Shown: positions 1 through 64,000 of the stretch, piece after piece
How positions within the stretch are numbered: position 1 is the stretch's first letter
Layout: each line of letters opens with the position of its first letter
NCBI GenBank assembly: GCA_965223905.1
Contig: CBDCXV010000010.1
Coordinates: 1,824,001-1,888,000, forward strand
Direction of reading: 5' to 3'
DNA: 64,000 bases
Origin: Candidatus Latescibacterota bacterium
GTDB taxonomy: Bacteria > Latescibacterota > UBA2968 > UBA8231
Translations under genes and position numbers: made by a program
Notes under the pieces: model-generated
What the model was told of the DNA's origin: nothing
Database searches by the model: none
The model's input: only the letters and a program-made list of their open reading frames with translations

Positions 1-890
1 GTGTTCGACAGCAAGGTCAGTGAGTTTCAGGCACCGGCCTTGCGCCAACTCCCCCGCTTGGCCGACTCCGGTCCGCGCGCTCGCTTGCCTGTTCTGCGGG
101 ATCTGGCCACGGAGAGAACCGGCTCTATCACAACGATGGCGCCTTGGACCTGTGGGTGTCGAGCTATGTAACCTCCTCCGATTTGGTCGCCGCCAGAACC
201 TCGGGTTGGAACATCCGGTTGAGCTTGCCCACCTCTACAGCGCGGAGACGGCAAGGGGGGCTTCCGGAACGTCCCCCCGAGCATGGCATGACCTTGATGA
301 CGTTGCCGATGGGCTGCAACTTCGGCGACCTTGCCAACGACGGCTGCCTCGACTTCTACCAGGGCACGGCCCACCCGGGGTACGAGGCGATACCGAATGT
401 GATGTACCGCAACCCTTGAAGGACCGTTTTAGCGGACGTGACCATGGCTGGCGGCTTCGGCCACCTGCAGAAGGGCCATGGAGTCCCCTTCACAGACCTC
501 GACTAAGGCGGTAACCAGTACATCTGCATTCAGATGGGGGGCGGCTTCACCGGAGACGCGTTCGGGAACGCGCTGTCGAGAATCCATAGTTCGACAACAA
601 TCGGATCAAAACGCGGCTTGCGGGTGTGGAGTCGAACCGGCCGGGGGTCGGGGCGCGCATCCGCTGCGAAATCCGGGCGGTAGAAGCGCCCTTCGGTGTA
701 CAATCACCTCAACAGCCGCGGGAGCTTCGGAACGACCCCATTCATGCAAGGTGATCGGGTTCGGAAAGGCACGCATATCGAGGTGCTGGAGGTCTACTGG
801 CGACGAGCGATCGGCTCCAGACCTGCCGCGAAGTCGCAGTTGACCAATCGATCCTCATCACCGAGGACGAGGACAGTTTCGAGCGCCTGC
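1..890 (+). pseudogene. Degraded CRTAC1-like FG-GAP/ASPIC-UnbV protein (C-terminal part)
   Basis: Fragments MGCNFGDLANDGCLDFY, DVTMAGGFGHLQKGHGV, GVESNRPGVGARI and IEVLEVYW are spread over several frames with internal stops. Confidence 0.7.
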
Positions 891-959
891 CGCGCCGAGA
901 AGCTGATGACCGACCGGCCACTCCTCAGGGCGGAAGCACGCAGCTGTAGATAGAAGGCT

Positions 960-1340
960 GTCTTGCACCGCAATGACAATCCGGCTACCCTCTTCGACGC
1001 CGGCGCGCTGCGCTCCTTCGACGCCGTCTGCCGGGCGGCAAGGGCAACAATAGGGCACACAATCATCGGCGACCCATGGCGGCCCTGCACTTCGCCCACA
1101 CGGTCGTGATGCACTGCCACATCCTCAAAGACCTGATTGACGCGCACGAAAACGGGCGGAGGACCATCGGCATCGTCGCCGTCACCGAGGCCTGCATCGA
1201 CATCGCCGAAAGTCACGATCATGGTGGTGCTTGGCTGGACATGCCGCTGGAGAATCGGGACCTGTACGTCTTTCACGACCAAGGCATTCGCGGGGATGGT
1301 TGCATCAGATATCATCGCGAGACAAACCATGCGCTAGCTT
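960..1340 (+). pseudogene. Chimeric remnant: multicopper-oxidase-like HCHIL motif joined to a Gfo/Idh/MocA-like C-terminus
   Basis: VVMHCHIL followed by DLIDAHENGR...TEACIDIAESH...LDMPLENRDLYVF; no full-length gene. Confidence 0.3.
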
Positions 1341-1343
1341 TCG

Positions 1344-3335
1344 ATGAAAGATCAGACACAACGGGCCCAAGCCGTCTTGGAGGCATCTGAGCCGAGACAG
1401 GGCGACATGTGGTCGATTACACCCCGCGGCTTCATCGTCGGATGCCTGATGGCAGCAACTATCGCCATCGCCGTCCCCTACGGCGGCATGGTCATCCAGG
1501 GTTCCCGCCTGGGTCTGAGTGCCTGTACCCCCGCCGCCTTCTTCCTCTTCTTCGTTTTTCTGCTCACGGTTCAGGTTGTCCTTGGAGTGCTAAATCGGGC
1601 GTGGCTCCTCAAGCCGGGAGAGCTGATCGTCGTTTTCATCATGATGACGATGGCCACCGCCATCCCAACCCGCGGCGTGGTAGGCATGCTCTTGCCCATG
1701 ATCACGGGCACGTTCTACTTCGCCACGCCGGAAAACAACTGGGCCGAGCTCATCCATCCCTTTCTGCAGGATTGGATGGTGCTTTTCGACGCGGATGCAG
1801 TCAAGGGATTTTACGAGGGCACGAGCTCCGAAATCCCATGGGGGTTGTGGGCACCACTGCTGCTGAGATGGCTGCTTTTCTTCGCCGCGTTCCACCTCAC
1901 CTTTCTGTGTTCCCTGGCGATTCTCAGACGCCAGTGGGTCGAGCATCAGCGCCTGGTTTTCCCTTTGGCTCAGGTCCCGCTGGCCATGATTCAGGCTGGC
2001 GAAAAAGCCGATTCCATCGTCAAGCCGTTCTTCAAGAATCCGGTAATGTGGGGCGGCTTCCTGCTCTCCTTCTGCCTGAACAGCACGAATGCGTTGCATC
2101 ACTACTTCGAGTCCATCCCCGCTCTCATGACCCAGTTCAGCACGGTCCTCTTCCGGGACCACGTCCCGCTGAGCTTTCGCATCAACTTCCTGATGTTCGG
2201 TTTCGCCTACTTCATCGGCTCCAACATCTCCTTCAGCCTCTGGTTCTTCTACGTCCTCCACTTGATCCAGGTCGGCGTCTTCAACATCGTCGGCATTACC
2301 AATCCGGAGAAACTCGGGCACTGGACCGATTCGGGCCCCGTGGGCGCCATCATTGCCCATCAGATGATGGGCGCCCTCACCGTCCTCGTCCTGTTTGGTC
2401 TGTGGACCGGGCGCTCCCACATCAAAGAAGTGCTGTGGAAAGCATGGGACAAAAACGCCCCCGTAGACGATTCGCGGGAGATCATGTCCTACCGGTTCGC
2501 CGTTTTCGGATTCCTCGTCGGGATCGGTACGATGTGGGTGTTCCTGTGGAAAACGGGTATTCCCGCCTGGATCGTACCGCTCTTCATCTTCGCAGCTCTC
2601 ATTATCTGGATCGGCTTGGCTCGAGCCGTCGCCGAGGCCGGCATTCCGACCATCACCCCAGCCATCGTGCCCGCCGGTTTTGTCATCTCCACCGTCGGCG
2701 TTCCTGCTCTGGGGATAAAGGGCATGGTCGCCACGGGAATGACACTCACCTGGGGAGGGGATCTTCTCGCCTTCATCACCGCTCCCATGACCAATGCCAT
2801 CCGTCTGGGCAGCGAAGTGACCAGGCACAGACGTGTCGTGTTCAGCGCCATGGCAACTGCCCTGCTCATCAGCTTGGTCCTCTCTGCTTGCTTCCTCGTG
2901 TACCTCGCCTATCGGGACGGCGCACTGAATCTGCATTCCCAGTACTTCACAGGCTTTGCCCGTGCCCCCTCACAGCTGGCCGTCATGAAGCTCAACGCCC
3001 CCACCGGTCCCAACCTGGTGGGGTGGCTGTGGACAGGCGCCGGCGGCCTGATTATGGCCGCCTTGATGTTTGCCCGCCACTTTTTTGTATGGTGGCCCTT
3101 CCACCCCATCGGTTTTGCCGCCAGTGCGAGCTGGGCGCTGGATGCAACTTGGCTTTCCATCTTTTTTGCCTGGCTGATCAAGGTCATCGTTTTGCAGTTC
3201 GGTGGTCCAACCATATACGAGAAGACCAAGCCGTTTTTCATGGGAATCATCATGGGGCAGTTCGTGGTGGGCGGGTTCTGGGTGATCGTCGACGCCTTCA
3301 CCGGCATGCGGGGCAACGTCATCCGGGTGTACTGA
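1344..3335 (+). CDS. DUF6785/DUF6784-like polytopic membrane protein (putative transporter), copy 1
   Basis: 663 aa, many TM segments; motifs YFATPENNW, ILRRQW, DDSREIMSYR, WWPFHPIGF and GGxxxYxKxxPFFxG shared with four paralogues in the window. Confidence 0.85.
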   Translation: MKDQTQRAQAVLEASEPRQGDMWSITPRGFIVGCLMAATIAIAVPYGGMVIQGSRLGLSACTPAAFFLFFVFLLTVQVVLGVLNRAWLLKPGELIVVFIMMTMATAIPTRGVVGMLLPMITGTFYFATPENNWAELIHPFLQDWMVLFDADAVKGFYEGTSSEIPWGLWAPLLLRWLLFFAAFHLTFLCSLAILRRQWVEHQRLVFPLAQVPLAMIQAGEKADSIVKPFFKNPVMWGGFLLSFCLNSTNALHHYFESIPALMTQFSTVLFRDHVPLSFRINFLMFGFAYFIGSNISFSLWFFYVLHLIQVGVFNIVGITNPEKLGHWTDSGPVGAIIAHQMMGALTVLVLFGLWTGRSHIKEVLWKAWDKNAPVDDSREIMSYRFAVFGFLVGIGTMWVFLWKTGIPAWIVPLFIFAALIIWIGLARAVAEAGIPTITPAIVPAGFVISTVGVPALGIKGMVATGMTLTWGGDLLAFITAPMTNAIRLGSEVTRHRRVVFSAMATALLISLVLSACFLVYLAYRDGALNLHSQYFTGFARAPSQLAVMKLNAPTGPNLVGWLWTGAGGLIMAALMFARHFFVWWPFHPIGFAASASWALDATWLSIFFAWLIKVIVLQFGGPTIYEKTKPFFMGIIMGQFVVGGFWVIVDAFTGMRGNVIRVY

Positions 3336-3378
3336 CGCGCTTGCGGGCACATGATCACCTTCTATGACACACCGATCC

Positions 3379-4047
3379 TCAAGGCGTTAAAAAAGCCTCC
3401 GGCTCCAGCACCGCTGTCGTGAACCGGGCTTTTCGGATGGCGCCTTTGTACCAATACACCTTGTTGATGCGCACGCCCAGCGATGTTCCGCCCTGCGTCT
3501 GCGCCTCAAACATGACGTCGCAGGACATTTCAAATCTGCCGTTGACATAATGACGCATTTCTTTGCCGTCTAAAACGATTGCTGCGTGATACCAGGGGCC
3601 TATGGGGTGCTTGAAGTCCTTTGCATAGAGGGTGTAGTTGTTTTCGCCAGATTTCACAAAGGTATCCAGGAACCAATAGTCGTCGTCGGTGAGGCGGGTT
3701 TCGAACATCACGCGATCTTCGCTGTCGTCTTCTTGCATGTGGAAGAAGCGTTGCTCTTTCAGGCCATTCGGGTAGGGCTGGAAGATGACTTCAACGGTAA
3801 AGACCTCGGCGCCGGCCAAGGGATGCGTGGGCAGGAAGATGCCGTCATCATCGCCGTCAAACTCCAGGGCCTTTCCGTTTGTTGTTACGATCACCTTCGG
3901 ATTGCCCACCACTTCCACTTTATGCCCGCTGACTGTCTCCAGATTGTCCAGTTCCCAGACCACCTGTTTCACAAGCTTTCCCTCCTGGCCACCTGTGGAC
4001 GACACGCAGGCCAAGCCCAGAAATAAGCACAACATCCAGCCTTTCAC
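3379..4047 (-). CDS. Secreted LamG/concanavalin-A-like domain protein
   Basis: Signal peptide from GTG at 4047; GKALEFDG, FTVEVIF, WYHAAIVLDG...HYVNG and YKGAIRKARF are LamG motifs. Confidence 0.8.
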   Translation of the reverse strand: MKGWMLCLFLGLACVSSTGGQEGKLVKQVVWELDNLETVSGHKVEVVGNPKVIVTTNGKALEFDGDDDGIFLPTHPLAGAEVFTVEVIFQPYPNGLKEQRFFHMQEDDSEDRVMFETRLTDDDYWFLDTFVKSGENNYTLYAKDFKHPIGPWYHAAIVLDGKEMRHYVNGRFEMSCDVMFEAQTQGGTSLGVRINKVYWYKGAIRKARFTTAVLEPEAFLTP

Positions 4048-4087
4048 GAATTCGCCTTTCCCATCGGTACTCTTAAATGGCTTGGCT

Positions 4088-5785
4088 TCAGAGCCCCTCT
4101 TCGACCACTGAATAGGCATTTATTGGCAGATCCGTCAAACGCTGCAGGGTCCCTCCCGGCCAATGAACATGAAGCGAATCGACTGCTGTTGCCTGGCCCA
4201 AGCCAAAGTGCAGACGCCGATCGCTGCTGCTCAAAAAACTGTCGCCGCAGAGCACATCCCGCCTTTGCTGCTGTCCCCCACTCCACAAGTACACCTTGGC
4301 CCCAACCCCCTGGCTATTGGCCCCTACCCCCACCAGAGACAGCCCCAGCCAATTGTGCTGCCCAACAGCGACGTTGCGCAACAGCGTCGGCCGCTCGTTG
4401 AGATTGGTTACGAAGAGGTCCAGGCGACCATCGTTGTCAAAATCTCCCGCTACCGCACCCCGACTTACTGCTCCAGTTCGGGCCGCCCCTGCCGCCGGCC
4501 ACACCAAGGTAAAATGGCCGCCGTCGTTGTCGTAAAGGTGGTTGGCTTGCCCGTAGGTAGTAGGACTTCCCGTCACCTCGACCTGGGGATAGACATGGCC
4601 GTTGGCGACAAAGAGATCCAAGTCCGCGTCGTTGTCATAGTCGATAAAAACCGTTCCGAAGCCCACAAGGGGTAGACTGGTGCGGGCGAGACCCACGGCA
4701 AAGCTAATGTCTTTAAAAGTGCCGTCCCCCCCATTGCGGTAGAGGGTGTTGTAATCGTCCTCAAAATTGCTGACGAAGAGATCGGCCGCCCCATCGTTGT
4801 CGTAGTCGCCAAAAGCCACCCCCATCCCGGCCTGGGGCAGTCCCATTTCGTTAAAGGCCGCATTAGCCTGCAGACCAATCTCGAAAAAGGTGCCATCGCC
4901 GTTGTTGCGGTAGAGGAAATTGGGCGTCGAGTCGTTGGCGATGTATAGATCGGCATCGCCGTCGCTGTCGAGGTCGGCGAACAGCACCCCAAACCCGTAA
5001 CCTGGTTCCTCTTGCCCGACCCCACTGGACGCGGTGATGTTGGCAAAGGTGCCATCACTATTATTGCGAAAGAGCAGGTCGGGCACCGCCGGCAAGCTCA
5101 AAGGGCCGACAAAGACATCTTTGCCTTTCCACTGCGTTCCCAAGGGCCGAATGGCTTCTAACTCGAAATCGGCATAGTTGGCCACGTATAGATCCAGGTC
5201 GCCGTCCAGATCGCAATCTCCCATAGCCGCGCCGGTACTCCACTCCGGCGCTTCCACTCCCGCCTGAGTCGTCACATCGGCAAAGTCCCCTTTGCCATCG
5301 TTGCGGTAGAGGATATTCTGCTGCAGGCAGGTGACATACAAATCGACATCGCCGTCGTTGTCGTAGTCGGCACTCAGCGCCCCCATTCCCCAGCCGTAGC
5401 CCGGCGCGCCCTGCGCTGTGGCCACATCGGCAAAGCCCCTTTCGCCGTCGTTGCGGTAGAGGGCATTGCCCCCGCCTTGCCCCGGGTCTTCCAGCTGGGC
5501 GCCATTGACCCAATAGATGTCCAGATCGCCGTCGCCCTCGGCATCCAACAATGCTGCACCTCCGCCTTTAGCCTCGACGATATATCGCTTTTCCGAGCCA
5601 CCGCCCATATGGCGACGGGTCACGCCCCACGCCGCCGACATATCGACAAAAGGGCCATGCGCATCTGTTGCGGTTGACGCGGGAAGATTGGCTGGTGGAG
5701 TGGATTGAGAACAGGTTGCCAAAGCGAACAACGCCATAGCGAGGGGGGCGGATAATCCGCTCGGACCTTTTCCAGCTGTTGACAT
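4088..5785 (-). CDS. CRTAC1-family FG-GAP repeat + ASPIC/UnbV protein
   Basis: Multiple DxDNDGxxDL repeats, LYRNxGDGTF, C-terminal GVGAKV...LHFGLG...VHWPGG. Confidence 0.9.
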   Translation of the reverse strand: MSTAGKGPSGLSAPLAMALFALATCSQSTPPANLPASTATDAHGPFVDMSAAWGVTRRHMGGGSEKRYIVEAKGGGAALLDAEGDGDLDIYWVNGAQLEDPGQGGGNALYRNDGERGFADVATAQGAPGYGWGMGALSADYDNDGDVDLYVTCLQQNILYRNDGKGDFADVTTQAGVEAPEWSTGAAMGDCDLDGDLDLYVANYADFELEAIRPLGTQWKGKDVFVGPLSLPAVPDLLFRNNSDGTFANITASSGVGQEEPGYGFGVLFADLDSDGDADLYIANDSTPNFLYRNNGDGTFFEIGLQANAAFNEMGLPQAGMGVAFGDYDNDGAADLFVSNFEDDYNTLYRNGGDGTFKDISFAVGLARTSLPLVGFGTVFIDYDNDADLDLFVANGHVYPQVEVTGSPTTYGQANHLYDNDGGHFTLVWPAAGAARTGAVSRGAVAGDFDNDGRLDLFVTNLNERPTLLRNVAVGQHNWLGLSLVGVGANSQGVGAKVYLWSGGQQQRRDVLCGDSFLSSSDRRLHFGLGQATAVDSLHVHWPGGTLQRLTDLPINAYSVVEEGL

Positions 5786-5882
5786 AAAATTCCTGACGCC
5801 CTCTTGACACTCCGGCAGAGAGTGTAGTACTTGCGCTTTTACAGTCACCCGCCGGAAGGGGCTCCCCGGAGGAATCCATTAA

Positions 5883-7853
5883 GTGCAGTCCCCGAGGCTA
5901 TTTCTCATTGCCTTGACGTGCCTGATCGCCGCCTGCGGCGCTGACGATGGCCTTGTTGTCGCCGAGGTCGACAGCTACTCCATCACCGCTCCAGCTCTCC
6001 GGACCTACGTCGAACGACTTCCACTAAACCTCCATTTTGTCGCCGGCGATTCAACCGCGAAGCGCCAATACCTCCAGGCGCTCATCGACCGCCGACTTCT
6101 GCTCTTAGAAGCCCGGGCCCGCGGCTTGGACACCACGGGCGCCGTGGGACAAGCCCAAGCGACCGACGACAGCCTCGGGCGCGAAAATCTCCTGCTCGAA
6201 GCCCTGAAAAACACCGTTGGCGATCCATCCCTTTCCGAGGCTGAAATCCGCCGCTTCTACCGCAACCATCCCGAACTTTTCTACGACGAATCCACCCAGG
6301 CACCACAACCATACGAAAAAGCCGAGGCTCGTGCCCGCAGCCTTTTGTTGAGCCAGCGCAGCGAAACAGACCTGCAACTGCTTTTGGCCCAGGTGCGGCA
6401 CAAATACCACCAGCAGGTCCGCGTCTACCCCGACCGCCTCGAGCGTGCCCTGAGCGATTCCCTGCTCCAAACCAGTGACCAGCGGCGCGCGGTCCAGCTC
6501 AGCCGCCGCGGCGGCGCTTTACTGCAGCAGGGCCGGCCGCGCCGAGCCCTCACCGCGTTGGAGCGGGCCATAGCATTTGACCCTGCTTTGGACAAAGCTC
6601 ACTTCAATCGCGGCCTTGCCCACGCCCGCCTCAGCCAACACGACCAGGCCCTGGCCGCCTTCGAACGGGCCATCGAACTCAATCCCCACATCGCCGATTA
6701 CTACTACGCACTAGGCACCACCCTGCATGCCCAACACCGCTACGCCGAAGCGGCTACTCACTTGCAAAGAGCAATCGAGTTGGCCCCAGACCAACCCCAC
6801 TACCACTTTCGCCTGGGAGAGGCTTTTCGCTCCCTTATCGCCCTCGAAGAGGCTCGAAGAGCCTACGCCGCCGCCCTGCGTCTGCAACCGGACCTAAGCG
6901 ATGCCCGCTACCGGTACAGCGACCTGCTCGGCCGCAGCGGCGACTTGGTGGGGGCGGCCGCGGGCTTTGAACGCATCCTCGTCCAAGAGCCGCGCAATGT
7001 CTCGGCCCTTGTCGGACTGGCCTGGGTCCACACCAAAGCTGAACAGCACCACCGAGCCGTCCAATCCCTGCAACAGGCCACCCGCCTGGCGCCCGACAAT
7101 GCCAACGCCCACTATCTTTTGAGCCAGGCCTACGCCCAAATCGATCAGCAAGCCCAAGCCGATTCCGTACTGGCAATTTTCAAGCGCCTGAGCACCGCCG
7201 AGCGCCACTACAACGAGGGCGTCAAGAACATCAAACGAAGAAACTGGAGTCGGGCCAGCGCCCTTTTGACCCAGGCTATCCAGATCGATTCCACCCACCT
7301 GCAGGCCTATGTCCGCCTGGGCAAGGTGCATCTCTACCAAAATGCTGCGGACAAAGGCATCGCTGTTTTGGCGCGGGCCCTCGACCTCGATTCCAGCAAC
7401 GTCGAAGTCCGCTGCCTTCTGGGCGAAGCGCATCTTGTAAGAGAAAGACCCGACTCGGCCCAGCATTTCTTTGCCGGCGCTCTTGACCTGGATTCTACCT
7501 CGGTGCGGGCGCACTACGGCCGGGGCCAAGCGGCCTATCAAAGCGGCGCCTGGGCCGCCGCGGTAGCCGCCTTCCAAGCAGCGCTAACCATCGATGCCGA
7601 CCACCGCGACACCTACTACCAGTTGGGCCTGACTTACTTGAAGCTGGGCAAACACCGCAAGGCGGCATACAGCCTGCAGCAATGTCTCGAGATCGACCCT
7701 GACGATGTTCAGGCCAACTACGCACTGGGCACTTTGTATATGCATTACGGCGAACCGCAGCTGGCACGGCGGGCCTTCGACAAAGTGCTCGAGCAAGACC
7801 CCAACTACGCAAAAGCGCGAGAGAAGCGGGCGCAACTCGAGCACGAAAACTGA
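5883..7853 (+). CDS. Lipoprotein with a SurA-N-like domain and many TPRs
   Basis: Lipobox LIAAC; VVAEVD..I...LIDRRLLLLEARARGLD; repeated AHFNRG/YYALG...AIELxP TPR units. Confidence 0.85.
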   Translation: MQSPRLFLIALTCLIAACGADDGLVVAEVDSYSITAPALRTYVERLPLNLHFVAGDSTAKRQYLQALIDRRLLLLEARARGLDTTGAVGQAQATDDSLGRENLLLEALKNTVGDPSLSEAEIRRFYRNHPELFYDESTQAPQPYEKAEARARSLLLSQRSETDLQLLLAQVRHKYHQQVRVYPDRLERALSDSLLQTSDQRRAVQLSRRGGALLQQGRPRRALTALERAIAFDPALDKAHFNRGLAHARLSQHDQALAAFERAIELNPHIADYYYALGTTLHAQHRYAEAATHLQRAIELAPDQPHYHFRLGEAFRSLIALEEARRAYAAALRLQPDLSDARYRYSDLLGRSGDLVGAAAGFERILVQEPRNVSALVGLAWVHTKAEQHHRAVQSLQQATRLAPDNANAHYLLSQAYAQIDQQAQADSVLAIFKRLSTAERHYNEGVKNIKRRNWSRASALLTQAIQIDSTHLQAYVRLGKVHLYQNAADKGIAVLARALDLDSSNVEVRCLLGEAHLVRERPDSAQHFFAGALDLDSTSVRAHYGRGQAAYQSGAWAAAVAAFQAALTIDADHRDTYYQLGLTYLKLGKHRKAAYSLQQCLEIDPDDVQANYALGTLYMHYGEPQLARRAFDKVLEQDPNYAKAREKRAQLEHEN

Positions 7854-7926
7854 AATGGCGGGAGTGGGGGTCGGGGACGCGGTCGGCCTGGCCGCTTCGC
7901 TCGCCGGCAGCGAAAACTGGCTGGTG

Positions 7927-9876
7927 CTAGTTCTCTTCAATCCACAACACTCGGTTGATTTCCGAGCTGCCAGCGAGGGTTTGTTTCTTGCCGTTGGCCC
8001 ACGTGACTTCGATCGAAGAATACTCGTTGTTTTCACCTAGACCAAGGTAAAGAGGATAGTCACTGTGAGATATAAAGCCAGATTTGCCGTCGTAGACCCG
8101 GTGAAGTTTTTGCCCATCTGGCAAGGCCACCTCAATTCTTGTGCCGATACCGCTGCGATTGTTTTCCACCCCTCTAAACCTCAACTTCAGATAGTTGATG
8201 CTCTTCTTGTCGGCTAGGTTACTTATGAGAATTTGAGGGTGAGAGTAGTTCTCATTGGTAACAATATCGAGATCACCGTCATTATCTAAATCGAAAATCG
8301 CTGACGAGCGGGAGCCAAGCGATCCGAAAACCGTAATAACACCTTCGTGTTTTCCTTCACAGTCGAACTTGACGTACTCGGTTGCACAATCGCGGGTAAA
8401 AATTGGGATCTTTGTTTTTTCATCCTTACGTGGTTCGATATTCAAGAGGCCAGCTACCTCGACAAAACTCTCGCCTCGCTGATTGAGCCGCAGGGAATTC
8501 GGCCAGTACCGCCATGGGTAATTCATACTGGCAGTGATAAAAACGTCCTCAAAGCCATCGGCGTTGACATCTTCAACACTCACGCCCCATGGCCAGTAGT
8601 TTTCGAGGCCCAGTTCATCGGATTTTTCTCGATAAAACACCCCGTCCTTGCCCTTGGCACCCTCAAAAAAGGCGTTTCCCCAAATAACCTGCTTGTCCTC
8701 TAGCTTCTTCAAGAAGTGTTGCTTCAGCTTTTCTTTGGGCACTTGCGAGACGGCGATATCAGATTTCAGGTTTCTTTGAGAGGGCTTAAAACTGGCCCTC
8801 GCGCTCGGTCGCCGAGGATTTGCCCAGATCATATCAGCGTGCATGTCGGTGACAAAAAGATCGAAAAGGCCATCATTGTTATAGTCGAAGCTGTTGATAC
8901 CTTGAGACCCGTGTGGGTTCTTCGGAAAATACTCTTGCGTCATGCGCTGAAAAGATTTTCCATTCTGATTGATGAAAGCTTCGTCGCGGCGATGCATGTC
9001 CAACACATAGAGATCCATCCACCCGTCCTGATTGACGTCCATTATAGTGGCATCCCCCGACCACATCTGATCGCTCAATCCGACTTTTTCAGTGACGTCT
9101 ACAAATGTGCCATTGACGTTTTGGTAGAGCTTGTTGCTTTCAAAAGTTCCCTCACGCATATGTAACATCGGCGCCTGGACGACGGGAATGTAATATCCGT
9201 CTGTTTCGTCTTTTTTTCTCCCGGTAAACTTGCCAGTATTCAAAACGTAGAGGTCGAGCCAGCCATCGCCATCATAGTCAAAAAACACTGGCGCCGATGA
9301 ATGAAGGTGCGAATCCAGCCCCACCTCTTCAGTCACGTCTCTAAAAGTTCCATCACCTTGATTGGCGAACAGGATATTGCCAATTCGCGTGGTAGTGACA
9401 TACAGATCAGGGTCGCCGTCATTGTCGTAGTCAGCAAATCCGGCGCTGGCGGCGATCTTGCCGTCAGTGCCCACGCCAGCTGACTCTGTAACATTCTCAA
9501 ATTTTCCGCCACCAACATTTCGCCACAATTGGCTGCTGCCGATATGACTGACAAAGTAAATGTCAAGCCAGCCATCGTTGTCGTAATCAGCAATGGCGAG
9601 GCCATTCTCGTGGCGATAGTAGAAAATCCTGCCGCCCGTTTTCAGGAGATCGACCATGGTCTGGTGTTTGAAATCTATGCCTGATTCCGGACGGCGGTCT
9701 TCAAACTGAAACTGGTTGAATGCCAGCATCTTGTTGCGGTTCTCAATCTGTTCGCTCTTGATTTCCTTGATCCAGTTGTCGTCGCTACCAAAGCCCTTGA
9801 ATTGTTCTTCTGGATCGGAGCAGGCGGTGACGGTCGCCGTGACTATCGACAGGTGAATGAGAGGTTTTTTGCTCAT
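7927..9876 (-). CDS. CRTAC1-family FG-GAP/ASPIC-UnbV lipoprotein with lower GC
   Basis: TVTAC lipobox; DYDNDGWLD repeats; NRSGIGTRI...YLGLG...VTWANG; visibly more AT-rich codons. Confidence 0.9.
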   Translation of the reverse strand: MSKKPLIHLSIVTATVTACSDPEEQFKGFGSDDNWIKEIKSEQIENRNKMLAFNQFQFEDRRPESGIDFKHQTMVDLLKTGGRIFYYRHENGLAIADYDNDGWLDIYFVSHIGSSQLWRNVGGGKFENVTESAGVGTDGKIAASAGFADYDNDGDPDLYVTTTRIGNILFANQGDGTFRDVTEEVGLDSHLHSSAPVFFDYDGDGWLDLYVLNTGKFTGRKKDETDGYYIPVVQAPMLHMREGTFESNKLYQNVNGTFVDVTEKVGLSDQMWSGDATIMDVNQDGWMDLYVLDMHRRDEAFINQNGKSFQRMTQEYFPKNPHGSQGINSFDYNNDGLFDLFVTDMHADMIWANPRRPSARASFKPSQRNLKSDIAVSQVPKEKLKQHFLKKLEDKQVIWGNAFFEGAKGKDGVFYREKSDELGLENYWPWGVSVEDVNADGFEDVFITASMNYPWRYWPNSLRLNQRGESFVEVAGLLNIEPRKDEKTKIPIFTRDCATEYVKFDCEGKHEGVITVFGSLGSRSSAIFDLDNDGDLDIVTNENYSHPQILISNLADKKSINYLKLRFRGVENNRSGIGTRIEVALPDGQKLHRVYDGKSGFISHSDYPLYLGLGENNEYSSIEVTWANGKKQTLAGSSEINRVLWIEEN

Positions 9877-10949
9877 TAGAATGACCTCAAGAGAGGGTTG
9901 ATGCTTCCTATCTAGTGGTTATCCGAGCCCACTGTCAAACGGGCGGAGTGGGCGACTAGGCGGCTGTTTCAGGGCTGTGGTGGCAGCGGCTGCTACGACT
10001 CCCAGGTACGTTCTCAGCGCGCTGAGATGTCCCGCGCTTCGCCCTGTCTCGTATCGAGGGCAAGGGCAAGATGATTGGCGCCGTGCCTGGATTCGAGGCG
10101 CAACGCCGTCGTGTCCTGAACAGCCGGACTGCTGCCGGGGCCCTCGAAAACCTCCCGTCCGTTCCCCCACCCCTTCACCAGACCATCGTAGCCGAGGTGG
10201 ACGTCGACCAGGTCCCCTGGCCCCACTTCGATGTCCACGACAAAGTATACGAGTCCGCCGCGGCTTTCGATGACGTTTCCGGCATCGATGAAGTTGTAGC
10301 CCGGCGTATGAGGAATACCATCCTCGGGCATACGCACCGGACGAATTTCAACGAGCCCGCCTCCGGATCCGGCTCAGGTGCCGCCTCGAGGCCGCGATGG
10401 GTCTCCACCAGATCACTGACCAGCATTTCGTCGATTAAATCGGCTCCGAAGAGGACGTCGGCTACGTAGATGTCCGGCTTCGTCCACTGGCCCAGCTTCG
10501 GGTCTTCGTTGGCGATGGCGTTGCTGTAGAGCTGAGGGAAAACCGATGGCTGTTATCCGGGCGGCGGGCGACGCCCATGTAGGAGTTGTCCGGGTGAGGC
10601 CCGGAGGGCAGCACGCAAATCAGGAAACATTCACCATCGATGACCCTGAAGATGCCCGTGTGTGCGGCATGGTCTTCTTCCTCGTGTATGCGGATGTCGA
10701 TCTGGTCCCAGCGGCCCGAGATGTAGACCCGGCCATCTACGGTCCAGCAGGCGGGACCGGTCACACTGACCTCCAGTTGCTGCATATCCCACTTCTCGAA
10801 CGGGTGTTGGCTGTGGCACAGTTTGGGTTTCTTGAGGCCGCTTTCGCACCGCATGAGCATCGTGGCCGTGCCGTCAGGCAGGATTTCCAGATAGCATTCG
10901 TTCGCCATGTCCTCCGATGAATCGTTTATTGGTCGGACATCGCCCAGTT

Positions 10950-12350
10950 GAGGTCACGTCAAAAGGTGTGTAAATGAGATCAGGCGACCCGCTTCAACCT
11001 TCTCTTGGTGGATGTCTTTTCGTTCTTGATGGGTTTCCCATCCTGGTATTGTTGTCCGGCGTAGACGAGGGGCAGTAATTCGGGCGCATTGAGTTTTCGA
11101 AAGCGTTTTTCTGCCACCATCAACACACGCCAAATCAGAGCGGTCGCTCCCTGGACGCGTTTGTAGCGTTTTCCGGCATTAGTCCTCAAGCGTACCGAAG
11201 CAAAGGGGCTCTCGACCGGATTGGTTGTGCGCAGGTGTTTCCAGTGCTCCTTGGGAAAGTCGTAGAAGGTGACCATGCGCTCCCAGTCGCGTTCGAGGGT
11301 GGCTACCGCCTGCGGATACCGGTCGCGGTAGCGGCGGGCAAACGTGGTACGTCGTTTCTCGGCCTCCTGGCGCGTCTCGGCCGAAGGGATCTGCGTCAGC
11401 AACGCCCGAGCCTTTCCCTGAACCCGCTTCGGCAGGTCATCGAGCACGTTGAGGATCTTGTGATTCCAGCAGCGCTGGTGCGATGCCTGCGGCCACACCT
11501 GTTCGGTGGCGCTCCAAATTGGGAGGCCCCCGTCGGCCATCAACAGCAGCGGGGCCCGCAGACCCCGATCGCGCAGGTCGCGCAGGACCTTCAGCCAGGA
11601 CTCCGTCGACTCGCGGTGGCCGGGCCACACGGCCAGTACCTCTTTCCGGCCATCACTCATGGCGCCGATGACGACCAGCAGGGCCGCCTTGTCCTTCTCC
11701 AACCCGGCCTTGACGTAGATGCCATCCGCCCACGCATACACCAGTTCGCGGTCGTCGAGACGTCGCTCTCGCCAAGTCTCCAGCTCCTCCTCCCACTGCG
11801 CCCGCAGCCGGCCAATGGACGAAGCCGACAGGGGAGCGCCGTTGCCCAAAAGCCCCCGCAAAGCCAGTTCGAAGTCACCCTGAGACAGCCCGTGCAGGTA
11901 GAGCTCGGGCAACATCCGGGTCACCTCGTGGGTACGGCGCATGAACAGCGGCAGAATACGACTCTCAAAGCGCTCTTCCAATCCCCGAACGCGCGGCCGT
12001 CTCACCTCGATGGTGCCCGACATCAACGACACCTGTCGCAGTTTGCCGTGTCCGTTGCGGGAGCCGGGGGTGCCGTCTACGGCGGACCGTCGCTGGTAGC
12101 GCGTCCGCCCCAGAAACTCCGTCACCTCCTCCTCCAGAACCCGTTGCAACAGATCCTGGATCGAGGATCGGGCCCAGTTTTCCAACGTGGCGAACGTGGG
12201 CATGGCCGGGGCTACAGATTCCAGCGTAGATTCTCTCATGGCGACTCTCTCCTTCCGTGCCCGGAGGCTACCGGGCGGTTTTGGTTGGAACTGTATAATG
12301 GAAGGTTAGGGTCGCCTTTTCTCTTTTTCCACACCTATTGAAGGTAGCTC
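10950..12350 (-). mobile_element. IS256-family insertion sequence
   Basis: Imperfect terminal IRs GAGGTCACGTCAAAAGGTGTG / GAGCTACCTTCAATAGGTGTG; flanks gcccagtt (10942-10949) and acccagtt (12351-12358) form a near-perfect 8-bp TSD. Confidence 0.9.
10980..12239 (-). CDS. tnp: IS256 (Mutator-type) DDE transposase, intact
   Basis: RNG, LYLHGLS, WADGIY, LRDRGL, MADG, QRCWNHK and LRTTNPVES motifs. Confidence 0.95.
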   Translation of the reverse strand: MRESTLESVAPAMPTFATLENWARSSIQDLLQRVLEEEVTEFLGRTRYQRRSAVDGTPGSRNGHGKLRQVSLMSGTIEVRRPRVRGLEERFESRILPLFMRRTHEVTRMLPELYLHGLSQGDFELALRGLLGNGAPLSASSIGRLRAQWEEELETWRERRLDDRELVYAWADGIYVKAGLEKDKAALLVVIGAMSDGRKEVLAVWPGHRESTESWLKVLRDLRDRGLRAPLLLMADGGLPIWSATEQVWPQASHQRCWNHKILNVLDDLPKRVQGKARALLTQIPSAETRQEAEKRRTTFARRYRDRYPQAVATLERDWERMVTFYDFPKEHWKHLRTTNPVESPFASVRLRTNAGKRYKRVQGATALIWRVLMVAEKRFRKLNAPELLPLVYAGQQYQDGKPIKNEKTSTKRRLKRVA

Positions 12351-12995
12351 ACCCAGTTGCGGCCATCTTCACTCTCGAACCAGTGCACCCCATACGGTGA
12401 CCCGTAACGACATCCCGCGCAGTAGTGCTTGCCCCGATGCCAGACGGGACCCCACAACGCGAAATTGCAGGTCCCTTCATAGGGCTCAAAGGGCGTCGAG
12501 TGATCGCCGTCCTCCGTGACGGCACAGCCCGACAGCACCGGGTGGCTGTCGGTGGGATCGACATAACAAGTGCAGTACAACCTGCGTCCGTCGGTGTAGA
12601 GGTGAGCATCGCGCGTGTCATCGTCGCCGCGCAGCACGGCCACCGTGTCCCCTGTGACCCCCGCATCGCGACTGCGCTGGACGATGACTCGACCGGAATC
12701 GTCCTGATGGTGGACATCGCCCTGGCGATACGCCACGTAGAGATCCCCCTTGAACCAGCTCGCTCCGGTGAACGCATCGTGCAGGCGGTCATTCGTTATG
12801 CGACGGATGCTGAGAACTTTCATCGAGTTGACTCTCTATGACTTTCGTGGAAATGCCGAGCTCACCGGAACAGGGCGAGAGACTGCTCGATGTCCGCCTT
12901 ACCGCCGTGCTTCTATGCCCAAAACTCGTCGTCGTGGCTTGCGCCGGGCGCTCGTGATCACGCTCGGGCTCCGCCGGAGTGACTCCAGTTTTTGC

Positions 12996-13024
12996 TTGAC
13001 GCCAGCGTTCATTCAACCCACATT
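12996..13024 (+). promoter_or_regulatory. Putative sigma70 promoter
   Basis: TTGACG-N17-CACATT upstream of the AGGAGG RBS and ATG at 13061. Confidence 0.35.
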
Positions 13025-13060
13025 ACCAGGAAATCTATTCCCTACTTAAGGAGGGATGAA

Positions 13061-13906
13061 ATGAAGAAAGTAGTTGTTTTAGCAGCAGTTTTCGGCTTGG
13101 TCGGCACGAGTATTGCCCATCAGCCGGAGGGGGAGCTCGAGTTTGTCGTGCAGTTTCCCGACGAGGCGGTCCCAAGTGTAGACGGGAATGATGGCGATTG
13201 GGGTGGAGTCCCGTCGAGATACCTTATGGGCTCTGACCAACTCTACAACTCGTATACTGAGGAAGGTCGCGGCCAGGACGACCGCAGCGACATGAACATC
13301 ACGCACATGGTCGGGTGGAACGACAACCTCAACAAGCTGTACTTCCTCACCAGGGTGTTCGACAACGTGCACAATACTGATCGGGCCGATCCTGGCCCAT
13401 TCTACAAAGATGACGCCCTGGAGATCGAAGTGGACACCCAGCACAAACCCCAGTCGGAGCAAAATGTGGACGTTGCCGACAGGATCGCCTACAAATTCGC
13501 TGTGCCCCCCGTTTCGGACGCGTTCTATTTCACGCGCCCCGTCGCCGGGGTAGCTGCATGGCTCGCTCCTGGCACTGAGTGGGTGGACTTTGGGTGGAGC
13601 TTCGACGGGGATGAGTTCGGCGAGAGCACCTACACTTACGAGCTGGCCATCACACCCATCGAGTCCTTTCCGAAGGACGAAGCCACGGCTCAGGACGGAG
13701 TAACAGTCTGGGACTTGGAGGAAGGTGATGTCATCCATCTCTCCATCAACGTTGGCGACATAGACGCGGGTGACGACTACCACGGCTTCCATAGCCTTTC
13801 GCCAACGAGTTGGAATACCGACTTCGCCCTGGACGAGATAGCCTCCGATTTCGCGACTGCCGTCGAGACAGATACCTGGGCCCGCATCAAGGCCCAGTTC
13901 AAGTAG
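13061..13906 (+). CDS. Secreted CBM9-like protein with C-terminal TAVETDTWARIK tag
   Basis: RBS AAGGAGG, signal peptide, QFPD..VPSVDG..GDW, VGWND..NKLYF, DDALEIEVD, YELAITP. Confidence 0.8.
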   Translation: MKKVVVLAAVFGLVGTSIAHQPEGELEFVVQFPDEAVPSVDGNDGDWGGVPSRYLMGSDQLYNSYTEEGRGQDDRSDMNITHMVGWNDNLNKLYFLTRVFDNVHNTDRADPGPFYKDDALEIEVDTQHKPQSEQNVDVADRIAYKFAVPPVSDAFYFTRPVAGVAAWLAPGTEWVDFGWSFDGDEFGESTYTYELAITPIESFPKDEATAQDGVTVWDLEEGDVIHLSINVGDIDAGDDYHGFHSLSPTSWNTDFALDEIASDFATAVETDTWARIKAQFK

Positions 13907-13942
13907 CGCCTGACGAGTAGCTGCCAGGTGTAGTGAGGAGTG

Positions 13943-13986
13943 ACAAGACCCGTGTCCCGCTTTGTGGGACGCGGGTCTTGTGTTTT
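13943..13986 (+). terminator. Intrinsic terminator or intergenic hairpin
   Basis: ACAAGACCCGTGTCCCGC-TTT-GTGGGACGCGGGTCTTGT stem followed by GTTTT. Confidence 0.65.
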
Positions 13987-14002
13987 CTGGCGGGAGACGA
14001 CG

Positions 14003-16129
14003 ATGTCTCACTCGGTTTTCAGGGTCGGTCTGGTTAGCCTGGTTTTGACCGGGCCGGCCATGGCCGCAAGGTCGGAATATATCCTGGCCGGGGACAGTGG
14101 AATCCCTGGCGGACAGACTTGGCCGACAGCCCTGGCGGCAGACCCCGGCTTCTACGTCGTTTTCGGCAACGACGGCAAGGCCATCGAATCCGTTCCCGTC
14201 GCCCAGGCTCCCCAGGGGGCAGGCGCCGATACCCTCATCGACTACAGCAACGGCGCCATGGAATGCGTCGACATAGACCCCACCTGGAACCTGGCCCGGC
14301 ATCTAGAGCTGGCGGATGGTCGAATTACCTCGAGCATGCAATATGGCTATCTGTACGCCGAGCTGGAATCCATCGTCAAGTCGTTTGACGGCGACCCGAC
14401 GACCGCTGCCTACCGCCCCTTTAAACAGGATCCCGACGGGCTTCCAGGCATAGGCGAGGGGTTTCGGGATAACTTCATCGTCGACTTGGGAGCGGACTTC
14501 CCGATCAACCGGGTCCGGTTTTACCCCCGCCTGGGCCGCGATGAGGATGCCCGGATCATCGAGCGGATGGAAGAGCCCAAACCGGACAAATCAGCATTCG
14601 ACACCGTGAGCTTCTCTGAAAATTACCTCGAATGGTACGAGCTCAGCGTGGCCGACCATAGCAAACCGTTCTCAAAAGATCCCACCCCCACTAGCTGGGT
14701 GCCGGGCACGCGCTGGTTCCACAGCACCGAGCGCTTTGGGGCAACGCTCGACCCGTGGTTCACGAGCCTCAAACAGACCACCGAAAATCTGGACGTGGTC
14801 GTGGATCACCGCTTCCCGCTGCGCCACGAGCGCTATGTGGCCGTCAGGCCCATCAAACCGCTGCGCGGTTGGGAAATCGCCGAGATGGAAGTCTACGGAG
14901 AGGGCTACACCAGGAAAGGGGTGTTCCTCACCAATATCCTGGACTTCGGGCAGGCAGTCAGTTGGGGCAAGATCCGCTGGGCTGGCAAGGTCCCCCCGGG
15001 CACCAAGGTGGATATCAGGACCCGCACGGGCAATGATCCGCACCCCAGCCTCTACTGGAAGCCGGGCGAGATCTCCCGCGAACTGGAGCCGATTACCCTC
15101 GAGGAGTGGGGAAAGATCGTAGGCAACAATCGTCTGGACCCCACCTACGACTGGGAAAACTGGAGCTTCTGGTCACCCCCTTACGATTTCGAATCCGGTC
15201 TCCGCGATCCGTCTACAGAGGCCGGTTTGTGGGAAGATGGCATGTCGCTGCAGTCGCCCGGCCCCAGCCGCTACCTCCAGCTCCACATTGTGCTCAAATC
15301 GACCTTCAATGCTACGCCTCGCCTGGACGCGCTGTGGATCCAGTTCTCCCAGTTTCCAGCCGCCTCCGAGCTGGTGGGGGAAATCTGGCCGATCGAAGTG
15401 GATTCTTTCGAGTCGCGCAACTTCACCTATATCGTCCGTCCGGATTTTCTCGAGGGCGATACCGGCTTCGACCGCCTCGAGATCCGCACCTATACCACGG
15501 TAGAGGAGGTCCACTCCGTCAAAATAGACTCCCGGGAGATTGATCTGTCGGATCCGAATTATACCCCCGAGATCCTGCCCGACCGGATCATCGTGAAGCT
15601 GGACAGAAAACTGCAAGACCCGGCCACCGACCGCCTCAAGCAGGTGGAGGTAAATTTCGACGCCGCCGTGCTGCGCTTTGGCACCGAATTCAAGGGATGG
15701 GTATTCAACAGCGACGACCCGGATCGCCTGAAGCAGCAGATCAAGCCGGGCAACGCCACTTTCCGCTTTGCCGGAGACGTTCTGTCGGTGCGCACTACGG
15801 TGGGGGGAGATCTGCTCGTGTTCATAGAGACTGCTCCCAATCCCTTTACTCCCAATGGAGACGGGATCAACGACGATCTGTCCCTGTCCTTCAAGGTGCG
15901 AGAGGTGGCCGTGCGTCGATCCATTCAGGTGGAGATTTACGATCTGGCCGGCAACAGGGTCTGGACCTTGACGAACAAAGACGCCACAACGGGTTCGTAC
16001 TCTTTTGTCTGGGATGGAACCAACGGCGGCGGCGATAGAGTTTCCCCCGGCCTCTACCTCTACCGCATCACCCTGGAATCTGATGGGAAGAAACACGAGA
16101 AACTTGGCAGCATAGCCGTGGCCTATTGA
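14003..16129 (+). CDS. Secreted discoidin-like + Ig + FlgD-Ig/T9SS-B-like CTD protein (paralogue A)
   Basis: Signal peptide; FDGDPTT, VDLGADF, EIAEMEVYGEGY, TRTG, WSFWSPPY, SPGPSRYLQ, GEIWP, PNPFTPNGDGIND, IYDLAG, WDG; ends VAY*. Confidence 0.85.
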   Translation: MSHSVFRVGLVSLVLTGPAMAARSEYILAGDSGIPGGQTWPTALAADPGFYVVFGNDGKAIESVPVAQAPQGAGADTLIDYSNGAMECVDIDPTWNLARHLELADGRITSSMQYGYLYAELESIVKSFDGDPTTAAYRPFKQDPDGLPGIGEGFRDNFIVDLGADFPINRVRFYPRLGRDEDARIIERMEEPKPDKSAFDTVSFSENYLEWYELSVADHSKPFSKDPTPTSWVPGTRWFHSTERFGATLDPWFTSLKQTTENLDVVVDHRFPLRHERYVAVRPIKPLRGWEIAEMEVYGEGYTRKGVFLTNILDFGQAVSWGKIRWAGKVPPGTKVDIRTRTGNDPHPSLYWKPGEISRELEPITLEEWGKIVGNNRLDPTYDWENWSFWSPPYDFESGLRDPSTEAGLWEDGMSLQSPGPSRYLQLHIVLKSTFNATPRLDALWIQFSQFPAASELVGEIWPIEVDSFESRNFTYIVRPDFLEGDTGFDRLEIRTYTTVEEVHSVKIDSREIDLSDPNYTPEILPDRIIVKLDRKLQDPATDRLKQVEVNFDAAVLRFGTEFKGWVFNSDDPDRLKQQIKPGNATFRFAGDVLSVRTTVGGDLLVFIETAPNPFTPNGDGINDDLSLSFKVREVAVRRSIQVEIYDLAGNRVWTLTNKDATTGSYSFVWDGTNGGGDRVSPGLYLYRITLESDGKKHEKLGSIAVAY

Positions 16130-16138
16130 GGTGGGTAA

Positions 16139-18205
16139 ATGCAAAGGAGCCATCGCCGCAAGGCCGGAAGGAACTTCTCGCTTGTGTGCGGCTGGATCGC
16201 GGCGGTATGCATGGCGCATGCGGCCGTCGCGCTGGAAACGATTACCATCGGCAAGAATGCCCGAATCGATTGGGATGGGTCGGGGTCGAGCTTTAGGACC
16301 ATCGATCCGGAATACCGCGCCTTACTAAATCCCAACGAAATCCTCACCGGCAACGTACCGGGCGCTTTGATCTACTTCGACCATCCGGATTCTCCGGGCA
16401 GTCTCATTCCCAGACAGCTCGAGGAGGGCGAGAATGTAGCCCTCGAGGCCGTAGCGCGAGGCGGCAAGATCGAGGCTCCAAACGACAACGCTGCCGTCAA
16501 GAAAGTCCTGGAGGAGTTGCTTACCAACCAGGCTGGAGGAGAGCTCCTGGCCTATGAGATAAGGAACGCTAACGCCAACGGGGCGCTGATCGATGGCGAT
16601 CTGGGAGGCCGCTTTGGGGTCAGCCTGATCCGCTTCTACCCCCGCAACACCCTACAGCGTTCTCCCTCAACGCCTTTTCATCAGGACTTTATGAGGGCGT
16701 ACGAAGTCTACGTCAACGACGGGCTCAATCTCACCAAAGACGGTAATCCCGACTGGGGGGAACCTCTGTCGGTGAACAATGAAAACATCAACCCAGTGGT
16801 CGAGGTGAATCTCGACCCGCCCCAGTATATCCAGTCCTTCCGGCTCAAGTCCAAATCGTCAGTCGATTTCGAGATCGACGAGATCGAGGTTTTCGGCACC
16901 GGTTTTGTGCCCACTGCCCGGTACCTTTCCGATGTGTTCGACCTGGGCCTGGCCGCATGGGGCAACATTCGCTGGACCGAACGTGTCATAGGCGATTCGT
17001 CCCGGGCTCGTCTGCTGATCTCTACCCGCACCGGCAGGGACTCAACGGCGTTCGTGTACACGCGCACGCTGGCCGAGAAAGATGATGCCCCGGAAATCTC
17101 GACGTCGCTGCGCAACCGCGGCCAGCCGATGACCCGGGAGGAATATGAAGCACTCCCCGAGAGCGACGCTGCGGGCGTGGATTGGAAGGCTGGTTCGGTC
17201 AGGGACGATCTGGAAAGCTGGAGCCCCTGGAGCACGGCCTATCGGCCCGAGGGCAACACCACCGAGGGCACCCCGATACTGTCGCCGGGTCCCCGGCGCT
17301 ACATACAGTTTCAGGTACTGGCTCTGAGCGAGGATCTGGCCTCAGCTCGTCGCCTGGACAACGTCTCCTTAGAGTATCTGGTGTCGCTTCTGGCCGATCA
17401 GTTCGTGGTCGAAATTTTCCCGCGCGAAGTAGAGGCCTCTACCATCACGACATTCACCTATGCGGTGCGCCCCACCATAGAGACCGACGGGCTGCTCGGT
17501 TTCGATGCCTTTGAGATCTCCACGCCCCTACGCGTCGAGAGGGTGGACCGCATCGAAATCCTGAATTCCGATGGATCGCTGGCGGCCAAACATGACTTCA
17601 CTGCACAAGATCCCGACGCAGGCAGCCCCTTCGAGATCACGGCCATTGAGGACAATAGATTCGCCGTCCGCTTCCCGCTCGTCCTGGATAATAATAGCCT
17701 CCTCAAGATCACCTTCCGAGCTGCAGTACTGGTTTACAGTACGAGTTTCAGCGGCAGAGCGTTCCTTTCCGCCGAGCCCGACGCCATCCAGACCACCGTC
17801 CCGGGAGACGCCGCCAACCTGGGGGAAACCGACGACCCTACGCTGTCGGGGAATACAGTTTTCAGTCCCTCCATCCTCGAAGGTCGGCTGATCGATGCAT
17901 TCGAGACCGTCCCCAATATCATTACCCCGAACGGGGACGACATAAATGATGAGGTTGCCGTAGTCTACAATATTCTCAGCCTGACCAAAGCGGGCAGAGT
18001 GACGGTGCAGATCTACGATCTGGCCGGCAGACTGGTCCACACCCTGCACGACGACGACGAGCGCAGTGGCCGCTACTTCCTCGAGTGGGACGGACTCGAC
18101 GCCGAGGGGAACCGTGCTCTTCCGGGCATCTATCTGCTCTCGGTCTCTGTAGACGGAGACAGTCGCAACGATGCGCAAATAAAACCCATATCCGTAGTCT
18201 ACTGA
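16139..18205 (+). CDS. Secreted FlgD-Ig CTD protein (paralogue B)
   Basis: Same motif series as paralogue A (DLGGRF, EIDEIEVFGTGF, TRTG, WSPWS, SPGPRRYIQ, TPNGDDIND); ends VVY*. Confidence 0.85.
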   Translation: MQRSHRRKAGRNFSLVCGWIAAVCMAHAAVALETITIGKNARIDWDGSGSSFRTIDPEYRALLNPNEILTGNVPGALIYFDHPDSPGSLIPRQLEEGENVALEAVARGGKIEAPNDNAAVKKVLEELLTNQAGGELLAYEIRNANANGALIDGDLGGRFGVSLIRFYPRNTLQRSPSTPFHQDFMRAYEVYVNDGLNLTKDGNPDWGEPLSVNNENINPVVEVNLDPPQYIQSFRLKSKSSVDFEIDEIEVFGTGFVPTARYLSDVFDLGLAAWGNIRWTERVIGDSSRARLLISTRTGRDSTAFVYTRTLAEKDDAPEISTSLRNRGQPMTREEYEALPESDAAGVDWKAGSVRDDLESWSPWSTAYRPEGNTTEGTPILSPGPRRYIQFQVLALSEDLASARRLDNVSLEYLVSLLADQFVVEIFPREVEASTITTFTYAVRPTIETDGLLGFDAFEISTPLRVERVDRIEILNSDGSLAAKHDFTAQDPDAGSPFEITAIEDNRFAVRFPLVLDNNSLLKITFRAAVLVYSTSFSGRAFLSAEPDAIQTTVPGDAANLGETDDPTLSGNTVFSPSILEGRLIDAFETVPNIITPNGDDINDEVAVVYNILSLTKAGRVTVQIYDLAGRLVHTLHDDDERSGRYFLEWDGLDAEGNRALPGIYLLSVSVDGDSRNDAQIKPISVVY

Positions 18206-20562
18206 TCCCTGGGGGAGCGCGGTCTGGAATCGCGTTCCCCCAAGATCTCTTCCACTACCTTGCCCGTCTTCTCCTCTGCAATCTGCCGCATCCGGTGTCG
18301 GCGAGTCTCGCGTTCGAAGTGTTCGAACGCCGCCCTGGCCCGATCCTGTTGCCCGGTCCTCTTATATAGTCTTCCCAGTTCCTGGTGGACCATGTAATCC
18401 TCCGGGACCAGGCTCGCAACCGTCGAAAGGTGCTGGATAGCGGCCTCATAGCGCCCCCTGCCGCTCTCGAACCTGCCCATGCTCCGCAACGCAGGCACAG
18501 ATTGAGGATCTACTGCCAGCGCCGTCTTCAGGTAGTGCTCGGCCTCGGCTTCATGACCTCGCTTCAAGAGCAAGTCAGCCAGCTGGCACAGGCCCTCGAC
18601 ATGATCGGGCTGCTGCTCGACCAGTATTCTGTACTCCGCCAGGGCCTGGTCATCCTTCCCCTGGACCTGGTAGAGCTGGGCCAGCTGATATCGCACCAGC
18701 AGGGAATCGGGCTTGAGTTCCAGAACCCTGCAATAGGCTGCCTCGGCTTCGGCCGGAGCGTCGCTCATCAGATACGCATAGGCGAGACGCCCGTGCAGTG
18801 CCGCCCATTCGGAGCGCCGCGGCATGAGATCCTGATAGAAGTCAATGGCCTGCTGGTATTCGGCTTTCTTCAGGAACACATCCGCCAGACGCAAGCGGAC
18901 ATCATCTCGATCCGGATAGTAAGCCAGTAGCTGCCGATAGGCCTCTATGGCGTCGTCGTAGCGCCGCCGCACCGCGTACATGGTGCCCAGCCCCAGGAGC
19001 GCATCCTCGTGGGCAGGGTCGAGTTTGACAGCGTGTCGGTACTGGCGCTGGGCATTGGCCTGCATCCCCTTTTCCTGGAAAGCCAGGCCCGTCAAGTAGT
19101 GCTGGTAGACGTCGCCTTCCGTGTTCATGGCTCCTACCCCGCGATTCGTCCCGAACAACAGCAACAGGAGGAGTACCCCGGCAAGTGCCAGCCGGGTACC
19201 GCGCTGATAGAATAGGGTCAGGAGCCCGTGCGCGGCGAAGAGCAGGAGGAACGGCACCACCGGCAGTCGATAGCGGCCGGTTACGAAGAACAGGATGACC
19301 GAGAAGGCATAGGTCGCGGTGAACAGAAGCACCAGCGCCCCGGCCGGACTCCGTCGCAAGGGTCCCATCAGACAGACCCCCAGACCGAGCAGGGCCAGCG
19401 GGGCAATCACGCCAAAGGGGAAGGCGAGGCCGTACTTCCACAGCAATCCCCGCAGCAGAGAGGAGTGCGTGCGGGCGTAGTAGGGATCCAGGTTCCTGAG
19501 TATCTCGTCGCCGCGCCAGAACAGACGAGCTTTATGCAGCAGCAGGCCGAAATACCCCACAGGATCGGATGAGACAAATGACCAGGACTGGGAAAAGAAA
19601 TAGCGCGATCCAGCCGACTTGCCGGTGATGCCCGCCTCGCGTTCGGGGCGATTGACCAGATCGACCCATTCCCGACCCGGTCTGATGGTCACGGTATGTT
19701 TGTAGTCGGGATTGTTGCCAATAAAGAAATTGACGCCGGCATTATAGGAGACCAGCACCCATTCACTGCCCACAATGCGGTTGCGCAGGGTCACCGGCGC
19801 CAGCACGAGGGCGATGCCAAGGCAAAAGGCGGCCAGCTGCAATAGGAGGCCGCGTCTCGACCTCGGCAGCAATTGGTCGGCCTCTCCATCAAAGGGACTT
19901 TCACCACGGCCTCCTCGGCGTGGGCGGCTCCGCGCATCCGGTGGAGAAGCCGGCAGAAAACGGAGAGCCCACAGGAAGACGACGGGGGCGAACAGAAATA
20001 CGTTTGCAACCAGCAGTCCCGAGCATGCCAGCAGCAGACCGGCCAGCAACCAGCGGACCTCACCGGTGCCTCGGGCAGCCCACAGCAAGGTGAGCAGCAG
20101 CACTACGTTGAGGCACGTTGCCAGTCCGACCGGCAGCAGCTCTCCCTCGAAATAGATGAAAGGGCCGTAGAGCGCGGCCGTACCGGCCGCCAGCCAGCCT
20201 GCAGTAGGGGAGGAGAATGTCCTGCGCCCCAACCAGTAGAGCGAAACGCAGGTGATCGCGCCCGCCACGGCCTGCACAAAGCGGGGCAGGTAGTAATTTT
20301 CGCCGAACAGGGCGAAGAGCAGGCCGAGAAAGTAGGGATACAGCGGCGGCTGCCAGAAAGGCTCAGAGCTACCTGCCCAGGCTCCGCTCGCCAATTGCAG
20401 CGCCTCTTCCACATAGGTCCCGGCATCGACCACGGGGGTGTCGAACAGAGGACTTTCAGACGCATGATACAGGTAGAAAAGCCGCAGGGCCAAGGCCAGC
20501 CCCGCCAGCAGGGCCAGCCTGGCCCCTGTGCTCCGCCATCCTATGCTGCCGTGGCTCCTCAA
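18199..20562 (-). CDS. GT-C (ArnT/PMT-like) membrane glycosyltransferase fused to C-terminal TPRs
   Basis: VDAGTY...FWQPPLYPYFL, YGPFIYFEG, NFFIGNNP, RYRLP, then TPR array; start overlaps the stop of the upstream gene. Confidence 0.8.
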   Translation of the reverse strand: MRSHGSIGWRSTGARLALLAGLALALRLFYLYHASESPLFDTPVVDAGTYVEEALQLASGAWAGSSEPFWQPPLYPYFLGLLFALFGENYYLPRFVQAVAGAITCVSLYWLGRRTFSSPTAGWLAAGTAALYGPFIYFEGELLPVGLATCLNVVLLLTLLWAARGTGEVRWLLAGLLLACSGLLVANVFLFAPVVFLWALRFLPASPPDARSRPRRGGRGESPFDGEADQLLPRSRRGLLLQLAAFCLGIALVLAPVTLRNRIVGSEWVLVSYNAGVNFFIGNNPDYKHTVTIRPGREWVDLVNRPEREAGITGKSAGSRYFFSQSWSFVSSDPVGYFGLLLHKARLFWRGDEILRNLDPYYARTHSSLLRGLLWKYGLAFPFGVIAPLALLGLGVCLMGPLRRSPAGALVLLFTATYAFSVILFFVTGRYRLPVVPFLLLFAAHGLLTLFYQRGTRLALAGVLLLLLLFGTNRGVGAMNTEGDVYQHYLTGLAFQEKGMQANAQRQYRHAVKLDPAHEDALLGLGTMYAVRRRYDDAIEAYRQLLAYYPDRDDVRLRLADVFLKKAEYQQAIDFYQDLMPRRSEWAALHGRLAYAYLMSDAPAEAEAAYCRVLELKPDSLLVRYQLAQLYQVQGKDDQALAEYRILVEQQPDHVEGLCQLADLLLKRGHEAEAEHYLKTALAVDPQSVPALRSMGRFESGRGRYEAAIQHLSTVASLVPEDYMVHQELGRLYKRTGQQDRARAAFEHFERETRRHRMRQIAEEKTGKVVEEILGERDSRPRSPRDQ

Positions 20563-23237
20563 TTCCCCAGGCCGGCGTACATGGTGATGAAACCCTCGGT
20601 GGTGGTATCGGCCTCTTGTTCCTTGAAGTCTCTCCTGTCCACCTTCATGCCTATCTGGGTCGTCAGTACATAGCCCAGATAATGGCTGGCATTGGCCAAT
20701 TGCACAGCCACAGCCAAGCCGCGGAAGTCCTTTGCGTCCTCCCGGAAATCGTTGGCAAAGGTGTACTCGATCCCGGATTGCACCGTGGTGCGCTTAAGCA
20801 CTGGAAATCCCAGTAGAAGTCCGAGAATCTCCGTCAAAACGCGCTCTTTGTCGGTGGAGAGCAATCCTCGGGATTGCCAGCGCCACTCGCTCTTCCATCT
20901 CGGTTCCAGGGTGAAATTCCCGATTGGGTAGCGGTAGCTGACCTTGTTGATGAGGCCGAAGAAAAAGTCGTTGGCCCGCGCCAGGCCGAGAGCCTCCCTT
21001 GTTTCCCTATCCTTGCGCTGATGGTAGAAGTCGTACTTCAGATAGTCGGCAATATCCAGGCCCCCACGGTCGTAATCATGGCCGACCCAGAACGAATTGA
21101 TCCAGGTATCGCGGGCGAGCAGGGGATCCTCCACCCTCCTCGGCAGTCCGTCCTTCACTGTGACATCCGGAAACCACTGGAGCAGATCGTCGGGAATATC
21201 GTCTTCCGCCCGCTTGACCATCTCCATCAGGCGCAACCTGCCCAACGTCGGGGTTCTTTGATCCAAAGTGAATAGAGCATAAGAGGTGTGGTTCTTTTGA
21301 CCGGACGAGATCAGATCTTCGCGCAGATGTCCTAAAGTAACCCGGACATCGGGGGTCAGGTGGTAGCCAAAGTAGGCATTGAATCCGCGGTGATCATTCG
21401 CATAAGGGTAGTCTGGCTCTTCGTCGTTCTCGAACCGGTCGACCCATTGGTTGTTGTTCATATCGACGCCGAACAGTTGTTCGGGACGATCCACATTGTG
21501 CCTCAGAAAAGCCTCTTCGTAATCCGGAATATCGTTGGTGCGACGGAAGTTATCGTTCTGGTTGAAGTCGGGGACGAAGTCATTGTTCTCGTCCCACCCG
21601 GGAAATACCCTGCGGTCACCCTGGCGCCAGTCTGCCCGGATTGCATCGGGAAAGCGGTCCTGGTCGTCGTTGTCGTCGACCAGCTCTACAACGTGCTGGC
21701 GAGTGTCTTCATAATCGATGGATCCATCTGGGCGCGTGACAAAGGTCCGCGTACTGTAGAGCGGATCCATGCTGTAGGCTTCGCCGAAGAAGAACCAGGG
21801 GTGGGCGACCTTGGAGAGATTCATCATCCAGGCCGGTGCCGTCCGGCGCCCCGAGATGCCCGAGGAGGTCGAGTGCGACTTGCGCGTGATATTGGGATAC
21901 TGGCGGTAGGTCAGACTCAGATCGTACTCGCCGTAGAAATTGAAGCCGCGCACATTGTTAATCTCCACAGTACCGCCCACGATCTGAGTGGCGGTAGGCA
22001 GACCGTATTCGAACTCGAGCACCCTCAGATTGGTGTTGTCCTGCACATTGCCCTCGGCTTGCGCGACCAGCAGCAGCACCGGTTGACCCGATGCGTTGGT
22101 CTGGCGGTCGGAGCTCATCCAGACCTGGTAATCGTTGCCGATCGTCATGCTGAATTCCACTTTTTTGATCTCCTCCTTGGCCCCGCTGGAACGATTTACG
22201 AACGCAGGACTGTCGAAATCGAAGAGGATTTTGATCTCTTCCGTGCCATCGGCTGAAAGGAATCCCTCCTGCACGAAGCCCCCCTGGATGACCGGCTCGA
22301 AGCGGATGTCTCTTCCCTTGTCGGTCTTGCCATTTGTGTAGGTGATGAAGATGTCCAGGGCGTCCCGGAAGAAGGCGGCCCCGCCCTCCCCATCCTCCGG
22401 GGAATCGTCTCTGAGCACGATTTGGATAGAGGAGATCGTGGAGTTCTGGTCGATAGTAAGAGCTCCCGCTACGGGGTTGCCCTTGAACCCGCTGACCAGG
22501 GTGTTCGACTGGTGGGTGTTTACGAACTGCAATCCGACACTGGTGAAATCGCCAATCTGAGCCTTGACGCGGCCTCCGGACAGGGTGGTGAGATTGGTCC
22601 TGACCAATTCCTGGTCGAGCGTGTGGACACCTCCGGGACTGCTGACGCGCGAATAGACCAGAGTCCCTTCGTACTTGTCCATGGCAAAATCGAACTGGGT
22701 TCCATCCCAGAGCGGCTTCGCAAAGGTCATAGGCGTCAGGGTTGTGCGGAGTTGATTCGATACGGTCAGGGCGTAGTGGTACTGACCTTTCTGATCCGAA
22801 GCAATCGCCACTCCCGAGAACCAACCGTCAAATCGCTTTGCCTTGGTCAGCGAACTGCCAAACTGGCGCGGTTGGGTCTGGGAGTTGTCAAAAATCAGCC
22901 AACCTCGGGTGACGAAATTTCCAAACAGGTCGTAGAAATAGTCCCCTTCCAGGGAGGTATTGACGTAGCGCTGGTAGTGGTCCCTGGCATAATTGGTATA
23001 TTCCCATTGCCTCCACTTGTACTCGTTGTGGAGTTCCTGCGGGACGTACCATTTCTTCACCGCCGGATCCAAAGCACCGAACAAAACGCCCGGCCCGTAC
23101 GGAGCGAAACTAACTTTCCCGCCCCGTTGCGTGCCGAGGCGGGTCCCGTAGTCCTGGGCGGTGACCCGATCGACCACCCCTGCAACCAAGCACGCGATAG
23201 AAGCGACATGCAGGATATACCTGTTTATTGTTTTCAT
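20559..23237 (-). CDS. Large secreted protein, putative outer-membrane beta-barrel with Asp-rich Ca-binding-like loops
   Basis: RBS GGGAGG, signal peptide; alternating amphipathic strands with aromatic residues in the C-half; DDNDDQDRFPD, DENNDFVPD, DMNNN. The barrel call is inference. Confidence 0.65.
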   Translation of the reverse strand: MKTINRYILHVASIACLVAGVVDRVTAQDYGTRLGTQRGGKVSFAPYGPGVLFGALDPAVKKWYVPQELHNEYKWRQWEYTNYARDHYQRYVNTSLEGDYFYDLFGNFVTRGWLIFDNSQTQPRQFGSSLTKAKRFDGWFSGVAIASDQKGQYHYALTVSNQLRTTLTPMTFAKPLWDGTQFDFAMDKYEGTLVYSRVSSPGGVHTLDQELVRTNLTTLSGGRVKAQIGDFTSVGLQFVNTHQSNTLVSGFKGNPVAGALTIDQNSTISSIQIVLRDDSPEDGEGGAAFFRDALDIFITYTNGKTDKGRDIRFEPVIQGGFVQEGFLSADGTEEIKILFDFDSPAFVNRSSGAKEEIKKVEFSMTIGNDYQVWMSSDRQTNASGQPVLLLVAQAEGNVQDNTNLRVLEFEYGLPTATQIVGGTVEINNVRGFNFYGEYDLSLTYRQYPNITRKSHSTSSGISGRRTAPAWMMNLSKVAHPWFFFGEAYSMDPLYSTRTFVTRPDGSIDYEDTRQHVVELVDDNDDQDRFPDAIRADWRQGDRRVFPGWDENNDFVPDFNQNDNFRRTNDIPDYEEAFLRHNVDRPEQLFGVDMNNNQWVDRFENDEEPDYPYANDHRGFNAYFGYHLTPDVRVTLGHLREDLISSGQKNHTSYALFTLDQRTPTLGRLRLMEMVKRAEDDIPDDLLQWFPDVTVKDGLPRRVEDPLLARDTWINSFWVGHDYDRGGLDIADYLKYDFYHQRKDRETREALGLARANDFFFGLINKVSYRYPIGNFTLEPRWKSEWRWQSRGLLSTDKERVLTEILGLLLGFPVLKRTTVQSGIEYTFANDFREDAKDFRGLAVAVQLANASHYLGYVLTTQIGMKVDRRDFKEQEADTTTEGFITMYAGLGN

Positions 23238-23308
23238 GATCCCTCCCTGCTGCACGAAGGTCCTTCCGCCCTTTTGACTAGAGCGGCTGAAATGCCGCGG
23301 TCTATACC

Positions 23309-26300
23309 TTAATAGGCGACGGCCACGATTCGGGACAAGGTCATATTGGCTGAATCATCTGCATCTACATCCAGGTGGAGCTGGCAGATATAGAGTCCGG
23401 GCGGGACCTTGAGCCCGGCATGGTCGACCCCCGACCAGCGCAACGCGTGCGCCCCCCCCCGCGCCAGCTCAGATCCTTCCCACACCCGTCGACCGTCCAG
23501 CCTGTAGATCCGCAAGCGCACCTGCCGGTCCGCTGTCACCTGGAACACGGAGAACGACACGGTCAGTTCATCGTTGATGCCGTCGCCATTGGGGGTGAAG
23601 GGATTGGGCGTCAGCACCACGTCGTCGAGCACCTTGCCGCCCACGGGCACGCTGAGGGACAGGCCCCGGCCCTCGGTCAAGGCGGTGGCATCGCCGCCGT
23701 CTACCTGCTGCCACACAGGTTCGCCCGCCGGCGAGAGCTGGTCGGACTTGCGCACCAGCGCCTGCAGGGTCGTATTGAGAAAGACCGTCGCTGCCACCCG
23801 CACCTGCAGCAGGCGACCCCCGCCCCGGGTCGTGCCCCGCTCCGAGCGCGGCAGCCGGTCGTAGGCCTCCTTAGTCAGGGTGTCGCCGGGCACCGTGTTA
23901 GTCGGGGAGTCGGCCTGCATCGCGAAGGGGAACTCGGCTCCCGCGCCCGACAGCTTGCGAAAATAGCGGATGGGCCCTTGCTCCCCGGCAGGCAGTTCGT
24001 CGTAGGCAAAGTCGGCAACCTTCTCCAGTCGCACCTGGCCAGAATCGTCGGTGATCCGTTGGAAAAAGAGGATCTGGCCCCGCTCGTCCTCGGGCAAGAG
24101 CCCATAGGCCGCTTCGGACATAACCTCGCCGTCGTGGCCGACCACGACCTGGTCGCCCTCACCGGTGATGCGGTGGTAGCGTTTGGGCACCAGTTCGGCC
24201 GGAGCGCTCTGCATCAGAGCCGGCATGCGAAACCCCACTGCGCCACCGCCGCGTTCCAGCAACTCCAGGGTGTCGCCGGCCGCGCTGGCAAAGATCTCGC
24301 CCGTGGGTTCAAAGACCTGATAGGGCTGCTGCTGCAAGAACTCGGCTTCAGTGCCGGAGCGCACCCCTACCAGGCGCAGATCCAACTCGGCCGGTCCCTG
24401 CAGGCGAACCTCGTCGAAGCCGGGCGTCCGAAGGCCAGAGGGGGCGTCGACAAAGGTCGAATTAAGGTAGATATCAAAGGTGTCCCGCAGCCCGGCAGTG
24501 GCTTGCTGCGGCCATATCTCGCCAGTGAGGCTGCGGGCGACAGGATCGAACATTTCCACCTCGATCGAGCTCAACGTTGCCGCTTTCTGGCGGTCGTGAG
24601 TGATCAATCTGGCCTCGATCTGCATGAACTGCCGCAGGCTGGGCGAGGTTACGTGATCGCCCGGCTGCAGGTTTGGGCGACTCCACGCGCTCCAGCCACT
24701 ACCCACGGCAAAGGAGGTATCGATGGGGCCGCGAAACTTGGGAGGCAGCTCATCCCACTCTTCAAAGGTCTTTTTATCGATGCCCGTCGAGGTGAGGTAG
24801 CGGATGTTTTCCACCAGCAGATCGCCGGTGCGGGTGCGGATTTCCACTTCGGTGCCGGGGGGTTGCTGCTCGGGACCTGGACTCCAGCGTATGGTGCCCA
24901 GGTTGCGCGGCCCGGGAAGGCGGATGAATCCCGAGGTTATGCTCGCCTCGGCCACATAACCCGCCGAATACATCAGGAGCTCCCCCAGCTCGAATGAGTA
25001 GCCGCCGGCCCGGTAGTTGGTCGTTGTATTTCTCATCTCCAGGTAGCGCAGCTTGACCGGCGGGTCGTAGATGTCCGAGATGAAGACGAACTGGTTGATC
25101 AAGTTGTCCTCCCGCTCCCGGGGGCTGACCCTGCGCCACTTGAGCGCTCCCGTGGCATCCCGGGACCCGTCCGAGCCCCGCACGATATACCCTTCTATGA
25201 ACGTCCCGTCTTTTCTTGAGATACCCATGGCAGATGCGACGCGGATGTTGTCCAGCCACATCAGCGCCCCCAGATCAACGGTCATCACCGCCCGATCACT
25301 GACGTAGGGAGACCAGACCAGGAACCTGAAGGAGCTGCCAAAGTCGGCGTCGAAGCCGGACCCGGCCTTGTAGGGACCGGTCATGTCCACCGCGCCCCCC
25401 GGGCCCAGCACCCCCGGCGAAAGATTGTCGCCCCAACCCCACACTTCCACCTCGCTAAGCCGGGGCCGCTCGCGAACATAATACTCCTGCCTGCCCTGAC
25501 GCTGTGGACCCAGACTCTCGTATATCTCCTGTGCCACCGGCTCCTCGAATCCGGCCTCGTCCCGGATGTAGTAGACGATCTCGCCCCGCTCCCCCGCGGG
25601 CAGCGCCTCCCACGCCGCCGGCGTCACCTGACGCCCCCGGAATCGCTTGCTGTCCGTCACCAACACCCGAATCGTCTCCACCAGCCGCCCCGTCCAGGAA
25701 GGGTCCGTTCCCGGCTGGACAAACCGGGGCTCGCCCTGTGCCGTCAACTCGAAAACCCGCTGCTCGGTGTTCGGCGCAATCGTCCCGCCCACCACACTGA
25801 AGTTCCCCCACTGGTATTCGTTGGTCGAGCCAAACTCGCTCTCCTCCGTCAGCAGCACCCGCTGTTCCGGCGAAGCCAGCACCCGAAACTGGCGAAAGGG
25901 ATCCCCCTCGGCCTCGTCGACAAAGTGCAGCACCACCTTTTCGACCACTACCACCCGACCCAGGTCGATCTCCACCCACCAGTTGTCAGAAGTGTCCGCC
26001 AGGTCCGGTTCCCAATACGTCGACGGATCCCCATCGAGAATGTAGGCCGCAGAATCCACATTCGAACCCGCCCGGCTGATCCCCGGACGAACGAAATAGG
26101 CGTACTCGGGAAACTGCTCCTTGGATTTGGTCTCAAACGTCTGCCGCGAGCGAACACCGGTGCGCTCGTTGCGCAAAGCAAGTGCTACCTCCTTGTCGCC
26201 ATTCATCGTCGTGTCGGTGATGGTGAACAAATCCCCGGCCAGGACGATGCGGGTGACATCGCTCGGAATGCGGCCGAAATCCTGGTCCAGGTACTTGCCG

Positions 26301-26671
26301 ATCTTCTCCTCCGCCAGCTTGAGTTTCCCCTCCCGGTCAATAACCGGCGTGCGATCCACCGTCCGGATGGTCCGGTCTACCCCGCGGATCCTGGGCGCGT
26401 CGATGGGGCGCCGGAAACTGGCCTGGTCCTCGGCCAGGATGTTGTAGACGTGCCGGAAAAAGTGGGGCCGGACCTGCCCATCGACGAGGTCCAGGACGTG
26501 TTCGGGCCGGCTCCACTGGGCCCAGTGCTCCTGGGTCTCGACGATAATCTGGGTGTCGGTGACGTCGGCCGACTGGGCTCGCGAGTGGGAAATGCCGATC
26601 CCCACGATTGCCACCCACGCCAGTCCGATCCAATGCCACCTCATCCCAGGAATGACCTCCGTCTGGTGCAT
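23309..26671 (-). CDS. Large secreted FlgD-Ig CTD protein with two discoidin-like modules (paralogue C)
   Basis: AAGGAG RBS, ATG 26671; LDGDPSTYW...WVEIDLG, second VDLG module, TRTG, WSAWS, GEIWP, PNPFTPNGDGIND; ends VAY*. Confidence 0.85.
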   Translation of the reverse strand: MHQTEVIPGMRWHWIGLAWVAIVGIGISHSRAQSADVTDTQIIVETQEHWAQWSRPEHVLDLVDGQVRPHFFRHVYNILAEDQASFRRPIDAPRIRGVDRTIRTVDRTPVIDREGKLKLAEEKIGKYLDQDFGRIPSDVTRIVLAGDLFTITDTTMNGDKEVALALRNERTGVRSRQTFETKSKEQFPEYAYFVRPGISRAGSNVDSAAYILDGDPSTYWEPDLADTSDNWWVEIDLGRVVVVEKVVLHFVDEAEGDPFRQFRVLASPEQRVLLTEESEFGSTNEYQWGNFSVVGGTIAPNTEQRVFELTAQGEPRFVQPGTDPSWTGRLVETIRVLVTDSKRFRGRQVTPAAWEALPAGERGEIVYYIRDEAGFEEPVAQEIYESLGPQRQGRQEYYVRERPRLSEVEVWGWGDNLSPGVLGPGGAVDMTGPYKAGSGFDADFGSSFRFLVWSPYVSDRAVMTVDLGALMWLDNIRVASAMGISRKDGTFIEGYIVRGSDGSRDATGALKWRRVSPREREDNLINQFVFISDIYDPPVKLRYLEMRNTTTNYRAGGYSFELGELLMYSAGYVAEASITSGFIRLPGPRNLGTIRWSPGPEQQPPGTEVEIRTRTGDLLVENIRYLTSTGIDKKTFEEWDELPPKFRGPIDTSFAVGSGWSAWSRPNLQPGDHVTSPSLRQFMQIEARLITHDRQKAATLSSIEVEMFDPVARSLTGEIWPQQATAGLRDTFDIYLNSTFVDAPSGLRTPGFDEVRLQGPAELDLRLVGVRSGTEAEFLQQQPYQVFEPTGEIFASAAGDTLELLERGGGAVGFRMPALMQSAPAELVPKRYHRITGEGDQVVVGHDGEVMSEAAYGLLPEDERGQILFFQRITDDSGQVRLEKVADFAYDELPAGEQGPIRYFRKLSGAGAEFPFAMQADSPTNTVPGDTLTKEAYDRLPRSERGTTRGGGRLLQVRVAATVFLNTTLQALVRKSDQLSPAGEPVWQQVDGGDATALTEGRGLSLSVPVGGKVLDDVVLTPNPFTPNGDGINDELTVSFSVFQVTADRQVRLRIYRLDGRRVWEGSELARGGAHALRWSGVDHAGLKVPPGLYICQLHLDVDADDSANMTLSRIVAVAY

Positions 26672-27007
26672 GGAAAATCTCCTTGATCGGGATCGAATTC
26701 CCGTAATGTGAGCCGGAGAATCTTGATCGCTACGGCAGTGGCTAATCCAGTCGTTAATATAACCTATTTGACTGCCGTTTCCGACGAGACAAAGGAGGCG
26801 GGAACCAAGCGGTTCATGAATGTTAACGACCATTCACATGGCACGCCGCGCTCGTAACGACATGGTGCTGTACTCAGCCAGCAGCGCTGAGCGGCTATCA
26901 AACCCAAGATGGCGCAATTCAACGAAATGGCATTTTATTTGGGCTATATCCGGGTTTTTCGAAGGGCCATTTTTAGCGTTTACAGAGGGAAATATTGCCC
27001 TATTCAT

Positions 27008-27052
27008 ACTGTACGGAATCCGACTGTACGGAATCCGACTGTACGGAATCCG
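27008..27052. repeat. 3 x 15-bp tandem repeat ACTGTACGGAATCCG
   Basis: Seen directly; the corresponding sequence is single-copy in the other ISL3. Confidence 0.95.
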
Positions 27053-27546
27053 ACCGGAATCTGCGCAGGGATATCGAGGTCTCCGACGCACAGGTAGATC
27101 AGGTCGGAAAAAGCCTCCAGCGTCTTGAATCCACTGGCGCGGTTCTTGACCATGCGGATGATGCGGTTGAGGCCTTTGGCGACGGCGTTGGTCAGGTGCG
27201 TGTCGACGAAAGCGGTGATGCCGGCCGCATGCTTGCGCACGGTGTTGACGAACGTGCGCAAGGGCTGCAGGCGGCTGCGCTGGGCGTCCGTGGTCCACTC
27301 CTTGAGGAAGCATGCGGCCGCCCAGCGCGCCTTGTAGCGCCAGAAGTGCTCGAACTCGTCCTTCAGCCGCCAGGCGCGGTAGATACGCCGGTTGGCCTTC
27401 TCCAGGGTTTTGAGCGTGCGCCGGTCCTTTCGCGAGCGATGGGCCGAAGGGCGCAACAGCACCCAGCGCAGGCCCTTGAGCAGCTTGCGGTCCTCGCCGC
27501 AGGCCGCCGATGAAGGTCGCGCTCAGGTCGCAGCAGGCCCAGCGGA

Positions 27547-27570
27547 CCTGCCTGTGCCGCGGCAGACAGG
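27547..27570 (-). repeat. 24-bp hairpin mini-insertion CCTGCCTGTGCCGCGGCAGACAGG
   Basis: Absent from ISL3 copy 2 (GCGGA|TGCG at 52830/52831); no TSD. Confidence 0.85.
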
Positions 27571-28148
27571 TGCGCGCCTTCTGGAAGGCGCTGAGCCGGT
27601 CCCGAAAGAAGGCGTCGATGGTCTCCCTCGCCTTGCCCTTGCCGACCCAGACGACGCAGGAACGCTCCAGGTCGTAGACCAGGGTGGCGTATTTATGGCC
27701 CTTGGCGTAGGAGACCTCGTCGATGCCCACCGTCTTCAGCCCGCGGATGCGGTGCCCCGTACGCCGACGCGCGATGAGGCGGTGCAGGAGGTCGGACAGG
27801 GTCGAGGGAGCCAAGCCCAGCAGGCGCGCGGCGGTGACCTGCGGCATCCACTGGCAGTACTTCAGCAGCAAGTATTCGAAACGATAGCTGACCTGGGCCG
27901 ACGGAGCCGCCCAGGGAACCTCCTCGACGCGACGGCCATGGGTCGGACAGCGCATCTCTCGAGGGGCGTGATGCAGCCAGAGGGTACGGCCGCAGACGCG
28001 GACATCGCGCCAGCGACGGGGCTCCATGACCTGAACGATCTTGCCCCGGCGTCAGCACTTGGGACACCGGCACCCGTTCTTGTGGGGCTTCACCGCAACC
28101 ACGACGGCTGCTTCCTGCCCGCGTCCTTCGAACCACACGTCGACAGCG

Positions 28149-28178
28149 CCTGTCTGCGTGCGTTCACGCACAGGCAGG
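28149..28178 (+). repeat. 30-bp hairpin mini-insertion CCTGTCTGCGTGCGTTCACGCACAGGCAGG
   Basis: Absent from ISL3 copy 2 (GCG|CGAAATCCC near 53408); same scaffold as the 27547 insert, opposite orientation. Confidence 0.85.
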
Positions 28179-28346
28179 CGAAATCCCTTGAATTTGAACA
28201 GCTTCGAGACGAACTTCATAGCGGTCATAGGTCGCTTTCCCTTCCCTTTCTTGGGGAGTGCTTAGTGGGGATACACCAAGCATAGGGAACGACCTATGGC
28301 CTTGTCATGTACTCAGGTTTCGGCGTTGAAAAACCCGGATAGACCC

Positions 28347-29213
28347 ATGAAACAGATGCGCACCTTGTTGGCCACTGCTTTGGTCAGTAGGCTTTTTCCA
28401 GGTGTGATAGAGGCGCGGGCGGAAATAACGGTGGAACTGCCCGGGGAGGCCACCATGGAGTTCGTGTGGATCGAGCCGGGTACCTTCCTCATGGGTTCCC
28501 CTCTCGAGGCTCCCGAATACCGGTATGCATCGGAACGACCGCAGCACCAGGTGGCGATCACCCGGGGGTTCTATCTGGGCAAGTACGAGATCACCCAGGA
28601 GCAGTGGAAGGCGGTCATGGGTCGCAATCCCAGCTACCGCCCGGGCCCCAATCGGCCGGTCGAGCTGATTACCTGGGAGTCGGTGCAGACCTTCGTCCAT
28701 CGGCTCAACCAGGCTGCGGGCCATTCGCTCTATCGGTTGCCTGCGGAGGCGGAATGGGAGTACGCGGCGCGGGCGGCGACGACGACCCGGTGGTCCTTTG
28801 GCGACGACGAGAGCTTGCTGGGAGACTATGCCTGGTACCTGAGCAACAACGACCCCGAGGGACCCAAGGAGGTGGGCCTCAAGCAGCCCAATCCCTGGGG
28901 TTTGTACGACATGCACGGCAATGTGTGGGAGTGGGTGCAGGACTGGCACGGGGAGTACACCCACGCCAGCCAGGTAGATCCTGCAGGTCCGGTCTCGGGC
29001 ACCCACCGCATCGTCCGCGGCGGTATTTTCAATGGCCACGGCCGGCACGTGCGCTCCGCCTTCCGCGGTTTGTTAGAGCCTCCTGAGGGCCGCACCGGTA
29101 TCGGCGCGCGGCTGCTGCTGGAAGCGCAGGAAACGCACTCCCTGCGGACAGGATCAGAAGCGACTCCTGTATCTCCTGAAAGCTGGGGACGGGTCAAAGC
29201 TGGCAAGCGCTGA
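28347..29213 (+). CDS. FGE-sulfatase (SUMF1/CLec-fold) domain secreted protein with C-terminal TPVSPESWGRVK tag
   Basis: FVWIEPGTFLMGS, ERPQHQV, YRLPAEAEWEYAAR, PNPWGLYDMHGNVWEW, RGG. Confidence 0.9.
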   Translation: MKQMRTLLATALVSRLFPGVIEARAEITVELPGEATMEFVWIEPGTFLMGSPLEAPEYRYASERPQHQVAITRGFYLGKYEITQEQWKAVMGRNPSYRPGPNRPVELITWESVQTFVHRLNQAAGHSLYRLPAEAEWEYAARAATTTRWSFGDDESLLGDYAWYLSNNDPEGPKEVGLKQPNPWGLYDMHGNVWEWVQDWHGEYTHASQVDPAGPVSGTHRIVRGGIFNGHGRHVRSAFRGLLEPPEGRTGIGARLLLEAQETHSLRTGSEATPVSPESWGRVKAGKR

Positions 29214-29254
29214 GCTATCGCCCCGGCGCCGCACTATGCGTCGAGCTGCGGGCC

Positions 29255-29582
29255 GCTCATTGAGTGGATACATGCTGGAGAGATTCCCTCCCATGAATCA
29301 ATGCGCGCTGGTCACCGGTCAGGAAACCGCACCGGGTCTGGAGCAGGATCGTGGACTGCTTGTAGGTGACGGTCCTCTCACAGGCCGGCATATCCGAGCC
29401 CCATACCAGACTCTCCGCGCCGACCTCGTCGACAAGCTCGCGGACGACCTTGGCAAGTCCAGGCTCGATGCAGCATCAGCTCCACGTGCCAGTTCGGCGC
29501 CTTGAGCAGCGCTAACAGCTCCTCCGGGACCGAGAACCGGTCCGCCCCTACCCTTGTCGTAGTGGATATTGTTCAGCCCGTG
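29255..29582 (-). pseudogene. Amidohydrolase C-terminal remnant
   Basis: Minus-strand frames give FSVPEELLALLKAPNWHVELM and VGAESLVWGSDMP...YKQ...IHGGNL, similar to the 54498 amidohydrolase. Confidence 0.55.
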
Positions 29583-29840
29583 CGTCTTCAGCCGCTCGTC
29601 GCCGGCAAACCGCAGTTCGGCCCGGTCGTCTTCGCCGTCGACGGGGCACCACATTCCAGCGTGAAGCGGGCCGTCTGGCGCGCGGCGACGGCGGCGCGAA
29701 AGTCGAGCAACAGCCAATTCACGGAGTCGTCCGGCCAGCTCGGGGACGCGGAGCGAAACGGGAGTGTCAGCCGCGGACACACCGGGCAAGAGACACCAGG
29801 CCATCAGCGCCAGAAAGACCTGGCATGTGGCATTTGGCAT
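29583..29840 (-). pseudogene. N-terminal fragment of a paralogue of the 55857 PcRGLX-like protein, internally deleted
   Basis: GVSAADTPVSLRVPELAG and WPDDSVNWLLLDFRA..AARQTARFTLECG nearly match the 55857 protein; deletion between GCTGGCCGG repeats. Confidence 0.8.
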
Positions 29841-29843
29841 TCG

Positions 29844-30959
29844 TCAGAATGACGCGCCCGCGTTCTCGGCCGCCAGGTCGATTTCGGCGACGAAGATGTC
29901 GGCAGGCCCGGACTTGAAGTGCGACAGCTCGTAGCCGGGCGGGGGCGCTTCTCGCCGGAGAGCACCCCACCGCTCTATGTGGGGAAGGTGCCTCTTCTCT
30001 CCCTCGATCGCGCCGCTCAGATAGGCGTGCTGCGAGTAGTAGCTGATGATCAGCCGGTCGGCCTCTAGCGAGACAAGCCCCGGATAGGCCGCGTCTCCGT
30101 CGCTCGGGAGCGCGAAGACCGGCGTCACGCCCTTCCGATCCAGCAGGAAGATCCCCGTGTTGCCCGCGGGCGAGTGCTGCGGAATCCAGAGCGCGGTCGG
30201 GTCGCGCCGCCCGGCCAAGTACACCCTCCCCTCGCACTCGCACAGCGCCGGACAGTGGATCAGCGTCTCGAGGTCCACGCACGACCACTCCTCGTAGGGG
30301 GGGTTGGAGGTGTAGAGGAGGGAATGCTGGTCGGGCTCCCGCCTCGTCCGGGAGACGCACCACAGCTCCCCGTCGGGTCGGAAGATGACGCCCGCTTCGT
30401 TGAATCGCGGCGTCGTGCGGTGGTCCAGCGCCCGGGCCTCCCGCAGTTCCTGCGGACTTGCGCCCTCGCCATTGGGAATCCTGGAGACGAACGTCCAGGT
30501 GCGGCCGTCCTGGCTGGACAGGAGCTCGCCCCCCTTTTCGGCGCAGTAGAAGACCCCTTCGTGCAACCGCACGCGCCAAAGCCAATAGTTTCGGTCGAAT
30601 ATCTGCATCGGCGCCGACCACCTGTAGCCGTCGTCCGAAACGAAGACGTAGGGGTAGACCACCTGCCGCTTCCGTCCGGCGACCGGTTCATATCTGCTGT
30701 CGGCGCAGAACACGAAGAGCTCATCGTCGGTGGCCGCCAGCTTCGCGTCCCTGGCGTCGTTGGGCGTCCTGAAGACGGCGACCTCGTCCCATCGTCTCAG
30801 GTCCGCCGATCGGAGCAGGACGATGACCCCGTCGGGCGCTACGTGTGCCGAAGTTCGATCGTAGACCAGCCAGAAGGTGTCCCGCCAGAAGCAGAGGTCG
30901 GAACACATGTTGTGCCAGCCGTCACGGACGACGGTGCGGTGAGATAGAACCTTAGCCAT
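29844..30959 (-). CDS. Sialidase/BNR-like beta-propeller protein
   Basis: HNMCSDL, DARDAKL, SDDGYRW and SQDGRTW Asp-boxes, FNEA, LPSDGDAAYPG, ISYYSQH. Confidence 0.8.
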   Translation of the reverse strand: MAKVLSHRTVVRDGWHNMCSDLCFWRDTFWLVYDRTSAHVAPDGVIVLLRSADLRRWDEVAVFRTPNDARDAKLAATDDELFVFCADSRYEPVAGRKRQVVYPYVFVSDDGYRWSAPMQIFDRNYWLWRVRLHEGVFYCAEKGGELLSSQDGRTWTFVSRIPNGEGASPQELREARALDHRTTPRFNEAGVIFRPDGELWCVSRTRREPDQHSLLYTSNPPYEEWSCVDLETLIHCPALCECEGRVYLAGRRDPTALWIPQHSPAGNTGIFLLDRKGVTPVFALPSDGDAAYPGLVSLEADRLIISYYSQHAYLSGAIEGEKRHLPHIERWGALRREAPPPGYELSHFKSGPADIFVAEIDLAAENAGASF

Positions 30960-31380
30960 GAGAGCAGGCCCTCCTGCGCATATGGGTGAACTCCAACATC
31001 TTGAGGTTCAAGTCGAGTGGTTGGCCTCCACGCCGGGTCGGGACTTTGGGGCCGCTTTCCCGGGGCGTCAGCTGGAGGCGAGATCCCGATAGCGCACCGG
31101 CGAGTGACCGACGGCCAGTTTGAGTACGGGATAGCGCGCAGGCCGGGGCTGCGAGATCGACGGCAGTTGAAGCGATATAAGAACTCTTCCGGAACTGATC
31201 AGGTGAGTCTCGCCGATGGAGCCTTGGGTCCACGGCAGCCAACCCCAACACTTGGCCAGATAACTCGATGGACGGCGAGTAGCAGTTTGTGGGATCGTCG
31301 CCACAGGGGCAGCTGCCTGGCTAGGCCAATCACCGCGGAGAGGGAGGTGGGGTAGTCCGGGTCCTCGTGTGAGCACCAAA

Positions 31381-31413
31381 GAGGGGGGCGAGAATCGGAT
31401 GATCTCGCCCCTC
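31381..31413 (-). terminator. Hairpin downstream of the 31449 gene end
   Basis: GGGGCGAGA...TCTCGCCCC stem with a short T run on the minus strand. Confidence 0.45.
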
Positions 31414-31448
31414 AGGTATTTCAGCCGTCTTACGACAGACCTGTCAAC

Positions 31449-31820
31449 TCAGTTGGTGAAGCTCGACTTGATCCGGCCCCAGCTGTCTTCCTCGACGGCC
31501 GTCTCGTCCGTCACCCAGATGCTCGGGTCGAAGCCGAGCAGGGTGTAGTCGACAAAGGCATTTTCCTGCCAGTAGACGTTGACGTCGCCACTGTTGACCC
31601 AATAGCCGCTGTAGGTGGCGCTTGTACCCTCCGGTTCGACCGCGTCGTCATCTGTGACGGAGAAGCCGACGCCGATGATCTCGCCCTCTTCCAGGATGTG
31701 ATGGACCACCTCGGCGGCGTCGGAGCCCGTGGAGTTGGCCGGCAGGTCGTCGAATGGCGTCAACCACATCTCCATGAAGAGCGTGATGGCGCCACCGTCT
31801 GTGTCACCGAGATAGACGGT
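31449..31820 (-). pseudogene. C-terminal fragment of a CBM9-like secreted protein with TAVEEDSWGRIK tag
   Basis: MEMWLTPFD...LEEGEIIGVGFSVTDDD resembles the 13061 protein; the upstream part of the ORF is unrelated. Confidence 0.65.
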
Positions 31821-32009
31821 ACGAGCGTTCGAACGCTCGCGCCAGCTGAAGCGAAAACGAAATTCGAATTGAGATACGTACATTCTGGCCAAGAACCAAA
31901 GGAAAAATCGGCCACCCTCCGGCGCCAAGACCCGGCAGGCGCTGCCTTGGCACACGGCGAGCAGGTGGCTGGTCGGCACCGCGCGCACCTTCTGCCGGCT
32001 ACAGTCGGG

Positions 32010-32110
32010 CTCGGAGACCCGACGAGATGTTGCGGAACAGAGCATTGCTCGGACCCGATCGGTCCTTGTAGATTTCGACGGTAGAGCCGTTGACGGCGAG
32101 GAGCAGACCG
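32010..32110 (-). pseudogene. Small FG-GAP/CRTAC1-like fragment
   Basis: Minus-strand LLAVNGSTVE...GPSNALFRN resembles WVNGAQ...GNALYRN in the 4088 protein. Confidence 0.35.
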
Positions 32111-32318
32111 CCGCACCGACACGGCCGACACGAAGGAGGGGGGACGAAAGGATGGACACTGGCTTGCTAAAGGCTCTGGCCGGCCCGCTCCTCGGGCTCG
32201 GGGTTGTCACCGCTGCGGTGGCGGGCCCGGAGGCGAGCGCCTGGCCGTTGCGCCCGCCGCCCCCTCACGACCGTTGCCACCGCCGCCGCCTCGCGACGTA
32301 CCACCAGCCACGCCCCCG

Positions 32319-34283
32319 ATGACGGCCCCTCCGCGGGGGGACCGACAGCACGAGCGGGATCTGCAGGGGATACCGCTGCGGGGCATCTTGATCGGGGCGG
32401 TGCTGGCCCTGGTTCTCAGCATTTGCGATACCTACGCGACGAATGCGATCCAGGGCTCCTACCTGACCCTGAACTTCAGCACCCCGGCTGCCCTCTTCTT
32501 CATCTTCTTCCTCGTCCTGGCCAGCGGCGCGGTCGGCCTCCTCCACCGATGGCTGACCCTGACCCGGGCAGAGCTGATCACGATCTACATCATGCTGGTG
32601 GTGGCCTGCTGCATCCCCGGCATGGGCTTCACCCAGTTCATGATCCCCTGCCTCCTCGGGTCGACCTACTACGCCACGCCCGAGAACGACTGGGACGGAC
32701 TCTACAACCAGTACATCCCCGAGTGGATGATCCCGCGCGGCGAGAACGTGGCGCGCTACTTCTTCGAGGGACTGCCCGAGGGAGCCTCGATCCCGTGGGG
32801 AGCCTGGGTCGTTCCTCTGGGCCTGTGGTTCGGCTTCTTCCTCGCCCTCGGTTTGGCGATGATCTGCACGATGGTCATTCTTCGCAGGCAGTGGGTCGAC
32901 AACGAAAAGCTCAGCTATGCCCTGGTGCAGGTGCCGATGGAGATGATCCAGCGGGAGGATGGCGGCGCCGTGGGTCGCTCGTTCTTCACCAACAAGACCA
33001 TGTGGTTGGGGTTTGCCTTCTCCTTCCTGCTGTTGAGCGTCAACGGGTTGCACTCCTACTACCCCGAGTTTCCCTATTTCACGCGCTGGTTCGGGCTGCC
33101 CCTGTTCGGCAACTCCTGGCTCAGCTTCTATTTCAGCCCACCGTGGACCGGGTTCTTCTATTTCGTCAACCTCGACATCCTGGCCTCGATCTGGGTCTTC
33201 TACGTCCTCCTCAGGCTGCAGAAGGGCATCTTCAACACGCTCGGCGTGCAGAGCACGCAGCGGGTCGACTTCTACTCAAGGGAAGACGCCTTCCTCGCCC
33301 ACCAGGGCTTCGGGGCGATGATCGCCTTCGTCGTCGTCGGTCTGTGGGTGGCGCGCCGGCATCTGCGCGACGTGGTGGCGAAGGCCGTCGGCGGGTTGCG
33401 GGAGGTCGATGACAGCGGCGAGATCCTCTCCTACAGGCAGGCGTTTTTCGGGCTGGTCGCGGGCCTGCTGGCCGTCGCCGTCTGGCTGTGGATGATCGGC
33501 CTGCCCTTTCCGGTGGCGGTGCTGTTCGTCTTCGGCGCCATGGTCCTGTTCCTGGGCCTGACCCGGGTGGTGGCCGAGGGCGGCATCCCGACTATGCGGC
33601 CGCCCTTGATGAGCTCGACCTTCGTCATCACGGCGGTGGGCACCGCCAACATCGGCGCCCCGGGGTTGGTGGCGCTCGGCTTCTCCTACGGCTGGCACGC
33701 CGAGGTTCGCTCCTTCGTAATGTCCTCGGTCGCCAACGGGCTGAAGATGAGCGAGATCATCCGCGGCCCGAAGCGCCGGTTGTTCTGGGCCATTGTGGTG
33801 GCCGTTCTGGTCACCCTGGCCGGCTCCTCCTACGTCACCCTGGTCATGGCCTACGAGCACGGCGGCATCAATCTCAACTCCCTGTTCTTCTCTTGGCAGT
33901 CCACCCATTTCGGACCCATGGACATGTCCCCGCGCATCGCCGCCGATCCCGAGGGCCCGCGCTGGGACGCCTGGCAGTTCATGGGCATCGGCGCGGGCGT
34001 GATGTCGGTGCTCATGTGGGCGCGCCACCAGTTCGTGTGGTGGCCCTTGAGCCCCCTCGGGTTCGCAATCGCCGCCAACTGGAAAACGGGCCACATCTTC
34101 TGCAGCGCCCTGCTGGCCTGGCTCCTGAAGCTTGGAATCCTGCGCTACGGCGGCGTGCGCCTGTATCGCAACCTGCGTCCCTTTTTCCTGGGCCTGATCC
34201 TGGGCGAAATCGTCGCCGCCGGTCTGTTCCTGATACTCGATTACTTCACCGGCCACACCGGCAGCTTTCTGACCCAGGTCTGA
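32319..34283 (+). CDS. DUF6785/DUF6784-like membrane protein, copy 2
   Basis: YYATPENDW, ILRRQW, DDSGEILSYR, WWPLSPLGF, YGGxxLYRNLRPFFLGLILG. Confidence 0.85.
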   Translation: MTAPPRGDRQHERDLQGIPLRGILIGAVLALVLSICDTYATNAIQGSYLTLNFSTPAALFFIFFLVLASGAVGLLHRWLTLTRAELITIYIMLVVACCIPGMGFTQFMIPCLLGSTYYATPENDWDGLYNQYIPEWMIPRGENVARYFFEGLPEGASIPWGAWVVPLGLWFGFFLALGLAMICTMVILRRQWVDNEKLSYALVQVPMEMIQREDGGAVGRSFFTNKTMWLGFAFSFLLLSVNGLHSYYPEFPYFTRWFGLPLFGNSWLSFYFSPPWTGFFYFVNLDILASIWVFYVLLRLQKGIFNTLGVQSTQRVDFYSREDAFLAHQGFGAMIAFVVVGLWVARRHLRDVVAKAVGGLREVDDSGEILSYRQAFFGLVAGLLAVAVWLWMIGLPFPVAVLFVFGAMVLFLGLTRVVAEGGIPTMRPPLMSSTFVITAVGTANIGAPGLVALGFSYGWHAEVRSFVMSSVANGLKMSEIIRGPKRRLFWAIVVAVLVTLAGSSYVTLVMAYEHGGINLNSLFFSWQSTHFGPMDMSPRIAADPEGPRWDAWQFMGIGAGVMSVLMWARHQFVWWPLSPLGFAIAANWKTGHIFCSALLAWLLKLGILRYGGVRLYRNLRPFFLGLILGEIVAAGLFLILDYFTGHTGSFLTQV

Positions 34284-34387
34284 GCGCCTTCCCTGTTCCG
34301 CTCAGCGACATTGGCCTATCGTTAGCCGCTCGCAGATGCCGGCACAGCTTGTCGGCTAGGTAACGCCCGAGTAAGGAAGGACTGGAA

Positions 34388-35878
34388 ATGGCCAAGAGAA
34401 AGACAGCGAAGGCGACTAAGAAGAAGAGGACGGCCAGCAAGGCCCGAGCGGGAGCAGTCCCAACGGGCGTCATCGAGCTGGGTGACCGGCGCGAGCTGTT
34501 CGTCGACGACTACCTGATCGAGAGGCTTCGCGGCGTCGAGCTGCGCCTGCAGAAGCCGGTGCCGCGGAACGTGGCGATCGAGCACGACGCGCCCTGGGAG
34601 GGCAACACCAGCGGCTACCACACCGTGTTCCAGGACGGCAACTTGTTTCGCATGTACTACCGCGGCTCGCATTACCACGACGGAGGCTACAGGCCGGTAG
34701 TCTGTTACGCCGAGAGCCGTGACGGTATCGAGTGGTACCGGCCGGAGCTGGGCCTGGTGAGTTACATGGGCTCGACGCGCAACAACATCATCTGGGACGG
34801 CCCCGCCTCGCTCAACTTCACCCCCTTTCGTGACCGCAACCCGGACTGCCGCAAGGGCGAGGAGTACAAGGCCCTGGGCAGCCCGTCCGCGGCCAATCAC
34901 GAGGAGCAGGCCCTCCTCGCCTTCAAATCGCCCGACGGCGTGCACTGGAGCCTGATATCCGACAAGCCGGTGATGGACCACACGATGGGTACCAACGTCT
35001 TCGACTCGCAGAACACGACCTTCTACGACCGGCGACGCGGCTGCTATGTCGGATTTTACCGCGACTCCATCTACCCCGACGGCGTGCGCTATCGCCAGAT
35101 CATGACGACGACCTCGAAGGACTACCGCCGCTGGACCAAGGGCCAGCTGCTCGACTACGGTGAGGCGCGCCTCGACCACCTCTACACCAACGCGGTGACA
35201 CCTTACTACCGGACTCCGCATATCTACGTCGGCTTCCCCAAGCGTCTCATGCCGGATCGCAGCGTCGTCGGCAACATGGCGATCGGCCTGTCGGACGGCG
35301 TGTTCATGAGCAGCCGCGACGGCCTGCATTTCAAGCGCTGGGACGAGGCCTTCGTGCGCCCCGGGCTTCAGCGGGAGCGCTGGGAGACCCGGAACAACAT
35401 GACGGCCTGGGGTATTCTGGAGACGAAGAATCACCTGGAGACAGCTCCCAAGGAGCTGTCCATTTTCACCAGCGAGTCGTATTACAGTAACGAAGTCGCC
35501 GGCCTGCGACGCTTCACGCTGCGCATGGACGGCTTCGTTGCCGCCAACGCGCCCCTCCGTGGGGGCGAGCTGATCACCCGGCCCTTCACCTTCTCGAGCC
35601 CGGCGAAGGCCCTGAGTCTGAACGTCAGCACCTCTGCCGCCGGCTCCGCCCGCGTCGAGATCCAGGACGCCGACGGCAAGGCACTGAAGGGGTACAGCCT
35701 CAGCGACTGCGACGAGATCTTCGGTGACTACCTGGACCACACCGTCACCTGGAACGGGGCCGGCGACGTCAGCGCTCTGATCGGTAAGCCCTTGCGCCTG
35801 CGCTTCGCACTGAGCGACGCCGACCTGTACAGCATGCAGTTCAGGCGGCTCCGAGGTAGAGATGAGTCCAAGGTGTAG
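34388..35878 (+). CDS. Five-bladed beta-propeller glycoside-hydrolase-like protein (GH32/43-like)
   Basis: RELFVDDYLI, PWEG, FRMYY, CYAESRDGIEW.RPELG, SPDGVHW, LRMDGF, ADLYSMQF. Confidence 0.75.
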   Translation: MAKRKTAKATKKKRTASKARAGAVPTGVIELGDRRELFVDDYLIERLRGVELRLQKPVPRNVAIEHDAPWEGNTSGYHTVFQDGNLFRMYYRGSHYHDGGYRPVVCYAESRDGIEWYRPELGLVSYMGSTRNNIIWDGPASLNFTPFRDRNPDCRKGEEYKALGSPSAANHEEQALLAFKSPDGVHWSLISDKPVMDHTMGTNVFDSQNTTFYDRRRGCYVGFYRDSIYPDGVRYRQIMTTTSKDYRRWTKGQLLDYGEARLDHLYTNAVTPYYRTPHIYVGFPKRLMPDRSVVGNMAIGLSDGVFMSSRDGLHFKRWDEAFVRPGLQRERWETRNNMTAWGILETKNHLETAPKELSIFTSESYYSNEVAGLRRFTLRMDGFVAANAPLRGGELITRPFTFSSPAKALSLNVSTSAAGSARVEIQDADGKALKGYSLSDCDEIFGDYLDHTVTWNGAGDVSALIGKPLRLRFALSDADLYSMQFRRLRGRDESKV

Positions 35879-37235
35879 CACGCACATCTTCGCTGACGAT
35901 GCCATGGTCGCCCACACCGACAACGTCTGGCGTTCGCTCCATCACCCCGTCAAACACCGGGACAACCCGGTACTCGTCGCCGACCAGGACTGGGAGGGCT
36001 ATGTGGTCCTGCAGCCGGGAACGGTCGTCTATGACGAGGACAACGAGCGCTTCCAGATGTGGTACAACTCCCAGCCGAGTCGAGAGAAGCCGGACGCCGG
36101 GTATAACCTCTGCTACGCGACCTCGACCGACGGCCTCCATTGGGACAAACCGGAGCTGGGCTTCGTCGAATTCGAGGGCTCGACGGCGAACAACATCCAG
36201 CTCCAGAACGTGTCGTGGACCCATTGCGTCCTCAAGGACGATGCGGACGCCGACGCCGACAGGCGGTACAAGCTGCTCTACTGGCCAGTGGATGGGTCTG
36301 GGATCTACGCGGGCTTCTCACCCGACGGTGTGCATTGGAAGTTGTGCGAGGAAAACCCGGTAGTGCCGAGACGCGCCACCGGCGACACCTGCAGCGTCAT
36401 GCGGGATCCGGTGTCAGGCCAGTATTGGCTCTATCACAAGGTTCGCACACCGTCCCGGCCGATCCGCATGGTCGCCCGGATGGTGAGCGACGACTTCGTG
36501 CACTGGGAGCAGAGCCGCCTCGTACTGGCACCGGATGCATTCGACCCGCCAGACACCCAGTTCTATGGTATGTCGGCCTTTCCCAATGCGGGCCAGTACC
36601 TGGGTCTACTGTGGGTCTACCACACCTACCCGGGGACGTTGGATGTGCAGGTCGTGTCCAGTCGAGACGGCCTGAGCTGGGATCGGACGGCGGACCGCAA
36701 GCTGTTCATGCACCTGGTGCCGACCAACGAGTACCACGGTGGAGCGTTCGATTCAGCGCAGATCTATCCGTCGACAGTGCCGGTGGAAAGAGACGGCCGA
36801 CTCTGGCTGTACTACTGCGGTCTAACAGTGCCCCACAACGCGCTGGCCGTTGATCAGGACGGCCGCATCGGTCTGGCCACTTTCCGCCTTGATGGCTTCT
36901 GCTCGCTCGATGCCACGAGTCCGGGAACTGTCCTCACGCGTCCCTTTACGTGGAACGGGAGCCAGCTGCGGCTGAACGCCGCCACCAGTGGCCCGAATCC
37001 AGAGCTCTCGACTGGCGGTGGAGTCAGAGTGCAGATCGAGGATGAACGAGGCCAGTCCATTCCCGGGTTTGCCGCTGCAGACTGCACCCCTTTCTGCGGC
37101 GACGAGACGGACGCCCTCATCGATTGGGGCGGAAGAAGCGATCTGAGTGAACTCGTGGGGCGGGTCGTACAATTACGCTTCGAGATCGAGGCTACGAACC
37201 TGTATTCCTATCGCCTCTGCGACCAGCAGACCTAA
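35862..37235 (+). CDS. Paralogous beta-propeller glycoside-hydrolase-like protein
   Basis: NPVL, CYATSTDGLHWDKPELG, SPDGVHW, SRDGLSW, RLDGF, LYSY. Confidence 0.75.
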   Translation: MSPRCSTHIFADDAMVAHTDNVWRSLHHPVKHRDNPVLVADQDWEGYVVLQPGTVVYDEDNERFQMWYNSQPSREKPDAGYNLCYATSTDGLHWDKPELGFVEFEGSTANNIQLQNVSWTHCVLKDDADADADRRYKLLYWPVDGSGIYAGFSPDGVHWKLCEENPVVPRRATGDTCSVMRDPVSGQYWLYHKVRTPSRPIRMVARMVSDDFVHWEQSRLVLAPDAFDPPDTQFYGMSAFPNAGQYLGLLWVYHTYPGTLDVQVVSSRDGLSWDRTADRKLFMHLVPTNEYHGGAFDSAQIYPSTVPVERDGRLWLYYCGLTVPHNALAVDQDGRIGLATFRLDGFCSLDATSPGTVLTRPFTWNGSQLRLNAATSGPNPELSTGGGVRVQIEDERGQSIPGFAAADCTPFCGDETDALIDWGGRSDLSELVGRVVQLRFEIEATNLYSYRLCDQQT

Positions 37236-37320
37236 GGAGCCCGTGGCCGAGGACATCCTGTCCTCCGTCCATTTGGGCTGAGACCGGCCATTGCACCACG
37301 GGCCCCTGGCGCCGACCCAC

Positions 37321-38778
37321 TCACGGAAATTGATAACCAGCGTTGTTGATGTTGAAAGGCCACAGCCTCAGCATCCTTCCGAGCCGGATTGTGCTAACTG
37401 CGCTCAGATCTATGCGCAATTCCCGTTTGAGTGATGGATCATCAAAATCCAGTCTCCTGTTCGCCAACAGATACCTCTCATCTAAAATGATGTTAGTCAG
37501 GTGGCTGGCGATCAGATAATCCCCTGGAACAGTTGGATGCAGGTGTTCGAAGAACACGGGCTTGCCCATCACAGAATCAGCATGGTGATCCTCGAACACC
37601 GCTTCGAAATCGGCTAATACGACGTCCGCTTCCTCAGCAACTCGCCTTATGGTTTCGTTGACCGCCGATGGGGCTCTGATCGGCAGGACATCCAGGTCCC
37701 TTGCTGTCCTGAAGGATCGTTCAGCCTGGTCTCGATGCCCCATGGCAAGGTAGACGTGACCCAGATCGAAATGAGTCTGGGCGTGATCCGGGAAAAGCTC
37801 GATCGCTGTCTGATAGATACGCTCCGACTCCTCCAGATGATTTCGCTCAAAGGCAGCCTTGCCGCTCTCCAGTAGCTGTTGCCATCGGGCGACATCGAGC
37901 GCATCGGGCGGTGGTTCTGAATCGAACGGGCGCCAATCTCGCAGGTTCGAAACGATCGTGCCTACGATCACGGGGATCTGATGATGGTCTGCGATGGAGA
38001 GAATTTCATGGAGATTGCCGGTAAAATTCTCGATAGCCTGCTCCCGCAACGGGTGACGAGGAGCGAGAGAGCTGTTGACCATCCTTTTGTATGGCGACCG
38101 TTCCTTTCCGGAATGTTCGACGGGAGAAGCTCTAAATGATGAGTAGAGGTTGTTTGCCAGCTGGAATATCTTGAACTCACGCAATCGCAAAACCAGGTTG
38201 ATCACATGGCGGGACGTGCCCAGCGCCACTTTCGATCCCACCCCGAGTGGTCCGTAGATTTCGTTGTGCCCCATATATATGACCAGGAGGTCCGGATCGT
38301 ATTGGGGAAGCTTTTTGGCGATGTCGAGGACCTGATAGCTGTTGAAGGTGGTTATTCCCAGGTTCACGACTTCTGCAACTTTATTCACTTCGGAGCGGAT
38401 CAATAGTTCGTTTAGTATTGCGGGGAATGGCCCTCCTGTCGTTGATCCTCCAAGGCAGAAAACGCGAAAGTCCTCGTCTGATTTCTGCTGCTTCATCCTG
38501 ATCCTGGGAATCAGGCCTTTGACCATCGGATCATCAGTCGGGTAATATTTGCGGTGCAACTCTTGATTGAGCTGGTAAGTTGCAGTGGAGCGTTGATGCC
38601 GGGTCTGGCCGGCAGGGATGAACAGCCTTTCATCGAGGCCGTACCCCGTGTGTCGCAAATAGATCTCGAGGCCTGTCAGCAGCAGAAAGGGGGTGACAAC
38701 CAGAAGGATGTCCACAAGTACTATGGTCTTTCTGGACCATCTCACGGTTTGTCCGGTTTGTGTCTGCATCATCCACAC
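37321..38778 (-). CDS. Membrane-anchored SGNH/GDSL-like hydrolase with TPR insertion
   Basis: RVFCLGGSTTG, VVNLG, YMGHNE, TPR segment, EHLHP; lower GC. Confidence 0.75.
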   Translation of the reverse strand: MWMMQTQTGQTVRWSRKTIVLVDILLVVTPFLLLTGLEIYLRHTGYGLDERLFIPAGQTRHQRSTATYQLNQELHRKYYPTDDPMVKGLIPRIRMKQQKSDEDFRVFCLGGSTTGGPFPAILNELLIRSEVNKVAEVVNLGITTFNSYQVLDIAKKLPQYDPDLLVIYMGHNEIYGPLGVGSKVALGTSRHVINLVLRLREFKIFQLANNLYSSFRASPVEHSGKERSPYKRMVNSSLAPRHPLREQAIENFTGNLHEILSIADHHQIPVIVGTIVSNLRDWRPFDSEPPPDALDVARWQQLLESGKAAFERNHLEESERIYQTAIELFPDHAQTHFDLGHVYLAMGHRDQAERSFRTARDLDVLPIRAPSAVNETIRRVAEEADVVLADFEAVFEDHHADSVMGKPVFFEHLHPTVPGDYLIASHLTNIILDERYLLANRRLDFDDPSLKRELRIDLSAVSTIRLGRMLRLWPFNINNAGYQFP

Positions 38779-38836
38779 CTTGCAGAAGAGCTACCCAAGT
38801 GCACGCCTTCGATCAACATATACGAGTGGGGATCGC

Positions 38837-38974
38837 ATGATCAAGCAAGTTTGTATAGCACTGATGGCCGGGTTGTTGACCACCTCATCGAGTCAGGCCC
38901 TGCAACGCACCGACACTGAGTTCAAGATCTTCCAGTTCCCCCATGACATGATTCCCCGCATCGACGGTAACACA
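38837..38974 (+). pseudogene. 5' fragment of a secreted CBM9-like protein truncated by IS110
   Basis: ALQRTDTEFKIFQFP is identical, and MIPRIDG shared, with the 55518 fragment. Confidence 0.75.
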
Positions 38975-40175
38975 TACTCTTAGGCGAACAAAGAGGGCTT
39001 CTCTTTCAGATATTCGGAGGTGTCCCAAAAAGACCCTCAAAGACGTGTACCCCACGTCTGTCTCTGATAGGAGAAGCCCGAGATGAAATCTACCAAGATG
39101 ACGACGGCCGTCCAACTCGATCAGGTCCTCGACCTGTGCGTCGATGTCAGCAAGAGCAAGCTCAATGTCTACTTCGAATTGGGCGACGAGGCCTTCGATG
39201 ACGAATGGCCCAATACGACCCGGCAGATCGAGAAGAAACTGCGCGCGTGTCGGCGTCTGGCAACCGAGCACGGTTTCAAAACTCTACGAGTCATCTGCGA
39301 GCCTTCCGGCGGTTACCAGCACAAGCTGTTGCACACCGCGCGACGACTTGGTCACCTCACCGCGTACGTCAGCGGAGAGGCTGTCGCCAAGTTTCGTGTC
39401 GTCGAGACCAACGACAACGGCAAGACGGATCTCAAAGATCCACACATCATGAATACGCTAGCGCGGCTCAACAAAGTCCTCCGGCACCGAGATCTGCCTG
39501 AGGAGTATCAGCTACTGCGCAAATGCGGCGTCCTTTACGATCGGGCCGACCGTGCGATCGTTGCGGTACGCGGCAGACTCTGCACCACGCGTTGCTGGAG
39601 CTGTTTTGCGACTACTCCTTCAAGAAGGACTTCCTCTACAGCATCTCGGGTCGCGCCTTGATGGACAAATACGGCTGCAACCCCTATCGCATCCTCCGCG
39701 CAGGCCGTACCCGCTTCGAGCGGGCCATGCGACGGCGAGCACCGCGTATCCGACAGCACTCGCTGGATCGGCTCTGGGAGGACGCCACCGCCTCGAGCCG
39801 TCATCAGTTTACCCCCGAATACGCCGAGCTGCTCGAGCTCGAGGTCTGCCAGCTGTGGGAGGAATTCCTGCTCCATGAGCAACGCAAGACCACCTTGGGA
39901 AAACGCTTGATGGCACTCTTGCGAGCCTTGCGAAAGAAGGAGCCGAGCGTACCCGCTCCGACGCCAGGCGTCATCAGTGCCAAGAATCTGGCTCGCCTCA
40001 TCGCTGAAATCGGACCGTTCAGCGACTTCACCAGCTGGCGCATGCTCCTGCGCTACGCCGGACTCAATATCCAGATGCGCCAGTCGGGCCAGTATCGAGG
40101 GCAAAACAGGATTTCCAAGAAGGGACGACCGCTACTGCGAAAAATTCTCGGCCAGGTTATTCTACCCCTGGTAAG
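38975..40175 (+). mobile_element. IS110-family element; transposase frameshifted (~39578) and 3'-truncated
   Basis: DEDD RuvC motifs VDVSK, CEPSG, KTDLKD; LIAEIG, YAGL...RQSG, ISKKGRPLLR; boundaries approximate. Confidence 0.85.
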
Positions 40176-40265
40176 GCCTTTGTTTTCGGTATACGTGAGA
40201 GTGTCCATCAGCTCGCGGCGACGACCCGGTCGCCTTCGCGCGACGAGTATTCCGGAACGGGGTCC

Positions 40266-41384
40266 TCAACTCGCCGGAGGGTTGGCCAGAACCTCTCGCA
40301 GGCACCTGGCCACCGTCTCCAGCTCCGATTCGTCGAGCTGCGCGACATCGACCCGCAGGCCGCGATCTGATCCGGAAAGCGACACCGCTGGGCTCCCGGC
40401 TTCGAGAAGCTCGGCGATGCGATCTCCTCCGAGCGCAAAGTCCGGCGCCAGCTCGATGTAGACGCGGGGCAGCACCGGCCGCGTACGCGGATCGGCCATC
40501 CGCTTCTCAGCCGCTACTCCGCCGATGCCCTCCAGCGCGGCAACGATGAAGTCGGAACGCCGTCCCAGCTCCGCCGTCTCCTCCTCCTCATCGATCGCCA
40601 CGAATCGCTCCAGGGCCACCACCAGCGCCGCGATGTCCTCCTTGCCCACTTTCATGCCCCGAGCAATGGAGCTCACCGGGTTGCCGTTGATCCTGCAGGC
40701 GGCGATCAGGTCGGCGTCACCCAGTATCAGTCCGGTCGCCTGCGGGCCGCGAATCCCCTTGCCGCCGCTGAAGACCACTAGGTTGGCTCCGTCGGCGAGC
40801 GGCTGGGTCAGGTTGCGCCGCGGCGGGAGCTCCGCGGCGGCGTCGACGATGAGCGGGACGCCGGCCGGACGCGTGACGGCGGCGATCTCGGCCACCGTGG
40901 GAGCCTCGTGCATCAGGAAGATCTGCACCGCCGCGGTCTTCTCGCCGATCGCGCCGGCCACGTCCTCGGCCGTCAACGAGGAGTTCGACCTGACCTCGAC
41001 GATGTGGGCACCGGTCGCCCGCATGCCCTGGGTGATGTAGTTGCCGGGACCGGAGGCGCGGGCGATGATCTCGTTCTTCCAGCCTTCCGTCATCGGCAGC
41101 TGGCGCACCCTGTCCCCGTCGGTGCCGGTCAGGCAGGCGGCGGTCGCCTGCACCATGCCGCCGGCCGCGCCCGAGCAGATACAGCACGCCTCGACGCCCA
41201 CCAGCCGGGCGATGTGGGCGCCCGCCCTGTCGAGCAGCTCCTCCAGCTCCACGAAGCAGCGTCCGGCCTCGGCCATCGCCTCGTATGCTTCGGGCGGCAT
41301 CCGCGAGCCCCCCATGGTAGTCACGAAGCCATAGCTGTTGATGTACTTGCGGACGCCGAGCCGGTCGTAGATATCCATCGCCAT
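40266..41384 (-). CDS. SelA/DgaE-like PLP-dependent enzyme
   Basis: IYDRLGVRKYIN..G..T.MGGS, VDAAAE, FSGGKGIRGPQ.TG, RGMKVGKE. Confidence 0.85.
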   Translation of the reverse strand: MAMDIYDRLGVRKYINSYGFVTTMGGSRMPPEAYEAMAEAGRCFVELEELLDRAGAHIARLVGVEACCICSGAAGGMVQATAACLTGTDGDRVRQLPMTEGWKNEIIARASGPGNYITQGMRATGAHIVEVRSNSSLTAEDVAGAIGEKTAAVQIFLMHEAPTVAEIAAVTRPAGVPLIVDAAAELPPRRNLTQPLADGANLVVFSGGKGIRGPQATGLILGDADLIAACRINGNPVSSIARGMKVGKEDIAALVVALERFVAIDEEEETAELGRRSDFIVAALEGIGGVAAEKRMADPRTRPVLPRVYIELAPDFALGGDRIAELLEAGSPAVSLSGSDRGLRVDVAQLDESELETVARCLREVLANPPAS

Positions 41385-41409
41385 TCTCCCGGTGGATCTG
41401 GGTAGGTCG

Positions 41410-42498
41410 CTACTTGGCGTAGCGGATCCAGATCCTCACCGACTGCAGTACCAACGCCGGCGCAGTTTCGCGACGCACCGGGCGCACCAGCAGTTCGTTG
41501 GAGCCTCTACAAAGACAGCTGGCCTCAAGCATGACTCCTTCGTATAAACCCCATTTTGAGGATGTTCAGCGATTCAGCACATTAGAGCGCCACTATATAT
41601 TGGCCAACTAAGACAAAGCATACACTATATGTTGTATGACAAACGGGCATTCTGAGCGACGTAGAGTTTTTACGAGAGAATCAAGCATGAATTCGACCGG
41701 ATCCCAATCCAGGGGCTCCGCGCGGGTTCTCGACGGGTAGAGATTCCACGCGCCGTCGTAGTGCTCCTCCGTCCACGGCTGGTCCGGAGTCCGGCGCTGA
41801 TCCCACGATAGCTCGATCCCGTTCAGCTGGACTTCGACCTCGTCCTCCTCGTCCAGCTCCGCGAAGGCCAACCCCAGCACGTAGCTCTCCAGCGCGGCCT
41901 CTGCCTCCGCCGCCGCGACATCGTCGGCCAAGTCGAAGGTGAGCCGGGCACCCTCGCCAGCGCGGGTCTCCTCCAAGCGGACCGGCAGCTGCTCCAGCGG
42001 CATGCAGTAGCGGAAGGCGTGGCCTATCTGGGAATCGACCGACGGCGGGTTCCCGTGGTCGATCTGGTACTGCTTGCTCAGCCGGGCGAGCTTCGCCGGA
42101 TCGGCCAGCTCTCCTATGGTATGCGTCTTCCAATCCGCCGACATATTGTAGAAGTTGAAGAAGTACAGCCCGTCGGCGCCGGGCGCAACCCCTCGAAGCA
42201 ACCCAGGACCTGGCATCCCGTCCCCTCGGCTACGGCCGCGAACTCGGCCACCTTGGCTTCGAACGGCCGGAATCCCAGTCCGGTGACCACGATGTCGACC
42301 AACCTCTCCTTTATCCAGCGCTCCGCCTCCATGCCCAGGCGCTCGGAGTCGTAGAGAGTCGAGGCGACGCGCACCTCCAGCTCCAGGGCGCGCCCCTTGG
42401 CCTTGCCGATCTCGTCCACCCGCGCCCGCAGCTGTCGCACCATGTCGGTGAGCAGATGGCGGTTGGCGTAACCCTGCTCCGGCCGGAAGACGCCGTCC
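41410..42498 (-). pseudogene. C-terminal remnant of a GHL10-like TIM-barrel hydrolase
   Basis: GMEAERWIKERLVDIVV, GADGLYFFNF, GSNELLVR; frameshift, MITE insertion, 5' part missing. Confidence 0.6.
41533..41682. mobile_element. ~150-bp MITE-like insertion
   Basis: AT-rich; TCAAGCATGA duplicated at 41525-41534 and 41681-41690; imperfect IRs GACTCCTTCGTATAAAC / GATTCTCTCGTAAAAAC; removal restores FMLEASCLCRGSNEL. Confidence 0.75.
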
Positions 42499-42687
42499 TA
42501 CTCGACACCAGACACCCAAGCGATTTAGACTATCTATAATGTCGCTTATCGTTCCTAACCGTCCGCGGTGACGAGGGTTCGCTTGAAGTTCATGGCTTTG
42601 CTGAAGATTCTCTGTGACCGATGTGTTTACCTGCTCTGAAGTCTAGCGCAGTCTCCGTGCCCGCACAATCGCAAGGATCCGACTCAA

Positions 42688-44682
42688 ATGGCCGATGACC
42701 ACGAGCCGGCCGGCGAGCTCTCCACGGACTCGCGCGGCGTCAGTCTGCGTTCCGTCGCCATCGGCGGAGCGGCAGCCCTCTTCATCGGGGTGTCGCTGCC
42801 TTACACGAACATGGTCATCAAGGGCGGCCTCCTCGCCCACAACCACAACGCACCGGCAGCCCTGTTCGTGTTCTTTCTCTTCGTCGGCCTCGTGCACACG
42901 GCCACGGCCGCGATCAAGCGCGGCTGGTCTTACACGCGCTCGGAGCTCACGACCATCTACGTCATGGCCCTGGTGGCCACAGCGATTCCGACCATCGGCT
43001 TCTCCGAGTACCTCCTGCCCATCATCGCCGGTTTCACCTACTACGCCACGCCTGAGAACAACTGGCAGGCAACCTTCCAACCCCTGCTGCCGAGTTGGGC
43101 GGTGCCACAGGACGATGTCGCCGTGCGCCATTTCTTCGAGGGTCTGCCAGACGGCCTGCCCCTGCCCTGGGGCGCCTGGCTCGAACCCCTGCTCTGGTGG
43201 GTCGTCTTCATCCTCGCCGTCTACTGGACGTCGGCCTGCTTGATGGTGATCGTGCGCCGGCAGTGGATGGAACGGGAGAAGCTCCTCTATCCCCTCATCC
43301 AGGTTCCCCTGGAGATGATTCGCGACGAGCCCGGGCGCCCATCGCTGCTCAAGCCCTTCTTCCGGAACCCGGTGATGTGGATCGGCTTCGCCGTTCCGTT
43401 CTTGCTGGGGTCCTACCACTCTCTCAACGAGTACTTCCCTGCGCTGATGCCCGCCGCGGGCCAGGGATCGCTGACGACGTCCTACCAGCTCTTCCGCGGC
43501 ACCACACCGCTCGTCGTCATGCTCAATTTCGGCCTCATCGGCTTCGCCTTTCTGCTGCGCCGCGATCTCGCTCTGGGTCTGTGGGTGTTCTGTCTGCTCG
43601 CCGTGATCCAGCGCGGCACCTTCAACGTCCTCGGAATCGCCAGCACCGAGACCCTGAGCCGCTTCGCCAACCACAGCGGCCCCTACCTGGCCCATCAGGC
43701 CATGGGCGCGATGACGGTGCTGGTGCTGTCCGTTCTCTGGCACGGGCGAGCCCATCTGCTCGACGTCTGGCGCAAGGCCGTAGGCCGCGACAACGCCGTC
43801 GACGACAGTGACGAGATCCTCTCGTACCGCACCGCCGTAATCGGCCTGATCTTTGGCGTAACCGTCGTCGGCGTCTGGATGTGGCAGGCGGGACTGCCTG
43901 GGTGGCTCGTGCCCGTTTTTCTGTTCGCCGTGTTCATCGTCTTCATGGCGCTGACCCGAGCCGTAGTCGAGGGCGGCGTCGCCGTCATCCGCACGCCCCT
44001 TACTCCGGCCGACTTCGTCATATCCGGATTCGGCACGAACGCCGTCAGCGGCTTCGGCGTCGCCTCGCTGGGCCTGACGTACGTCTGGGCGGCCAACATC
44101 CGCATCTTCTTCATGCCGGCCTTCGCCAATCTCCTGCGCCTCGTTCACGGCATCGACCGCGGCAAGTCGCGCTTGAAATGGGCCGTCGGATTGGCCGTGA
44201 TCGCGGCCCTCAGCGGATCCCTGTGGAGTGTCTTCGTGCTCTCGTACGAGCACGGCGGCGTCAACCTGCACGGCTTCTGGTTCATCCAGGTGCCGCAGCT
44301 GGCGGGCAACTACATGGTGCAGTTCCTGGCCGACCCGATCCCACCCGATTGGGGGGGTTGGGGGTTCACTCTGATCGGGGGCCTCGTTCAGATGCTCCTC
44401 GTCGTCGCCCGCGCCCAGCTCGCCTGGTGGCCCCTGCACCCGCTCGGCTTCGCGGTCAGCACCTTCTTCATCATGACCTACGTGTGGTTCAGCGTCATGA
44501 TCGCCTGGGTGGTCAAGTCTGCCGTGCTGCGGTACGGTGGCCCCGCCCTCTACCGGAAAACGCGACCGTTCTTCCTGGGCTTGATCCTCGGACAGATCTC
44601 GGTGTCGGGAATGTGGCTCATCATCGACCACTTCACCGGAATGGTGGGCAATTCGCCCATCGGGGGGGGGTCGTTCGTTTGA
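42688..44682 (+). CDS. DUF6785/DUF6784-like membrane protein, copy 3
   Basis: YYATPENNW, IVRRQW, DDSDEILSYR, WWPLHPLGF, YGGPALYRKTRPFFLGLILG. Confidence 0.85.
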   Translation: MADDHEPAGELSTDSRGVSLRSVAIGGAAALFIGVSLPYTNMVIKGGLLAHNHNAPAALFVFFLFVGLVHTATAAIKRGWSYTRSELTTIYVMALVATAIPTIGFSEYLLPIIAGFTYYATPENNWQATFQPLLPSWAVPQDDVAVRHFFEGLPDGLPLPWGAWLEPLLWWVVFILAVYWTSACLMVIVRRQWMEREKLLYPLIQVPLEMIRDEPGRPSLLKPFFRNPVMWIGFAVPFLLGSYHSLNEYFPALMPAAGQGSLTTSYQLFRGTTPLVVMLNFGLIGFAFLLRRDLALGLWVFCLLAVIQRGTFNVLGIASTETLSRFANHSGPYLAHQAMGAMTVLVLSVLWHGRAHLLDVWRKAVGRDNAVDDSDEILSYRTAVIGLIFGVTVVGVWMWQAGLPGWLVPVFLFAVFIVFMALTRAVVEGGVAVIRTPLTPADFVISGFGTNAVSGFGVASLGLTYVWAANIRIFFMPAFANLLRLVHGIDRGKSRLKWAVGLAVIAALSGSLWSVFVLSYEHGGVNLHGFWFIQVPQLAGNYMVQFLADPIPPDWGGWGFTLIGGLVQMLLVVARAQLAWWPLHPLGFAVSTFFIMTYVWFSVMIAWVVKSAVLRYGGPALYRKTRPFFLGLILGQISVSGMWLIIDHFTGMVGNSPIGGGSFV

Positions 44683-44704
44683 CTCAGACCGAGACCTGCA
44701 TGCC

Positions 44705-44753
44705 GTCGTAGGCGAGCTCGAATCCGCGACGCGAATGCCGTGCCGCCTACGAC
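44705..44753. repeat. Inverted repeat GTCGTAGGCG...CGCCTACGAC between convergent genes (REP-like or terminator)
   Basis: Perfect 10-bp arms seen directly. Confidence 0.4.
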
Positions 44754-44840
44754 ACCGCGGAACTCAGTGCCGGTCATGTTGATTGTGGACTGCTCCCTTG
44801 ACGCGCGCTCCGGGGGTGGAGCTGGGGAGCTCTGTCTGCC

Positions 44841-46840
44841 TCAATAGGCCACCGCGACGACGCCGCTGTTGGTCTCCTTACCTGACTGCACGTCCACCAC
44901 GAGCCGGTACAGATACAGCCCGGGCGGCACGAGCTCGTCCGAGTCGTCCCGGCCGTCCCACGCGTGGCTGTACTCACCGACCGGATCCTCCCCTTCGTAG
45001 ACCCTCCTCACCTGCCGGCCCGACAGATCGTAGATCTCGAGCGAAACCGGCACCGCCGAGGTCAACCGCAGCAGCTTGTAGGATATGTTCGCCGCCTCAT
45101 TCACCCCGTCGCCGTTCGGCGTAAACGGATTCGGCGAAATCTGAGGTGAAAACACCAGCGATTCGCTCAGAGCTGTTCTAACCGACAAACGATCACCTTC
45201 GATCTCATCGGTAGCATTGCCCGGCACAACCCGCTGCCTCACCTCGTGCGGCCTGGTCGTGTCGAACACTCTGCCTGCAAACTCGGTGCCCACTTCTCTC
45301 AGTACCGGAGCGGTGAACACCACCTCCACCAGCGCCCCGGTTTGGGTCGAATCCAGCCGGCTCGGGAGCAGGACTTCGAACCCCAGACTATCTTCGTGGA
45401 TGGTCGACGAGAAATCCTCCTGATCGACGCCGGCTATGCGCAGCGAATCGACCGACACCACCCCTGAAGGCGTCGCGATCTCCACCCCGTCAAAGCTTCT
45501 CTCGCCGGACCGGATCGTCGGACTGAGGTAATACGTAAACTGCGTCGCTTCGCCCACCCGGGTCTGGATCGGGTGAATCTCCCCTACCAGGCGGTGGACC
45601 AGCGGCGGTACCGATGCCTTGAACTCTATGTAGTCGAGCTTGCCCCCCTCCGCGACGGTGGTGGAGGCAAAATCCACTCTGATCTGGACGAACTTTCGAG
45701 GGCCGGGGGATACGATAGGGACCCCGGGATTCCCGAACCCATACGGACGCGAATAGAAGCTCCAGTGCTCCGTGTCGGGAGTAATCGGGTCCCCCCGTAC
45801 GCCGCCCACGTAGCCGCCGAGCTCCTTGGGCGGCTCGGGGTCCGGTTTGTCAGAATTTGGCAGTCTGTCATACTGGCTCTTGTACTCCGTCATACTCAGG
45901 TCGCCGCCCCCCAGCAGAAACCTGACGACGTCATGCTGCTCGTGGCGGACCTCCCAGAAAATGACCGGGTGCGGGTCGGCGCCTGCCCGGGTGCGGATGG
46001 CGACCCGGGCGCGGGGATCCTGCCGTCCAGACCAGCGGATCTCGCCCAGACTGGCGATGTCGTCCAGCTCGATGACGTCGGATTCATACGAGGCCTGCTT
46101 CGCGTACCCTCCTCCGTACAGCTCGAACGCAGCCAACCCGATCTCCTTGGGCGTCTCCCGCAGGATCAGCAACTGAACGAAGTTGGTCGTCACCGGAGGA
46201 TCGAGCTTCAAGCTGACGTCGGGTTCGGTGTTGTCTTTCACCTCCACAACAGGTGCGAGCTCCCCGGTCCAGTTACAGCATGGGATAACCTCGTCGCCGG
46301 CACCGAAGACGAATCGCTCCAGGAAGTGGCCCGTGCTGTCCGGCAGAGTCCGGAATCTCACTTCCCTGATGTGGAATCGCCCGCCCAAATTGAAATTCAC
46401 ATGCAACGCTGCAAAAGGGTCGTTACAACAGGAGGCGCGAAGGTCGAGGAACGCCTGAGTTTGGGCCGGCCACGAGTACCCCGTATTCGGATCCTGATCG
46501 ACCAGTGCATTTGCTTCCGTTTGGTCGAAGGTACCTTTGCCAGCCCGCCGCTGCGCGACCACCCAGCCGCCTCTGCTCAACATCGATGCGGCAATATCGT
46601 CGTCTCCCCCGATGAAATTGGGCTGCAGGATACCGACCTGTAGCGAGTCCGGATCGAGGGCATCCTCCAGCTGCGAGTTCTCCGACCACCCGAGCTCCCT
46701 GAGCTCAATGCCGATCCCCTCCAGGCTATCCCTTTCCGCCTCGGAAAAGGGCTGGCCGATGCGGTAGATGGTCACACCCGAAGCGACGCGCGCATTGAGA
46801 GCGAGGGCCATCGAGACAAGCAGGAGAATTCCCGTCGTCA
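44841..46840 (-). CDS. Secreted FlgD-Ig CTD protein (paralogue D); start uncertain
   Basis: NLGGRF, FELYGGGY, YESDVIEL, TRAG, SPGPRKFVQ, GEIHP, PNPFTPNGDGVNE; ends VAY*. Confidence 0.8.
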
Positions 46841-47184
46841 TCTGGCAGAGAGATTTGGAGGAGGTGGATAGCATCGAATACGTCAAGCGTCCTCGGATTG
46901 TGAATGTCCGGGCTGCGGCTTGCTGCGCGAGGATGGTCTGTTGATGCAGCCGAACGCACAATGAAAGTAAGCAATTGTCGGGGGAGGAACAAAGGGATGC
47001 GGTGCGATTAGCGTGGCAGGCTGTTGGGCGAGCTGTCGGTCGTTCTCCTCATCCAGTTGGCGGCCACGGGTCCAGACAGGCACCGGACGGTCGCGAACCT
47101 GTCGGCCTCCAGCGCAGCTCGTCGTACGACTCGTACGCCACGTCGAGCCAGTCGGTCTCGAGCTGACGGTGATTCTCGTAGCGC

Positions 47185-48012
47185 GACGTCAAGGTGGCCG
47201 CCCATACTGCCCTCCTGAATCAGCGTGTGTCCGGCGTCTTGCAGCGCGAACCACTCCGGATGCTGCTTGCCGAAGCGACTCGGCCAGTCGTTGAACGAGT
47301 GCATGCCGATCGGGCTGCCACCCGGCGCGCCCCAGCGCATGCGGCGCCACCAGGTCCAGATGTCGAGGTGGGTGAAATCCGCCTCGTCGTGATACGAGTT
47401 GAAGGCGAACCGCGTGTCGAAGGTCGGTGCGCCGCCCCAGCGTACTCCATCGACAGCCAGCGTCGCGTGTTCGGGCACAACCCTGCCCAGCTCGCCAGGC
47501 CAGTACCAACGCACACCGACGACGCGTTCGAGAAACTCATAGACCGCGTACAGTGTGCCGAAGGGGAGCAGAATGTTGGACGCTGGATCCGGGTCGAATT
47601 CCGAGTCGCCGCCGCTCACCACCAGGGCCTGACCGGCGCGCGACACGACCCAGTTGTCAGGCGCCAGATAGCGAGGTGCCAGCCCCAAGCGCTCCGTCAG
47701 CTCTGTCGTACCCACCTGGATCGTCGGTCCCGTGATCGGCTGGCCGTCCTCGGCCACGGGAAGCTCAGTGCCGGTACTGAGCTCGAGATGCTCGTTCAGC
47801 TCCTTCACTGCGTAGCGGACGGTGTGAGTGGCGTTCCTGCCGATCACGATGGTCGCGGCAGGCTCGCCGTCCCGGACCAGGACGAGGGTGCCGTTTGCCG
47901 GTTCCAGGCCGGCGACCCGGTTGGGCTGCTGTGGGGCCTCCTTCGAGAGCAAGGCGCCCGGACGGACGGCCAGGCAGCAGACGGCGAGTGCGATAAGGCG
48001 GAAGAATCGCAT
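47185..48012 (-). pseudogene. DUF4838-like secreted glycoside hydrolase, C-terminally truncated
   Basis: Signal peptide; LVRDGEPAATIV, AVKELNEHL..STG, GTLYAVYEFLE..VGVRWYWPG, HPEWFAL, then an abrupt loss of similarity. Confidence 0.7.
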
Positions 48013-48024
48013 GTGTTGGCCTCC

Positions 48025-49098
48025 TTACTCTCTCAAGCTCAGCTCTGCCATGTAGATCGAACAGGGCGCGGCACCCGAGCGGCTGCCCTCGTGGCTGGAA
48101 TAGTACGAAAGCAGCCCTCTCGTGGGGCTGAGCTCGATGAACCCGGGATAGGAGTTGTCCCCGCCGCTGGGCAGTTCCGCGGCATCGACCAGACGCTCGC
48201 CATCCAACCAGTACAGGACCGTCCGGGGATCGTCCGGTGGGACGGCATCGGGCTCGGTGAAGAAGTTCAACGGATACCGGCCAGATACCGGCTCGAAGGG
48301 TTTGCGCCCCCCGACCAGGTACCGGGCACCCCATTTGACCAACAGCGGGCCGCCGATAAAGCAATCCAGGTCGGTTCGGACCCACTCGGAATACGGCGGT
48401 TTGGAGCGGCAGAGTTGTGAGCTATCCATAGTGCACCGGGCAACCGCCAACACGCTACCGTCCGGCTCGAACAGAAAAGCTGTCTCGTTTCCGTGCGTCG
48501 TTTGAAACAGGGCGTGCGTCCGCCAAATGAGCCCGTCGTCGCTTGCCAGCATAGCGGATTCGTGGAAGGATCGATCGTCGGCCTGCAGCTCGACGAACCC
48601 GCGCTTTCGCCGGCCACACAGGTACGCGGTCCCGCCGTGCGCCGCTGCTCGCCAGATGAAATGCCCGTAGGTTCCCTCCAGCGCGATCGGTTCGCTCCAC
48701 GAGCGGCCGTCGGCGCTCACAGCCGCATACCCAAGCTGCTGGTTCATCTCGGGGTGCCTCCAATTACCCTCTGGCGCCAAATCTCCGCAGTACGCCAAAT
48801 CTCCGCAGTACCAGGTGCCGGTGTAGACGAACAATTGGTCTTTGAAACTCAGGAAATGCGCATCGCGTACATCCCGATCAGGCACGCTGAACGCATGCAC
48901 CTGCTCCCACTCCACTCCATCGCCGCTGCAGAGGACGACGACGCGGGAGGTGGGGAACACCATGTGTCCGTCCGGACACGAGCGGAAGCACAGATACATC
49001 TTGCCGCCGAAACGGCACATGTCGGTAAATGCGTTGTGATTCCCGTCGTCGAAAATTTTGCGCACCGAATCGACGTGTATTTCTGGTAATTTGGTCAT
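48025..49098 (-). CDS. Sialidase/BNR-like beta-propeller protein
   Basis: HNAFTDM, DVRDAHF, SADGRSW, SDDGLIW, GNET, LPSGGDNSYPG, SYYSSHE. Confidence 0.8.
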   Translation of the reverse strand: MTKLPEIHVDSVRKIFDDGNHNAFTDMCRFGGKMYLCFRSCPDGHMVFPTSRVVVLCSGDGVEWEQVHAFSVPDRDVRDAHFLSFKDQLFVYTGTWYCGDLAYCGDLAPEGNWRHPEMNQQLGYAAVSADGRSWSEPIALEGTYGHFIWRAAAHGGTAYLCGRRKRGFVELQADDRSFHESAMLASDDGLIWRTHALFQTTHGNETAFLFEPDGSVLAVARCTMDSSQLCRSKPPYSEWVRTDLDCFIGGPLLVKWGARYLVGGRKPFEPVSGRYPLNFFTEPDAVPPDDPRTVLYWLDGERLVDAAELPSGGDNSYPGFIELSPTRGLLSYYSSHEGSRSGAAPCSIYMAELSLRE

Positions 49099-49821
49099 GC
49101 TCTGCCTTTCCGGTTGACCGGGATCTCCCATAGTGCCGCCGTCACCGCACGGCGTGCCGTTTCGCAGGCAGCGCCCGGGAATCGCAGTATGGATCTGACG
49201 GGCATTGAGAAAGAAAAGGAAGGTTCGATTGGTCTGGGCCGCAATTACCTGACTCGATCCCAACGCCAGATGTTGACGTAATCCTGTTCCGACGGACGAT
49301 CCTCCGGCGGCACCATAGTCAGCTGGTAGAGGTCTCCGGTTGAATCAGCGATGTAGAAATCGCCGGTTTCTGACCGGAGTCTCGCAGGCTCCGCCTACAT
49401 GTTACTGAGAATCCGCCCCCGCTCGCCAATCAGCGAGAAGATAACCCCCCATACCCCGTTCACGGTGACCTCCCCGAGGATGAGGCCGAGAAAAAAGGGC
49501 TTGAGGTTCTGATAGAGTCGGGCGCCGCCGTAGTGCATGATGGTAAGCTTGATGCCCCAGGCCACGAGGGAGGTGAACCAGATGTAGCCGGTGAGCCAGC
49601 CGACGCTGAGGGCGAATCCGAGGGGGTGGAAGGGCCACCAGGACCAGCGATACTGGGCCCACGAGAGAAATCCCGACCCGAGGCCGCCGATCGTCTTGAA
49701 GAGCCAGCCGCGCATGTTCGCCTCAGGCGTCCCGACGATCTCTCTGGCGATGCGCGGCCATCCGTGAGCGCCGGTCCAGCTGATGCCTTCTAGATTGATG
49801 GCGCCATAGGCGTAGCATAAG

Positions 49822-51491
49822 CCTGAATCCGTGATCACTTCTATAGCAAATGGTCAAGTTTGATATTTAGCATGATCAGGCACTTCTCAACAGAGGATTT
49901 GGGTGTCAACGACTCGCCATTACGGCTGATGCCGCTGTCGGTGGCTCTCGACGTCGGTGGGAGTCGCAAGAACGGGCATACGGGTGCCTTGCGTACGGCG
50001 GAGAGTCGAGTGCGGGTGAGATCGTCGCCTTCAGGTGCACACACGCAGGTAGGTCCGTCTCCAGACATCGAACCAGGGATTGAAACACCCGAAGCTGAGG
50101 CCGAAACGGCGCGCATGCCGGACCCAGCGGGCCGCTTGGTACATGAGATCGAGAAGGACGCTGCGGAGACGACGACGGCCGGCCTTTTTACGAAAAGCCA
50201 CGTGCTTTTCGGGGGGCAGATTGCCGGACTCGCGCAGACCGATTTGGCCGCACAGGCGCAGAGCGTTGTAGGCCATCATGGCCAGCAGCAGCAGGAGCGC
50301 GTTGGTGGCGAACTTGCCCGACGGCAGGCGTTCCAGATCCAGGTCCGTTTTCAACTCGGAGTGGAATTGCTCGCAGGTGCTGTGCTCGCGGTAGAGCCGG
50401 ATCACGTGCGCCGGCGGCGCCATCAGGTTGGTCCACCAGGTCTGCACCTCGATTTCGGGGATCAGCAGCGCCTGACCGTCGACGCTGATCGTGCGCCGCA
50501 CGACCTCGTAAACGACGCGTTCGAAGGTGTCCTTGCGCTCGCACACCAGCGAGCCGGTGAAGATCTCCTTGCCGGGCCGCGGACAGGTGCGCTCGCCCAG
50601 GGCTTCGGCGTCCTCCAGCCAGGTCTGTTTCGATTCGCTGCGCAGGTTGCGTTTGACGATGAAGTCGGTCTTGGGAGTGCGGCGCAACTGCTGTACGGTG
50701 GCGATGTCGTCATGGGCGCTGTCCATGCGCACCAGCAGCTTTTCCTTGGTGATGCGGCGCGCCAGCCGCAGCGTCTCTCGAATAAAGTCCGGGGCTCCTT
50801 CCTGGGAGTGCTGACTGCCTTCGCGCAGCTGGCAGTTGAGCAGATACCCTTCCTCGCCCAGGTAGGCGAAGATCGGGGCAAAGCCGTCGACCTTCTTGTA
50901 GGTCCACGACACCCCTTGTTTTTTGGTGTGGGAGTTGTCGAACACCGACACGTCGATATCCAGCGCGATCCAGGGACCGTAGCGCCCGTCGGCGACTTCG
51001 TAACAGGGGGTGAGCGGCGGCGCGTGACGGGCCACCATGTCGGCCGACTCCTCTCGAATGGCGGTCTCCCCCTGTGCGCCCAAGCCATCGAGCCGCTGCC
51101 GCAGCGTGGCCGCCGACGGCACCGCATCCAGGCCCAGGGCCTGGGCGAAGAAGGGATCGGTGCGAAACGCTTCCACCGCCTCGAAATCCGGCTTGCCCAG
51201 CGCCAGCAAGCCGATCATCGACGTCATCACGTCGCCGTGAGAAACCTCGGGGCAGGGTCGCTCCGGCAAGAGGATTTCATCCACCCGCGCGGCCAAGCGC
51301 GTGCGTCCCATCAAGGCCCCGATCAAGGCCAAGCCCGAATGCGAGGTCAGCGCTTCTTCGCCCTGCGTAACTTCATACGAAACCAGTCGCAATTCTTCAC
51401 CTCCAAGGTGAGTGGATATCCTCCTCTAAGATAGCCCACATTCCCCTCGGAAAACCACCGAAAATCAAGCTCTGGACTTCACGGATTCAGG
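49822..51491 (-). mobile_element. IS1380-family IS
   Basis: IRs CCTGAATCCGTGA / TCACGGATTCAGG; 5-bp TSD ATAAG (49817-49821, 51492-51496). Confidence 0.95.
50031..51392 (-). CDS. tnp: IS1380 DDE transposase
   Basis: LTSHSGL, PSAATLRQ, LDIDVS, LREG, VRMDSAH, YREH..CEQFHSELK, FATN. Confidence 0.9.
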   Translation of the reverse strand: MRLVSYEVTQGEEALTSHSGLALIGALMGRTRLAARVDEILLPERPCPEVSHGDVMTSMIGLLALGKPDFEAVEAFRTDPFFAQALGLDAVPSAATLRQRLDGLGAQGETAIREESADMVARHAPPLTPCYEVADGRYGPWIALDIDVSVFDNSHTKKQGVSWTYKKVDGFAPIFAYLGEEGYLLNCQLREGSQHSQEGAPDFIRETLRLARRITKEKLLVRMDSAHDDIATVQQLRRTPKTDFIVKRNLRSESKQTWLEDAEALGERTCPRPGKEIFTGSLVCERKDTFERVVYEVVRRTISVDGQALLIPEIEVQTWWTNLMAPPAHVIRLYREHSTCEQFHSELKTDLDLERLPSGKFATNALLLLLAMMAYNALRLCGQIGLRESGNLPPEKHVAFRKKAGRRRLRSVLLDLMYQAARWVRHARRFGLSFGCFNPWFDVWRRTYLRVCT

Positions 51492-52148
51492 ATAAGTAGA
51501 TGGTCATGAACGCGGCGCCTATGAAGCTGAGGGAAAGGGCGATCATCATGCCCCAGAAGAGACGCGTTTTTGAGCCCCTTATGGACTCAGCGAGCTTGAT
51601 ACCGTGGGCGCATGCCACCATGGGTGAGGTCCGCGACTGTCCCTGCCACACGAAGGTGAAACCGAGGGCCACCAGGCCTTTCGCGCCCAGTGCCGAGGTG
51701 CCGAACCCGGAAATGACGAAGTAAGCGGGCACGTGGGGGCTTCTCGCCGTGGCGACCCCCGCCGTGGTCACCGCGCGCGCCACCCAGATGAAGAAGATGA
51801 GGCTGACGATGACGAGAATCGGCACGAAAACGGCAGGCACCCCCGAGCGCCACAACCAGAAGGAGATGAACAGGAGGCTGGCGATGAAACCGATGACGGC
51901 TGTGCGGTAGCGCAGTAGCTCCTCGCTGTCGTCGACGCCGGAGTCGGGATTCCAGACCTTCTGCAGCACATCCACCAAGTGTTGGCGGGCGCTCCAGAGG
52001 CCGAAGAGGATGAAAACGATGACGGCGCCGGTGGCCTGGTGGGTCAAGTCCGCAGACTGGTGGTCGTCGTAGCCGCTCTGCAACTCCGTGCTCCTGATAC
52101 CGAGGAAAGTGAACAGGCCATCTTCGAGCTTGCAGAACAGGTAAAAGA

Positions 52149-53612
52149 GGCTATATACGGGTTTTTCAACGTGGTATTTATAGCGTTTCCCCAATGAGAT
52201 TTTTAGGGTTTCATACTGTACGGAATCGGGCCGGAATCTGCGCAGGGATATCGAGGTCTCCGACGCACAGGTAAATCAGGTCGGCAAAGGCATCCAGAGT
52301 TTTAAATCCACTGGCTCGATTCTTGACCATGCGGATAATGCGATTGAGCCCTTCGGCGGCGGCGTTGGTCAGGTGCGTGTCGACGAAGGCGGTGATGCCG
52401 GCCGCCTGCTTGCGCACCGTGTTGACGAACTTGCGCAGGGGCTGCAGGCGGCTGCGCAGGGCCGCCGTCGTCCACTTCTTGAGGAAGCGTTCGGCGGCCC
52501 AGCGCGCCTTGTAGCGCCAGAAGTGCTCGAACTCGTCCTTCAGGCGCCAGGCGCGGTAGATGCGGCGGTTGGCCTTCTCCAGGGTTTGGAGCGTGCGCCG
52601 GTCCTTTCGCGAGCGCTGGGCGGAGTGATGCAGCAGCACCCAGCGCAGGCCCTTGAGCAGCTTGCGGTCCTCGCCACAGGCTTGCCGCCACTGCTCCTTG
52701 CGCACCTCGTCGACGGCTTCGTTGAGGGCCTTGACGACGTGGAATCGGTCCAGGACCAACTCGGCGTTGGGACAATGCTGCCGGATGGCGCCGATGAAGG
52801 TCTCGCTCAGGTCGCAGCAGGCCCAGCGGATGCGGTCCTTCTGGAAGGCGCTGAGATGGTCCCGGAAAAACGCGTCGATGGTCTTCCGTGCCTTGCCCTT
52901 GCCGACCCAGACGACACGGGAGCGTTCCAGGTCGTAGACCAGGGTAGCGTATTTATGGCCCTTGGCGTAGGAGATCTCGTCGATGCCGAGGGTCTTCAGC
53001 CGGCGGATGCGGTGCCCCGTACGCCGGCGCTCGATGAGCCGGTGCAGCTGGTCGGACAGGGTCGACGGGGCCAGACCCAGCAGGCGCGCGGCGGCGGCCT
53101 GCGTCATCCACTGGCAGTACCTCAGCAGCAGGTATTCGAAGCGGTAGCTGACCTGGGCCGAGGGCGCCGCCCAGGGCACCTCCTCGACGCGACGGCCGTG
53201 GGTCGGGCAGCGGATCTCCCGAGGGGCGTGGTGCAACCAGAGGGTACGGCCGCAAACGCGGACGTCGCGCCAGCGGCGGAACTCCATGACCTGTACGATC
53301 TTGCCGCGGCGCCCACACTCGGGACACCGGCACCCGTTCCTTTGGGGCTTCACCGCGACCACGACGGCCGCTTCTTCCCCGTGTCCTTCGAACCACACGC
53401 CCACCGCGCGAAATCCCTTGAATTGGAACAGCTTGGAGACGAACTTCATAGCGGTCATAGGTCGCCTTCCCTTCCCTTTCTTGGGGAGTGCTTGATGGGG
53501 ATACACCAAGCATAGGGAACGACCTATGGCCTTGTCATGTACTCAGATGGACAGCAAGGGCTCAGGTACTTTCCGTACTTACGTTTCGGCGTTGAAAAAC
53601 CCGGATAGACCC
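52149..53612 (-). mobile_element. ISL3-family IS, intact copy 2
   Basis: IRs GGCTATATACGGGTTTTTCAACG / GGGTCTATCCGGGTTTTTCAACG; flanking duplication CAGGTAAAAGA (52138-52148, 53613-53623). Confidence 0.93.
52211..53509 (-). CDS. tnp: ISL3 transposase (true start may be ~53458)
   Basis: CPECG zinc finger, GIDE...KGHKY, CCDL, DRFHVVK, TNAAAEGLN..I..VK..ASGF. Confidence 0.93.
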   Translation of the reverse strand: MVYPHQALPKKGKGRRPMTAMKFVSKLFQFKGFRAVGVWFEGHGEEAAVVVAVKPQRNGCRCPECGRRGKIVQVMEFRRWRDVRVCGRTLWLHHAPREIRCPTHGRRVEEVPWAAPSAQVSYRFEYLLLRYCQWMTQAAAARLLGLAPSTLSDQLHRLIERRRTGHRIRRLKTLGIDEISYAKGHKYATLVYDLERSRVVWVGKGKARKTIDAFFRDHLSAFQKDRIRWACCDLSETFIGAIRQHCPNAELVLDRFHVVKALNEAVDEVRKEQWRQACGEDRKLLKGLRWVLLHHSAQRSRKDRRTLQTLEKANRRIYRAWRLKDEFEHFWRYKARWAAERFLKKWTTAALRSRLQPLRKFVNTVRKQAAGITAFVDTHLTNAAAEGLNRIIRMVKNRASGFKTLDAFADLIYLCVGDLDIPAQIPARFRTV

Positions 53613-54497
53613 CAGGTAAAAGAACCAGATGCTGAAGGTGATCTGCAGATTGACCAGGTAGAAGAAACCGATCCAGGCGAAGCTGAAGGCCATGGGCAGG
53701 TGGATCATCCCGCGCCACAACCTGATCGGCTCCAGCCGGAAGTTGAACTCGGGCACGGCGGGAAAGAACTCGTGCAGTCCGGTACAGCTGAAGTAGACGA
53801 AGGGGATCGCGAAACCGACCCACATGATCGGGCTGCGGAAGAGGGGCGCGACAGCGCCGAGGGCCCCCTCGCCCTTCTCGATCATCCTGTTCGGCAGCTC
53901 CATCATGGGGTAGGAGAGGCGTTCGTGCACTGACCACTGGCGATGCAGGATGGAACTGACACAGACGAGCATGAAGCCCATGGCCATGATGAGGGAGAAC
54001 CAGTAGGCCAGTGGTTCGATCCACGCTGACCAGGCGATGGAGGCACCTCTTGGGAGGCCCTCGTAGAAGTGCATGATCGACTGCATGTCCTGCGGCACCA
54101 TCCAGGTGGGAATGTGATCGTGGATGAGCTCGGCGTAGCGGTTCTCGGGGGTGGCGTAGTAGTAGGGAAACACCATGGTGCCGAGGAGGAAGAACATGAG
54201 CCCCCAGGTCGGCGTGGTGACCGCCATCAGGAGCATGCAATAGACGAGCACGAGATCGGCCCGCGAGAGCGTGAAGTGACCCCGCACGAGGCTGCAGAGA
54301 ACGTTGACGACGAGGAGAAGGACGAGGAAAAGGAAGATGGCGCCCGGCGACGAGGGGTTGAACCCGATATGGAAATACGTGAAGGCGAGCCCATATGGAG
54401 CCACCAGCCCGACGGCGAGGCTCATGGCCGCTCCGATGAGGAGTCCCTTCAAGGAAAAAGGTGAAGGGGGGTTCATGAAACGCTCATGGGATTACCT

Positions 54498-55335
54498 TCA
54501 CGCGGCGGCCTCTTGCAGCAGCGCCATCAAGTTGCCTCCCGCGATGCGGTCGCGGTCGTCGTCGCGCAGGAAGGGCATCTTCCACAACAGCTCCAGGGTC
54601 TGCGGGTAGGTTTGAAAGTTGAGGCAGGGGGCGTAGTCCGACGCGAACAGCAGGCGCTCGACGCCAAACGCCTCGATCAGCGCTTCGACGTATGGCCATG
54701 CCAGCTCGTGAGGGTAGTCGTGACCGGGTTCGGTCAAGGCGTAGAAGCCGCTCAGCTTCACGCTTGTTTGGGGATAACGGGCGAGTGCGAGCACGTCGCT
54801 CAGCCTGTTGCGAGCCTCGGCCCCGTCGATCGGCTCGGTGACGCGATCGGGCAGCCCGAGATGGGACATGATCAGCCGCAGCTGCTTGTGGCGCTCGAGG
54901 ACCTCCTGCCAGACCGGCCAGGCCTCTATTTTCGCGTTGACGCTGAGCACCCAGCGGATGTCGGTCAGCCATTCCCAGATGGAGTCCGGGTAGGCGCGCA
55001 CGGCGTCATCACTCCTCGGGTACATCACCAGACCCACTACTCCCTGGTCGCGCCATGTCTCCAGCGTATCGGCATTTGGAGGATTGTCGGGCTTTATGTA
55101 GGTGGCGGGACGGACCCAGTCGTACTTCGATTGCAGACCAATGACGTATTCGTTGTTGCCGTCGTTGCCCTCGCAGTCTGTGTAGCAGACGATGAGGGCT
55201 GCGGCCACGTCGTTATCCCTGGCCAGAGAGTCGAAGCAGGCAGCTTCGTCTATGTGCACACCGGGCCGGGCGCTGAACGTTCCCTCCCAGGGGGTGCTCG
55301 AAAAGGTGGATGTGAGCATCGGCTCGTTGCGCCAT
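54498..55335 (-). pseudogene. Amidohydrolase_2-family protein with a +1 frameshift near the 5' end
   Basis: MAQRADAHIHLFEH starts at 55335; the frame switches in a C5 run (55290-55294); SHLG, VKLSG, FGVERLLFASDY, GGN follow. Confidence 0.75.
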
Positions 55336-55517
55336 GAGTGGTCTCCGTCTGGCGAATTGATCGTTGGAGGCGGCTCGGTACTAAGCGGCGGTGGAAACGC
55401 CCGTTGAGGCTCGGTAATATAGAGCGCAGCCGAGGCAGCCACATCCCGCAACACCTTCAAAGAGCGGAGAATGTACTCGACCGGACAGACCTATCAGCTC
55501 AAAGATTGGGGGGACAC

Positions 55518-55826
55518 GTGATCAGATTTTGCATCGCACTGACGGTCGCGCTGCTCAGCCTGGCACCTTGCCGGGCCCTGCAGCGCACCGACACGGAATT
55601 CAAGATCTTCCAGTTTCCCGCCAACATGATTCCACGCATCGACGGTCAGACCGGAGATTGGGCGATGGTACCCGAAAGCTACGCCTACGGCACCGAGCAG
55701 CTTTCCGACACGGTGATGGGCAATTTCACCGACTACGATCGCGACGACCTGGACGTGAACGTGCGCGTCGGGTGGGTAAAAGGTCTGAACCGGCTCTACT
55801 TCCTCTACGAGGCGTACGACGACTAA
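55518..55826 (+). pseudogene. Truncated secreted CBM9-like protein
   Basis: Signal peptide, FQFPANMIPRIDG..GDW, VGWVKGLNRLYF; stops after ~100 aa. Confidence 0.7.
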
Positions 55827-55856
55827 AGGAATGTCATCAAATTGCGAGGACAATCG

Positions 55857-58800
55857 ATGAAATGGACATGGGCAGCTGTCGCGTTGTTGACCGCAAAACT
55901 GGCCTTCGCCTTTTCGGTACTCATCGTCTGGTGCCTATCGCACGGCGTGTCGGCGGCTGACACACGCATTTCGCTTCGCGTCCCCGAGCTGGCCGGCGCC
56001 GACCGCGACGAGGAGATAGTCACCTCGGGCGTGCCGCTGAGCAGGGGCACGCTCACCGACGTGTCGCAGAGCCGGCTGCTGGACGCGGACGGCATTGAGG
56101 TGCCCTTCGTCAGCACCGTCCTGGCGCGCTGGCCGGACGAATCGGTGAAGTGGTTGTTGCTCGACTTCCGCGCCACCGTCGCCGCGCGCCAGACGGCCCG
56201 TTTCACGCTGGAATGCGGTTCCCCATCGACGGCGAAGCCGACCGGGCCGCAGGTGTCCGTCAGGGAAGGGGACCGCTTCATAGAGGTCACTACCGGGCCG
56301 CTGCGGTTCCGCGTGAGCCGCCACCGCTACACGTTCCTGGATGAGGTTTGGCTCGACGAGAACGACGACGGCGCCTTCTCACCGGCCGAGTCGGTGGTGA
56401 CCTCCGGCGCAGGCGACAGCCGCCTCGAGGTCGAGACCACGCCGCCCGGCCCTCCGCAGGAGGAGAACTGGCTTGTCGACGCGGCAGGCGGGCCGCGTCA
56501 GGGGTACGAGGCCGTCGTCACCGAGGCACGGGTCGAGTTCGCCAACCCGCTGCGCGCCGTGGTGCTGGTGCGGGGCGAGTATCGCGACGGTGCGGGTGGG
56601 AGCATCGGTCCGTTCTGGACGAGGTACACCGCATGGGCAGACGACACGACCATCGGGGTCGAGCACTTCTTCGCCTTCGACGCCGACGTGGAAAAGGCGT
56701 TCCTCAGGTCGCTGTCACTCGGACTGCCGTTTGCCGGCGATGGGCCGCTGGCGGCGACGTTCGGGCTCGGGGAAGGGGAGACCGCCGCGCCAGACGCGGG
56801 CCTCGCCGAGACGGCACTGGTCGAGGTGATGCCGGACCGGTTCTACCACCTGGTGCCGCTGACCGTCGACCGCCGGGTGCGGTATCAGGTGGTTGGCAAA
56901 GCGGCCAATGGCGGCGATCAGGTGCTCAAAGAAGGCGTCGAGGCCGCCGGCTGGGTTCGCCTGGAAGGGGACCGGGCGACGACGACCATCGCCTTGCGCG
57001 ACTTCCCGCGGCTGCACCCCAAAGAGATCCGAGTCGAGCCGGGCAAGCGCGCGTTGCGGTATTTCCTGTGGCCCGAGCGCGGCGGCAAGGTCCTGGACTT
57101 GCGCCGCCGCTACAAGGGACAACGGGTGGAGGACCACTACGATACCGGCGAGTACGAGCCCGCCGGCCGTGGTTTCGGAAAGACCCATCAGCTGCTCATC
57201 GACTTCAGTCCCACCCCACCGAGCGACACAGCGGCGTCGGCAGACGCAGCCTCGTCAGCGGACGCAAGGGCTTCTGCATTAGCCCGGCGCGCCGACGAGC
57301 CGTTGCGCGCGTTTTGCACCCCCCAGCACTACGCCGCGTGCGACGTCTGGAACCGCTTCCAGCCGGTCGACACCGAACACTTCCCACAGACCGAGGCGAT
57401 GATCCGCCTGGGAATCGAGTGGGCCCTTCGCCTGCCGCGGACCTTCCACTGGGACGGCCTCGTCGACTGGGGCGATACGTTCTTCTGGGGGTACGAAGGG
57501 GCCCCACACGGTCAGGTCGCCGAAGTGCCCAAGACGAGCTGGGTCGTGCGTGGATACGATGGCTGGCTCAACAACGACTGCAACGTGGCGCACGACTTCA
57601 TGGTCCTCTTCTTGCGCTCGGCCGACGACCGGATCTACCAGTACTGGGAGCGGATGGTCCAGCACGTCATGGACGTGGACACGATCCACGCCGCCGAAGA
57701 CCCGACCCACGTCGGCGGCGGCCGGCGACACGACCAGCAGCATTGGGGCGCGTCGTATACGGGCTATGGCACCGCTGCGGTCGAAGCGGGTGAGCTGTAC
57801 TACCTCACCGGTAGCCTGTGGGCGAAGGAGATGCTGGTCAAGTACGCCGACTGGTACATGGTGGGTGGTGGGGCGGAATGGGAGACGCGCTTGCCATGTC
57901 TCGTTCTGGCCTGGGAGGCTACCGGGGACGACAAGTACATGCGCTACATCGAGCGCCCCGAGATGCGGGAGGACGTCTATGGACTTGCGATGGGTATCCC
58001 CGGCGCCATCGACGTCCCGCACTTTCGCACCAACGGCGTCGAGGTCGGCGTCGACTTCCTATATCGGGCCACCGGCGACGCCCAGTGGCTCGACCATCTC
58101 ACTACAGCGGCGCGCCATATGATCGAGGTCAACCCGGGCAATAAGTACGGCCGGTCGCTCCTGGCGAAAGCCTACCTGGCCACCGGCGACCAGGAGGTGC
58201 TCGACTGGCTGCGACGACTCCTGGTCGTCGGCGACCCGTACAAACGCACAACTCAGGAGTCGTTCTTCCGGGAGAACCAGATTCAGGACGACGTCACCGA
58301 GCTGTCATTCGACGAGCTCTCCGAGCTGTTCAGGGCGGCGCCGATGGACGACGTGCGGAACATGATCTACATCTACCGGTACTATCCCTACGTGATGGCG
58401 GCGCTGAAAAAGGCGGGACTCGACGAGAGCCGGATGGAGCTGATCGACTTTGCCCTCGACCGGCGCGGCATGGGGCAGTATCACCTGCGTGGTCCCGACG
58501 TGCCAGCTCCCGTCGACGCGCACTTCGAGTCCGTGTCCCTCGCCGCCGTGGCGAACACCGATCCATTAGCGGACCCGTTCAGTCTATACAGACACTGGCA
58601 GCGGCATCCCCTCCAACACGGCGAAATCGGCTTCGACTTCGGCGAAAGGCAGGTCACTGTCGACGCGGGCGAGTGCGAGCCAGGTTACCTGCCCGTGCGC
58701 ACGGCCACTGCGTATCCGTACCGGGCGCCGATCCCACGCGCCGCGGAGCACGACGGCACGAACCTCATCGGCCTTCCCTTCGGCACGACCTGGCAGATCA

Positions 58801-60113
58801 ACAGCGTCCCCTTCGCCTTGCCCGACCCGGCGTCGGTCGCGGACGGGCGCACCATGCTGGTAGTCGGGAAGGGGGAGCGCGCTGTCATTCCCATCGGCCG
58901 GACCGTGCGCAAGCTCTACGCGCTCGGCCACGTGGTGCGGGCCCGCTCGAGCTGGAGGGAAACCGGCGCGCGCTACCACCTCAACTACGCCGACGGCACT
59001 ACGCGACGCATCGACCTGGACAATCTGATGGACTACGAGCACGTGTTTCAGTGGGGGTTCGCCGAGCGCTGCCTGTTCGCCCGCAACTGGAAGGTGCAGG
59101 GCAGCTGGGACGGCGGCGCACCGATCCTGAACAACTACCCGATCGAGTGCAAGGCGAAACCGCTCGAGGAGCTGGTCATCGAGGACGCGGGGAAGGGCAT
59201 CGGCTTCATGATTCTGGCGGTCACGGCAGAGCTCGACGGCGCCATGACGGAAGAGCCCGTGCTCGACGTGTCCTTCACCGCCCCCGGCGCGTCGAAGAAC
59301 CTCTGGCGCGAACGGTCAGACTCCGGCTGGCTCAACGTCGCGGGCGAGCTCACGGAGAGCACCGGCGTGTTGTCTGACGGCGCGGCGACGTTGCGGACAG
59401 CGCTGGGTGATGGTCAGTACGACGTAGAGTTGGAGCTGTCCGGCGTCGGCTGGGGTGGGCCGTTCAACGTCCGCGCGAACGGGCGCATGGTCGCTCGCGG
59501 CTACGTGGCCAGCAGCGGTGGCATTCCCGGCGTGACCAGCCGGCCCGAGCGCATCCGCTTTCCGGTGACCGTGACGGGCGGCCAGCTGGACCTCACGCTG
59601 GAAGCCGACCGCACCGTCGGCAACTGGTGGCATCCCAAGCGGCTGCACGGGGGGGCCTGGCATCTGACGCAAATGCGCGTATTCGCCTCGCAGCATCCGA
59701 CGCCGGCGCCACGAGAGGAGATCACCTACGGCTGGCTCGAGCCGGACCTGGCCGTCATTCCGCTGCCGCCGGACGAGCTCGGGAGCCTCCCTTACGCCCT
59801 CCTCCGCACCTGCATCCGCAGCAAGTCTCCGTCAGGCACGTTCCGCGCCGACCTCCCTCAGGGTGACTACGAAGCGGAGCTGACCTTCGCCCTTCGCGGT
59901 AGTGGCACGCGCGAGGGGCCGGTGAAGATGAACGTGACAGTGCAGGGCAAGCGCTTTCTCACGGACTTCGACGGCGGCTCGTACGACAAGCCTGTCGTGG
60001 AGAACTACCCTGTGCGAATCGAGCCCGACGGTCACCTGGAGGTCAGGCTGGAGAGCGCGGGCGGCGAGAACGAGTGGGGGATCAGCGCGCTGGTGGTGCG
60101 GCCGGCGAAGTAG
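55857..60113 (+). CDS. Large secreted PcRGLX/YetA (exo-rhamnogalacturonan-lyase-like) multidomain protein with C-terminal carbohydrate-binding-like sandwiches
   Basis: VTSGVPL..G, ARWPDESVKWLLLDF, VTTGPLRF, WDGLVDWGD, HVMDVD, RRH..QHW. Confidence 0.75.
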   Translation: MKWTWAAVALLTAKLAFAFSVLIVWCLSHGVSAADTRISLRVPELAGADRDEEIVTSGVPLSRGTLTDVSQSRLLDADGIEVPFVSTVLARWPDESVKWLLLDFRATVAARQTARFTLECGSPSTAKPTGPQVSVREGDRFIEVTTGPLRFRVSRHRYTFLDEVWLDENDDGAFSPAESVVTSGAGDSRLEVETTPPGPPQEENWLVDAAGGPRQGYEAVVTEARVEFANPLRAVVLVRGEYRDGAGGSIGPFWTRYTAWADDTTIGVEHFFAFDADVEKAFLRSLSLGLPFAGDGPLAATFGLGEGETAAPDAGLAETALVEVMPDRFYHLVPLTVDRRVRYQVVGKAANGGDQVLKEGVEAAGWVRLEGDRATTTIALRDFPRLHPKEIRVEPGKRALRYFLWPERGGKVLDLRRRYKGQRVEDHYDTGEYEPAGRGFGKTHQLLIDFSPTPPSDTAASADAASSADARASALARRADEPLRAFCTPQHYAACDVWNRFQPVDTEHFPQTEAMIRLGIEWALRLPRTFHWDGLVDWGDTFFWGYEGAPHGQVAEVPKTSWVVRGYDGWLNNDCNVAHDFMVLFLRSADDRIYQYWERMVQHVMDVDTIHAAEDPTHVGGGRRHDQQHWGASYTGYGTAAVEAGELYYLTGSLWAKEMLVKYADWYMVGGGAEWETRLPCLVLAWEATGDDKYMRYIERPEMREDVYGLAMGIPGAIDVPHFRTNGVEVGVDFLYRATGDAQWLDHLTTAARHMIEVNPGNKYGRSLLAKAYLATGDQEVLDWLRRLLVVGDPYKRTTQESFFRENQIQDDVTELSFDELSELFRAAPMDDVRNMIYIYRYYPYVMAALKKAGLDESRMELIDFALDRRGMGQYHLRGPDVPAPVDAHFESVSLAAVANTDPLADPFSLYRHWQRHPLQHGEIGFDFGERQVTVDAGECEPGYLPVRTATAYPYRAPIPRAAEHDGTNLIGLPFGTTWQINSVPFALPDPASVADGRTMLVVGKGERAVIPIGRTVRKLYALGHVVRARSSWRETGARYHLNYADGTTRRIDLDNLMDYEHVFQWGFAERCLFARNWKVQGSWDGGAPILNNYPIECKAKPLEELVIEDAGKGIGFMILAVTAELDGAMTEEPVLDVSFTAPGASKNLWRERSDSGWLNVAGELTESTGVLSDGAATLRTALGDGQYDVELELSGVGWGGPFNVRANGRMVARGYVASSGGIPGVTSRPERIRFPVTVTGGQLDLTLEADRTVGNWWHPKRLHGGAWHLTQMRVFASQHPTPAPREEITYGWLEPDLAVIPLPPDELGSLPYALLRTCIRSKSPSGTFRADLPQGDYEAELTFALRGSGTREGPVKMNVTVQGKRFLTDFDGGSYDKPVVENYPVRIEPDGHLEVRLESAGGENEWGISALVVRPAK

Positions 60114-60142
60114 GCCGATCAGGCGAAATGTAGGCGAGCGGT

Positions 60143-60230
60143 TTATTCTACCGCAGGCGACCAGTCGGCCCAGGAATCAGCTGGGTTGTTGGTGAGATTG
60201 ATGGGATCGGAGCCGTCGGCGTTCATCACG
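60143..60230 (-). pseudogene. TolB-like (PD40) repeat C-terminal fragment
   Basis: VMNADGSDPINLTNNPADSWADWSPAVE*. Confidence 0.65.
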
Positions 60231-60502
60231 CGCCCCCGCTCGCCAATCAGCGAGAACCTCGTCAATCGTCTGCAGCAGGCGGCTAGCCCTCTGCAGCGTT
60301 ACCGAGATCGACGGATGTCTGTTGGAAATGGAGCAGCTGGGCGCCGACGAAAGCCGGCTGGCCTCGCGCCTCCGGGCCCTTCGTCAGAGCCACGATATGG
60401 AGGCGCTGGCCGCCGGGGTAGCCGCGCTTCGCCGGAGCTGACCCATGTGAGTGGCGGCCTCGATCTCATAGAGCCCAGACTCAACAGCGAGTTTCAGCCA
60501 CT

Positions 60503-60880
60503 CTACCACTCAAGACGACGGACGTCGTCGACCAGATCGAAGTGCTGGTCGCGGCTGAGCAGCGGCAGGCCATGCTGGCGAACGAGGGCTGCGATCCAGC
60601 AGTCGTTCGCCGGAATTGGTGTACCGGCTTGGCGCAGCTCGCCGCGCACTCTTGCGTAGTGCGGCACCGTCGCCATGTCCGGACAGAAGACCTCGGCCCG
60701 CTGCACAAATGCCTGCAGCCACTGTTGAAGCTCATTCTTGGACCGTGAATGGGCGATCCCGTACTCGTACTCACCGAGACTGATCAGGGTCACCGCCAGG
60801 CGGCGAGCGTCTCTCAGTTTCGCCAGAAGATCGCGATCCTTCCGAGCCAGCGCCGACAACGCATTGGTGTCCAGAATCAC
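60503..60880 (-). CDS. vapC: VapC PIN-domain toxin
   Basis: ILDTNA, LGEYEYG, IPANDCWIAA, LLSRDQHF; GTGA overlap with the antitoxin stop. Confidence 0.9.
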   Translation of the reverse strand: MILDTNALSALARKDRDLLAKLRDARRLAVTLISLGEYEYGIAHSRSKNELQQWLQAFVQRAEVFCPDMATVPHYARVRGELRQAGTPIPANDCWIAALVRQHGLPLLSRDQHFDLVDDVRRLEW

Positions 60881-61131
60881 TGCCACATCTCCGCGTCGAC
60901 ACCTCGGAAGTCGGCCGCCTTGAGAACCGCCTCCAGATCCTCGACCGCCGTCGCCGAGACGGGCGGCAGGGCCTCTGCCCACTCCGCCCAGGAGCCCGTG
61001 TCAGGCTCTTCCTCCTGGAGCATGCGGTCAAGAGCCTCCTCCAGGTATCGGCTCAGTGGTTTACCCGCAAGCGCGGCTCGAGCCTTGGCCCTCCTGAAGA
61101 TGTCATCTCGAATGTTGACTGTCGTTTTCAT
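60877..61131 (-). CDS. vapB: VapB-like RHH antitoxin
   Basis: MKTTVNIRDDIFRRAKARAA..GKPLSRYLEEAL, directly upstream of the PIN gene. Confidence 0.85.
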   Translation of the reverse strand: MKTTVNIRDDIFRRAKARAALAGKPLSRYLEEALDRMLQEEEPDTGSWAEWAEALPPVSATAVEDLEAVLKAADFRGVDAEMWQ

Positions 61132-61166
61132 GGAACATTTATACGGTTATTCCATAAAAATGTCAA
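61130..61166 (-). promoter_or_regulatory. vapBC promoter with palindromic operator; probably a leaderless transcript
   Basis: TTGACA-N17-TATAAA-N6-ATG; inverted repeat ATGGAA (61130-61135) / TTCCAT (61150-61155). Confidence 0.7.
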
Positions 61167-61213
61167 GATGCGGCATGCTTAGGGTGCTCTGGCGCAGAAC
61201 GTCTTGGCATCGC

Positions 61214-63142
61214 CTACATGTTGCTGAGAAACCGCCCCCGCTCGCCAATCAGCGAGAAGATAATCCCCCATACCCCGTTCACGGTGACCTCCCCGAGGAT
61301 GAGGCCGAGAAAGAAGGGCTTGAGGCTCTGATACAGTCGGGCGCCACCGTAGTGCAGGATGGTGAGCTTGATGACCCAGGCCACGGGGCAGGTGAACCAG
61401 ATGTAGCCGGTGAGCCAGCCGACGCTGAGGCCGAAACCGAGGGGGTGGAAGGGCCACCAGGCCCAGCGGTGCTGGGCCAACGAGAGCAAGCCCGACGCGA
61501 GACCGCCGATCGCCTTGAACAACCACCCGCGCATGCTGGCGTCGGGCGGATCGAGAATCTCTCTGGCGATGCGCGGCCATCCGTGCGCGCCCGTCCAGCT
61601 GATGCCGTTGAGATTGATGGCGCCATAGATGTGGGACAGGTAGATGGTCATGAAGGCGGCGCCGATGAAGCTCAGCGAAAGGGCGATCATCATGCCCCAG
61701 AAGAGACGCGTCTTCGAGCCGACAATGGATTCGGCGAGCTTGATCCCGTGAGCGCAGGCCACCATGGGTGAGGTTCGCGACTCTCCCTGCCACACGAAGG
61801 TGAAGTCGAGGGCCACCAGGCCTTTCGCACCCAGCGCCGAGGTGCCGAATCCGGATATAATGAAATAAGCGGGCACGTGAGGGCTTCTGGCCGTGGCCAC
61901 ACCCGCCGTGGTCACCGCCCGCGCCACCCAGATGAAGAAGATGAGGCTGACGACGACGAGAATGGGCACGAAGACGGCGGGCACCCCCGAGCGCCACAGC
62001 CAGACGCAGACGAACAGGAGGCTGGCGACGAAGCCGATGACGGCCGTGCGGTAGCGCAGCAGCTCCTCGCTGTCGTCGACGGCTGACGCGGGATTCCAGA
62101 CCTTCCGTGCCACATCCACGAAGTGCTGGCGGGCGGTCCAGAGGCCGAGGAGGACGAAGACGATGACGGCGCCCGTGGACTGATGGGTCAGGTCCGCGGA
62201 CTGGTGGTCATCGTAGCCGCTCTGCAACTCCGTGCTCCTGATGCCGAGGAAGGTGAACACAGCGTCTTCGACTTTGCAGAACAGGTAGAAGAACCAGATG
62301 CTGAAAGTGATCTGCAGATTGACGAGGTAGAAGAAACCGATCCAGGCGAAACTGAAGGCCATGGACAGGTGGATCATTCTGCGCCACAACGTGATCGTTT
62401 CCAGCCAGAAAGTGAACTCGGGCACGGCGGGATAGAACTCGTGCAGTCCCGTACAGCTGAAGTAGATGACGGGGATCAGGAAGCCGACCTACATGATGCC
62501 GTTGCGGAAGAGGGGCGCCAGCGCGCCGAGAGCACCCTCGCCGCCTTCGATCATCCTGTTCGGCAGCTCCATCATGGGGTAGCTGAGGCGTTCGTGCACC
62601 GACCACTGGCGGTGCAGGATGGAACTGACGCAGACGAGCATGAATCCGATGGCGATGATGAGGGCGAACCAGTAGGCCAGCGGCTCGAGCCACACGGACC
62701 AGGCGATGGAGGCGCCTTTCGGGAGGCCCTCGTAGAAGTGCATGATCGACTGCAAGTCCTGCGGCACGATCCACGTGGGGATGTGATCGTGGATGAGCTC
62801 GGCGTAGCGGTTCTCGGGCGTGGCGTAGTAGTAGGGATACACCATGGTGCCGATGAGGAAGAACATGAGCCCCCAGGTCGGCGTAGTGACCGCCATCAGG
62901 AGCATGCAGTAGACGAGGACGAGATCCGCCCGCGACAGCGTGAAGTGACGCGCCACGAGGCTGCAGAGAACGTTGACGACGAGGAGGACGAGGAAGAAGA
63001 AGATGGCGCCCGGCGACGAGGGGTTGAAGCCGATCTGGAAATACGTGAAGGCGAGGCCGTACGGAGCCGCCAGCCCGACGGCGAGGCTCATGGCCGCTCC
63101 GATGAGGAGTCCCTTCGAGGAAAAGGGGGAAGGGCAATTCAT
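61214..63142 (-). pseudogene. DUF6785/DUF6784-like membrane protein, copy 5, with a single TGG>TAG stop
   Basis: GIM*VGF at 62489-62491 versus IMWVGF in copy 4; both halves are in the same frame. Confidence 0.85.
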
Positions 63143-63234
63143 GAGACGCCTGGGATATGGATCACGTCTTGGCCCTCACTCCGACGGGTTCGGAGGTGAG
63201 GCTGGGGGAACAAAGATGGGGTCGCCTGCCTTCT

Positions 63235-63612
63235 TCAGAGCGATTTCACAGCGACTTGAGTGCCCGCCATCTGCTGGACGACGTGGTCGAGGCAATCGGC
63301 GGCTGACTCGAAGGGGTGATCGGGGTAGGACTCGAGGCTGAAGTTCAGGTCGTTCTCTCCGAAGGCGAGCATGTCGACGCCGGGTTTCGCGAGCTTTCGG
63401 GCGTTCGTGACGGCATTCACGGACTCCAGCTGCAGGATCAGGATGCCGTTGTCATTCCACCACTCGGCGTACTCCAGACGTTCGCCTCTGCCCTCGATGC
63501 CGTACCCTGAGCTGGGTCCCCAGCTCCGTTCGCCCTTCGGCGGATAGTAGAAGGCGTCGACGGCCTCGTCTACGGTGGCCTCGTCTTCGACCTGCGGCAC
63601 CATGATGGCCAG
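63235..63612 (-). pseudogene. HpcH/HpaI aldolase C-terminal fragment
   Basis: IMVPQVE, YYPPKGERSWG, LQLES, PGVDMLAFGENDL. Confidence 0.75.
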
Positions 63613-63782
63613 CGGCACGGTCTGTCCGTCGCGTGGAGATGCTCCATTGAATTCTGCGTGCTCATGCCGATTGACGCCATTCAGGTGGTGCGCGCTGTTC
63701 CGATGGGCTGAGAATCTGCACAGGTGCATACGTCCTTGGCCGCACGCAGGGCACACGCTTGGATCCACGCCCGTCACCTGAA
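63613..63782 (-). mobile_element. IS91-family transposase 3' remnant
   Basis: TGVDPSVCPACGQGRM, then frameshifted VQILSPSEQRAPP*; CPxC and RxPP are typical of the C-terminus of IS91 Y2 transposases. Confidence 0.6.
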
Positions 63783-64000
63783 CCTGAATCCGTGATCACT
63801 TCTATAGCAAATGGTCAAGTTTGATATTTAGCATGATCAGGCACTTCTCAACAGAGGATTTGGGTGTCAACGACTCGCCATTACGGCTGATGCCGCTGTC
63901 GGTGGCTCTCGACGTCGGTGGGAGTCGCAAGAACGGGCATACGGGTGCCTTGCGTACGGCGGAGAGTCGAGTGCGGGTGAGATCGTCGCCTTCAGGTGCA
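63783..64000 (-). mobile_element. Second IS1380 copy, running off the window
   Basis: Matches 49822 onward, including the IR CCTGAATCCGTGA. Confidence 0.95.

Follow-up and report, generated by a model that had tools for sequence, protein, structure and literature searches.

Two Small Hairpin Insertions in a Degraded ISL3 Element and Their Relatives Across Phyla and Phages

The window analyzed here, a stretch of 64,000 nt from a Candidatus Latescibacterota genome, contains a degraded ISL3 insertion sequence that carries two hairpins of 30 and 24 nt. Their presence raises the questions of whether they are true insertions, whether they belong to a wider family, and what could have moved them into the element.

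Two hairpins in one ISL3 copy

The genome (G000; 7.92 Mb, 64% G+C, 11 contigs) contains approximately 20 ISL3 copies with 99.3-100% identity, accompanied by a few older copies or fragments. The assignment to ISL3 is based on Pfam matches to DDE_Tnp_ISL3 and HTH_Tnp_ISL3 in the ORF at 26834-28027, together with the multi-copy nature of the element. The hairpin-bearing element, copy 1 (26942-28316, minus strand), is 84-91% identical to the near-identical copies and has no counterpart in 40 relatives. One of the near-identical copies, copy 2 (52149-53546, minus strand), provides the empty-site reference for both insertions; aligned to copy 1, it gives a mean column identity of 87%. A 107-bp deletion in copy 1 (junction 27504-27505, alignment columns 624-730) breaks the transposase frame, and the loose ends of other copies run on at 27504 with sequence that is missing from copy 1. 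The end of copy 1 comprises three tandem 15-nt units (CTGTACGGAATCCGA, 27009-27053), only one of which is present in copy 2.

Both inserts are exact gaps in the alignment. E2 (28149-28178, plus strand; CCTGTCTGCGTGCGTTCACGCACAGGCAGG) corresponds to a clean gap of 30 columns in copy 2, with a boundary that is ambiguous by 1 nt, and E3 (27547-27570, minus strand; reverse complement CCTGTCTGCCGCGGCACAGGCAGG) to a clean gap of 24 columns. The coordinates, sequences and gaps given for both in the initial annotation were reproduced. E2 is formed by an 8-bp outer stem (CCTGTCTG/CAGGCAGG) that includes a T.G pair, a CA bulge on the 3' side, an inner stem (CGTG/CACG) and a CGTT loop. E3 is the minimal form, comprising a 20-nt scaffold and the 4-nt core CGCG. 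Folded as single-stranded DNA, E2 has a free energy of -8.9 kcal/mol (z -3.0), equaled by 2 of 200 shuffles; E3 alone folds weakly (-4.7 kcal/mol, equaled by 42 of 200). No direct repeats flanking E2 or E3 were found in the copy alignment. When the empty target sites were folded, site A lay in a weak loop and site B in no loop. A degenerate hairpin pattern matched only the E2 and E3 sites in the window (expectation 0.01; none of 100 shuffles reached two), which confirms the earlier impression by eye that the 64 kb hold no further copy.

Copy 2 and about 25 other ISL3 copies or fragments of G000 lack both inserts. The E2 site is empty in every G000 copy or fragment that aligns across it, and also in the ISL3 copies of G002 and G012. 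Because the sites are empty in copy 2 and the other ISL3 copies, E2 and E3 represent insertions rather than deletions elsewhere, and they entered an old, already diverged IS copy. That the inserts might instead have arisen in sequencing or assembly, or represent ancestral sequence that the remaining IS copies have lost, is scarcely credible. The small size of the inserts is the one point in its favor, and it is opposed by contigs from three other public runs (X1, X3, and X5), which may be the source sample of the window. These contigs match 27830-28295 or 27840-28204 with 0 differences, E2 included; among the matches listed, the outside contigs cover the E2 insert and none spans E3. The same module occurs in complete chromosomes and in many assemblies, one nested copy lies at orthologous positions in G000 and G002, and all other ISL3 copies, the G002 and G012 homologs included, lack the 30-nt insert. 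For that insert, the artefact and ancestral readings are already refuted, in line with the original view that the hairpins are not ancestral to ISL3. The exact E2 30-mer also recurs in other phyla, at loci L044, L099, L102, and L135.

Across the whole of G000, the scaffold CCTGTCTGC...GCACAGGCAGG is present in five copies, two of which are those in ISL3 copy 1. The others are a 27-mer located between a PMT_2 gene and a CotH/LTD gene (C10:1191007), and a 30-mer nested in opposite orientation within a 27-mer (C11:1132834-1132890). The same nesting is found at the orthologous position in the sister species G002, and the nested pair is therefore old. For the C10:1191007 copy, no empty orthologous site was obtained, there being no orthologous region in five relatives. 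A self-BLAST of G000 for hairpin indels of 14-80 nt within repeats returned 30 candidates, none of this kind, in a screen that also missed E2 and E3.

Two of the five genomic copies lie 0.6 kb apart, which has a chance of about 0.002 under random placement (10 pairs x 1.6e-4). The reason for this proximity can only be inferred. The initial annotation took it to suggest targeting of the IS, a proposal that is not supported, given the absence of hairpins from the approximately 20 near-identical young ISL3 copies and of any IS copy with them from the relatives. The same two observations point to E2 and E3 as old insertions in neutral DNA.

Anatomy and distribution of the hairpin family

The anatomy of the family was derived from 151 non-redundant elements. 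Lengths range from 20 to 42 nt with modes at 27 and 30 nt (58 elements of 27 nt, 42 of 30, 12 of 28, 9 of 33, 7 of 24, and 5 of 36), and the seven members of 24 nt correspond, like E3, to the scaffold plus 4 nt. In all counted elements the search pattern itself set the outer 20 nt, whose invariance is consequently not evidence of conservation. Forms of 20-21 nt, identified by comparison of filled and empty sites, consist of outer stem and loop only, which identifies the outer stem as the core of the element. The length is a multiple of three in 124 of the 151 elements, a trait noted from the start for E2 and E3. It is kept in 49 of the 56 elements that lie outside any open frame of at least 100 codons and is therefore a property of the family, not a sign of coding selection.

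The CA-bulge fold, with its 8-bp outer stem, 3' CA bulge, 4-bp inner stem and tetraloop, leaves 97.7% of cells paired in 29 distinct 30-mers, and three inner-stem pairs vary on both sides, in 7-8 sequences each. The covariation score is 0.202 versus 0.057, a value reached by none of 500 shuffles. An alternative fold with a 5' GC bulge is worse, with 89.1% of cells paired. The common scaffold, bulged fold and lack of target duplication proposed for the two inserts are supported.

Variation in the outer stem is limited. A version with a T-A pair in place of T.G was found at five sites in total in G041, G042, G043, G087, and G082. With the same loose pattern, the T.G form gives 86, 61, and 109 strand hits in G041, G042, and G043, respectively, and with a stricter pattern 92 in G087 and 14 in G082. 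The T.G pair is therefore maintained. Perfect arms (CCTGCCTGC...GCAGGCAGG) distinguish a sister family, of which the same five genomes contain 28-168 sites each.

These pairs bear on whether the hairpin could spread through RNA, being copied via an RNA intermediate and reverse transcription, a route that is said to have been proposed for the cyanobacterial SDR elements. The conserved T.G outer pair would be G.U in RNA, the inner stem tolerates G.T pairs, and no DNA transposase was found. However, inner-stem G.T pairs (23) are not in significant excess over A.C pairs (15), leaving strand-specific selection on the inner stem unproven. Copies within genes lie in sense as well as antisense orientation, and no linkage to reverse transcriptase was seen, in searches not aimed at that enzyme. 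We regard spread through RNA as improbable.

Scaffold matches are present in 10 of 41 relatives and in 32 of 168 genomes of the phylum, with a reversed-pattern control of 0 in both cases, so the pattern search advised in the initial annotation places the family well beyond the IS. Within the 168-genome survey, element counts range from 0 to 92 in one genus. A scan with one genome per prokaryotic species identified at least 115 stretches; among the matches listed are Planctomycetota (including a complete Brocadia genome), Thermodesulfobacteriota, Zetaproteobacteria, Nitrospinota, Nitrospirota, Verrucomicrobiota, Latescibacterota, Methylomirabilis, WOR-3, Firmicutes, and others. The hairpin was also found in 54 stretches of IMG/VR viral contigs. 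Identical 27- and 30-mers recur in many phyla and viral contigs, and metagenome contigs from the same runs as X1, X3, and X5 display the hairpin with many different flanks. The family is accordingly widespread, and the description "ultra-rare" does not apply to it. An Rfam search of six loci in E-value mode gave no family and one chance match at E 0.99. In the literature searched, strings from the element arms gave only chance primer matches, and two 13-nt strings gave 0.

Insertion sites, nesting and carriers

At least eight pairs of precisely filled and empty sites were identified, none with a target duplication. A DUF1156 methylase gene of G041 is lengthened by nine codons by an in-frame 27-mer, which has GCGGGCG on one side and TCCCGCCCGC on the other and sits at the edge of a hairpin loop; three homologous genes, two copies in G040 and one in G042, lack it. 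A 27-mer in a gene of G029 (L023) is likewise absent from G012 and G000 (L023 compared with L007 and G000). Two further pairs are provided by phages: L214 lacks a 27-mer that is carried by phage contig L187/L205, and L222 lacks two 20-mers that are spaced 46 nt apart in phage L202. Pairs located in other repeats are L021 versus L258, L239 versus L238, and L131 versus a paralogous hairpin. Clean insertion in several genomes and phages substantiates the idea, raised first for the window, of an ultra-small insertion module.

Flanking direct repeats of at least 5 nt occur in 3.8% of 130 non-redundant elements, compared with 2.8% of shuffled flank pairs. In the same set, C occupies position +1 in 78%, and position -1 is mostly G (49%) or A (32%). 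The first base of the element is C and the last is G, so that R^C describes both junctions as well as the target. Flanks that pair over at least 6 bp are found in 13.1% of elements versus 2.8% after shuffling (maximum 6.3% in 200 shuffles). These complementary flanks reflect insertion into the loops of other hairpins and into copies of the element itself. Insertion into the loops of NTS-like hairpins was observed in L035 and L070, and self-nesting at L024, L008, L049, L083, L141, L074, L114, L064, and L144, in addition to the nested copies of G000 and G002. The module thus enters DNA precisely, without target duplication, mostly between a purine and C, and in either orientation. It also lands in genes, in frame where the gene survives.

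Copies reside in ordinary genes, intergenic DNA, other hairpin repeats, copies of the element and phage genomes, in either orientation. Inserts that are in frame and free of stop codons leave long ORFs open; a long DUF499-like ATPase ORF (L206) contains two such copies. In an AT-rich phage contig, four GC-rich copies stand out as insertions and lie within 730 nt of an iteron-like region. Since orientations are mixed within one chromosome and within phage, a strict lagging-strand bias does not fit.

The initial annotation also raised the prospect of a host system that writes hairpins into mobile DNA as a mark or disabling device. Copies in the IS of the window, in MITEs and in phage contigs are consistent with such a system, as are copies in the genes for the DUF1156 methylase and the DUF499-like ATPase, which we take to be defence-associated, and the close spacing of two inserts in one IS and of two in phage L202. 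The approximately 20 young, presumably active ISL3 copies of G000 are nevertheless untouched, and in-frame inserts without stop codons do not inactivate the genes that contain them. Ordinary genes, intergenic DNA, other hairpin repeats and the element itself receive the module as well, and residence in mobile DNA is expected from hitch-hiking and ascertainment. The clustering of neighboring ORFs described below identified no associated gene. A marking system is, on this evidence, very improbable.

Hitch-hiking is directly visible in several genomes. In G087 and G092, the hairpin occupies a fixed place in a mosaic MITE with TAGCAGTCCGTTGAAAAAGTC-type inverted repeats, and in G040 and a Latescibacterota MAG, forms of 33 and 36 nt are found in another MITE with AGTGTCCCGTCCC-type ends. 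The ISL3 element of the window is a third kind of carrier, although a dead one. Once in an IS or a MITE, the hairpin is copied along with its vehicle, and the high copy counts of some genomes do not represent independent insertions. A comparison of copy number with gene content within genus g22 was set aside as confounded because the high counts are MITE-borne.

Carriage by vehicles would also fit a different history for E2 and E3, in which the hairpins were never mobile in this lineage and the old ISL3 copy, or part of it, arrived with both already in place, by horizontal transfer or gene conversion from a hairpin-rich member of the community. The divergence of copy 1 from the ISL3 family of G000 and its lack of a counterpart in the relatives fit such an arrival, as do the presence of just five copies and no candidate enzyme in G000. 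The same-run metagenome contigs, with the hairpin in many contexts, indicate that donors are at hand. However, this history accounts for arrival and not for origin, as insertion into an ISL3 backbone is still required somewhere. A search of 41 genomes gave no ISL3 copy with either insert, and the 30-mer is intact in an IS copy that has itself diverged by 9-16%. We consider import alone rather unlikely.

The explanation that we favor, with moderate confidence, is that the inserts are copies of a non-autonomous, gene-less hairpin insertion module of REP/SDR-like type that is moved in trans. The module is an imperfect hairpin of 20-36 nt built on the constant 8-bp outer stem, in most cases with the 3' CA bulge and a short variable inner stem-loop. 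Within this explanation, E2 and E3 are most likely old insertions kept in neutral DNA of the dead ISL3 element, or were brought in with the IS copy, given that G000 has five copies, no intact candidate enzyme and a nested pair in common with its sister species. The five copies are probably relics.

Known small repeats and the search for a mover

Very small hairpin repeats, namely REP, SDR, and NTS, are known. In the present family, the evidence for seamless insertion is unusually clear and extends to in-frame residence in working genes, self-nesting and recent insertions in phages, and the hairpin sequence is almost unchanged across distant phyla. The modules explain small in-frame indels in proteins and mobile elements, and are therefore relevant to annotation.

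Elhai et al. reportedly suggested in 2008 that the SDR1-8 elements of Nostoc and relatives are the smallest of mobile elements; their reported range is a single cyanobacterial subgroup. They are said to be 21-27 nt long, to have a common hairpin fold and to nest in themselves and in other small repeats, by a mover that was reportedly not known. Compared by this description rather than by sequence, the module has the same size class, fold and nesting habit; unlike the SDR elements, with their reported single subgroup, it spans many phyla and phages. Rickettsia palindromic elements (RPE) are lineage-restricted sequences of about 100-150 bp that survive in frame in protein genes. They resemble the module as palindromes kept in frame within coding sequence, but are far longer and lack its cross-phylum spread. 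Elements of the IS200/IS605 and PATE type require a pair of subterminal hairpins that differ from each other, and their insertion is 3' of a fixed target of 4-5 nt. The recognition of a single-stranded hairpin, as proposed for the module, and the absence of target duplication are common to both; the module, by contrast, consists of one hairpin and nothing else, inserts roughly at R^C, and has no conserved flank of 4-5 nt. DDE-type MITEs differ in that the module has no excess of flanking direct repeats and its filled and empty sites differ without duplication.

REP and REPIN sequences are associated with RAYT transposases of the HUH Y1 type by Di Nocera et al. 2013 (PMC3733652), who also mention RPE, and by Bertels and Rainey 2011 (PMC3116915). 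The module resembles them as an imperfect palindrome of 20-40 nt that is dispersed in many genomes, at times intragenic, with G.T in the stem, a place in mosaic intergenic arrays alongside other hairpins, and no target duplication. However, it has no GTAG or CGTC tag; it ends in CCTG and CAGG, and its flanks are restricted only to R at -1 and C at +1. No RAYT is flanked by this hairpin, those examined being flanked by other hairpins. REPINs are described in two reports (10.1101/2021.07.10.451892 and 10.1101/2024.10.14.618302) as vertically inherited, whereas near-identical copies of the module are present across phyla and phages, are not lineage-specific, and are low in number in most genomes.

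NTS and Ssn-related motifs are described in PMC11893778, which also cites IS200/IS605, as hairpin repeats of 20-50 nt that are recognized as single-stranded DNA, occur in many phyla and are enriched in symbionts; SsnA proteins are GIY-YIG ssDNA nucleases, and the repeats, which carry an oriented flank of the CGTCATTCC type, occur to either side of the ssnA gene. The module is likewise a hairpin repeat in that size class, would be recognized as ssDNA, and is widespread across phyla. Unlike these repeats, it is not found on both sides of a small GIY-YIG gene and instead inserts into the loops of NTS-like hairpins. The element thus works like the REP, SDR and NTS-type hairpin repeats, yet departs from REP/RAYT, Ssn, DDE MITE, and IS200/IS605 systems in the features tested.

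In the proposed mechanism, the hairpin would be recognized as single-stranded DNA by an enzyme acting in trans, which would cut R^C at both ends of the element and at the target and rejoin the strands, in the manner of HUH/RAYT-like peel-and-paste transposition. We infer an HUH-like single-strand cut-and-join reaction from the seamless junctions, the recurrence of R^C at the element ends and at the target, the conserved asymmetry of the T.G pair and bulge, and the preference for hairpin loops; the weak excess of G.T over A.C and the mixed orientations do not help this inference. Action in trans is indicated by a CheckV-complete phage of 27 kb that has at least six copies and encodes no Y1 or GIY-YIG domain.

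The initial annotation had suggested a correlation of the element with RAYT or TnpA. This correlation failed, as neither among 41 relatives nor among the 22 genomes of family f4 does the presence of Y1_Tnp (PF01797) track the element. G087 has 92 element copies and no Y1_Tnp match, and G030 has 19 IS200 copies and no element. G000 contains no intact Y1/HUH gene, its sole match being one broken PF01797 fragment, and tblastn with five RAYT-like proteins gave nothing in G000 or in the fetched spans of 110 genome and 54 viral element loci. The earlier statement that no intact HUH enzyme is encoded in the window therefore holds for the entire genome.

The RAYT-like genes examined are associated with hairpins of their own. 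The stand-alone RAYT of G040, G041, and G042 forms a classical REPtron with a different REP, and in L150, L154, and L156 the RAYT has CGAGGGCAGGATGCCCTCG at its flanks. The DUF1156 methylase contains a RAYT-like domain, which is bordered by GCGGRCGGGACGYCCGC hairpins. In G082, the hairpins around the IS-like RAYT unit are of the sequence GCAGACATTCCTGTCTGC; they have the 9-mer CCTGTCTGC in common with the 5' arm of the element but differ in its pairing. With another hairpin beside each RAYT-like gene examined, and no co-occurrence, Y1/RAYT was rejected as a linked mover.

GIY-YIG/Ssn nucleases were rejected as well. In G042 and G087, a GTCATTCTGAGCG-type motif of their own borders the small GIY-YIG genes, and the only matches in G041, G043, and G000 are long and of UvrC size. 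Clustering of neighboring ORFs (at least 100 aa over 145 loci and over 54 viral loci; 55-400 aa within 1.5 kb over 169 loci) produced no recurrent cross-phylum family, only generic domains or groups of related phages.

It is tempting to speculate that the gene-less hairpin spreads horizontally across phyla and phages by means of an enzyme that is near-universal among hosts, or else highly mobile and so far overlooked, and that is neither RAYT nor Ssn nuclease, inserting seamlessly at R^C in exposed single strands. We put this forward as a tentative possibility. If true, the module would be one of the smallest self-propagating DNA elements. Identification of the mover would explain how mosaic intergenic hairpin arrays are assembled, and could provide a compact enzyme with which single-stranded DNA is cut and rejoined at a hairpin of defined sequence.

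The end hairpins of IS200 were also considered as a source of the module and were rejected, as the intact IS200 of G043 has unrelated end hairpins. In a single case, a degraded IS200 was observed with a 25-nt element located 150 nt upstream.

RAYT-like genes and their flanking hairpins

A DUF1156 DNA methylase of approximately 1,200 residues, the product of a defence-type gene, contains an in-frame embedded RAYT-like HUH Y1 domain of approximately 190 residues (locus L158, 1978–5685, in genome G041; two genes at L159 in G040; L160 in G042). Inverted GCGGRCGGGACGYCCGC hairpins lie on both sides of the embedded domain, an arrangement that is kept in several genomes. Together, the domain and its GCGGRCGGGACGYCCGC hairpins look like a REPtron, a RAYT gene flanked by its own hairpins, that has become fixed within the methylase gene.

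Genome G082 holds two copies (L259, 1234–1929, and L260) of an IS-like unit of approximately 1 kb, in which a RAYT-like ORF of 243 residues is situated between inverted GRGCAGACATTCCTGTCTGCYC hairpins. This 18-nt hairpin is dispersed, with 19–47 sites in G082, G041, and G042, one in the window's own genome (G000), and none in G043. The 9-mer CCTGTCTGC of the GRGCAGACATTCCTGTCTGCYC hairpin also occurs in the hairpin element that is the subject of this study, within its 5′ arm.

Hairpins in MITEs, viral contigs, and other repeats

The studied hairpin also forms an internal module of two mosaic MITE families, both bounded by TIRs (L237–L256 in G087 and G092; L017, L025, L027, L029, L080, and L115). 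Copies within both families differ by whole modules, as in BIMEs. G041, G042, G043, G082, and G087 also hold a sister family, at 28–168 sites per genome, whose hairpins have perfect arms (CCTGCCTGC...GCAGGCAGG) and for the most part measure 33 nt. In L150, one of its copies is located just past the point where the stand-alone RAYT ends with its stop codon.

Among viral contigs, a DUF499/BrxC-like ATPase ORF (IMG/VR contig L206, 2–3052) carries two in-frame copies of the studied hairpin, of 27 and 30 nt, at a distance of 1.9 kb from each other. The AT-rich phage contig L183 contains, at 10300–11300, four GC-rich copies, one of them nested, grouped around an iteron-like repeat region that may be a replication origin.

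Small Ssn-like GIY-YIG genes in L257 (G042) and L258 (G087) have GTCATTCTGAGCG...CGAAGAATC motifs on their flanks; these are NTS/SRM-type pairs in Latescibacterota. Copies of another G000 repeat family are told apart by an 18-nt GC-rich, hairpin-like indel of the GCGGCGGGACCGCCCCTT type (contig C1, 385260; C10, 1973476; C11, 678902 and 1539039).

The ISL3 family and the surroundings of copy 2

ISL3 is present in G000 as approximately 20 copies of 99.3–100% identity, including the hairpin-free copy 2 (52149–53546), and its copies are likewise numerous in the sister species (G002). It looks like an insertion sequence with current or recent activity. Several direct repeats (D1, D2, D4, D6, and D7), 89–98% identical between 49387–54483 and 61206–64000, indicate the duplication of a multi-kb segment around copy 2.
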